Assembly: GCA_044352155.1 (NCBI GenBank)
Contig: JBILEK010000001.1
Span: 27,516 to 91,515 of the forward strand
DNA from: Bdellovibrionia bacterium
GTDB taxonomy: Bacteria > Bdellovibrionota > UBA1018 > JBILEK01
Direction of reading: 5' to 3'
DNA length: 64,000 nt
Part shown: in pieces, positions 1-64,000 of the stretch
Layout of the letters: each line of letters starts with the position of its first letter
Numbering within the stretch: position 1 is the stretch's first letter
Notes under the pieces: generated by a model
Database searches by the model: none
The model's input: the letters and a program-made list of their open reading frames with translations, nothing else
What the model was told of the DNA's origin: nothing
Position numbers and translations under genes: made by a program

Positions 1-2
1 TT

Positions 3-191
3 TTCTTCAAAGACTATAGAACCATGAGAGACGTAATTCGGAACTTGCCTCGATTTATCGAGGAGGTTTATAACCGAAAACGACTTCATTCGAGCTTGGG
101 CTATAAAACACCTGAGAGCTTCGAAAATGAGGTCTTGAAATTAAAACCCGCCGATCGTCCGATCCAGAGATTATGGGGCTGGGCTGTCTAA
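3..191 (+). mobile_element. 3' end of an IS3-family transposase OrfB (integrase-core C-terminus), truncated by the window edge
   Basis: Frame 3 translates to ...DYRTMRDVIRNLPRFIEEVYNRKRLHSSLGYKTPESFENEVLKLKPADRPIQRLWGWAV*. The YNxxRxHSSLGYxTPxxFE tail is the hallmark C-terminus of IS3/rve transposases. Confidence 0.6.
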
Positions 192-210
192 ATCAGGGGC
201 GCATTCCAGT

Positions 211-612
211 TTATGGTATCAATCCTTCTCTTGAGCGCCTGAGCTTGACCGTCGCTTTTGCCTTTGGAGTGAGTCTTTTAAAGAAAACTGAAGTGGGAGA
301 TACGACCCTCCAAAACGGAAATCCGAATCGAGTTCTTCCCGAAGCTACTTCGTTTTCAATGGCAATACGTAAGTACATGGAAGTGGTTACCGGACAGGCG
401 GTATCGGCCTTGAGTCTCTTTGCCAGCTCGCGCCTCAAGTCGAATAGTGACCAGTCAGTACCGCTCGGAACCGTCTTTACAATGCTGGCGATGAGTTGAG
501 GAGTTCCAATTGCCATTTTTTGACCACTTCGCATATCTGCAAAGTTTTTTTGGAGAACCTTTACTTTTGCTTCGTACGTTTTTTTCGACTTGTCGCCCGC
601 CATATCTTTCAC
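211..612 (-). CDS. hypothetical protein (133 aa) in the low-GC block; it may be a gene fragment fused to the IS end
   Basis: Open frame with AT-rich codon usage unlike the core genes. No family recognised. Its stop lies 20 bp from the IS3 OrfB stop. Confidence 0.3.
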   Translation of the reverse strand: MKDMAGDKSKKTYEAKVKVLQKNFADMRSGQKMAIGTPQLIASIVKTVPSGTDWSLFDLRRELAKRLKADTACPVTTSMYLRIAIENEVASGRTRFGFPFWRVVSPTSVFFKRLTPKAKATVKLRRSREGLIP

Positions 613-1097
613 TCCACCGCTTTCCTAAGATCATCGATATAGGTTTCAACTGATTCGCTCACATCAAAGAACAAATGAGACATCAGTTTAGGAAAAATCC
701 CTGAAACAACAACATGCTCAGAAAACTCTATTGTCGTTTCGCTATTTCCGTAAGCACTAAAAACTCCAGTCCAGTATCCGCCGAAGGAAGGATTGTCGAT
801 GATTTCAATCTCGAATCGGTTTGGAGCTGACTTGAGCCTAGTGCGAAACTTCAACTCGGGTCCCCGATGTGTCTTTTCGATCCAAATCTCTTTCCCAGGA
901 GAGGCATCCAAGATCTGGATCTGTTTGACGTGGCTTCGCCAGCGCTGATCTGAAAGATTAGTTACTACTGCGAAAACTTTATCGGGACTCGCCTTAATAA
1001 CAGCGGATTTCTTAGCCGATCTTTCGTTAGGCAAAAAAACAACCAAAAGTACAATGCCCGCAGTGAGAAGAGCTACAACCAACATTGCTGTCTTCAT
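609..1097 (-). CDS. membrane-anchored SRPBCC (START/Bet v1-like ligand-binding) family protein
   Basis: 162 aa with an N-terminal TM/signal (LLVVALLTAGIVLLVVF), then a polyketide-cyclase/SRPBCC-like fold pattern. Its start overlaps the AraC gene's stop by 4 bp (ATGA). GC is lower than the core genes. Confidence 0.55.
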   Translation of the reverse strand: MKTAMLVVALLTAGIVLLVVFLPNERSAKKSAVIKASPDKVFAVVTNLSDQRWRSHVKQIQILDASPGKEIWIEKTHRGPELKFRTRLKSAPNRFEIEIIDNPSFGGYWTGVFSAYGNSETTIEFSEHVVVSGIFPKLMSHLFFDVSESVETYIDDLRKAVE

Positions 1098-1978
1098 AGA
1101 AAAGCCCTTTGTAGTGGTAGATAAATCTCAGTAAGTAAGTCCCCAGCCCGTCGCACGGTCCTTGGATCGTTAACATAGATTTCAAACGGAAAAACGTCCG
1201 CCAACTGGTATCCCGAATTCGGTAGCCAGTTCCGATAGGCGGCATTCCAAGTTTGCCAAAGAGTGGCGTAACTACCTTGATGAGAAAACACCGCATACAA
1301 ACCTGGGCCCACTTGCAGGGTAGTAAGTCCATCAAAAGAACAATCTTCGGTCCGAGACCATTCAAAACCGCCAAAGTACTTCATCGACAAAGGATCTACC
1401 AAATCTGGATCGTCAAAGACTACGGCAGTGGCTCGGCCGATCGATTGATCAATACCGTGATGCCTTATCAATTCAAGAGTCCGAGAAAATGCTCTCTCGG
1501 CAGCCTTTTGGAAACTTCGGTTCTGATAGCCTCTTTCCATTACGCCAAGAATGACTTGGGACGCTCGAGATTCAATTCGATCGGGCATAAGGACGGTCTT
1601 GCTTGTTTCAGATTTCTGAGTCTTCCACAGAGAAAGCGATTCACTTTTCTGAAGGGTTGAAACCTTAGGAGTGATGGAGAAGCGCTTCTTAAATGCGCGC
1701 ACAAACGACGAAATTGAATCATAGCCAAGATTGCCAGCAATCTCAGAAAGTCCTGCCTTTGGGTCTTTTTGAAGCCGTGAGTAACCCGCACTTAATCGAA
1801 TTCTACGAATAAATCCCGCAATTGGTTCCCCAGAGTAAACCAAAAACAGACGGTGAAGGTGAAAAGGAGAAATTCCTGCATACCGAGAAAGCAGTTCAAG
1901 GGATAGCTTTTCCCCTGAATTCTTCTCAATAAAATCTACGACCTTATTGATTCTTCTCCGGTACTCTTCCTCAAACAT
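1094..1978 (-). CDS. AraC-family transcriptional regulator with a C-terminal GyrI-like effector-binding domain
   Basis: The N-terminal AraC HTH (LSLELLSRYAGISPFHLHRLF ... SISSFVRAFKKRFSITP) is followed by a roughly 150-aa GyrI-like domain. Confidence 0.8.
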   Translation of the reverse strand: MFEEEYRRRINKVVDFIEKNSGEKLSLELLSRYAGISPFHLHRLFLVYSGEPIAGFIRRIRLSAGYSRLQKDPKAGLSEIAGNLGYDSISSFVRAFKKRFSITPKVSTLQKSESLSLWKTQKSETSKTVLMPDRIESRASQVILGVMERGYQNRSFQKAAERAFSRTLELIRHHGIDQSIGRATAVVFDDPDLVDPLSMKYFGGFEWSRTEDCSFDGLTTLQVGPGLYAVFSHQGSYATLWQTWNAAYRNWLPNSGYQLADVFPFEIYVNDPRTVRRAGDLLTEIYLPLQRAFL

Positions 1979-2110
1979 GGCCCTCTAATTTTAGCATGTT
2001 TCACCCGCACCTGATGTGCAGCTCTTGCTAGGTCAACAACCCAAAGCCTTCCGGTCGACACATGTTCGCGAATGCAATGAGGAGCTGTGCACAGATCGGT
2101 CATTGCACCC

Positions 2111-2127
2111 GTGGTGCGGGCTGAGGG
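2111..2127 (-). repeat. 17-bp direct repeat of the tRNA-Val 3' end (gtggtgcgggctgaggg); att-like
   Basis: Identical 17-mer at 2111-2127 and at 2284-2300. The second copy is the 3' acceptor/T-arm end of tRNA-Val. Confidence 0.5.
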
Positions 2128-2228
2128 ACGAAAGCGCGCCAAAACACGAAGTGTTTTGATCGCGATGCGTGCGCGAGAGGACCGCGAGGCGAAGCCAAGC
2201 GGGCCTCGGAGCGCATCGATCCTCGAAT

Positions 2229-2283
2229 CCGTGCCCCAAACAAAAAGGTAGGCGCCCCATCTAGGGGTCTCCCTTTTTGTTTC
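2229..2283 (-). terminator. rho-independent terminator immediately downstream of tRNA-Val
   Basis: Inverted repeat aaacaaaaagg ... cctttttgttt (11-bp stem). It has an inner cccc/gggg stem and a U-run on the minus-strand transcript. Confidence 0.45.
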
Positions 2284-2284
2284 G

Positions 2285-2359
2285 TGGTGCGGGCTGAGGG
2301 GATCGAACCCCCGACCCACGCTGTGTAAAAGCGTTGCTCTACCGCTGAGCTAAGCCCGC
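2285..2359 (-). tRNA. tRNA-Val (anticodon TAC), CCA encoded
   Basis: The reverse complement GCGGGCTTAGCTCAGCGGTAGAGCAACGCTTTTACACAGCGTGGGTCGGGGGTTCGATCCCCTCAGCCCGCACCA folds as a cloverleaf. The anticodon loop is TTTACAC. Confidence 0.85.
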
Positions 2360-2361
2360 TC

Positions 2362-2400
2362 ACGAAAACGGGGCGCCTCCCAGAGTTTGAGAAGCGCCCC
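2362..2400 (-). terminator. rho-independent terminator after rpoC
   Basis: On the minus transcript: GGGGCGCttctcaaactctgggagGCGCCCC followed by GUUUUCG. Confidence 0.5.
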
Positions 2401-2414
2401 CGCAAAAAATTAAA

Positions 2415-6578
<4,164 letters not shown>

Positions 6579-6660
6579 CTGTCATCTCCAACCGGAGTTT
6601 TTAAAGCTCCGGATCGTCATCTTTTAAAAACCAATTCACTCTCTACTGCGAGATCAAGAA

Positions 6661-10818
<4,158 letters not shown>

Positions 10819-10844
10819 TTTCTCTCCTAGACGTTAAGGGCGGT

Positions 10845-10891
10845 CAAAAAAGGGCGACTCGAACCGAGGACGTACCTCGATCCGAGTCGCA
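10845..10891 (-). terminator. rplL-rpoB intergenic attenuator/terminator hairpin
   Basis: On the minus transcript: GCGACUCG gaucgagguacguccucgguu CGAGUCGC followed by CCUUUUUU. This is the classical position of the L7/L12-rpoB attenuator. Confidence 0.5.
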
Positions 10892-11032
10892 GATATTGAT
10901 TGGAAGTCGCTAATAAACCCATGATCCCCGCGTGACAGGGTGCACCTGTAAAGTACGGGTAAATGAGCACGAAAGTTGCTTCAAAGCAAATACTAAAAAG
11001 CAATTTTCAAAGCAGGTCAAAGACGAGGTCGC

Positions 11033-11416
11033 TTACTTGAGCTCGACCTTTGCGCCGACGGCTTCGAGCTTCTTCTTCATGCCTTCAGCGTCGTCCTTGC
11101 TTGCGCCTTCCTTCAAGGGCTTAGGAGCACCTTCAACGAGGTCCTTTGCTTCCTTGAGGCCCAAGCCCGTGATCTCACGGACGACCTTAATGACATCAAT
11201 CTTCTTGTCGCCTGCTGCTGCGAGGATGACGTTGAATTCCGTCTTCGCTTCTGCTGCAGGTGCTCCGCCTGCTGCGCCCGGCATCGCTGCCACTGCCATA
11301 GGGGCAGCAGCCGAAACACCGAACTTGGTCTCCAGGTCTTTCACGAGCTGAGAAAGCTCGAGGACGCTCATGTTTTCGATGAACGAAACAACGTCTTCTT
11401 TAGTTACGCTTGCCAT
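11033..11416 (-). CDS. rplL: 50S ribosomal protein L7/L12
   Basis: 127 aa with Ala-rich hinge and C-terminal domain [16 protein letters not shown]. Confidence 0.95.
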
Positions 11417-11499
11417 TTTCTACCTCTATTCCAATCAATTCGCCGTCTTGGCTGTAAAGTTGCCTAGGCCCCGTTCCATGGGACTTAGAATCAAAAAAA

Positions 11500-12030
11500 C
11501 TAGTTTCCTGCCTTTTTCTTCTCGATCGCCGATAGCACCGTCACCAGGCCACGCGGCACTGCTGCGAGTACGCTGACGAAGTTTCGCGCCGGCGCATTGA
11601 GCACACCCAAGAACATCGCCACCATGACTTCCTTGCTTGGGAGTTTTGCAAGAGCCTCAATATCGGCCGCTTGCATCTTCTTTAGACCCAAAAGGCTGTC
11701 TTTAAGCTTGAGCGCTTCATTGTCCTTAGCAAAGTTAAAGACCGCCTTAGCGACTGCGGAAGGATCTCCAAACGAGAACGCAACCATCGTTGGGCCAACT
11801 GTCCCATCCAGTACGGTGCGCACATCATCGGAGAAACCCTGTTTCACCGTGACGCGTGCGACGTTGTTCTTCAGGACACGGATCTTCCCGCCGCTATCTC
11901 GAACGAGCTTACGGACTTGGTCAGCTTGTGTCGCAGTTAGACCCTTGTAGTCCGCGAAAACAGATACGGTCGCCTTTTCCAGATCTTTCTTGAACGACTC
12001 GCCCCACTCTTTTTTCTCGGTGCTATTCAT
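11500..12030 (-). CDS. rplJ: 50S ribosomal protein L10
   Basis: 176 aa L10 family. It sits only 30 bp downstream of rplA. Confidence 0.95.
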   Translation of the reverse strand: MNSTEKKEWGESFKKDLEKATVSVFADYKGLTATQADQVRKLVRDSGGKIRVLKNNVARVTVKQGFSDDVRTVLDGTVGPTMVAFSFGDPSAVAKAVFNFAKDNEALKLKDSLLGLKKMQAADIEALAKLPSKEVMVAMFLGVLNAPARNFVSVLAAVPRGLVTVLSAIEKKKAGN

Positions 12031-12060
12031 AAAGTTTCCTGTCTCTCTTGAAAAACTCGC

Positions 12061-12810
12061 TTAGATCGCCGCAGACGCAGACGTTGCGTCCGAAGCATCG
12101 ATCATGATCCCAGGGCTCATCGTCGTAGAAAGCGTGATGCGCCTCATGTAAGTGCCCTTACTGGTCGGCGGCTTAGCCTTCACCACGGCTGCGGTTAGAG
12201 CGAGAAAATTCTCGCGCAACTTCTGCGCACCAAACGACTTCTTACCCAGATGGCAATGAACGATCCCAGCTTTTTCAGCGCGGTACTCAACTTTACCCTT
12301 TTTTTGCTCAGTGATCGCCTTGGTGACATCAACAGTGACGGTACCGAGCTTAGGGTTCGGCATAAGACCACGAGGCCCTAAGATCTTACCGATCTTGGAG
12401 ATGGGCACCATCATGTCCGGAGTTGCGATGAGCTTATCGAAGTCCATCCAGCCACCACCGATTTTCTCGATCAAATCATCGGCTCCAACGAAATCTGCGC
12501 CCGCGGCTTCTGCTTCGCGGGCCTTATCGCCCTTTGCGATGACTGCGATGCGCGCTGACTTCCCCACACCGTGAGGGAGAACGAGTGCACCACGGACCAT
12601 TTGATCCGACTGCTTAGGGTCGACCCCAAGAGAAAACGCGACATCCACGGTCTCATCAAATTTTGCGTAATGAACTTTCTCAAGAAGCTCGAACGCTTCT
12701 TTGACGGAGTAGATCTTGCCCGGCACGATCTGCTCGCGAGCCTTGCGGTACTTTTTGCCGTGATGACCCGGAATTTCTAGAGCGGACTTCTTCGCTGTTT
12801 CAGCAGCCAT
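12061..12810 (-). CDS. rplA: 50S ribosomal protein L1
   Basis: L1 family (GKKYRKAREQ..., MPNPKLGTVT). The ORF is about 15 aa longer at the N-terminus than typical L1. No alternative start was found. Confidence 0.9.
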   Translation of the reverse strand: MAAETAKKSALEIPGHHGKKYRKAREQIVPGKIYSVKEAFELLEKVHYAKFDETVDVAFSLGVDPKQSDQMVRGALVLPHGVGKSARIAVIAKGDKAREAEAAGADFVGADDLIEKIGGGWMDFDKLIATPDMMVPISKIGKILGPRGLMPNPKLGTVTVDVTKAITEQKKGKVEYRAEKAGIVHCHLGKKSFGAQKLRENFLALTAAVVKAKPPTSKGTYMRRITLSTTMSPGIMIDASDATSASAAI

Positions 12811-12874
12811 TTTTACCTCCGTGGTTCATGCGTCCCAGGTCAAACTGCCTGAAACTCCCACTTAAAAAACGTTT

Positions 12875-13300
12875 TTAATCGATGACGTCAATACCAGAGC
12901 TTCGCGCAGTCCCCATCACGGTACGCATCGCAGCCTCAACACTGCCAGCGTTAAGATCAGGCATCTTAATCTTTGCGATCTCTTCTACCTGTTTTTTGGT
13001 GACTTTTCCGACCTTCTTTTTGTTCGGCTCACCAGAACCTTTTTCAATTTTTGCGGCCTTAAGCAGCAGAATCGAAGCTGGAGGAGTCTTCGTGATGAAG
13101 GTGAAAGAGCGATCCGAATACACGGTGATAATCACCGGAATAATCATGCCCTTTTGGTCCTGTGTCTTGGCATTGAATGCCTTACAGAACTCCATAATAT
13201 TCACGCCGCGCTGACCGAGCGCCGGACCCACGGGAGGGGCCGGGTTCGCCTGCCCAGCGGGAATCTGCAACTTAATCTGACCTGTTACTTTCTTAGCCAT
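12875..13300 (-). CDS. rplK: 50S ribosomal protein L11
   Basis: 141 aa with [22 protein letters not shown]. Confidence 0.95.
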
Positions 13301-13324
13301 GAATCGCCCTTACTACTGGAAGCG

Positions 13325-13915
13325 TTATACTTTTTCAACCTGAATAAAATCGAGCTCGACCGGAGTTGATCGACCAAAAATGCTGACCAGCACTTTGACC
13401 TTCCCCTTGTCCTGATTGACCTCTTCAACGACGCCGTTGAAGTTCGAGAATGGCCCATCGATCACACGGACGTTCTCGCCATCGCGGAACGAAACGCGCG
13501 GGCGCGGCTTTGCGGCCCCTTCAGCGATTCGATTGGTCATCTTTTGGACTTCGGACTCGGGTACAGGGACAGGCTTAAGTTTGTCGCCCACGAAGCCAGT
13601 GACCTTGGGGGTGTTCTTCACCACGTGCCAGGTCTCATCGTTCAAAATCATCTTCACGAGGATGTAGCCTGGGAAAAAGCGACGCTTGGTCGTGCGCTTC
13701 TGACCCTTGACTAGCTCCACGACGTTCTCTTCGGGGACGATGACCTCTGAGAAAAAAGCCTGCTTTTTTAACTGTTTAATGCGCTCTTCAAGAGCCGCTT
13801 TTGCCTTATTTTCGTATCCAGAGTAGGTGTGGACCACGTACCAGGCCAGATCTGCCGAACCGGTCGGTGACGGGCTTGGGGTCGTTTCTTCGCTAGTACC
13901 GTTTATTTCTGACAT
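13325..13915 (-). CDS. nusG: transcription termination/antitermination factor NusG
   Basis: 196 aa with WYVVHTYSGYENK NGN domain and a KOW domain (GRSTPVELDFIQVEKV). Confidence 0.95.
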   Translation of the reverse strand: MSEINGTSEETTPSPSPTGSADLAWYVVHTYSGYENKAKAALEERIKQLKKQAFFSEVIVPEENVVELVKGQKRTTKRRFFPGYILVKMILNDETWHVVKNTPKVTGFVGDKLKPVPVPESEVQKMTNRIAEGAAKPRPRVSFRDGENVRVIDGPFSNFNGVVEEVNQDKGKVKVLVSIFGRSTPVELDFIQVEKV

Positions 13916-13925
13916 CTCGTACTCC

Positions 13926-14312
13926 CTAGAACTTCACGACCATGGCTTTGCCAATAATCCAGGTCCAAAGGGCATCAAACGCGCCCAAAATGGATCCGGA
14001 GATCAGGACCATGATTAAAACGACAACCGTCGCTCGCGCAGTGTCCGAAGAGGTAGGCCAAGTGACACGGCTTAACTCTTCGACCACTTCATTAAAGAAA
14101 TTGTTCGCCTTCTCGTTCGCTTTCAAAATGAAAAAAAGAGCAAAACCAAGCACGACCGAGCCAATTCGAATGGCGAGGTCAATCTGCTTGAATTTCGCTT
14201 CCAAATCCCAAGCTCCAGAAATCCGAAACATCAGGGCAGAAATCACCCAAGCGAGAATCCCGCCCAGGGCGACATAAGTCAGATTTACCCACTTTTGATT
14301 CTGATTTTCCAT
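13926..14312 (-). CDS. secE: preprotein translocase subunit SecE
   Basis: The real start is taken as MENQNQKW at 14312. The longer six-frame ORF runs through tRNA-Trp. It has three TM segments and the conserved C-terminal helix. Confidence 0.85.
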   Translation of the reverse strand: MENQNQKWVNLTYVALGGILAWVISALMFRISGAWDLEAKFKQIDLAIRIGSVVLGFALFFILKANEKANNFFNEVVEELSRVTWPTSSDTARATVVVLIMVLISGSILGAFDALWTWIIGKAMVVKF

Positions 14313-14341
14313 TTCGCTTTTTAGGACCTTTCTTTCAATTT

Positions 14342-14417
14342 TGGCAGGGCAGGAGGGATTCGAACCCACAACCCGCGGATTTGGAATCCGCTGCTCTACC
14401 ATTCGAGCTACTGCCCT
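14342..14417 (-). tRNA. tRNA-Trp (anticodon CCA)
   Basis: Reverse complement AGGGCAGTAGCTCGAATGGTAGAGCAGCGGATTCCAAATCCGCGGGTTGTGGGTTCGAATCCCTCCTGCCCTGCCA. The anticodon loop is TTCCAAA. Confidence 0.85.
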
Positions 14418-14478
14418 ACCGGATTGAGGGCCCGGTGCTCCCCGATTTCTCGGAGGGCACCGGGTCATTCAATAAACG

Positions 14479-15669
14479 TTACTCAATAATCTCGGCAACA
14501 ACTCCTGCACCGACCGTGCGACCGCCTTCGCGGATCGCAAAGCGCAGCTCCTTCTCCATCGCGATCGGAGTGATGAGCTCGACTTCCATCTGGATGTTAT
14601 CGCCAGGCATCACCATCTCTACGTTCGCAGGCAGCGTAACCATGCCGGTCACGTCCGTCGTACGGAAGTAGAACTGAGGACGATAGCCCTTAAAGAACGG
14701 CGTGTGACGTCCGCCTTCTTCCTTCGTGAGAATATAGGCTGAACCCTTGAACTTCTTGTGCGGGAGAACAGAGCCCGGCTTACAAAGCACTTGGCCACGC
14801 TCGACTTCTTCCTTCTTCGTGCCGCGAAGAAGCGCTCCAACGTTGTCCCCTGCCTCACCGTAATCCAGAAGCTTGCGGAACATTTCAACGCCCGTGACCG
14901 TCGTCTTCGTCGTAGGACGAATGCCCACGATCTCGACTTCTTCACCGACCTTGATCACGCCACGCTCAATCCGGCCCGTGACGACCGTTCCACGACCCGA
15001 GATCGAGAACACGTCTTCCACCGGCATCAAGAACGGCTTGTCGGTCGCGCGCTGAGGTTGCGGAACATAAGCGTCCACTGCGTCCATGAGCGCGAGAATT
15101 GCCTTCTCGCCAAGCTCCCCTTGGTCGCCAGCCAAGCCCATCGTCGCAGAACCCTTCACGATCGGGATCTTATCTCCTGGGAATTGGTACTTCGTGAGAA
15201 GCTCACGCACTTCCATCTCAACGAGATCCAAAAGCTCCTTGTCGTCGACCATGTCGCACTTGTTTAAGAACACCACGATCGCAGGAACGCCCACTTGGCG
15301 AGCAAGCAAGATGTGCTCGCGCGTCTGTGGCATCGGACCGTCGGCTGCAGACACGACCAAGATCGCGCCGTCCATCTGTGCCGCACCCGTGATCATGTTC
15401 TTCACGTAGTCGGCGTGGCCCGGGCAATCAACGTGCGCGTAGTGGCGCTTGTCGGTCTCGTACTCCACGTGTGTGGTGTTGATCGTGATCCCGCGCTCTT
15501 TCTCTTCAGGTGCGTTGTCGATCTGATCGTATCCGCGCGCTTGCGCGAAACCCTTTTTCGCCAGCACCGTCGTGATTGCGGCCGTCAGCGTCGTCTTCCC
15601 GTGGTCAACGTGCCCGATCGTCCCAATGTTACAGTGCGGCTTTTTTCTTTCGAATTTCTCTTTCGACAT
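14479..15669 (-). CDS. tuf: elongation factor Tu
   Basis: 396 aa beginning [28 protein letters not shown]. Confidence 0.97.
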
Positions 15670-15712
15670 TTCGACCTTTCGACCTTTCCTTGCTTTGTTA
15701 CTCGACTAAAAC

Positions 15713-15787
<75 letters not shown>

Positions 15788-15793
15788 GAATTG

Positions 15794-15870
15794 TGGAGCG
15801 GGAAAAGGGACTCGAACCCTCAACCCTCGGCTTGGAAAGCCGATGCTCTAGCCAATTGAGCTATTCCCGC
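15794..15870 (-). tRNA. tRNA-Gly (anticodon TCC)
   Basis: Reverse complement GCGGGAATAGCTCAATTGGCTAGAGCATCGGCTTTCCAAGCCGAGGGTTGAGGGTTCGAGTCCCTTTTCCCGCTCCA. Confidence 0.85.
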
Positions 15871-15953
15871 CCGCAAAAAACTCTCTCTAAAAATTTCCGC
15901 TCATTACCGAGCGATCGTTCTCCTTCGAAGAACCACGCTCTTCAAGAGAAAAC

Positions 15954-16039
15954 TGGTGGTGGGAGAAGGATTCGAACCTTCGAAGGCATACGCCGTCAGA
16001 TTTACAGTCTGATCCCTTTGGCCACTTGGGTATCCCACC
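15954..16039 (-). tRNA. tRNA-Tyr (anticodon GTA, long variable arm)
   Basis: Reverse complement GGTGGGATACCCAAGTGGCCAAAGGGATCAGACTGTAAATCTGACGGCGTATGCCTTCGAAGGTTCGAATCCTTCTCCCACCACCA. Confidence 0.85.
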
Positions 16040-16092
16040 GACAAACTTTTTAACGACTTTCTCCTCCGGAGTTTTGCTGGAAACCAGCAAAA

Positions 16093-16168
16093 TGGAGCTG
16101 GCAATCGGACTTGAACCGATGACCTGCTGATTACAAATCAGCTGCTCTACCAACTGAGCTATGCCAGC
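16093..16168 (-). tRNA. tRNA-Thr (anticodon TGT)
   Basis: Reverse complement GCTGGCATAGCTCAGTTGGTAGAGCAGCTGATTTGTAATCAGCAGGTCATCGGTTCAAGTCCGATTGCCAGCTCCA. Confidence 0.85.
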
Positions 16169-16302
16169 GAAAAGGGCGAACGAGCCCCTCCAACGAAAAA
16201 CGTCGTTGATGCGGTATTTTCAAATTCGGCCCGACTTGTCAATTGACTTTCCTGAAGGATCTTCGTGACTTATTGCATTAGTTTTCTTAGACTCACGTAG
16301 GA

Positions 16303-17277
16303 ATGCCCGCGCGCAAACCTGCCAAGCAAAAGCCTGTACTCATCGTTCAGCACACTCACTATGAGCACCCCGCGTCAATTCGGCGAGGTCTCGAAAGTCA
16401 GGGAATCCCCACCCTCGTAGCTCATGTCTACAAGGGCCATAAGCTCCCGGGAGTGAAAGAGATTTCGGGAATGATCTCGATGGGCGGGCCCATGTCGGTC
16501 AACGATGAGGATGAGCATGCATGGATCGCAAAGGAGTGTCGATTGCTGCGCTCGGCCATCACGGCGAAGCTTCCGGTCGTGGGCGTATGCTTAGGGGGGC
16601 AACTCATTGCGAAGTCACTGGGAGTGCAAGTCGGTCTCAATCCCCGTCCCGAAGTCGGCTGGCACAAGATCGAACTCAACTCCAAAGGACTCAAAGACCC
16701 GATCGTGAGCGTCGCGGGCCCGAGACCGACCGTTTATCACTGGCACCTGGAGAACTTCGAACTTCCGCCCGGAGCGGAGCTGCTCGCATCCTCTACCCAT
16801 TGCCCGAGGCAGGCGTACCGCATCGGCAAGAACGTGTACGGGTTTCAATTCCACCCCGAAGTCGACTCACAGCTCCTGGGCGAATGGTTTCTTGCCGAGG
16901 ACACCGAGGCAAGCATCCACACACTTCGAGACAAACACGGCGCAGAGAGCATCCAGACCGAGCACACGCAACGAAAGCACGCTGTGAAAGGCGAAGCCTC
17001 GAGCCTGAAGATCACGGCTGCAATCGGACAATTGTTTCGGCGCGAGGAGTACACGCCAGCGGATCGAGTCTTAAGCGAGCTTTTAACTCTCGCGCAGCAA
17101 AGACACGATCAACTTTGTTTAGAAATTATGGGCTCTTCAGGGAAACCTTTCCAACTGATTGGTAAGATCTATCATCAGATGCAGATCGATCATGGTGAGT
17201 TCGTGATTGTGCAGTCGTTTGACGGTATTTTATGGCCGATTCGGATGGACGATATCGCGGGAATCAGCTTTAGCTAA
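16303..17277 (+). CDS. class-I glutamine amidotransferase-like protein with a C-terminal domain of unknown function
   Basis: GATase1 nucleophile elbow GVCLGGQ and the HPE catalytic pair (FQFHPEVD). The last 120 aa or so are not recognisable. Confidence 0.65.
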   Translation: MPARKPAKQKPVLIVQHTHYEHPASIRRGLESQGIPTLVAHVYKGHKLPGVKEISGMISMGGPMSVNDEDEHAWIAKECRLLRSAITAKLPVVGVCLGGQLIAKSLGVQVGLNPRPEVGWHKIELNSKGLKDPIVSVAGPRPTVYHWHLENFELPPGAELLASSTHCPRQAYRIGKNVYGFQFHPEVDSQLLGEWFLAEDTEASIHTLRDKHGAESIQTEHTQRKHAVKGEASSLKITAAIGQLFRREEYTPADRVLSELLTLAQQRHDQLCLEIMGSSGKPFQLIGKIYHQMQIDHGEFVIVQSFDGILWPIRMDDIAGISFS

Positions 17278-17282
17278 AGATC

Positions 17283-18632
17283 ATGAAACGCATACTCGTA
17301 ATCGCTTTGGTTTTGGTCGGGTCTGCTGTGTGGATCGCTCCTTCAAGTGAGGGCGGGGCGGACTCTGTAATCGCAATTGAAATCCGCGGTGTGATCAATC
17401 CTGCGAGCGTCTCACACTTAAAAAGCGCGATCGATCGCGCCAAAGCGCTCGGAGCAGGCGCGGTCCTTGTCGAGCTCGATACGCCCGGCGGGCTGCTCAC
17501 CTCAACGCGCGAAATGGCGCAGATGATCGAGACCTCACCCGTGCCCGTGCTTTTTTTCGTAGGACCCGGCGGAGCTTCGGCGACTTCCGCCGGCGCGCTC
17601 CTCATGCTCGCCTCGCACGTCTCAGGCATGGCTCCAGGTACGAACATCGGCGCCGCGCACCCGGTGGGATCGCAGGGCGAGGACGTCAAAGGCGCGATGG
17701 GCGACAAGGTGCTTAACGATACGGTCGCGTTCGCGCGCTCGCTCTCGGAGCTCCGCAAACGCAACGTCGCTTTATCAGAGGAGATCGTCTCCAAGAGCAA
17801 GAGCCTCGCTTACGAGGAAGCGCATTCTCAAAAACTCGTCGACGAGATCGCAAGTGATGCGCGCGAGTTTCTTCGAAAAGTGCACGGCAGACATGTGCAA
17901 GTGAGCGGCCGGGAAGTCGTTCTTCGCACTGCAGATGTTCGCGTCGACAGTGTTGCGATGACCTTTGGAGTGAAGCTTTTACACTGGCTCGCTCATCCGA
18001 ACATCGCAGGCATCTTGCTTTCGCTTGGCTTGCTGTTGATCTATGTTGAAGTTTCTAACCCGGGAATCACAGTTGCCGGAGCACTCGGAGGAGTGTGTGT
18101 GCTCGCAGCGCTCGTTTCCCTACAGATGCTCCCTTTGAGCGTCGGTGCCCAAGCACTCTTGATTTTGGGCGTGGTGCTCTTTGCGGCCGAAGCCGCAGTC
18201 TCAGCGCACGGCGCGCTCGCGTTTGGGGGCGGAGTCTCATTGATTCTTGGCCTTTTATGGCTCGTGGATCCGTCGGCTGCGGATCTTCAAATGAGCCCCT
18301 GGATTTTAGCCCCCATTGGAGCGGTGACTTTAGGTACAACTGCACTCGTCAGCTACGGTGCTGCACGCACGCTCTGGCTCAATCGTAGTGCGCTTGCCAA
18401 AATGAAGGGCGGGGGCTTAGGTGGGCTCTTGGGTTACGTCGGCAAGGTCGAGTCAGTGAGCGACGGCGGACTTAAAGGACAGATGCTGGTGCGCGGTGAG
18501 ATTTGGAATGTCGTGCCCGAGTCCGAGCAGATGCGACTACGTGCAGGAGAGTGGGTTGAAGCGACTGGGATGGAAGGGTTTACCGTTAAAGTCAGAGCAG
18601 CAGATCCAAAGCTCGATACGCGCGGAGATTAA
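17283..18632 (+). CDS. NfeD-like membrane-bound ClpP-class serine protease
   Basis: The N-terminal ClpP/SppA-like domain (VIAIEIRGVINPASV ... VDTPGG) is followed by multiple TM helices and a C-terminal OB-fold. The start lies 5 bp after the GATase-like gene's stop. Confidence 0.8.
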   Translation: MKRILVIALVLVGSAVWIAPSSEGGADSVIAIEIRGVINPASVSHLKSAIDRAKALGAGAVLVELDTPGGLLTSTREMAQMIETSPVPVLFFVGPGGASATSAGALLMLASHVSGMAPGTNIGAAHPVGSQGEDVKGAMGDKVLNDTVAFARSLSELRKRNVALSEEIVSKSKSLAYEEAHSQKLVDEIASDAREFLRKVHGRHVQVSGREVVLRTADVRVDSVAMTFGVKLLHWLAHPNIAGILLSLGLLLIYVEVSNPGITVAGALGGVCVLAALVSLQMLPLSVGAQALLILGVVLFAAEAAVSAHGALAFGGGVSLILGLLWLVDPSAADLQMSPWILAPIGAVTLGTTALVSYGAARTLWLNRSALAKMKGGGLGGLLGYVGKVESVSDGGLKGQMLVRGEIWNVVPESEQMRLRAGEWVEATGMEGFTVKVRAADPKLDTRGD

Positions 18633-19372
18633 CTGAGTCGTGAAATCGCAATCCCCGCCGCGACTGAAACGTTGAGCGATGTGACATCGCCTTGACAGGG
18701 AATCGAGCAAAGTAAATCGCAGCGCTCTTGGGTCAGGCGTCTCAATCCCTTCTCTTCATTTCCGAGCATCAAGAGCCAATGACGATCTTTAGTTTGCGAA
18801 AAGAGCGAGTCCTTTGCGTGCTCGGAAGTACCCAAAACCCACATCTCGCGCTCCTTTGCGCGCTCAATCGCGCGCTGGAGATTTGCAACCTGCGCGAACG
18901 GGACATGCTCCACACCCCCGCACGCGACGTCGTACACTACAGGTGTCAATGCTGCCGCGCGGTCCTGGCAGAGCAAGATTCCGCGCGCACCAAAGAACGC
19001 GGCAGTACGAAAAATTGAGCCCAAGTTCTGCGGATCTTGGACTTGATCTAGCGCAATCCAAAGACCGTAGCCTTCTTTGGGAGCGTGATCGAGCACTTCC
19101 TCAAGCGAGAGCGGCGGGCGTTCGCGCACACGTGCCTCGCCTTGAGCGTCGCGACCCGCTAGATCTGGCGTAGGAGCGATGCGCGGACCCTTTAGATCAG
19201 ATTTTTTTCCTGGAAACGCACCTTCCTCAACTCGCACTCTATTCTTAGATGCGATCGTACGGATGCGCGTCCAAACTTCGCCCGCATCTCCTAAAGGCAA
19301 GCGCACACTCTCCACGTCTCCAGGACGGGTTTCAAGCGCGGCTAAAATACTATGCGGGTTCTTGAGGATCAT
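18629..19372 (-). CDS. TrmH/SpoU-family RNA 2'-O-methyltransferase (RlmB-like)
   Basis: The C-terminal SPOUT motifs LLMLGNEEKGL and IPCQGDVTSLNVSVAAGIAI. Confidence 0.8.
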   Translation of the reverse strand: MILKNPHSILAALETRPGDVESVRLPLGDAGEVWTRIRTIASKNRVRVEEGAFPGKKSDLKGPRIAPTPDLAGRDAQGEARVRERPPLSLEEVLDHAPKEGYGLWIALDQVQDPQNLGSIFRTAAFFGARGILLCQDRAAALTPVVYDVACGGVEHVPFAQVANLQRAIERAKEREMWVLGTSEHAKDSLFSQTKDRHWLLMLGNEEKGLRRLTQERCDLLCSIPCQGDVTSLNVSVAAGIAISRLS

Positions 19373-20076
19373 CGGCCCATCTCCTTTAAGATCGCGCGCG
19401 CAGCCTGCGCCGGATCTTGAGCTTGCGTGATCGGACGTCCCACGACAAGCGCGCCGGCACCCGCGGCCACTGCCTCAGCGGGGGTCATCGTCCGCGCTTG
19501 ATCTTGGCGGTCACTACCCGCAGGACGGACGCCCGGTACGACGGGGGTCAGCGCGGGATAACATGCGCGCACCTGTGCGAGCTCCTGCGGAGAGCAGACG
19601 AGGCCGAAAAGTTGCGCTTTCGAAGCGAGACCAGCGAGGCCCAGCACCGAGTCGGAAGGAGAATGCGGGTTTGAAGCCACTTGCGAGAGGGTTGCAGACC
19701 ATTCTTCGGCGCTGAAGGACGTCAGCACCGAGACGCCTAGGAGTTTCACTTCGCCACGTGCTTTCTGTGCTTCTGCGAGCATTTTTGGTCCGCCCGAGAG
19801 GTGCACGGTCGCCCACTCGACACCCAGGCGCGCGATCTGCTCTACGGCTTTTGCGACCGTGTTCGGAATGTCATGGAGCTTAAGATCAAGGAACACCCGA
19901 TGCCTCGCCCGTGTGAGCCCCGCCGTCCACTGCGGACCCGCGGCCGTAAAAAGCTCTAAGCCCACCTTGTAGACGAGACCTAAGCCGCGTGTCGCTTCGA
20001 TCCACGCTTCCGCCTGCGCGGGGTTTGCGGTGTCGAGCGCGAGCGCCAGATCAGTAGGAGCGCGCGAAGATGACAC
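19369..20076 (-). CDS. pyrF: orotidine 5'-phosphate decarboxylase
   Basis: [12 protein letters not shown] (the conserved DxKxxDIP motif) and KVGLELF. It overlaps trmH by 4 bp and proS by 26 bp. Confidence 0.85.
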
Positions 20077-21526
20077 GGACGTTATCCTCCGACTTCTTTC
20101 CGGTCATGAAGCAAGGCGCGTTCGAGCGGATGGGAGCGAAGTTCTGGTCAAGCTCGATGCAACGGATTGTGGCCTTGGTCTCTTCCTTGATTTTGGCTTC
20201 CATCGCTTTGTCGAGATGCCAAGAGACACGGAAAAATCCACCGCCATCGATGCGTTTCTTGAATTCTTCGTAAGTCGCGACTTCGAAAATGTTTTCGTCG
20301 CGGTGCTTGCGCGCGCGCTCGAGAAGGTCTTTCTGGAGAGCCGCAAGCTCGCGTCCCACGTGTGCGGGAGCTTCAGTAAGAGGAATGAACTTTTTCTCGC
20401 CCGTATCGCGACGTGCAATCACGCACTGCCGCTTTTCGAGATCTTTCGGTCCGAGCTCGATGCGCAGAGGCACACCCATGAGTTCGTACTCGTGGAACTT
20501 CCAGCCGGGCTGCTTGTTCTCATCGCGGTCGACGAAAACGTGGGTCTCGTGGGGGAGCGCTTTGACCGAAGCATCACCGAGAATTGCCGCACGGAGCGCA
20601 TCGGCGGCTTCGAGAACCATCGGTTTTACTGCGGGATCTTTGCCCAAAATCGGGATAATCGCTGCATGAAGAGGAGCCACCATCGGAGGCAGGATCAGAC
20701 CCTTGTCATCCGAGTGAGTCATGATGAGGCCACCAATCAAGCGCGTCGAGACGCCCCAGCTCGTCTGGTGCACGGTCTTTTGCTTGGAGTCCGAATCGAG
20801 GAACTGCGTACCGAAAGACTTGGCGAAATTATCCGCGAGGTTGTGCGATGTACCCGCTTGAAGCGCTTTCTTGTCCTGCATCATCGCTTCGATGCAGTAA
20901 GTGCGCAGAGCGCCTGCGAACTTCTCGCTCTCGGTCTTAAGCCCTGCGAGCACCGGCATCGCAAGCACGGTCTCGCAGAACTCCTGATACATCGCGAGCA
21001 TCTTGCGTGAGAATAGCTCCGCCTCTTCTTGCGTCGCATGACAAGTGTGACCCTCTTGCCAAAGGAACTCCGTCGTCCGGAGGAACAAGCGCGTACGCAT
21101 TTCCCAGCGCACGACGTTCGCCCACTGATTGATCAGCAGTGGCAGGTCCCGATAGGACTGGATCCACTTGGCGAACATCGAATTGATGATCGTCTCGGAG
21201 GTCGGACGGACGACGAGCTTCTCCTCGAGGTCCTTGGCGCCCGCGTAGGTCACGACCGCGCACTGAGGCGCAAACCCCTCGACGTGCTCCGCCTCCTTCT
21301 TCAAAAAACTCTCGGGAATAAACAGTGGAAAATACGCATTGCGCACCTGGTGAGACTTGATGCGGCTATCCAACTCGCGCTGGATGCGCTCCCAAACCGC
21401 GTATCCGTGAGGGCGAATGACCATGCACCCCTTGACCGGGCTGTAATCGGCCATTTTGGCCTGGAGAACCAGGTCCTGATACCACTCGGAAAAGTCTTGC
21501 GCGCGGGGGGTGATTTTTTCTGCCAT
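20051..21526 (-). CDS. proS: prolyl-tRNA synthetase (archaeal/eukaryote-like type)
   Basis: 491 aa with class-II aaRS motifs, no insertion domain and a C-terminal Zn-binding region. [12 protein letters not shown] and [13 protein letters not shown] are typical. Confidence 0.9.
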
Positions 21527-21588
21527 AAGGCCCCCACCTTACGCCTAAACCTGGGCCGCCCGCAACAGCTCTTGCGCGGCGCGAGAGG

Positions 21589-23943
21589 GTGCGGCAGAAC
21601 AGGAGGGTGACGGCCGAAAACCTGCAAAAACCAGATCAAGACGCGCTCACGGCCGAGCGCAAAAAACGTCAACGCGAGCGCTGGGCGATCGTGGCACTGC
21701 TCGTCGTGTTTGTCGCGCTCACGGTCTTCGAGTTCCGCCTGACTCGTGTGTCTGAGAAGCTGCCCTTCGTTAACTCGATCTTTTTCTTTGGTCTCCTCAA
21801 CGTCAACCTGATCCTGCTGATTGCGCTTGTCTGGCTGATTTTTCGAAACATCGGGAAGCTTTTTCTCGAGCGCCGCTCTCGCGTCCTGGGCTCAAGGCTC
21901 AAGACCAAGCTCGTCGTCGCGTTTCTGGCCTTCTCCATCACGCCGACCCTGATCCTCTTTACCGTTTCTTCCCTGTACATTAACTCGAGCTTCGACAAGT
22001 GGTTCTCCATCAAAGTGCAGAACACGCTTCAAGCCTCACTTGAGATCACACGTACCTACTATAAAAACTCTGAACGTGTGGCGATGCACTTTGGCGAGCA
22101 CCTCGCCACACAGATTGGAAAGCGCGTCAGCAATGTTCCTAGTCGTTTTCGGCCTCCCGGATCAAATGAGCTCCCTCTCTGGCTTCCCAAGTACTTAGAA
22201 GATCAGCGAGCACTTCTCGCCCTGCACGCTGTCGAGTACTACGCCGATCCGCTGAGTGATCGACTCCTGACGACGCTTGAGACCTCAGAGAACGTCTCCT
22301 ATCCCAGGCTCTCACTTGATCTTTTGGATCGCGCTTTTTCGGGAGAAAATGTTTCAGTGATTCATCACATCGGATCCGGAGATCTCATCCGATGCTTGGT
22401 TCCAGTTTTTGTGGGAGGCCGAAAACCTGCATCCTCAAGCGATGAAGGACTCGCAGGAGTCGTCGTCATCAATAGCTATATTCCCGTGAGTCTCGTGAAT
22501 AAGGTCGACGAAGTCGCAAGCGTCTTTGATGACTATAAAGACACGAACCCTCTAAAGTATCCGCTAAAGACTGCATATTTTGTAATCCTCGTCATGATTA
22601 CGATGGTGATGATTGTGGTCGCGATCTGGATGGGCCTTTATCTCGCGAGAGAGCTCACGGTCCCGGTTGAGCGTCTAGTCCGAGGTGCTCAACTCGTGGG
22701 CTCTGGCAACCTTGATGTCACTATTGAGCGCTCGGGCGAGGATGAGATCGGCACTTTGATCGAGTCCTTCAATGCAATGACGAGGGATCTCAAACAAAAT
22801 CGGATGAAACTCACTGAGGCCGGCCATGATCTTGAGACTCGAAAACTCCAGCTCGAAGCCGTTCTTGCTAATATCGGCACAGGTGTTCTTGTCGTAAGTC
22901 CGCAGGGAGAAATCACCACTTTCAATCGTGCTGCAGCTGAGTTGCTTGAGATTGAGCCCGAGAGTGCACTCAAGCGTCCGTACACCAGCGTTCTGACGGA
23001 TGAGTCGCAAGCTCTGGTCGAAATCATTGCGCAAGCGACCGCGCAGACTGAAGATCTTAAACCAGAAGTGATTCAATGGACGTTTCGCTCAAGCGATGGC
23101 ACGACACGCTCGCTCGCGGGGATCGCAAGTTCGCTTCGCGACTCTCAGGCTTTTTGGGGTGTTGTCGTCGTGATTGATGACATGAGTCACCTTATGAAAG
23201 CGCAGCGCGAGGTTGCATGGCGTGAAGTCGCGCGACGGATTGCGCACGAAATCAAAAACCCCCTCACCCCCATCAAGCTCTCGGCCCAACGTCTTCAGCG
23301 TCAACTGGGGCATACCCCCGGAAAAGAAGGAGCTCTCTTACGCGAGTGTACCGAGACGATCGTCAAGCACACCGACGAGCTCAAGGAGATGGTCAACGAG
23401 TTCTCGAATTTTGCCCGATTCCCTGAAGCCTCGCCTGCACCCCACCAACTCAATGAAGTGATCCTCGAAGTGATGCGCTTGTTCTCTCAGGCTCATCCTG
23501 AGATTTGGTTTGAAACCAATCTGGAGCAAAAGCTACCGATCTTTGATTTCGATCGCGATCAAATCAAACGTGTACTGATTAACTTGCTCGACAACGCCAT
23601 CGCCGCGCTTGGAGATGCTCAAGGCCAAAAAAAGATCAAACTCGAGAGCCACTATAACGAACCGCTTCAAATCGCGGTGTTTACAGTGGAGGACAATGGG
23701 CCGGGCATGTCTGAAGAAATACGAGACCGCGTGTTTGAACCCTATTTCTCGACCAAAAAAGAAGGTACAGGACTCGGGCTTGCGATCACAAAACGCATCG
23801 TCAGCGATCACGATGGGTTTATTCGAGTGCACTCGGGACTCCAACAGGGCACGCAGTTTGTGATCGAGCTCCCGACTGCGCCAAAAAAACCCATTGAAGA
23901 CGTCGCGCTTAAGAAAGGACCCAAATGGGGCACTCCATCCTAA
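21589..23943 (+). CDS. ntrY: NtrY-like sensor histidine kinase (TM-HAMP-PAS-HisKA-HATPase)
   Basis: 784 aa. N-terminal TM helices are followed by a HAMP, then a PAS. The H-box is ARRIAHEIKNPLTPI. The N/G-boxes are LLDNAIAA and GTGLGLAI. Confidence 0.8.
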   Translation: MRQNRRVTAENLQKPDQDALTAERKKRQRERWAIVALLVVFVALTVFEFRLTRVSEKLPFVNSIFFFGLLNVNLILLIALVWLIFRNIGKLFLERRSRVLGSRLKTKLVVAFLAFSITPTLILFTVSSLYINSSFDKWFSIKVQNTLQASLEITRTYYKNSERVAMHFGEHLATQIGKRVSNVPSRFRPPGSNELPLWLPKYLEDQRALLALHAVEYYADPLSDRLLTTLETSENVSYPRLSLDLLDRAFSGENVSVIHHIGSGDLIRCLVPVFVGGRKPASSSDEGLAGVVVINSYIPVSLVNKVDEVASVFDDYKDTNPLKYPLKTAYFVILVMITMVMIVVAIWMGLYLARELTVPVERLVRGAQLVGSGNLDVTIERSGEDEIGTLIESFNAMTRDLKQNRMKLTEAGHDLETRKLQLEAVLANIGTGVLVVSPQGEITTFNRAAAELLEIEPESALKRPYTSVLTDESQALVEIIAQATAQTEDLKPEVIQWTFRSSDGTTRSLAGIASSLRDSQAFWGVVVVIDDMSHLMKAQREVAWREVARRIAHEIKNPLTPIKLSAQRLQRQLGHTPGKEGALLRECTETIVKHTDELKEMVNEFSNFARFPEASPAPHQLNEVILEVMRLFSQAHPEIWFETNLEQKLPIFDFDRDQIKRVLINLLDNAIAALGDAQGQKKIKLESHYNEPLQIAVFTVEDNGPGMSEEIRDRVFEPYFSTKKEGTGLGLAITKRIVSDHDGFIRVHSGLQQGTQFVIELPTAPKKPIEDVALKKGPKWGTPS

Positions 23944-25331
23944 TTGTAGACGATGAGACATCCATCCTCTCTGCACTTAAAGGTGCACTTGAGGACGAAG
24001 GCTATTTAGTCTCGACTTGCTCCTCGGGCGAGCAGGCACTCAGTTATCTCGAAAAGCAAACTCCTGACGCCATCCTGCTTGATATTTGGATGCCCGGTCT
24101 TGATGGACTTGAGACCCTAAGACGCATTAAGGATGCTTGGCCTCAGACTGTCGTAATCATGATGTCCGGTCATGGCACGATTGAAACTGCAGTGCGCTCC
24201 ACGAAACTCGGTGCCTACGACTTCGTCGAAAAACCCCTCTCTCTTGAAAAAATACTCGTTCTGCTTAAAAACGCGCAAACGACTCACGAGCTTGCGATCG
24301 AAAACTCCGCTCTCCGTAAGCAACTTTCGCGAACGAAATCTCTCATCGGCAAAAGCGCCGCCATCGAGCAGATTCGAGAGATGATTCGCAGAGTCGCACC
24401 TACGACGGGATCAGTTTTAATCACTGGAGAGAACGGCACCGGCAAGGAAGTTGTCGCACAAAATATTCATGCACTCTCACCGAGGTACAATAAGCCTTTT
24501 ATCGAAGTGAACTGCGCAGCAATCCCGGAAGAGCTCATCGAGAGCGAGCTTTTTGGGCATGAAAAAGGCTCATTCACGGGCGCAAACCAACAGCGCCGCG
24601 GAAAGTTTGATCTCGCACATGGTGGAACGCTTTTTCTGGACGAGATCGGCGATATGTCGCTGAAGACTCAAGCAAAGATTCTAAGGATCCTGCAGGATCA
24701 AAAATTTACTCGGGTGGGTGGATCTCAGTCTTTCATCGTCGATGTACGGATCATCGCAGCGACAAACAAAAATCTAAAAAGCGAGATTCAAAAGGGCTCG
24801 TTTCGCGAGGACCTTTACCACCGACTCAATGTCATCCCATTTCAAATCTCACCACTCAGGGAGCGCAAGGAGGACATCCCACTGCTGGTTGAGCATTTTT
24901 TACAGACTTTTTGCGACTCCCATGGTCGACCTGTTTTGAAATTTTCTGGAGAGGCGATCCGAGTGATTTCGAGCTACTCCTGGCCTGGAAACGTTCGCGA
25001 ACTCAAAAATCTTATTGAGCGCATCGTGATCCTCGTCGGTGAGTCAGAGGCCAAAAAGCCCATCACGGCAGCGCTCATCCTCCAGCACCTCAATGAGGAG
25101 CCTCAAAGTCCAACCCTCAGCGCGAATGACGATAAGACCCTCTCCGGCCTCGCCCTCGGCTCAGCAGCACGCAACCTGAAAGATGCACGACATGAGTTTG
25201 AGCGTGAGTTTATTCTCAAAACGCTCAAAGAGAACGACTGGAACATCTCAAAAACTGCAACGATCCTCGGTGTCGAGCGTAGTCATCTCCATCGCAAGAT
25301 TAAGTCCTACGGAATCGACCCCGAGTCCTGA
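23925..25331 (+). CDS. ntrX: sigma-54-dependent response regulator (NtrX/NtrC family)
   Basis: Receiver domain (ILIVDDE ... D), AAA+ Walker A GENGTGKE, GSFTGA sigma-54 contact motif and C-terminal Fis-type HTH. Overlaps ntrY by 19 bp. Confidence 0.8.
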   Translation: MGHSILIVDDETSILSALKGALEDEGYLVSTCSSGEQALSYLEKQTPDAILLDIWMPGLDGLETLRRIKDAWPQTVVIMMSGHGTIETAVRSTKLGAYDFVEKPLSLEKILVLLKNAQTTHELAIENSALRKQLSRTKSLIGKSAAIEQIREMIRRVAPTTGSVLITGENGTGKEVVAQNIHALSPRYNKPFIEVNCAAIPEELIESELFGHEKGSFTGANQQRRGKFDLAHGGTLFLDEIGDMSLKTQAKILRILQDQKFTRVGGSQSFIVDVRIIAATNKNLKSEIQKGSFREDLYHRLNVIPFQISPLRERKEDIPLLVEHFLQTFCDSHGRPVLKFSGEAIRVISSYSWPGNVRELKNLIERIVILVGESEAKKPITAALILQHLNEEPQSPTLSANDDKTLSGLALGSAARNLKDARHEFEREFILKTLKENDWNISKTATILGVERSHLHRKIKSYGIDPES

Positions 25332-26659
25332 AGCGTGCGAGGCGTCGCGTCGATCGGCAGTACTTCTGAAATCTCATGCGAGGTATCGGCTGAGACCTCA
25401 AGCTCCTGAAACCTACGCGCGCTGACGAGCACGCGACTCTCAAGAGAACCTACCGCACTATTGTAGCTCTTGACTGCAGTGTTGAGATTCTTACCAACAT
25501 TGGAGAGGTGATCACCAAAGTCAGAGAGCCGTTTGTAGAGCTCCTTCCCGAGATCGCTGATTTTCTGCGCGTTCTTTGCAAGCCCCTCTTGGCGCCACCC
25601 GTAGGAGACCGCGCGCAAGAGAGCGATGAGAGTCGTCGGAGTCGCTAAAATCACTTTTTGCTCTACTCCTACTTCAATGAGTGCTGGATCTTGCTCAAGT
25701 GCGGCACTGAAAAAAGTCTCTCCAGGAATAAACAACACCACAAACTCTGGCGAAGGCTGAAACTGATCCCAATACCCTTTGCGACTTAACTTCTGCATGT
25801 GAGAGCGAATCTGCTGCGCATGCTGCTGCATCCGTTCAAGACGAGTGAGCTCATCGGATGACTCAATAGCTTCCAAGTACGCGGCCAGCGGAGCTTTTGC
25901 GTCAACAACGATAGACTTTCCGCCCGGTAGTCTCACCACCAAATCAGGACGGAGCGCGCCTTCATCGGCCTGCGCAGTCTCTTGCTGGAAAAAATCGCAG
26001 TGCTCAAGCATCCCTGCCATCTCCACAACACGCTTGAGCTGGATTTCGCCCCACCTTCCGCGCACGTGCGGGGCGCGCAGAGCTTTGACGAGATTTGAGG
26101 TTTCGGAACGCAGTTCTCGCTGCGAGTCGACTAAACTTTGGACCTGCTGCTTGATGGACTCGTACGCGCCCACGCGCGACTTCTCGAGCTCACCGATCTT
26201 GAGGTCGACTTTTTCGAGTGATTCCCTCACGGGCTTCACGAGTGAGTCGATGGACATCTGACGCTTTTCAAGGTCCTGTCGCGCATCGATCTGGAACTTC
26301 TCAAGCGTCTCTTTTGCAAGAGTGAGAAACGAGGCATTGCTGGACTTGAGCGCCTCAGAGGAAAGTGCCTTAAAATGATCACTCAGTTGTCGCTGGGCTT
26401 CGGAGAGCACTGCGAGCTTTTCGGCCGCGCTCTTACGCTCCAGATCTAGCCGCGCACGCAACTCAGACGCCTCAAGCTCGAATCGGCGTGTATTTTCGAG
26501 GTCTTGCTTAAGAGCTGTGCAAGTGACATCCCGCTCGGAGAGGCGCGCTGAAAGCTCCGACAAGCGTGGATGGAGCTGCATCCTCCCGATTACAAAACCG
26601 ATTACAAAACCTAAGGTGAGCGCCGCTACTGCAACCAAAGCAATCCAAAAGACCATCAC
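25307..26659 (-). CDS. rmuC: DNA recombination protein RmuC
   Basis: An N-terminal TM segment is followed by a long coiled-coil and the RmuC C-terminal domain. Confidence 0.85.
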   Translation of the reverse strand: MMVFWIALVAVAALTLGFVIGFVIGRMQLHPRLSELSARLSERDVTCTALKQDLENTRRFELEASELRARLDLERKSAAEKLAVLSEAQRQLSDHFKALSSEALKSSNASFLTLAKETLEKFQIDARQDLEKRQMSIDSLVKPVRESLEKVDLKIGELEKSRVGAYESIKQQVQSLVDSQRELRSETSNLVKALRAPHVRGRWGEIQLKRVVEMAGMLEHCDFFQQETAQADEGALRPDLVVRLPGGKSIVVDAKAPLAAYLEAIESSDELTRLERMQQHAQQIRSHMQKLSRKGYWDQFQPSPEFVVLFIPGETFFSAALEQDPALIEVGVEQKVILATPTTLIALLRAVSYGWRQEGLAKNAQKISDLGKELYKRLSDFGDHLSNVGKNLNTAVKSYNSAVGSLESRVLVSARRFQELEVSADTSHEISEVLPIDATPRTLQDSGSIP

Positions 26660-26701
26660 TCCTCCTACCGCGCCAAACGTCGAGTGCCAAGATGTAGAGC
26701 G

Positions 26702-27475
26702 TTAAAACTCAAGCTCAACCCAAAGCGCAGCATGATCCGAGAGGCGTCGCCAACGTCCACGCGTGTAGCGTGCACAGAGCCGCGGAGTTAACCCACGGAC
26801 ATAAATACGATCAAGCGGAAGTAAGGGCATCCAAATCGGAAACGTCCGCGCAGGCTCTCCTTGCAAAACTTCGATCGCCTCTTCGAGTCCGAGACGCTCT
26901 CTGAGTTCAGATGAGATTTGCTGATTCCAATCGTTAAAGTCGCCGGCAACGACTAGCGGATGATCACGCGGAATGTGTGCTTCAATCTGATTACAGAGTC
27001 GCTCCACTTGACGCTCACGCCCCGACTGAAAAAGATCTAAGTGTAAACAGATTAAATCAATTCTGCGCCCCATCTCAGGGATCTCGATGACTCCGTGAAG
27101 GAGCCCGCGTCTCTGAAGCTGAGAATTGGAGACATCGATGTTCTCCCACGAAATAAACGGAAACTTACTTAAAATCGCGTTGCCGTGATCACCTCCGGTT
27201 GTGACTGCGTTTTTTCCGTAAGCATAGTGATCCCAAATCGTATCAGCCAAATACTCAAACTGAGTCCCACGCACTTCTTGAAGAAACACGATCTCCACCT
27301 CGGCCGAGCGAATCGCATCGCGCACCCCTTCAAGCGACAGGGTTCGACCAGATGCGCCAAAACCTTTATGGATGTTGTAAGTCAGTAAGCGTAACCGAGG
27401 CATCTCAGACAGAATTACCGTATTGTCGCAACTTGCTCCAGCCTCTCCCGCACCCACTGCGGCAGACCGCAACAA
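26702..27475 (-). CDS. endonuclease/exonuclease/phosphatase (EEP) family protein
   Basis: LLTYNIHKG ... IVFLQEV ... and C-terminal SDH, typical EEP catalytic motifs. It lies 42 bp upstream of rmuC on the same strand. Confidence 0.75.
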   Translation of the reverse strand: MLRSAAVGAGEAGASCDNTVILSEMPRLRLLTYNIHKGFGASGRTLSLEGVRDAIRSAEVEIVFLQEVRGTQFEYLADTIWDHYAYGKNAVTTGGDHGNAILSKFPFISWENIDVSNSQLQRRGLLHGVIEIPEMGRRIDLICLHLDLFQSGRERQVERLCNQIEAHIPRDHPLVVAGDFNDWNQQISSELRERLGLEEAIEVLQGEPARTFPIWMPLLPLDRIYVRGLTPRLCARYTRGRWRRLSDHAALWVELEF

Positions 27476-27512
27476 CTCTGCGATTAGAACTCTCTATAAA
27501 GCATCCGCCTGT

Positions 27513-27528
27513 TGGCATTGCAGTTGCT
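27513..27528 (+). promoter_or_regulatory. sigma-54 (-24/-12) promoter: TGGCATtgcagTTGCT
   Basis: GG and GC are separated by exactly 10 nt and match the TGGCAC-N5-TTGCW consensus. It lies about 85 nt upstream of the small secreted-peptide gene and upstream of the HK/sigma-54 RR pair. Confidence 0.5.
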
Positions 27529-27610
27529 GTCTTACATCAATAACAATACGACTCGCCACGACACGTTTTAGCGTCAAAGCGCTGTCGAAACACAACATAA
27601 GGAAATCAAA

Positions 27611-27841
27611 ATGAACAAGCTCATTCCTGTGATCGCAGTTCTTTTCGCAACCTCCGCTTTCGCAGCCGACCACGGCGGCGCTAATCACGGAAACGCTGCA
27701 GCAGAAGCTCCTAAGGCTGAAGCGCATGCCGCTCCTGCAAAGAAAGTAGCGAAGAAAGCTAAAAAAGCTGCTGCAAAGAAAGCTGAAGCTCCTGCTGCTG
27801 AAAAGGCTGCTGAAGCTCCTGCAACCGGCCACAGCAACTAA
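27611..27841 (+). CDS. small secreted His/Ala/Lys-rich low-complexity protein (76 aa)
   Basis: Signal peptide MNKLIPVIAVLFATSAFA. The mature part is ADHGGANHGNAAAEAPKAEAHAAPAKKVAKKAKK... with four His. The antisense Cys-rich ORF 27494-27832 is judged spurious. Confidence 0.55.
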   Translation: MNKLIPVIAVLFATSAFAADHGGANHGNAAAEAPKAEAHAAPAKKVAKKAKKAAAKKAEAPAAEKAAEAPATGHSN

Positions 27842-27919
27842 AAGATTTCGCTTAAAAAACGAATTCGTGAACCGGGAGACCTTGGCAACAAGGTGCTCCC
27901 GGTTCTATTTTGAGTTGCT

Positions 27920-29398
27920 GTGAACAGGCGAGATTGGGTTAAAAAGTTTCGGACGCTCGACCTTCAAGTCAAAGTCACGCTGACTCTTGTTGCAGTGATT
28001 TTGCCGACGTTCCTGATCATCACCTTAATTGTAGATCGCCTGACCCAGCCGTATCTTGAGGAAGAAGTCCGCCAAATCGGGATCGCAAGCGCAAAGACTT
28101 TCGCGCTTGAAATTGAACGCGAAAAAACTTTCGCACGTCCCAACGCGCAAGAAATCCTCGAAAAGCAAATCACTGAGCTTCTCTCGATCCAACCCAACAT
28201 CTTACGGTTTGACGTCTACAAGAAAACTCAAGACGGCAAAGGCGAGCTCATCGCTTCAAGTCATGATTTCACATCGTATACCCCGACTATTGCTCTTGAT
28301 GATCGTGTCGTCAGCCGTCCCCTGAGCGAGGAGAGTGTGTCGGTATGGGAGCTCTCGGTACCGATCACGCAGAAGTCAAGCGCAGGGAGCAAGAGTGCGA
28401 GCTCAAAACTCCTTGGCAACGTCCGACTGCAGATTTCTCTTCAGCTGGTCGGAGAGATACTTGCTGGTTTTCAGCATTTTTCACTTGCTGCAGGGTTCAT
28501 GAGCGTTGTGATTTTGTTTGCGCTTTTGAGCTTTTTTTTGCGCAGAACGATTCAAAACGATCGTCTCTTACGCCGCGCACGCTCACAAAACACTAAACTT
28601 TACGAACAGCTTCACGATGCCCAGCGCCAGGTCATGAACAACGAAAAACTCGCTGTCATGGGACAACTTACCGCAAACTTTGCGCATGAAATCGGGACTC
28701 CCTTAAACGCGATTGGCGGACATCTTCAACTTTTGCGTGACGAACTGAGTAGTCCAAAACTCCCTCTCCCCTCCGCGCGCGAGCGCATCGAGATCCTCAA
28801 CGGACAAGTCAGTAAAATCGAGCACATCGTGCGCGAACTTCTTCAAACCACGGCTAAGCCTCAGTCTCAGACCCAGCTCGTGGATCTGAATCGAGTGGCC
28901 GAAAAAACACTCTCCCTCGTCCACCCGCGCGCCGACGCTCTTGGCGTTGAGATCAATACACACTTTGATCGCTCGTTAGGCCCAGTACGGCTTGTTCCAA
29001 TCGATCTCGAGCAAATTCTGCTTAATCTTGTCAACAACTCGCTTGATGCTCTTCAAGAAAAATGGAGTCGCAGACCTGGAGAGCGACTGCTGCTCGAGCT
29101 CGACACGCGGATCCAGGAGCTTGAGGATTCCCACTGGGCTGAAATCAGTATCCGCGATAGCGGCATGGGGATCTCCAGCGAAGACCTGCAAAGCGTCGTG
29201 AAGCCGTTTTTTACAACCAAAGCTCCGGGTCAAGGAACGGGGCTTGGACTGACGATTTGTCAGCAACTGGTCAAAAAGTACGACGGCGTGCTAGATCTGT
29301 CGTCGAAAGAGGGTTCATGGACCGAAGTCAAGATCCGGTTTCCGTTTCAGCCTCAGCGCAAGCTCGACTCAACCTCCTTGTCGTCGACGACGACTTAG
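27920..29398 (+). CDS. membrane sensor histidine kinase
   Basis: N-terminal TM, a periplasmic-type region and a second TM, followed by H-box FAHEIGTPLNAIGGHLQLL and the HATPase N/G-boxes (LVNNSLDA, GTGLGLTI). Confidence 0.85.
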   Translation: MNRRDWVKKFRTLDLQVKVTLTLVAVILPTFLIITLIVDRLTQPYLEEEVRQIGIASAKTFALEIEREKTFARPNAQEILEKQITELLSIQPNILRFDVYKKTQDGKGELIASSHDFTSYTPTIALDDRVVSRPLSEESVSVWELSVPITQKSSAGSKSASSKLLGNVRLQISLQLVGEILAGFQHFSLAAGFMSVVILFALLSFFLRRTIQNDRLLRRARSQNTKLYEQLHDAQRQVMNNEKLAVMGQLTANFAHEIGTPLNAIGGHLQLLRDELSSPKLPLPSARERIEILNGQVSKIEHIVRELLQTTAKPQSQTQLVDLNRVAEKTLSLVHPRADALGVEINTHFDRSLGPVRLVPIDLEQILLNLVNNSLDALQEKWSRRPGERLLLELDTRIQELEDSHWAEISIRDSGMGISSEDLQSVVKPFFTTKAPGQGTGLGLTICQQLVKKYDGVLDLSSKEGSWTEVKIRFPFQPQRKLDSTSLSSTTT

Positions 29399-30735
29399 TC
29401 ACGCGTGAACTGCTGCGCGAAGTTTTCGCGCGTGAAGGTTTCCCTGTCACCCTAGCATCGTGCGCCGAGGAGGCGCTTAAGCTCCTAGAGTCTCAGCAGT
29501 TTCCCATCGTGCTCTCTGACATCCGTATGCTTGAGCTGGACGGGATGGCGCTTCTGAGCGAAATCAAACGTCGATCTCCGACGGCTGCAGTGATCCTGAT
29601 GACCGGGTTTGGAACGATGGAAACCGCAATTCAAGCGATTCAGAAGGGTGCGTTCGACTACATCTCAAAACCCTTTAAAATCGACGAGATCAAAGCTTTA
29701 CTCGCACGTGCCGAACAACACGCCAGAACACAGATCCCTGTGCGACAAGCGCCCCCCCATAAGCCCATTCAAACTCGCGCACTCACTGGGAAATCTCCCA
29801 AGATCGTCGAGGTCTATAAAACTCTTGCGCGTGCAACACTTTCTGACAGTAACGTCTTGATCATCGGTGAAAGCGGCACGGGCAAAGAGCTCGTCGCTCG
29901 CGCCATTCATGAAAATAGCTCTCGCTCAAAGCGCCCCTTTATCGCGATCAACTGTGGTGCGCTGGCTGAGGGAGTACTTGAAAGCGAGCTTTTTGGGCAC
30001 GTCAAAGGGGCCTTCACCGGCGCGCTCTCGGATAAGCCAGGAATTTTTCAAGAAGCAAACGGAGGCACTCTTTTCCTCGACGAGATCGGCGACGTTTCTC
30101 AAGCTCTTCAGGTGAAACTTTTGCGCGCTCTCCAAGAGGGAGAAGCCCGCGCCGTGGGCTCAAGCGCGACCGCTCGTTTTGATGTCCGCGTTCTTGCAGC
30201 GACACACAGAGATCTGAGCGGCTGGGTCCGCGAAGGAAAGTTTCGCGAAGATCTTTACTATCGACTCAAGGTGGTTTCGATTGAGATCCCTCCACTTCGC
30301 GAGCGCATGGAGGATCTGCCCGAATTAGTGGATCTGTTTATCTCTCGTTTTTCAGAGCGCTCGGGAAAGAGCATCTCGCACGCAAGCCCAGAGGCGATGA
30401 TGTGCCTTCAAAGCTATTCTTGGCCCGGAAACGTGCGTGAGCTTGAGCATGCGATTGAGCATGCAATCGCAATGAGCCGCACTCACATCTTGTTTCCTGA
30501 GGACTTCTCTTTAGAAATTCAGCGCGCAGCGAAGCTCGCCATCGCTGAAGTCGATACGACTGCTACAACTGCTTCACCCGCATCTCTTGAAGATCTCGAG
30601 CGCACACATATCCTTAAAATTTTGCAGCAAACGGGTTACAATAAATCTAGAACAGCTGAGCTACTGGGGATTGATCGCGCAACTCTCTACCGCAAAGCGC
30701 AGCGCTATGGCATCCCCCTAGGTGAGCGCAGTTAA
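29317..30735 (+). CDS. sigma-54-dependent response regulator (NtrC family)
   Basis: Receiver (LLVVDDD), AAA+ (GESGTGKE, GAFTGA, ESELFGH) and C-terminal HTH. The ORF opens at 29257. Start chosen at ATG 29317 (MDRSQ). It overlaps the kinase's 3' tail in another frame. Confidence 0.8.
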   Translation: MDRSQDPVSVSASAQARLNLLVVDDDLVTRELLREVFAREGFPVTLASCAEEALKLLESQQFPIVLSDIRMLELDGMALLSEIKRRSPTAAVILMTGFGTMETAIQAIQKGAFDYISKPFKIDEIKALLARAEQHARTQIPVRQAPPHKPIQTRALTGKSPKIVEVYKTLARATLSDSNVLIIGESGTGKELVARAIHENSSRSKRPFIAINCGALAEGVLESELFGHVKGAFTGALSDKPGIFQEANGGTLFLDEIGDVSQALQVKLLRALQEGEARAVGSSATARFDVRVLAATHRDLSGWVREGKFREDLYYRLKVVSIEIPPLRERMEDLPELVDLFISRFSERSGKSISHASPEAMMCLQSYSWPGNVRELEHAIEHAIAMSRTHILFPEDFSLEIQRAAKLAIAEVDTTATTASPASLEDLERTHILKILQQTGYNKSRTAELLGIDRATLYRKAQRYGIPLGERS

Positions 30736-30863
30736 TTGCGCGCCTCATCCTCCCAAAACAAAAACGATCGCACCCCTCATCACTTTGCCATGCTTGTGTT
30801 TGATTCTTGACGCTACAAGTTCATTCCCAAAAACCCCATGGCCGCTATTAAACTAAATCGGGC

Positions 30864-31652
30864 ATGGAACTTGTCGAGCTCGTTCATGACCCTCGGGTCA
30901 ACCTCTTCTCTCGCCTGCTGTTGAAGCTTTTGCGCTCCTACTTTCGAGTCCGCGTCGAGGGCCTTGAGCACATCCCGGAGTACGGACCAGCGATCATCTG
31001 TCCCAATCATTCAGGTTTTGCAGGAGCAGACGCTGTGATGCTCACTCATCTCATTTCTCGACACAAAGGCAGAAAAGCTAGAATCCTTGCTCATCGCGCT
31101 TATTTTGATTTTTCTAGCCAACTCAAAGAGGTCGTCGAGAGCTTTGGAATGAGGCGTGCTTCATTTGAAAACGGTGTACGACTTCTTGAAAATGATCACC
31201 TACTGCTCTTGTTTCCTGAAGGCGAGGACGGAAACTTTAAAGGAACTTACCTCCGCTACCGACTCCAGCCGTTTCATACCGGGTTTTTGAGAATGGCGAT
31301 TCTCGCTCGTGCCCCAATCATTCCGTGCGCAGTCATCGGCGCAGAAGAGTCGCACCTCAATTTAGGCAAGCTCGACCTCAGTCGAGTGATTCGTGGAATC
31401 AAGATCCCTCTCCCCCTCAACTTGATCCCCTTACCTGCAAAATGGAGGATTCGTTTTCTGCCACCCATTGACGTCACTCAATGGGCTCCAGAGGTTGCCG
31501 AGGACAAAGTGAAGCTACGGCGCATTTCAAGACGTATTCAACTCCAACTACAAAAAGAAATCCGCTCGATCTTGCGTGAGCGTAAGTATGTTTACTTTCG
31601 TCAAACCAGACAGATTTTGGACGCGATTTTACAAAAGGCTCCAAAAAAATGA
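30864..31652 (+). CDS. lysophospholipid / 1-acyl-glycerol-3-phosphate acyltransferase family protein
   Basis: PlsC-like blocks NHSGFAGAD (block I) and FPEGEDG (block III). Confidence 0.65.
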   Translation: MELVELVHDPRVNLFSRLLLKLLRSYFRVRVEGLEHIPEYGPAIICPNHSGFAGADAVMLTHLISRHKGRKARILAHRAYFDFSSQLKEVVESFGMRRASFENGVRLLENDHLLLLFPEGEDGNFKGTYLRYRLQPFHTGFLRMAILARAPIIPCAVIGAEESHLNLGKLDLSRVIRGIKIPLPLNLIPLPAKWRIRFLPPIDVTQWAPEVAEDKVKLRRISRRIQLQLQKEIRSILRERKYVYFRQTRQILDAILQKAPKK

Positions 31653-32398
31653 AAATCAGACTTCTCACTGAGCTCGCCTGGATTCGCAAAGGATTTTCGG
31701 AAAACAGCTTACTCGCTCTATCGCTTCTTGTCGGACTCTACGTTCTCATTGCGTTCACTAACTCAAGCCTGATCGATCCCACAGCGCAAATGGACTGGCC
31801 TTTGGTTTGGATTTGGGTTGCCCTCACACTTCTTTGCGTTTGGCGTGTTCGATGGAAAGAAGATGGGCTTCTTTTTTTTGTGGGGCTTGTTGGAGGGACG
31901 TGCATCGAGATCTGGGGCACGCACACGGGACTCTGGTGGTACCAAACGGGAGAGAAGCCTCCACTCTACATTCTTCCAGCTTGGCCGATTGCGGGCCTAG
32001 CCACTCATCGCCTTGCGCTGATCTCCGAGCGCTACTGGCCAGGAACTCCGCCCCCTATACTCACACTCGTCACGCTGGGAGCATTTTGCGCGATGATGAT
32101 TTGGTTTTCACGCGTCGCAGAACTCCCGATCCTTAACTTTGCCGCCCTCACGACAATGACCGCACTGCTTGCCATCGAACGCGACGATCGAAAGGACTTG
32201 GAGCTTTTTTTGTGGGGTGCGGGTGCGGGCTACATCCTTGAATGGTGGTGCACGACTCGCGAAGTCTATACCTACTACACGCTTGCCACTCCTCCTTGGC
32301 AAACCGTATTGGCTCACGGCTACGCGACAGTCATGTTCGGAAAGGGCTATCGGTTCTTAAAAAACAAAATTCCTACTCTTTCGCAAAAGCTCACTTAA
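31649..32398 (+). CDS. hypothetical polytopic membrane protein
   Basis: 249 aa with six or more hydrophobic helices. Overlaps the preceding gene by 4 bp. Confidence 0.45.
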   Translation: MKIRLLTELAWIRKGFSENSLLALSLLVGLYVLIAFTNSSLIDPTAQMDWPLVWIWVALTLLCVWRVRWKEDGLLFFVGLVGGTCIEIWGTHTGLWWYQTGEKPPLYILPAWPIAGLATHRLALISERYWPGTPPPILTLVTLGAFCAMMIWFSRVAELPILNFAALTTMTALLAIERDDRKDLELFLWGAGAGYILEWWCTTREVYTYYTLATPPWQTVLAHGYATVMFGKGYRFLKNKIPTLSQKLT

Positions 32399-32443
32399 AA
32401 TGAGACGGGTAGAGCCTCATCAAATCCGCTAATCTTTTTCGAT

Positions 32444-32788
32444 ATGGATGCGCACTTTTGGAAAACCGCAGGTCTCCTGGTTCTGTCCAATACCTTCATG
32501 ACGCTTGCATGGTACGGCCATCTCCGCTTTAAAGAAGCTCCGCTCATTCTCGCGATTTTTTTAAGTTGGCTTGTCGCTCTTCCCGAGTACGCACTCCAAG
32601 TTCCGGCCAATCGGTTGGGCTATGAGAAATTCTCAGGCTACGATCTTAAAATCCTCCAAGAGTGCATTACGCTCGTCGTATTCATGATTTTTGCCTTTTT
32701 TGTCCTTAAAGAGACCCCAGGTTGGCGCCATCTGCTCGCTTTTGGACTAATCCTGACTGCTGTAGTCGTGACCTACGGCGGTCGGTGA
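32444..32788 (+). CDS. small DMT-superfamily (DUF486-like) membrane protein
   Basis: 114 aa with 4 TM helices and a WYGHLRF ... PEYALQVPANRLGY pattern. Confidence 0.45.
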   Translation: MDAHFWKTAGLLVLSNTFMTLAWYGHLRFKEAPLILAIFLSWLVALPEYALQVPANRLGYEKFSGYDLKILQECITLVVFMIFAFFVLKETPGWRHLLAFGLILTAVVVTYGGR

Positions 32789-32896
32789 TTTCACTACCTA
32801 GGAAAAAATGAGTGGGGGGTCTTGTGAGCTTTTGGCATCCGCGTTAAACATCGACCTTCACGCGTAGAAGCCGCGTGCATCTAGGGGAGATGTCCA

Positions 32897-34225
32897 TTGG
32901 GGTGCCAGAGAGTTCAAAACAGGTTTTATAGGTATTTTTTACTTAAGTTTCATGCGGTTACGTTACTTGCCGGGGGCTCGCTTTTGGTCCTCTCGGGATG
33001 CCTGAGTCCCTCGTCGGATCCACACGGAGGACAGCTCGTGGCTGGCACACAAAACGCCGTCATCTATGGAGCGGATGATCGACGCGACTTGTACGAGATT
33101 CGGGATCCTGCGATCGTGGCAGTGGCCCGCAGTACGGTCGCCCTGGTTCGAAGCCACAAAATCACAGAAACTGTGGACGGGAAGCTCAAACTCGGCGGCC
33201 AGATTTGGGGCGAAGAGGACAATCTCTGCAAGTCAGAGCGCTTTTTTCAACAGCGAAGCAGCGCGTTTTGCTCGGGATTTTTGGTGGCCCCAGACGTCAT
33301 CGTGACGGCCGGTCATTGCATCAGGACTGCAAACGACTGTGCTTCGATTAAGTTCGTTTTTGATTTTGCGCTGAAAAACGCTTCCGAGCTTAACGACGAG
33401 GTCTCCCCCTCCTCGGTCTACGGCTGCTCAGCGCTCCTCGCTCAAACATTGGAAAAAGATGGAGCCGATTTCGCCATCGCGCGCTTGGATCGAGCCGTGG
33501 GAGACCGCACACCCGTTCGCCTCAGAACAAAAGGCGCACCGAGCGTTGGCACTCCACTCTATGTGGTGGGCCATCCTTCGGGGATCCCGACAAAGATTGC
33601 ATCAGGCGCAAAGATTCGCTCGGTGGAGAGTGCGTTTTTCGTCGCAGACACCGACACCTACGGTGGTAACTCAGGATCAGCGGTGTTTAACGCAGACACA
33701 CACGAGGTCGAAGGTGTTCTTGTGCGTGGTGAATCTGATTTTGTCCAAACACCCTCAGGCTGCGTCGTATCCAATCACTGCTCTCAGGATGACTGCCGAG
33801 GAGAGGACGTGACGCTGATTTCCTTGGTGACGCCGCACTTGTTCAACGAGAGCAAACCGCCTCAAGCGTTGGTGTACGAAGTCCGCCGTCCAGAGGAGAG
33901 CAGACTGACCGATCAGACTCGTCTCCAAGCCACGATTCAAGTCATGCCTGAGTTATCCGGTAGCCCCGTGCGAGTGAGTATTGAGCTTGATTTACGTGGG
34001 CGTGATTTGCGGGACTTACAAATTCTCGATTGTCAAAACCGGGCCCTTGCTATGGATCTTGTCGATATGAGCTTTCCTGAGAGTGGCCTCACTCGTTTTG
34101 TCTACGCGGCGACTGCTCCTTCAATCAGCGAACCTTCGTGCTCGTGGACTCTCATGCTCTTAGGTACCGATCAGCGCTCAGACCGACGAATCATCGAAAA
34201 CCTGAGGATCGAGCAAGCACTCTAG
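32897..34225 (+). CDS. secreted trypsin-like (S1B, glutamyl-endopeptidase-like) serine protease lipoprotein with a C-terminal extension
   Basis: Lipobox LVLSGC. His motif VTAGHC. Ser motif GGNSGSAV. A non-catalytic tail of about 120 aa. Confidence 0.75.
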   Translation: MGCQRVQNRFYRYFLLKFHAVTLLAGGSLLVLSGCLSPSSDPHGGQLVAGTQNAVIYGADDRRDLYEIRDPAIVAVARSTVALVRSHKITETVDGKLKLGGQIWGEEDNLCKSERFFQQRSSAFCSGFLVAPDVIVTAGHCIRTANDCASIKFVFDFALKNASELNDEVSPSSVYGCSALLAQTLEKDGADFAIARLDRAVGDRTPVRLRTKGAPSVGTPLYVVGHPSGIPTKIASGAKIRSVESAFFVADTDTYGGNSGSAVFNADTHEVEGVLVRGESDFVQTPSGCVVSNHCSQDDCRGEDVTLISLVTPHLFNESKPPQALVYEVRRPEESRLTDQTRLQATIQVMPELSGSPVRVSIELDLRGRDLRDLQILDCQNRALAMDLVDMSFPESGLTRFVYAATAPSISEPSCSWTLMLLGTDQRSDRRIIENLRIEQAL

Positions 34226-34249
34226 TTTAGGATCTGCTAAACTCAAAAC

Positions 34250-35077
34250 GTGCTTAAGCTCAAGGCGCTCATCGCTGGCTCTTGCTCGCATCCAGAGAAG
34301 CTTGCGCTCTCCGGCGGGGGGATTCGTAGCGTTCGTTTTCCTTCTAGCGTTGCAGTGATCGAGCACCCCAAAGAGGGAGTCATTTTGCTCGACACGGGCT
34401 ACTCCCCACGCTTTGAAGAGATCACACGAAAACTTCAGGGCAAGCTCTACTCCTGGATTTCAAACGTGCAAATCGATCCGCAGCAAACCGCCGCAGAGCA
34501 ACTCCTACGCGCAGGGATTTCACCCTCGGATGTCAGACTTGTGGTTTTATCTCATTTCCACGGCGATCATCTGGGAGGCGTTGCCGACTTTACTAAAGCA
34601 CGTTTCGTTTACTTTGAGTCAGCGCTGCACGAGTTTGAGACGATGCAACCGCTTCAGGCGCGTTTGAAAGGTTTTTTAGGTGAGCTTCTCCCTAAAGATT
34701 TTGGCAATCGCTCTGAGAAAGTGGAGTTAAGCCAACTTCAGCCATTCCATCGACTCCCAGGGTTTTCACACGGGGTGAGCTTGCTTGCGGATGGATCGAT
34801 CTGGCTCATCCCTCTCCCTGGGCATGCCCCCGGACACACGGGCCTCTGGTTTGAGTCCGAGGACGGGCCTGAGTTTCTTGTGGCAGATGCATGTTGGAGA
34901 CGTGAGAGTTTCGAGCAACTACGCTTCCCAAACCCACTGGCTTCACTCCTATTTGAAGATGCTGTCGCCTATCGAAGCACGCTACGAAAACTCTACACCC
35001 TCCACCTTGAGCGGCCCGAAATTCGGATCACCCCCTGCCACTGCGAGAACTCGATCGCTCAGCTTCAGCCACTTTAA
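34250..35077 (+). CDS. MBL-fold metallo-hydrolase
   Basis: HxHxDH motif in LSHFHGDHLGG, plus downstream His/Asp ligands. Confidence 0.8.
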   Translation: MLKLKALIAGSCSHPEKLALSGGGIRSVRFPSSVAVIEHPKEGVILLDTGYSPRFEEITRKLQGKLYSWISNVQIDPQQTAAEQLLRAGISPSDVRLVVLSHFHGDHLGGVADFTKARFVYFESALHEFETMQPLQARLKGFLGELLPKDFGNRSEKVELSQLQPFHRLPGFSHGVSLLADGSIWLIPLPGHAPGHTGLWFESEDGPEFLVADACWRRESFEQLRFPNPLASLLFEDAVAYRSTLRKLYTLHLERPEIRITPCHCENSIAQLQPL

Positions 35078-35079
35078 AA

Positions 35080-36270
35080 CTAGTTTCGAGGGGTGGACTT
35101 TCCTGTTTTTTCGCGCGCCTCGGTTTCCCATTTCTTCAATCGACGCCGTAAGTCCAAAGGGATGTCGGTGCCCGCGCTCCCCGTGTACCCTTGATAAATC
35201 GACTGCTCAAGTCTGCGATAGCAGTCTTCGGCAAGCGCGGTATGGGGTGCTCGCCGAATACACGCTTGATAATAAGTCTCATGCAACTCAGGAAATCGAT
35301 TAAGTCCCAGCGCCTCATAGGTCATCCCCGCCATCAGCAACGCCTGATCTAAGTGCGGCACTTCACTCCCTAAGCGCATCAAGTTATGAGCTGCAGCCGA
35401 AGCACGCAGATAATCCACATCGGCTGAGTGATCAAAAAAGTAGCGCTGGCTGTTTTTGGCTTGCGTGAACAAACGTACAGCCTCCGCATATAGGCCCTCT
35501 GCTGTGACGGCTTCGCGCTTAGGCTCCGCAATCCACTTCTCGATCGCAACCTTCCATGCTTTTGCATCATGAGACAAAAAGTAAGGCGCATGAGGCTCAG
35601 CCAAGATCAAGTTGACCCATTCCTGAGCAACTTTAGGATCCTGTTGGGTGCGGACAGCGACCATCAGTCCTAAACGCGCAGCACTTGCCCAGTCTCCCGG
35701 TTTTTCTTTCAGCAGAGTTTGATCCTTTAAGATTCCTCGTAAAGTCTCGAGCGCAGGAGCAAACTCACGGATCGCAACTTGAATCTCCGCTCGCTCAATC
35801 GCAGGTAAGCGAGCAAAAAGCGCAGATTTCGGTGCCGCAGAAAACGCCGGCCCCGACTGTGTTCGTGTATGACACGCGATACAGCCTTGAGCGACCCCTT
35901 TGAGCAGGTAGCGCGAGTAAGCGATGTTCCCTGACTTCAGAGCATCTCTCGCCCGATCCGCCTCCTCGGCAAACAAGTCTCCTAAGAGCTTCATCGAAGG
36001 ATCCAAGTCCGGTGAAAGAGTGCGCTCGGCCATCGAATGCGACAGTTTCGAAAGCTGCTCAGTGTTTTTTTGTAGACGTCGCTTTCCCTCTCCACTCCGA
36101 GCACGACTCTCAGAGGACGCGTCAATCAGGATCTCCTGAAGCAGCGTGGAGAGTTTTCGCATCTTCTCTCCCCACGCTAACTCTTCAGCCGCAAACACGG
36201 GACCACTAAGAAACAACGAACAAAGAAGTCCCCAGGACGCCACGTGACGATAAGAGTTTCGCATCCTCAA
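35080..36270 (-). CDS. secreted alpha-helical protein with a single CxxCH haem-c motif (cytochrome-c-like)
   Basis: Signal peptide. CIACH at about residue 130. Otherwise unrecognised. Confidence 0.45.
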   Translation of the reverse strand: MRMRNSYRHVASWGLLCSLFLSGPVFAAEELAWGEKMRKLSTLLQEILIDASSESRARSGEGKRRLQKNTEQLSKLSHSMAERTLSPDLDPSMKLLGDLFAEEADRARDALKSGNIAYSRYLLKGVAQGCIACHTRTQSGPAFSAAPKSALFARLPAIERAEIQVAIREFAPALETLRGILKDQTLLKEKPGDWASAARLGLMVAVRTQQDPKVAQEWVNLILAEPHAPYFLSHDAKAWKVAIEKWIAEPKREAVTAEGLYAEAVRLFTQAKNSQRYFFDHSADVDYLRASAAAHNLMRLGSEVPHLDQALLMAGMTYEALGLNRFPELHETYYQACIRRAPHTALAEDCYRRLEQSIYQGYTGSAGTDIPLDLRRRLKKWETEAREKTGKSTPRN

Positions 36271-36277
36271 ATCCTAA

Positions 36278-36733
36278 CTAGTGCTTGTAGGATTGGCGAA
36301 GCAATTCCGAAAGTGCGCGCAGAGCATCCACCGCCGTAAAAATTCCGACGATCTTATTGTTTTCCTGCCGCACAACAACACATCCGTACTTATGCTCTGC
36401 CATCTCTTTTACGACTTCATCAAGCTGAGCATCGTGGTTAACGCAATACGGATCCGGCATCATCACGTCATCCACCCTTAACTCCCCTGAACCCTCAAAG
36501 CTTGAGGCCACCTTAATGTCTCGATCCGTTAAAACACCCACGAGGTTACCTGCATTAAGAACGGGCAAGTGTCGGATTCGGTTCTCACGCATGAGGCTAA
36601 TCGCATTTGAAATCTTAATGTCGTGACCGATGGTGTGCGGCATAAAGGTCATCACTTTTTCAATCTTAGGCATCTGTTTCATTGGTGTCTCCTTTGTACA
36701 TTCTCTTCTGCTGTAGAGCAGAGATCGGGCCAT
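36278..36733 (-). CDS. CBS-pair domain protein
   Basis: Two CBS motifs (HLPVLNAGNLVGVLTDRDI ... GCVVVRQENNKIVGIFTAVDALRAL). Confidence 0.75.
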   Translation of the reverse strand: MARSLLYSRRECTKETPMKQMPKIEKVMTFMPHTIGHDIKISNAISLMRENRIRHLPVLNAGNLVGVLTDRDIKVASSFEGSGELRVDDVMMPDPYCVNHDAQLDEVVKEMAEHKYGCVVVRQENNKIVGIFTAVDALRALSELLRQSYKH

Positions 36734-36865
36734 TCAAAAGCGCCCTAAATTGCTGTTTTAATGAGATATTTGCTTCGCTCACGAGACAAATCTTCCCAGC
36801 GCGAGACAAATTACCCCGAAGGCGCTTTTTTCGATCTGTAGGATCAAAATCAACGCATTGAAGGG

Positions 36866-36881
36866 GGGCACAAGAACTGCT
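36866..36881 (+). promoter_or_regulatory. candidate sigma-54 promoter: GGGCACaagaaCTGCT
   Basis: GG-N10-GC spacing is exact. It lies about 40 nt upstream of the ATG at 36918. Confidence 0.4.
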
Positions 36882-36917
36882 ATCTGCATCTCCAAACGGA
36901 AAGGATCCCACTAACTT

Positions 36918-37658
36918 ATGAGTAAAAAACTGGACGCTTTGCGCTCTTTCGCTTTGATGCTTGGAGTTGCCATTGTGCTGGGGAGTGGGGTTCAAGCTTC
37001 TTCCCCACTACCGAAACCTGAGCGCGTAACCATTCATGCGAAGCATTTTTTTATGCCTCCTGGATTTGACGATAACGATAACGCTCAGCTTGTTTTAAGC
37101 GGGATGCTTCCCAACACTTGCTATAAGTCTGCGAACCCAAAAGTCGAGATTGATGAAGCCCGAAAGCGGATCATCGTGACTCCCCAGGCTTTTTTCTATC
37201 CTGGGTGCTGGTGTTTGCAGGTTTTGGTTCCGTTCACTCAAACGATTGATCTCGGAGTGCTGCAGCAAGGTAACTACACTGTCACTGAGATGGATGAGCG
37301 CGGCAGCGGATTGACACGGGGAACTCTCCCGATCGCGGAAGCACGATCAGGTGCTCCGGATGACTCTCTTTATGCTCCCATCAAAGCAGCTCGCATCGAG
37401 CGCCGTGAGAACGAGTTGACTCTCATCCTCTCAGGACAGCTCTCCTCGTGCATGAGCTTCAAGGAAGTCAAGGTTATGGCGCGCGTCCCGAATCTGATCG
37501 AAGTTCTTCCGATTGCCCAAGAGGATGGAACCCAGTGCTCAGGGCCTGCGCGCTCATTTGAGCGATCGGTCGCTCTGCCTGCGCTTGAACACGGAACCAC
37601 GCTCATTCATATCCGTTCTCTCAACGGACAGTCGATTAACCTGATCGAAGAGCTGTAG
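36918..37658 (+). CDS. secreted hypothetical protein (246 aa)
   Basis: Clear signal peptide. No recognised domain. First gene of the USP/PAS-kinase unit. Confidence 0.5.
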   Translation: MSKKLDALRSFALMLGVAIVLGSGVQASSPLPKPERVTIHAKHFFMPPGFDDNDNAQLVLSGMLPNTCYKSANPKVEIDEARKRIIVTPQAFFYPGCWCLQVLVPFTQTIDLGVLQQGNYTVTEMDERGSGLTRGTLPIAEARSGAPDDSLYAPIKAARIERRENELTLILSGQLSSCMSFKEVKVMARVPNLIEVLPIAQEDGTQCSGPARSFERSVALPALEHGTTLIHIRSLNGQSINLIEEL

Positions 37659-37676
37659 TTACAAGATGAGGCTCGC

Positions 37677-47785: not shown

Positions 47786-48223
47786 TTACGACTTGGCGCG
47801 ACTCCGGAGCAGCTTTACCCATACCCAGTAGGGGCCCACAAGGAGTTGCAAGATGTTTCTTGTAAATGCAGGCGAGCGCTTTTCGTATCGCAGATGACCG
47901 ATGAGCTGCAGAATCCATCCTACCAAAAAAAGTCCCACATGGGTTTTAAGCGAAAAAGCTTGGCTCAGGACCAAAAAGGCAAAGAGCAAAAAGATAAATC
48001 CGATTTTTTTTAGCCATCGCTCTGGCAAAGTGACGAGATAAAAGATCGAGGCACTCACCCAAAGGATAAATCCCAGAGAGGTCTCCTCAGTGATCCGGAT
48101 CCGATTGCCGATACCTAAGATCGAAAACACGATGATGGGTACCGCAATCAGATGGATGCGCTGATTGACTCCGTTTTGATGATCTAGATCGTACTCTCGG
48201 ATGAGCGCCTTGAAGTCCATCAT
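47786..48223 (-). CDS. DUF962 (Mpo1/YGL010w-like) membrane protein
   Basis: Start chosen at MMDFK (48223). The longer ORF runs into tRNA-Arg. Carries HLIAVPIIVFS and GHLRYEKRSPAF ... QLLVGPYWV. Confidence 0.55.
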   Translation of the reverse strand: MMDFKALIREYDLDHQNGVNQRIHLIAVPIIVFSILGIGNRIRITEETSLGFILWVSASIFYLVTLPERWLKKIGFIFLLFAFLVLSQAFSLKTHVGLFLVGWILQLIGHLRYEKRSPAFTRNILQLLVGPYWVWVKLLRSRAKS

Positions 48224-48282
48224 CGTGAAGATTGTCCCAGAATAACGAAGGAGCGCGTAGTTGAAAAATGATGGATGAAAGA

Positions 48283-48360
48283 TGGCGGACCCGACAGGAT
48301 TCGAACCTATGACCTCCACATCCGTAGTGTGGCGCTCTAATCCAACTGAGCTACGGGTCC
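48283..48360 (-). tRNA. tRNA-Arg (anticodon ACG)
   Basis: Reverse complement GGACCCGTAGCTCAGTTGGATTAGAGCGCCACACTACGGATGTGGAGGTCATAGGTTCGAATCCTGTCGGGTCCGCCA. Confidence 0.8.
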
Positions 48361-48554
48361 GCTTTTAGAACGAAGTCCTGGGATACACGAAGCGCATTTA
48401 CGCTGCAAGGGTAACGTCAGCAGCTGAAACTCACGCCCGTGTAAGATCAGCTCCTCAGCAACTCCTTGTAACCGAACAAGATAATGCGGTGCAGCAGCGC
48501 GTGGGAGTTTTTGATCCGCTTGAATTCAAACTCACGCCATGGTGTTGTTGTCTC

Positions 48555-49148
48555 ATGCGCTTGCTCGTGGCTTCGGTGGGTCTCGTCTTAACGCTCTGCT
48601 CGTGTGGGGGGGTAACCTCGACAGATGTAAAGACCTGCAGCTTCGGGACACAGATTGCTACGGCGGGAGTGGGAGTCCGCATCAACGGCGGGACCTATCA
48701 GGGCGACGAAGTCGCTCAAGGCGTGTACCTATCTACTGCCCTCACTGTCTCCACCATCGAAGTCAAACTCCGGAGAACTGGAAGCCTCACAAGCCTCCTC
48801 CGAGCGTCCATACAAACGAACAGCTCCTCGGAGCCCAGTGGTACAGATGTTGGCGGATCGGCAACCGCTCTGACCACAAACATCGATAGCAGCTCAGGCG
48901 AGTGGGTCTCATTTGCGCTCAGTGCGAGCGCGTCTTTGTCAGCAAACACGCAATACTGGGTCGTGCTTCGCTCGCTTGCCGCGCAAGACACGAGCAACTA
49001 TGTGACTTGGCTTGGCAACTCAAGTAATCCGCTCACCGACGTTTTTGCAATGGCAGAGACCAGCACCTCGACCCCTGCAGTCTGGGTTGCCAGTGGTTCA
49101 GGACACTCGGCATTGACCGATCTTTTGGTAAGAATCGGATGCAACTAA
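48555..49148 (+). CDS. Ser/Thr-rich lipoprotein (hypothetical)
   Basis: Start chosen at MRLLVASVGLVLTLCSCGG (lipobox). The ORF opens at 48489. Confidence 0.45.
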   Translation: MRLLVASVGLVLTLCSCGGVTSTDVKTCSFGTQIATAGVGVRINGGTYQGDEVAQGVYLSTALTVSTIEVKLRRTGSLTSLLRASIQTNSSSEPSGTDVGGSATALTTNIDSSSGEWVSFALSASASLSANTQYWVVLRSLAAQDTSNYVTWLGNSSNPLTDVFAMAETSTSTPAVWVASGSGHSALTDLLVRIGCN

Positions 49149-49570
49149 CTCGGCATACTCTGATTCTATGGAGCGCTTTGATCGTATCAGGCTGCGGAAA
49201 CATCGGTGCAGCCCTCCCAAGAACTTCGTCCACCTGTAGCGCCGGGAGTGCTGCCTTACTGGTGAATGACGCCTCACTGCAGATTCTCTGTGGCTGCGAT
49301 GAGCCGCCAGGTACCCTTGCAGTCGCAGGCAGCTCCCTCACTTGCACGTTACCGATCAATACGGTGGTAACGTTTTTTTTCGCCGGCGGTACTCGTAACT
49401 TGCATCAGATCGTGTCCGTGGGCTCTCCTACGTTTGCTTCAAGTCCCATCTTTGATCCATTCAGTGAGACTCCAGTGCGTGCGCATAGCGTTTCACTTGG
49501 CGCGCTTGCCACCTATGCGTTTAGAGATGCGATCAATACGGCGATCTCGGGATCTTTGATCACTCGTTAA
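49139..49570 (+). CDS. lipoprotein (hypothetical, Cys-rich)
   Basis: Lipobox LIVSGCG. Overlaps the previous gene by 10 bp. Confidence 0.45.
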   Translation: MQLTRHTLILWSALIVSGCGNIGAALPRTSSTCSAGSAALLVNDASLQILCGCDEPPGTLAVAGSSLTCTLPINTVVTFFFAGGTRNLHQIVSVGSPTFASSPIFDPFSETPVRAHSVSLGALATYAFRDAINTAISGSLITR

Positions 49571-49602
49571 ATCCCGAGAAAAACATCGCCGCTGGGGCGC
49601 AC

Positions 49603-50010
49603 TTAGCGCGCGCGCTGCATCCTGCGCTCAGATCGTCTTTTCCGGAGCTCTTCTAACCGACGTTTTTGAACTTCAGGCGGCAGACTTCGAAACTTGTTCA
49701 TTTTCTCGCGGATCTGCGCGCGCTTTTCGGGCGGCAGGCTTCGAAACTCCTTAAATCGCTCTCGAAGTCTCGCACGCTGCTCAGGGGGTAGGTCTCGAAA
49801 ACGCTTGTAGCGCTCACGCAGACGATCTTGGTCTTGAGCGGGCATTGTTTTCCATTTTTTGAAGTTCTCTCTCGCGCGCTCCTTCTCCTCAGGACTTAAA
49901 CTATTCCAGCGCACTTGAGGATCAGGCGGAGGAGGAGAGCTCAAGTCCTGAGCGTACGCCAAGCTCTGAAGTCCAAACACTAAACTCAGTACTAGGAGCA
50001 CCTCTCTCAC
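49603..50010 (-). CDS. periplasmic DUF3106-like repeat protein
   Basis: Signal peptide plus four repeats of RERYK/FKxFRxLPPExR. GTG start abuts the upstream stop (TGAGTG). Confidence 0.6.
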   Translation of the reverse strand: MREVLLVLSLVFGLQSLAYAQDLSSPPPPDPQVRWNSLSPEEKERARENFKKWKTMPAQDQDRLRERYKRFRDLPPEQRARLRERFKEFRSLPPEKRAQIREKMNKFRSLPPEVQKRRLEELRKRRSERRMQRAR

Positions 50011-50167
50011 TCATCCCCCTTTACACTCTGAGATGCGGCCGTAGGATCTACTCCCTCAAGGGCATCGAGAGTCACAAAAAAATCTAAGTCCCGAAGAAGT
50101 TCTGTGTCGATCTCGTCTGCATATAATGAACTCGCCAGAGTCATTCCGAGCGATGCAATAAGCGCGA

Positions 50168-50488
50168 TCAAGAGCCCTCCGCCAAAAAATCAAAATTCTC
50201 AACCGTAAGCTCAATGTCTTGAAAATCAGCAAGAAGCTCATAATGCTCCAAAAGCTCCTGCTCAGAGAGCTCAGGAGCGTCCATGATTGGGGATCGCTCA
50301 AGAGTGACTAAAAAAAGCGCAAGCACAAGTGCTCCGCCTAGTGCAGCGGGGGCTAAAATCCAATTCCAATTTCTTTTACGAGACGCAGCCCCGAACTCTC
50401 CCTCAAAGCGGTCCCAAAACTCCAGATCCACTCGGGCCGAAGGTTGTCGCCCTAAGCGAGAGCGAAGTCGTCTATAGAAATCGCTCAT
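50168..50488 (-). CDS. membrane anti-sigma factor (apparently frameshifted; the full frame would run to 50011)
   Basis: Overlaps the ECF sigma gene by 4 bp. Cytoplasmic N-terminus, then a TM segment. A +1 shift in the T6 run at 50184-50189 adds 58 aa carrying a repeat of the preceding acidic motif. Confidence 0.5.
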   Translation of the reverse strand: MSDFYRRLRSRLGRQPSARVDLEFWDRFEGEFGAASRKRNWNWILAPAALGGALVLALFLVTLERSPIMDAPELSEQELLEHYELLADFQDIELTVENFDFLAEGS

Positions 50489-51048
50489 GACTCCTCCCGA
50501 AGCTCATCAATCAACTCTTTTTTGGCACGATGAAGAATCGATTTAAGTGCGCCCAAACTTAAATGCATCTCCTGAGCGATCTCCTCATAACTCCACTCCG
50601 AAAAAACACGGAGTGCGAGTGCTTGGCGCTGACGATCTGAGAGTCGCGCAAGAGCTTGCTCCAGACGCTGCTCATCCACGCGCTCAATCAACTGAACATC
50701 GGCAAGATCTGTGGCATCCACAGCTTGAATACTCTCTACATCTCGGGACTCATCCTGAGATGTGGAGAGGATCTCCTTTTTTTTTCGGAGATGATCTAAG
50801 CTTAAATTGCGCGCGATTTGAAAAATCCAAGACGAAACCGAAGCTTTGGGCTCAAACTGGTCGCGAAACCGATACACACGCAAAAAAGTCTCCTGCATAA
50901 TCTCTTCGGCTAGACTTTCATTGCGCAGCCAAACTCGAGTCATACTGAATACTGGACCTTTAAAGCGCGCATAAATCTTCTCAAACGCCCTTCGATCCCC
51001 CAGCTTGGCCGCGAGCATCCACTGTGTTTCTAGATCTGGCGCGATCAC
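50485..51048 (-). CDS. ECF (sigma-70 group IV) RNA polymerase sigma factor
   Basis: Region 2 (FLRVYRFRDQFEPKASVSSWIFQIARNLSLDHLRKK) and region 4 (SYEEIAQEMHLSLGALKSILHRAKKEL). Confidence 0.85.
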   Translation of the reverse strand: MIAPDLETQWMLAAKLGDRRAFEKIYARFKGPVFSMTRVWLRNESLAEEIMQETFLRVYRFRDQFEPKASVSSWIFQIARNLSLDHLRKKKEILSTSQDESRDVESIQAVDATDLADVQLIERVDEQRLEQALARLSDRQRQALALRVFSEWSYEEIAQEMHLSLGALKSILHRAKKELIDELREES

Positions 51049-51067
51049 TGCGCCTCCTATGTCAGAA

Positions 51068-51093
51068 TACGTATCACGCGTAAAATAGTTTCA
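51068..51093 (-). promoter_or_regulatory. ECF-type promoter TGAAAC-N16-CGTA, candidate autoregulatory promoter of the ECF operon
   Basis: Exact TGAAAC ... 16 nt ... CGTA (sigma-W-like AAC-N16-CGT architecture). It lies about 20 nt upstream of the ECF sigma start codon. Confidence 0.35.
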
Positions 51094-51322
51094 AATCATC
51101 CTAAGGGTCCGAAAAGAAAAGACAATCTTTTTTTTAAGCCGTGTGCTTTTAGGTCCTCATCGCTTGATCACAATTGGAAAACACCTCACCGATAGGACGC
51201 TCCATGAAATCTCTTTAAACGATCCTCGCTTTTGCGATGATTCCCAAATCACTTGCCGGTCGCTTAGATCGAAGTGACCAATCCCTGTCTCGCGAACAGG
51301 CTCTGCTGAGGAAAAGGAAAAA

Positions 51323-52120
51323 ATGCGACTCATTGCTCTTAAGTTTGCTCTTGTGACGTTTTTGATTCAACCCTCCCATGCAAACGAGGCGGGTAGTTCT
51401 GTTGAGCTCATCCAAGGGGGAGGGCGAAGTGGGTCTGTTTTTGGAAGCTTTAAACTCAGCTCAGAAACTGACCTTGGAGCATCGCTTTCTTCATCCTCCT
51501 ATCCTGGGGGCGATCGCGGAGATGCGCTCTCTGCTTGGACGCGATTTTACCTGGGCTCGTTCGCCAGCCTTAAAGTTCAGCTCGGCTCAAGTAAATCTCC
51601 CGACCTTGCTCGTGCGCTTGATCTTGGGTTGCACGCTGACTTTGAAGTCTCAGAGTTCTGGGGGCTTTCTTTTGGGTTTGACCGTACATTTTCATTCGAC
51701 TCTCCAGGTCTGAGTCTGAGTGCTGGGAGCTCGTTTGCGCCAGATGATGATTGGACGTTGGGATTAGAGCTCAGTGCAACGCGCGCCCTTGATGTGAGAT
51801 CGAAACGTAAACGCAGGCCCTCTCTCTCTTTGCGTCTCACTCCCTCTGGCACTGAAAGAACGGACTTTAGTTTTTGGGCATCACGAACGCTTGGATCAAA
51901 GTTCACTCTAGGTGTAAGCCTCACTCTCTCAAAAGTGCGCGCGTCCACTGCGGAGTCGATTCTTGAGATCGGGACCAACGCAAGTTATCAAATAACAGAG
52001 ACCTGGGCGCTTAACTCCACTGTCGCACGAAGTAAAAGTACCCTAGTGAGCTTGCCTGAGTGGGCAATGAGCTTTGGCGTGACCTACTCCTTTACGTCGG
52101 CAAAAGATGCCGAACCGTAG
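51323..52120 (+). CDS. putative outer-membrane beta-barrel protein
   Basis: Signal peptide, alternating amphipathic strands rich in S/G/T/L/F, and C-terminal ...VTYSFTSAKDAEP. Confidence 0.45.
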   Translation: MRLIALKFALVTFLIQPSHANEAGSSVELIQGGGRSGSVFGSFKLSSETDLGASLSSSSYPGGDRGDALSAWTRFYLGSFASLKVQLGSSKSPDLARALDLGLHADFEVSEFWGLSFGFDRTFSFDSPGLSLSAGSSFAPDDDWTLGLELSATRALDVRSKRKRRPSLSLRLTPSGTERTDFSFWASRTLGSKFTLGVSLTLSKVRASTAESILEIGTNASYQITETWALNSTVARSKSTLVSLPEWAMSFGVTYSFTSAKDAEP

Positions 52121-52187
52121 TAGGAAAAACTTTTCCATTTAGAACTAAGCCCAAGACGTCGATCGGTACCTCGGTAGCAGCGCAAGG

Positions 52188-52412
52188 ATGCGCACACAGG
52201 AGGACACCATGACTTCAAAGACAAAAAAAACTGATTCCATCGCACTCAGCACTGAAAATCGCACTCCAATCGAGCGCGAAGTCGACGTGCTTTATCAACG
52301 CATGGGAGATAAGTGGTACGCCTTCTCTGTGATTGATGACGAAGTTTTCATGGGGCCTGTAGAAAACATCGAGGGGATCCATGAGCAAGGGTCAAACACC
52401 TCGCGAAAATAG
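52188..52412 (+). CDS. small hypothetical protein (74 aa)
   Basis: ORF only. A second 54-aa ORF at 52381-52542 overlaps its 3' end. Confidence 0.3.
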   Translation: MRTQEDTMTSKTKKTDSIALSTENRTPIEREVDVLYQRMGDKWYAFSVIDDEVFMGPVENIEGIHEQGSNTSRK

Positions 52413-52576
52413 GGTCGCGATCAGCGTTTTGCGTCAAAAACTGATCGAGCGGATCACCGATAACCCTAAAAAAGCCGCAAAGATCTTGACGGAGTGGGTA
52501 AAGCTCGCTCCAAAAAAGCGCGAGTTAAAAAAAACGGGTTAAAATTTGATAAGCTCTAAGGCGGAGGGATTGCGCA

Positions 52577-52813
52577 ATGCTCCTTCGCCTTTTTGCTTAT
52601 CTTTCGCTCCTCACGGGGGCTTTAGCTTCAGGTTCCTTAGGTGCCGACTCGTTTGAGTCGGACTCAAGCGAAACTCTGCCTCAACGAGCCAATCGAGCTC
52701 CTGCAGTGCTGCCTCTCCCTACTGATCACCCCACCGACTTTGGCAATAGCGACCTTACGCTGATGCGCGAGGATGACTGGGTCGAAGGCACGCCCTCAGA
52801 GATCGAGCTTTAA
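52577..52813 (+). CDS. small secreted acidic protein (78 aa)
   Basis: Signal peptide MLLRLFAYLSLLTGALASGS. Confidence 0.3.
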   Translation: MLLRLFAYLSLLTGALASGSLGADSFESDSSETLPQRANRAPAVLPLPTDHPTDFGNSDLTLMREDDWVEGTPSEIEL

Positions 52814-52838
52814 GCTCGACGAAGCTCTCAGAAACTTC

Positions 52839-53318
52839 TTAGAGATAAAACAGCGAGACATCGCCTTTATCTTGATGTGCGTGCTCAGCGTACGACTTCA
52901 AAAACTGAACGAAACTCTTATATGCGTGAAAGGACTGTAGAGCTTGATCGACCTTGCAGCCATAGCGCACATAACGAACGCCACTCTCAATACACGGACG
53001 AGAGTTTTGAATTTGAAGAGAAATAGGCAAATACATGTCTTGATTCATGTACATGCGGATCTGAAAGTTCTCCAGATTTTTAGGCCATGGCTTTTCAGGA
53101 TTAAATGGCACTTGAAAAGATAGCCCTTCCTCACTGATGTCGACAATCTCGATTGCACGCATTTGCTCACCATCAACGACGGTGTACATGCCTAAGAGTT
53201 GCTTGAAAAACACACGCTCGGTTTTACGGCGCTTCTCTTCGAGCTTCTGCGTGCGGGCTTCGTTAAAGTCGATGACGTGCTCGTTCTTAGTCTTTTGAGG
53301 CATTTTAGTGCCCTCCAA
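52839..53318 (-). CDS. PilZ-domain (c-di-GMP-binding) protein
   Basis: RxxxR (RKTER) and DxSxxG (DISEEG) motifs. Confidence 0.6.
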   Translation of the reverse strand: MEGTKMPQKTKNEHVIDFNEARTQKLEEKRRKTERVFFKQLLGMYTVVDGEQMRAIEIVDISEEGLSFQVPFNPEKPWPKNLENFQIRMYMNQDMYLPISLQIQNSRPCIESGVRYVRYGCKVDQALQSFHAYKSFVQFLKSYAEHAHQDKGDVSLFYL

Positions 53319-53396
53319 AGACCTTTTCGGTCTAACGAGCGTCCACCTAAACGGGAAAGGGTTGCCTATGTGCCAAGAGGTTGACGCTCCAACGCC

Positions 53397-54464
53397 CTAG
53401 CCTGCTAACGCACGCCACTCGTCTAAAAACCCAGGATCAACGATTCGATATTTTCCATCTTCAAAAACAATGAGATCTGGCCTTTTCTTTCGGATGCGAT
53501 TGAGAAGATTTTTGAGTCGGTTTTCAGTCACATCAAGACTCAGTCGCGTGCCGTACATGTGCTCAATGATCTGATACTTGTCCTTGGCTCCTTCAACAAG
53601 AAACTTCAGTAGATCGACTTCGAGCTCTGAGAGATCTCCTTTTCCGCGGCCTCTAGATTTTTTCTGGCCTTCGGAAGCGAGGATGGGAACCACTGCTCCA
53701 CCCACCAGGGTTTGAATTTCCGGAAACTGCGAAGCCCGACAAAACTCTAAATCCTTAAGTGCTTCCTCCGGGCGATCAGTCGCCAAGAGGAGTTGATACT
53801 TTTGAAAAACGACACGAGCATGAACAAGTGAGTCCGCACGCTTTTTTGAAACCTCAACTGCGTCGCGAATTGATTTGACCGCAAGTTTCATGGCCGAGAG
53901 CTTTTGATACTCAAGTGAAATCCCCAAAAGCGCTAGCGCAGTGAGCTCATGCTCTTGAAGCTTTAAAGCTTTCCGATAAACGTAGTGGTAGTCTGCGATC
54001 AGTTTTTTAGTATCACTTCTCATTTTTCCTTCGACCAAAATTCGATAGTAAAAAGCCCAGAGAGATCTTACTTCAGCACCAATCCTGCCGAGCTCCTGGC
54101 TTGAGCGAAAAAAAAAGACCTTAGCCGATTCAAATTTGCCGCTCGCCTCCAGAAGCCGCGCTAACCCAAGAAACCCCTCCCCCTTCCAAAGCGGGAAGCG
54201 ATCAAACACTTCTAGATACTCTTGAAACGAATCGATATGCGGCGAAGGAGACAGAAGCTCAAAATCCAACTCAAGAATGAGTGCCAATGGAACTGCAGTT
54301 TGAGCCGGAAGTTTCTCACACTCTGCACGCAGCTGAAGGAGCAGATTGGAGTCTCGAGCACCTCTTGCTTGAAGGACTCGAAAATAAAACTGGTACTCGA
54401 TCGCGAGCTTCTCTTGAGGATCGACTCTTCCCTCTAATAGAGCAGCCAGCTGAGACTCAGACAT
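53397..54464 (-). CDS. hypothetical regulator: helical (TPR-like) N-terminal domain plus a C-terminal OmpR/PhoB-type winged helix
   Basis: C-terminus LSELEVDLLKFLVEGAKDKYQIIEHMYG ... RLKNLLNRIRKK ... resembles trans_reg_C. Confidence 0.45.
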   Translation of the reverse strand: MSESQLAALLEGRVDPQEKLAIEYQFYFRVLQARGARDSNLLLQLRAECEKLPAQTAVPLALILELDFELLSPSPHIDSFQEYLEVFDRFPLWKGEGFLGLARLLEASGKFESAKVFFFRSSQELGRIGAEVRSLWAFYYRILVEGKMRSDTKKLIADYHYVYRKALKLQEHELTALALLGISLEYQKLSAMKLAVKSIRDAVEVSKKRADSLVHARVVFQKYQLLLATDRPEEALKDLEFCRASQFPEIQTLVGGAVVPILASEGQKKSRGRGKGDLSELEVDLLKFLVEGAKDKYQIIEHMYGTRLSLDVTENRLKNLLNRIRKKRPDLIVFEDGKYRIVDPGFLDEWRALAG

Positions 54465-54531
54465 CGACCCTTACCCCCCCAACCTCTTTTCGGTAAGTGG
54501 GGATGAGCGCTAAAGGGTCAAAGCGATGACA

Positions 54532-54918
54532 CTACTTTTTCTGACTTTCGGAGAGGATATCGAGCATTTTTAAAAATGCGACGACTGCAGAGTGCGAACT
54601 ACCGCCCTGCTGAACAAACTCGACTCCAACCTGGCGACGCTTACCCCGAGGGATCAAACGCTTGACGGTCACTTTGAGCGGCAAAAAGAGTGACTGATTA
54701 AGATACAAGTGAAGTTCCATTTGCTCATCCGCTCGCAAGCTCATCAGCGCGGACTCATCCTCCTCAAGCTCCACCTCAAAACCAAGCCCAAGCTCGCTTA
54801 AGTCCAAGAGAGGCAGTCTTAAGTCCCCTTTCTTGGGGATCACGACAGACAAAGAGAACGTATCTAAAATCATGCGGCGCTTGGCTTTGCGGCGCTCAGC
54901 GGGGGTCACGGCTTTCAT
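54532..54918 (-). CDS. PilZ-domain protein
   Basis: RRKAKRR (RxxxR) and DLSELG (DxSxxG). Start overlaps the stop of the upstream gene (ATGA). Confidence 0.6.
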   Translation of the reverse strand: MKAVTPAERRKAKRRMILDTFSLSVVIPKKGDLRLPLLDLSELGLGFEVELEEDESALMSLRADEQMELHLYLNQSLFLPLKVTVKRLIPRGKRRQVGVEFVQQGGSSHSAVVAFLKMLDILSESQKK

Positions 54919-56558
54919 TGTTCACCTCTCTGGGGCATCCCGTTTGGCGTGAGTGGGAGTTGACCGGTGTTGAGAATTTTCTGAGCAAGCTCCGTTAAAC
55001 TCTTACTCGCGCGCGTATTGAGCTCGACTAGTTTTTGCTGAAAGTCCTCAGCACTGGACTGAGGCTGAAGAATGTAGCCGTTCATGAAGTTCAGCATCTC
55101 CACCAGCTGGAGCGAGGCTTCTTTGGTTTGCAGATAGAGACGACCGTGGAATTTACGCTCTTTCTCATCTGGCTGCCACTTCGAGAAAGTCTCTTGAAGT
55201 TGCGTATTCATTTTCACGAACTTCTCATAGAACTTATCCCAGTCCTTGCGGAGAGCCGTGCGCTTTGGCTCACGCGATAGAGCGGTGTACTTATCCACGG
55301 CTGAGTTAAAGAGCGATGAGAGCGTTGAGGAAAACTGCGTCAACTCCTCGAGCTGAGTCTTAGACTCTTCGCGCAGAAGCTCGTGATACTTACTGAGTCG
55401 CTCCCGGTACTGCGGATCGTTCTCTGCCCCACCGAAAAAAAACTCAGCCTGATACGCCACCTTGCGCCCCATCGGGACGGGATCGGGCAAGGCCTGCGCA
55501 GCTGGCGCTAGCCCTACAAGAACACTCCTGACCGGCTCAGACTGTGTGTCTGACTCATAGATATAAACCCAATAGGATCCAATCGGCACGGGACCGCCGT
55601 CATCACCCTTAAATCCCAGAAACCGCCCCAAAGAGCGCGCCACTGTAGCCTGCGCACTGAACTGAGACTTGAAGCGATTGAGGAGAGTCTCAGGCTTTCC
55701 GACTGCAACGAGCTCCAGATTTGTTCCCTCAGGCAGGTTTGTCCCAACAAAAATGATCCCCCCTTGAAGCAGGGCCTCAACGCGCAGCCCTTGATTTCGA
55801 AGTGGTGCTCGAGCCGCAAGCTCAAGAGGAGTGATTTGATCTGGTTTCAGCTCAGGAATCTCTGGAAGAGGCGAAATCCATCGCCCGAGCGCAGGAACAC
55901 GATCTCCCAGCATCCTCAAAAAAGGCCTCACATGAGGTTTCACTCCTTCAAGTAAGCCAAATTGATTTGCAAAATAACCTGAACCCGCAATCACAAATCC
56001 AATCAAAAACAAAACCAGCGCACTCCTCCGAGAGCTCGGTGCTTTGGGTTGAGCGGCGTTTTCTGATTGTGCTTGGGAGTGACTCGGCTGTTCCGCGACC
56101 AGCTCGGCCACTGGCGCCACATCGAGCGGGGCTTGTGGGGAGGGCTCTTGTTTAACGTCGGCGATCGGAATCGCGCTTAAGCTCTTCTCCTCGACGAGTA
56201 CGGGCTCAAAGTCTGCTGCCGACAGCTCAAGCGCTGGCTCAGGCGAAAGCGTTTCAGACGGCTGAGGGGACTCCGTGAAGTCGGGCTGCGGCTCGATTTT
56301 AAACGCTTCGTGTTGTGGCGAGAGGATCGTTTGAGTCGGTTGAGAAACGGATGGATGATCCGTCTTTCCGTTGACGAGGCTCTGGAAGTCGGTGACTTGC
56401 GTCATCGGCAACCAGTCTGACATCCCATCGCACCAAACATACTGCTGCGAATGAACGACTCCCTGTGCCACTTTGACTTGCACTTCGCTAAGGGAGAACG
56501 GGCCCTCATGGTGATCGCCCATGTAGACAAACCACTTTTTCTCGTTGAAGCTGTCCAC
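54915..56558 (-). CDS. membrane protein with N-terminal DUF4339 (GYF-like) domain, an acidic Pro-rich linker, one TM and a C-terminal periplasmic domain
   Basis: WFVYMGDHHEGPFSLSEVQ ... WCDGMSDWLP matches the DUF4339 pattern. TM segment ALVLFLIGFVIAGSGYFA. Confidence 0.55.
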   Translation of the reverse strand: MDSFNEKKWFVYMGDHHEGPFSLSEVQVKVAQGVVHSQQYVWCDGMSDWLPMTQVTDFQSLVNGKTDHPSVSQPTQTILSPQHEAFKIEPQPDFTESPQPSETLSPEPALELSAADFEPVLVEEKSLSAIPIADVKQEPSPQAPLDVAPVAELVAEQPSHSQAQSENAAQPKAPSSRRSALVLFLIGFVIAGSGYFANQFGLLEGVKPHVRPFLRMLGDRVPALGRWISPLPEIPELKPDQITPLELAARAPLRNQGLRVEALLQGGIIFVGTNLPEGTNLELVAVGKPETLLNRFKSQFSAQATVARSLGRFLGFKGDDGGPVPIGSYWVYIYESDTQSEPVRSVLVGLAPAAQALPDPVPMGRKVAYQAEFFFGGAENDPQYRERLSKYHELLREESKTQLEELTQFSSTLSSLFNSAVDKYTALSREPKRTALRKDWDKFYEKFVKMNTQLQETFSKWQPDEKERKFHGRLYLQTKEASLQLVEMLNFMNGYILQPQSSAEDFQQKLVELNTRASKSLTELAQKILNTGQLPLTPNGMPQRGEQ

Positions 56559-56585
56559 GCGGCCTTCATACTAGTCTGATTTGAA

Positions 56586-64000: not shown

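What the first reader, a model, noticed from the sequence alone, without database searches (positions are those of the whole stretch)
27507..30735. ZraPSR-like module: sigma-54 promoter, small His/Ala/Lys-rich periplasmic peptide, sensor kinase, sigma-54 activator
A near-consensus -24/-12 element (TGGCATtgcagTTGCT, spacing exact) precedes a 76-aa secreted low-complexity peptide. Its mature part is about 50% Ala/Lys and carries four His (ADHGGANHG ... H ... H). A periplasmic-sensing histidine kinase and a GAFTGA-containing NtrC-type regulator follow. This is the same logic as zraP-zraSR, but the peptide is unrelated to ZraP and looks like an intrinsically disordered metal- or envelope-binding polycation.
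Basis: partly seen in the sequence, partly recalled or inferred. Interest (0 to 1): 0.55.

Follow-up and report, generated by a model that had tools for sequence, protein, structure and literature searches.

The report
Sigma-54 cassette making a secreted polylysine peptide
A sensor kinase and sigma-54 activator sit beside the gene they most probably switch on, a tiny exported, disordered, lysine-rich peptide; this three-gene unit with its promoter, activator sites and terminator recurs across the predatory phylum Bdellovibrionota and I found no description of it.

Summary
TGGCATtgcagTTGCT (27513-27528) is the only sigma-54 consensus match in the 64 kb. It precedes a 76-aa ORF with a Sec signal peptide and a mature part that is 59% Ala+Lys with four His. 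A strong intrinsic terminator, a two-TM histidine kinase and a GAFTGA NtrC-type response regulator follow.

In 82 related loci, all from Bdellovibrionota by record title or synteny, the kinase-regulator pair is always kept and the flanking genes are not. A signal-peptide plus Lys-block ORF lies just upstream of the kinase in 56 of the 76 loci that hold enough upstream DNA. A strict -24/-12 element occurs upstream in 28 of 54 peptide loci (0.04 expected). A 17-bp palindrome, TGTYGC-N5-GCRACA, lies at about -69 and -90 (roughly 680-fold enriched). A terminator follows the peptide gene in 45 of 51 loci.

So this is a self-contained sigma-54 two-component cassette whose local output is an exported disordered polycation. 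It works like zraP-zraSR but is not a member: the peptide is not ZraP-like, the sensor domain is unrelated, the activator sites differ and the genes are co-directional. The metal-binding idea is weak. The N-terminal His motif occurs in 5 of 54 peptides, although C-terminal His is frequent. The peptide's function remains inferred.

The parts
27424..27440 (+). Distal activator-binding site (UAS 1), TGTCGCAACTTGCTCCA. It has 2 mismatches to TGTYGC-N5-GCRACA and starts 89 nt upstream of TGGCA.
   Evidence: The same position is occupied in L001 and L002. In L002 the two sites are part of a 20-nt inverted repeat. Across the family the motif is about 680-fold enriched upstream of the promoters.
27458..27474 (+). 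Proximal activator-binding site (UAS 2), TGCGGCAGACCGCAACA. It has 2 mismatches and starts 55 nt upstream of TGGCA.
   Evidence: It matches 15 of 17 positions of the perfect L068 site TGTTGCAGACCGCAACA.
27513..27528 (+). Sigma-54 promoter TGGCAT-tgcag-TTGCT (GG at -24, GC at -12). The transcription start is inferred near 27538-27540.
   Evidence: It is the only match in the window. It is conserved in L001 and L002 and across the family.
27549..27587 (+). Conserved hairpin in the roughly 72-nt 5'UTR of the peptide mRNA. Its role is unknown.
   Evidence: 13 pairs kept in all three close relatives, with no covariation available. The UTR is more conserved than the mature-peptide coding region.
27611..27841 (+). 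Gene for the 76-aa pre-peptide. The Sec signal peptide is residues 1-18 (27611-27664). The mature part is 58 aa, made of an acidic or neutral N-part (ADHGGANHG...), a Lys block (PAKKVAKKAKKAAAKKA, net +8) and an Ala/Pro/Glu tail ending in GHSN.
   Evidence: Positional homologues occur in 56 of 76 loci. In the signal-peptide codons, 6 of 7 substitutions against L001 and L002 are synonymous. Profile positions 1-28 match the signal peptides of known periplasmic proteins.
27869..27912 (+). Intrinsic terminator: a 16-bp G+C-rich hairpin followed by UAUUUUG. It lies 8 nt upstream of the kinase start codon.
   Evidence: -34.2 kcal/mol, z = -5.1. It is conserved in L001 and L002. An equivalent terminator is present in 45 of 51 loci.
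27920..29398 (+). Sensor histidine kinase, 492 aa, GTG start. Order of parts: TM1, a PDC/Cache-like periplasmic domain (about residues 42-182, net charge -3), TM2, then DHp (H-box FAHEIGTP) and the catalytic domain. No HAMP domain is seen in the model.
29317..30735 (+). NtrC-family response regulator and sigma-54 activator, 472 aa from ATG 29317. It has REC, AAA+ (GESGTGKE, GAFTGA) and HTH_8 domains. The ORF overlaps the kinase ORF by 82 nt.
   Evidence: A homologue follows the kinase in 79 of 79 loci with enough DNA.

Best explanation
This is a self-contained, sigma-54-dependent two-component cassette that is conserved across Bdellovibrionota.

Proposed mechanism, with each step marked as shown or inferred:

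1. The kinase senses an extracytoplasmic cue. It has two TM helices and an acidic PDC/Cache-like periplasmic domain. The cue is unknown.
2. The kinase phosphorylates the adjacent NtrC-family activator (inferred from the domain architecture).
3. The activator binds two phased 17-bp palindromes, TGTYGC-N5-GCRACA. In the window they start 55 and 89 nt upstream of the -24 element. This step is inferred from family-wide motif conservation.
4. The bound activator drives open-complex formation at the TGGCAT-N5-TTGCT promoter.
5. The transcript is essentially monocistronic. It encodes a 76-aa pre-peptide and ends at a strong intrinsic terminator. Read-through would feed the kinase-regulator genes and give positive autoregulation (inferred).
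6. The peptide is exported by Sec and cleaved after AFA (inferred from sequence). The product is a disordered block polyampholyte of about 58 aa. An acidic or neutral spacer keeps the early mature region compatible with export. A central Lys block follows (net +8 here, median +10 in the family), then an Ala/Pro/Glu tail that often ends in His.

The peptide's sequence drifts quickly while its charge pattern is kept. It therefore most likely acts through bulk electrostatics in the periplasm. It could bind anionic envelope polymers, or feed back on the acidic sensor domain as ZraP, CpxP and MgrB do for their kinases. The regulatory wiring is well supported. The peptide's molecular role is a low-confidence inference.
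For: - Anatomy of the window.
- Cassette conservation: 80 GTDB loci plus 2 metagenome loci. The GTDB records are titled Bdellovibrionota or one of its classes, apart from a few MAGs labelled only as Proteobacteria, Pseudomonadota or Deltaproteobacteria. A regulator homologue follows the kinase in 79 of 79 loci. The window's flanking genes (RmuC, EEP phosphatase, acyltransferase) are shared only with the two closest relatives.
- Peptide: a signal-peptide plus Lys-block ORF lies 60-200 nt upstream of the kinase in 56 of 76 loci, at kinase identities from 35% to 85%.
- Family architecture (n = 54): median length 77 aa; Ala 28%, Lys 21%; net charge -2 for the N-part, +10 for the block and -1.5 for the tail.
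- Promoter: strict in 28 of 54 loci against 0.04 expected, relaxed in 40 of 54 against 0.16 expected, lying 26-131 nt from the ATG.
- UAS: with at most 1 mismatch, 28 hits in 8.2 kb upstream against 2 in 396 kb of the rest of the loci. Sites are phased at about -69 and -90. At least one site with at most 2 mismatches is present in 36 of 40 loci.
- Terminator: present in 45 of 51 loci.
- Specificity in the window: this is the only sigma-54 promoter with UAS-like sites in the 64 kb.
- Coding evidence: a Shine-Dalgarno sequence, mostly synonymous changes in the signal-peptide codons, and profile matches to the signal peptides of periplasmic proteins.
- Sensor: AF2 pLDDT 90.5. The best global structural match is the WalK extracellular PAS/PDC domain (TM 0.65). 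Median net charge is -4, with 12 conserved acidic columns.
Against: - There is no expression, export or binding data; everything is comparative.
- The two UAS sites in the window carry 2 mismatches each, and at that stringency the window as a whole shows no excess (10 hits found, 10.9 expected). Their credibility rests on position and on the orthologous sites.
- About 20 loci with a related kinase-regulator pair have no peptide ORF of the short type and no sigma-54 promoter nearby. The pairing is therefore not universal, or those pairs are paralogues.
- Sensor net charge does not correlate with peptide charge (rho -0.09 and -0.18, p 0.58 and 0.26). Sensor charge also does not differ between loci with and without the peptide. 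The feedback idea therefore has no support beyond analogy.
- Compositionally similar small secreted proteins exist in other phyla with no kinase or activator beside them.
- A second activator gene lies 2 kb upstream in the window, so cross-regulation cannot be excluded there.
Confidence: 0.6

Rival explanations
1. This is the first reader's reading: a functional analogue of ZraP. The peptide would be a periplasmic metal-binding (Zn, Cu or Ni) modulator or chaperone, the kinase would sense metal, and the peptide would buffer metal and repress the kinase.
For: The mature N-terminus ADHGGANHG resembles the mature N-terminus of E. coli ZraP, HGGHGMW (10 of 15 identities including the end of the signal peptide, E 0.018). 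If cleaved after AFA, the window peptide starts X-X-His, the pattern of the ATCUN Cu(II)/Ni(II) site (own knowledge). His makes up 4.2% of mature residues and 48 of 54 peptides have at least one His. The last residue is His in 19 of 54, and His lies within the last three residues in 28 of 54. ZraP also ends in ...GHW. The regulator is 45% identical to ZraR.
Against: His at mature position 3 occurs in only 5 of 54 peptides, and the closest relative L001 has GDDH. Six of the 54 peptides have no His at all, for example L003 and L005. The peptide has no LTXXQ or CpxP-like family and no Pfam hit in any consistent way. The sensor domain has no Cys and no conserved His and shows no similarity to the ZraS sensor. 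The NCBIfam ZraS and ZraR cut-offs are not met. The UAS differs from the E. coli zraP-zraS inverted repeat.
Confidence: 0.15
2. The peptide is an exported effector aimed outwards. It would be a polylysine-like agent that permeabilises or binds the anionic surface, DNA or envelope of prey, and the kinase would switch it on during encounter or invasion.
For: The phylum consists largely of predators of Gram-negative bacteria (own knowledge). Polycations such as polylysine and protamine bind LPS and permeabilise outer membranes (own knowledge). The strong promoter and terminator suggest burst expression of a small product. The fast-evolving sequence with a conserved charge pattern is typical of such effectors.
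Against: The cassette contains only a Sec signal peptide and no outer-membrane secretion component, so the default location is the producer's own periplasm. The Lys block has no hydrophobic face, which is unlike pore-forming antimicrobial peptides (sequence). Many of the loci come from uncultured MAGs whose lifestyle is unknown.
Confidence: 0.1
3. The cassette is a peptide-pheromone (quorum-sensing-like) circuit. The exported peptide or a fragment of it would be the ligand of the adjacent kinase, giving autoinduction as in comCDE or agr.
For: The gene order peptide-kinase-regulator with a promoter under the regulator's control is the classic autoinducing-peptide layout (own knowledge). The peptide sequence diverges fast between lineages. 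The sensor domain is acidic and the peptide is basic.
Against: There is no double-glycine leader, no ABC exporter and no AgrB-type processing gene. The kinase is a two-TM PDC type, not a polytopic HPK10 type. Sensor and peptide charges do not co-vary. A polycation of about 56 aa is unlikely to cross the outer membrane freely (inference).
Confidence: 0.07
4. The small ORF is not translated. The sigma-54 promoter would then make a non-coding RNA, as GlrR does for glmY, or would simply be the leader of the kinase-regulator operon.
For: The 5'UTR and terminator are more conserved than the mature-peptide coding sequence among close relatives. The exact peptide sequences are absent from a collection of 15 billion proteins.
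Against: An ORF with an ATG start, a signal peptide and a Lys block is kept at this position in 56 loci despite near-complete sequence turnover. A Shine-Dalgarno sequence is present. In the signal-peptide codons, 6 of 7 substitutions are synonymous. The early mature region is consistently acidic, as expected for Sec export of a basic cargo.
Confidence: 0.03

Closest known systems
ZraP-ZraS-ZraR envelope-stress system of E. coli and Salmonella
   Same: Both have a sigma-54 promoter driving a small Sec-exported periplasmic protein next to a periplasm-sensing kinase and an NtrC-family activator (review PMC4987338). The regulator here is 45% identical to ZraR. The ZraS cytoplasmic domain is among the best structural matches of the kinase core. 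Both small proteins have HGG-type His motifs at the mature N-terminus and His near the C-terminus.
   Different: ZraP is a folded protein of about 115 aa in the CpxP/LTXXQ class. The peptide here is a low-complexity polycation of about 58 aa with no family. The zraP gene is divergent from zraSR, while this peptide gene is co-directional and closed by a terminator. The sensor domains are unrelated. The UAS is different. The NCBIfam ZraS and ZraR cut-offs are not met, and AtoS and AtoC score higher.
GlrK (QseE) / GlrR (QseF) with the accessory lipoprotein QseG
   Same: Both combine a kinase, a small envelope accessory protein and a sigma-54 activator. The GlrR site TGTC-N10-GACA (PMC4987338) resembles TGTCGC-N5-GCGACA, which reads as TGTC-N9-GACA.
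   Different: The half-site spacing differs by 1 bp. GlrR scores 380 bits against a cut-off of 763. QseG is a lipoprotein, and GlrR's known targets are the small RNAs glmY and glmZ, not the accessory protein gene.
Small-protein feedback modulators of sensor kinases (CpxP-CpxA, MgrB-PhoQ)
   Same: In each case a small envelope protein is made under the control of the two-component system that it may modulate. PhoQ also uses an acidic PDC-type sensor that binds cations and cationic peptides (own knowledge).
   Different: Those systems use sigma-70 promoters and OmpR-family regulators. MgrB is a membrane peptide and CpxP is a folded helical protein. No evidence obtained here shows that the peptide touches the sensor.
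Histone H1-like AKKA-repeat and AAEAP-repeat low-complexity segments (AlgP, TolA domain II, Neisseria H.8/Lip)
   Same: The composition is the same: Ala/Lys repeats and AEAP units. One family member is even annotated 'histone' by NCBI (P0124).
   Different: Those are cytoplasmic DNA-binding tails, or linker domains within larger proteins or lipoproteins. This is a free-standing exported peptide with its own sigma-54 promoter. The resemblance is compositional and recalled from memory, not homology.

Membership tests
ZraPSR system | The small protein belongs to the ZraP/CpxP (LTXXQ, Metal_resist) family. | tested here: not met
   The window peptide has no Pfam or NCBIfam hit, and no consistent family is found among 30 members. 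BLASTP against E. coli ZraP aligns only 15 residues at the signal-peptide end and HGG..HG.
ZraPSR system | The kinase is a ZraS orthologue. | tested here: not met
   NCBIfam ZraS gives 132 bits against a cut-off of 479, and AtoS scores higher at 165. BLASTP shows 27% identity confined to residues 194-481, with no match in the sensor domain.
ZraPSR system | The regulator is a ZraR orthologue. | tested here: not met
   NCBIfam ZraR gives 419 bits against a cut-off of 760. AtoC (466) and NtrC (428) score higher. Full-length identity to ZraR is 45%, the level expected of a family paralogue.
ZraPSR system | Divergent zraP and zraSR genes share one ZraR-bound enhancer. | tested here: not met
   Here all three genes are on the + strand, with a terminator after the first. 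The E. coli intergenic region carries a different inverted repeat, GAGTAAAAATGACTCG...CGAGTCATTTTTACTC.
ZraPSR system | Induction by zinc or envelope stress, and zinc binding by the small protein. | not testable with these tools
   This needs promoter fusions and metal-binding assays.
Sigma-54-dependent promoter with enhancer | A GG at -24 and a GC at -12 with exact spacing (TGGCAC-N5-TTGCW). | tested here: met
   27513-27528 is a unique match in the window. It is conserved in 28 of 54 loci (strict) and 40 of 54 (relaxed), against 0.04 and 0.16 expected.
Sigma-54-dependent promoter with enhancer | Activator-binding sites roughly 80-150 bp upstream of the transcription start. | tested here: met
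   TGTYGC-N5-GCRACA sites are phased at about -69 and -90 from TGGCA, with 28 hits in 8.2 kb against 2 in 396 kb. The window sites are 27424-27440 and 27458-27474.
Sigma-54-dependent promoter with enhancer | Transcription depends on RpoN and on the activator. | not testable with these tools
   No rpoN gene lies in the window. The presence of sigma-54 in the genome is inferred from two activator genes in the window.
NtrC-family response regulator (bacterial enhancer-binding protein) | A REC domain, an AAA+ sigma-54 interaction domain with GAFTGA, and an HTH_8 domain. | tested here: met
   Pfam gives Response_reg 2e-28, Sigma54_activat 5e-68 and HTH_8 2e-13. GAFTGA is at 30007.
PDC/Cache-like extracytoplasmic sensor kinases | A long N-terminal helix followed by a five- or six-stranded antiparallel sheet, between two TM helices. 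| tested here: met
   The AF2 sensor model has pLDDT 90.5 and pTM 0.84. The best global match is the WalK extracellular domain, 4ywz and 7dud (TM 0.65, E 5e-3), with other kinase and chemoreceptor Cache domains below it. No Pfam domain is detected by sequence.
Sec-exported protein | An N-terminal signal peptide with a basic n-region, a hydrophobic h-region and an A-x-A cleavage site. | tested here: met
   The window sequence is MNK-LIPVIAVLFATS-AFA|A, and the pattern is invariant across 30 aligned members. Profile positions 1-28 match the signal peptides of beta-lactamase, cytochrome c554, ecotin and TpbA. No dedicated signal-peptide predictor was available.
Autoinducing-peptide three-component systems (ComCDE or Agr type) | A dedicated leader with an exporter or processing gene, and a polytopic HPK10-type receptor kinase. 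| tested here: not met
   The peptide has a Sec signal peptide. No exporter is conserved beside the cassette. The kinase is a two-TM PDC type.
ATCUN (amino-terminal Cu/Ni) motif peptides | A free N-terminus with His at position 3. | tested here: inconclusive
   The window peptide would start A-D-H if cleaved after AFA (a prediction only). His at position 3 occurs in 5 of 54 family members, and the close relative L001 has G-D-D-H.

The most novel reading that the evidence does not exclude
Bdellovibrionota carry a previously unrecognised envelope response. A dedicated sigma-54 two-component system would have as its sole local output a Sec-exported, intrinsically disordered 'periplasmic polylysine'. 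This peptide would act by electrostatics on anionic envelope or prey polymers, or as a self-made cationic ligand of its own acidic PDC sensor. That would be a new class of small-protein effector or modulator, one that gene callers largely miss.
Probability: 0.3. Interest if true: 0.7.

Novelty: new variant of a known kind. Interest (0 to 1): 0.5.

Why it matters
The cassette gives a complete and testable regulatory unit in a phylum where sigma-54 regulation is almost unstudied. It supplies the sensor, the activator, the DNA motif the activator should bind, the promoter, the terminator and the output gene. In the held library, three full-text searches aimed at Bdellovibrio returned no paper describing it.

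The output is an unannotated family of tiny exported polycations with no Pfam or NCBIfam model. Members are named 'hypothetical' or, wrongly, 'histone'. The six family sequences looked up, including the window's own, are absent from a collection of 15 billion proteins.

If the peptide modulates its own kinase or conditions the envelope, it would add a disordered, charge-pattern-based member to the short list of small-protein partners of sensor kinases. Bdellovibrio species are genetically tractable, and a member of the cassette is present in Bdellovibrio sp. ZAP7 (L078), so the experiments are feasible.

Tried and rejected
- **Direct homology search with the peptide.** It found only two close relatives. 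The family became visible only by position, after fetching loci through the kinase.
- **Charge co-variation between sensor and peptide.** No correlation was found, and sensor charge and acidic columns do not differ between loci with and without the peptide. The 'peptide binds the acidic sensor' idea stays unsupported.
- **Fold search with the full-length kinase model.** It returned only kinase cores. A second model of the sensor alone was needed.
- **Other targets of the regulator.** No further sigma-54 promoter with UAS-like sites was found in the 64-kb window or in the peptide-less loci. The single hit in L008 lies inside a coding sequence and has no UAS.
- **Look-alike peptides outside the phylum.** Contigs from Cupriavidus, Dissulfurispiraceae and others were checked for an adjacent kinase or activator. 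None had one, so these were rejected as members of the cassette.
- **Rfam scan.** It found nothing in the region. The recurrent 'ANSGEVGR...' pseudo-ORFs upstream of the peptide-less loci are not a known RNA. They probably reflect a conserved protein gene there; a class-II aminoacyl-tRNA-synthetase-like C-terminus was seen in L017.
- **PEP-CTERM/PrsK-PrsR system.** The regulator model scores 375 bits against a cut-off of 503, and the peptide has no PEP-CTERM anchor. Rejected.
- **Exact-sequence cluster look-up of six peptides.** None was found.
- **Literature searches for the cassette in Bdellovibrio.** Nothing relevant was found.

Full report
**1. Observation**

- TGGCATtgcagTTGCT lies at 27513-27528 on the + strand. 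It is the only match to TGGCAY-N5-TTGCW in the 64-kb window. About 0.1 matches are expected by chance, and 10 of 100 shuffles reach one.
- An AGGA Shine-Dalgarno sequence follows 82 nt downstream, and then a 76-aa ORF (27611-27841).
- The product starts with a textbook Sec signal peptide, MNK-LIPVIAVLFATS-AFA|ADH.
- The predicted mature 58 residues hold 24 Ala, 10 Lys, 4 His and 6 Asp+Glu, so Ala+Lys make up 59%.
- Pfam finds HisKA and HATPase_c in the next ORF (27920-29398). It finds Response_reg, Sigma54_activat, AAA_lid_14 and HTH_8 in the one after (29317-30735). GAFTGA is at 30007.

It is a 16-bp hairpin at 27869-27905 followed by UAUUUUG (-34.2 kcal/mol, z = -5.1), only 8 nt before the kinase's GTG start. 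The kinase and regulator ORFs also overlap by 82 nt.

**2. Relatives**

A direct search with the peptide found only two homologues, P0001 and P0002. Both lie on metagenome contigs syntenic with the window. Aligning the three intergenic regions shows several things:

- The -24/-12 element is conserved (TGGCAYYGCAGTTGCTGTCTTA), as are the 5'UTR and the terminator.
- The surrounding DNA and the mature-peptide coding sequence have diverged.
- In the signal-peptide codons, 6 of 7 substitutions are synonymous.

The kinase has hundreds of relatives at about 50% identity. Those that carry a source name are labelled Bdellovibrionota, Oligoflexia, Bdellovibrionia or Bdellovibrionales. A scan of one genome per GTDB species with a kinase alignment returned 80 loci at 35-54% identity. 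Their records are titled as Bdellovibrionota or one of its classes, apart from a few MAGs labelled only as Proteobacteria, Pseudomonadota or Deltaproteobacteria.

**3. The conserved unit**

A regulator homologue follows the kinase in all 79 loci with enough DNA. The window's other neighbours (RmuC, an EEP-family phosphatase, an acyltransferase) are shared only with the two closest relatives.

A small + strand ORF with a signal peptide and a block rich in Lys/Arg lies 60-200 nt upstream of the kinase in 56 of the 76 loci with enough upstream DNA. Three more loci have it further upstream or in a long form.

These ORFs are barely alignable beyond the signal peptide, but they share one architecture. 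For n = 54:

- Median length is 77 aa, with a mature part of about 56 aa.
- Composition is Ala 28%, Lys 21%, Pro 8%, Glu 8%, Thr 8% and His 4.2%.
- The N-part is neutral or acidic (net -2) and nearly always begins with Asp or Glu at position +2.
- The Lys block is 12-30 residues long (net +10), often of the form KKAKKxKK or KKHKK.
- The Ala/Pro/Glu tail has net charge -1.5.

The acidic early mature region fits what is known about Sec export, where basic residues just after the cleavage site block translocation (own knowledge). A profile of the family matches the signal peptides of known periplasmic proteins in the PDB over positions 1-28. It matches no Pfam family consistently.

**4. Cis-regulatory grammar**

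- **Promoter.** A strict sigma-54 element lies within 200 nt upstream of the peptide ORF in 28 of 54 loci, against 0.04 expected from the rest of the same loci. A relaxed one (for example TGGCATGCTTCATGCC, or TGGCAT-N5-TTGAA) occurs in 40 of 54, against 0.16 expected.
- **Activator sites.** Lining the loci up on the promoter reveals a 17-bp palindrome, TGTYGC-N5-GCRACA, usually in two copies. With at most one mismatch there are 28 copies in 8.2 kb of promoter-upstream DNA and 2 in the remaining 396 kb, an enrichment of about 680-fold. Copies start at about -69 and -90 relative to TGGCA, two helical turns apart. Of 40 loci, 36 have at least one site with at most 2 mismatches.
- **Window sites.** They are TGTCGCAACTTGCTCCA (27424-27440) and TGCGGCAGACCGCAACA (27458-27474). 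Each has two mismatches. At that stringency they are not significant within the window alone. They are orthologous to the sites in L001 and L002, and in L002 they form a 20-nt inverted repeat.
- **IHF-like site.** A subgroup of loci carries TAAsNNNNTGAAA at a fixed -30 from TGGCA. The window does not.
- **Terminator.** A hairpin of -10 kcal/mol or stronger with a T-run separates the peptide gene from the kinase gene in 45 of 51 loci.
- **Uniqueness.** No other sigma-54 promoter with such sites exists in the window.

**5. The proteins**

By NCBIfam the regulator is closest to AtoC (466 bits, cut-off 714), then NtrC (428/559), ZraR (419/760) and GlrR (380/763). The kinase is closest to AtoS (165/646) and ZraS (132/479), and only over the catalytic core. 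Neither reaches any equivalog cut-off. They are NtrC-family proteins with no named orthologue.

AlphaFold models place a domain of about 140 residues between two TM helices. Modelled alone it has pLDDT 90.5 and pTM 0.84. Its best global matches are the extracellular PAS/PDC domain of WalK (TM 0.65) and other Cache-type sensor domains.

The domain is acidic, with a median net charge of -4 across 33 homologues. It has 12 conserved Asp/Glu columns, no Cys and no conserved His.

**6. How it most likely works**

- **Shown by sequence and comparison:** a kinase-regulator pair is inseparably linked to a small ORF carrying a signal peptide. That ORF has its own sigma-54 promoter, phased palindromic enhancer sites and a terminator.
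- **Inferred from what is established for NtrC-family systems:** the kinase phosphorylates the regulator. The regulator binds the palindromes and remodels the sigma-54 closed complex. The peptide mRNA is made in bursts and mostly terminates, and read-through supplies the kinase-regulator genes.
- **Inferred with low confidence:** the exported peptide acts through its charge pattern. Its sequence turns over quickly while the block-polyampholyte design is kept, and the Lys block has no hydrophobic face. It could act on anionic envelope polymers or on the acidic sensor as feedback.

I tested the feedback idea by asking whether sensor charge tracks peptide charge, or differs between loci with and without the peptide. 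It does neither, so the idea rests on analogy alone.

**7. Comparison with ZraPSR**

I fetched the E. coli K-12 locus.

- ZraP is a 141-aa precursor whose mature form starts HGGHGMW and ends GHW.
- BLASTP against the window peptide aligns only TSAFA(AD)HGG(AN)HG: 10 of 15 identities, E 0.018.
- ZraS aligns at 27% identity over the cytoplasmic half only.
- ZraR aligns at 45% identity over its full length.
- In E. coli zraP is divergent from zraSR, and the intergenic region holds a different inverted repeat, GAGTAAAAATGACTCG/CGAGTCATTTTTACTC.
- The review PMC4987338 describes ZraP as a zinc-binding periplasmic chaperone expressed from divergent sigma-54 promoters under ZraR. It gives TGTC-N10-GACA for GlrR. 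The motif here reads as TGTC-N9-GACA.

The cassette therefore works like ZraPSR in outline but fails every membership criterion I could test.

**8. The metal idea**

For:

- His is about twofold enriched in the mature peptides.
- 19 of 54 peptides end in His, and 28 of 54 have His within the last three residues.
- The window's predicted A-D-H start fits the ATCUN pattern.

Against:

- His at position 3 occurs in only 5 of 54 peptides, and the closest relative has GDDH.
- Some members have no His at all.
- The sensor shows no metal-ligand signature.

I keep this as a minority rival, relevant at most to the window's sub-lineage.

**9. Other rivals**

- **Outward-directed polycationic effector.** This is attractive for a predatory phylum, but no outer-membrane export component is linked to the cassette.
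- **Autoinducing peptide.** The gene layout fits, but the leader, the exporter and the kinase type do not.
- **Non-coding transcript.** This is contradicted by the conserved ORF design.

Compositionally similar small secreted proteins occur in other phyla, but never beside a kinase or activator in the six contexts I checked.

**10. Limits**

- About 20 related kinase-regulator loci lack the short-type peptide ORF and any nearby sigma-54 promoter. Most of them have a different upstream gene and lower regulator identity (41-49%), so they look like a paralogous branch. A few (for example L012, L014, L032, L048, L060) carry long forms instead.
- A sub-family with a conserved ...NWQNLD motif abuts the kinase without a terminator or a detectable promoter.
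- Signal-peptide cleavage is predicted by rule, not by a dedicated tool.
- The loci are phylogenetically related, so the counts are not independent events.
- There is no experimental evidence of any kind.

**11. Novelty and verdict**

The held literature has nothing on this cassette. The peptides have no family model. They are annotated 'hypothetical' or 'histone', and the six sequences looked up, including the window's own, are absent from the protein collection.

The kind of system is known: a sigma-54 two-component system with a small periplasmic partner. This version differs in its output protein, its enhancer motif, its gene layout and its phylum-wide spread. I rate it a new variant of a known kind. 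Interest is moderate (0.5). Confidence is high in the regulatory wiring and low in the peptide's function.

Noticed in passing
window 43766-43852 (-): An SAH (S-adenosyl-homocysteine) riboswitch aptamer, 57 bits against a gathering score of 37.
   Followed up: no
window 14345-16168 (-); also 2288-2359 and 48286-48360: A cluster of five tRNA genes within 1.8 kb, plus two isolated ones.
   Followed up: no
window 21589-25331 (+): A second sigma-54 two-component pair 2 kb upstream. It consists of a 784-aa NtrY-like kinase (NtrY_N, HAMP, PAS in the L001 and L002 orthologues) and an NtrX-like activator with GSFTGA. The activator's 3' end overlaps the convergent RmuC gene by 25 nt.
   Followed up: partly
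L083 5001-5222 (Cupriavidus basilensis, P0157); L087 1506-1817 (P0142): Compositionally similar small secreted Ala/Pro plus KKAKK proteins in Betaproteobacteria. In both contigs they sit between a pseudouridine synthase gene and a DUF192 gene, with no kinase or activator nearby. They may form a separate uncharacterised family of periplasmic polycations.
   Followed up: partly
L032 4498-4983; L045 4671-4964; L047 4629-4976; L057 4635-4976: Longer variants of the peptide (97-161 aa) with a conserved GMN(Q/E)AP.N.NWQN(L/M)D motif before the basic block. In L045, L047 and L057 the basic block is C-terminal and ends in NHH, RHR or RHH; L032 carries an acidic tail after it. They abut the kinase gene (gap 9-19 nt) with no terminator and no detectable sigma-54 promoter.
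   Followed up: partly
L021 4376-4594 and 4649-4867: Two tandem peptide genes upstream of one kinase. The sigma-54 promoter lies in front of the first.
   Followed up: no
About 17 of 40 related loci, 30 nt upstream of TGGCA (e.g. L021, L023, L003); absent from the window: An IHF-like motif, TAAsNNNNTGAAA, at a fixed position between the enhancer sites and the -24 element.
   Followed up: partly
window 27549-27587 (+): A hairpin in the peptide mRNA 5'UTR is conserved in L001 and L002, and the UTR is more conserved than the mature-peptide coding sequence. No covariation can be seen with three sequences.
   Followed up: partly
window 27611-27838 and five locus peptides: The exact peptide sequences are absent from a collection of 15 billion proteins, although the adjacent kinase is present at 100% identity (P0003). 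Gene callers appear to miss or mis-start these ORFs.
   Followed up: yes
Family-wide (54 peptides): The very last residue is His in 19 of 54 peptides, and His lies within the last three residues in 28 of 54. This is far above the 4% His content and is unexplained.
   Followed up: partly
L017, L018, L036, L039, L046, L052, L054, L058, L059, L061 upstream of the kinase: The peptide-less loci share a conserved upstream gene. L017 shows a class-II aminoacyl-tRNA-synthetase or EpmA-like C-terminus. Its out-of-frame translations ('ANSGEVGR...IPGQGTRSGVRVSRKS') recur, and there is no Rfam match.
   Followed up: partly
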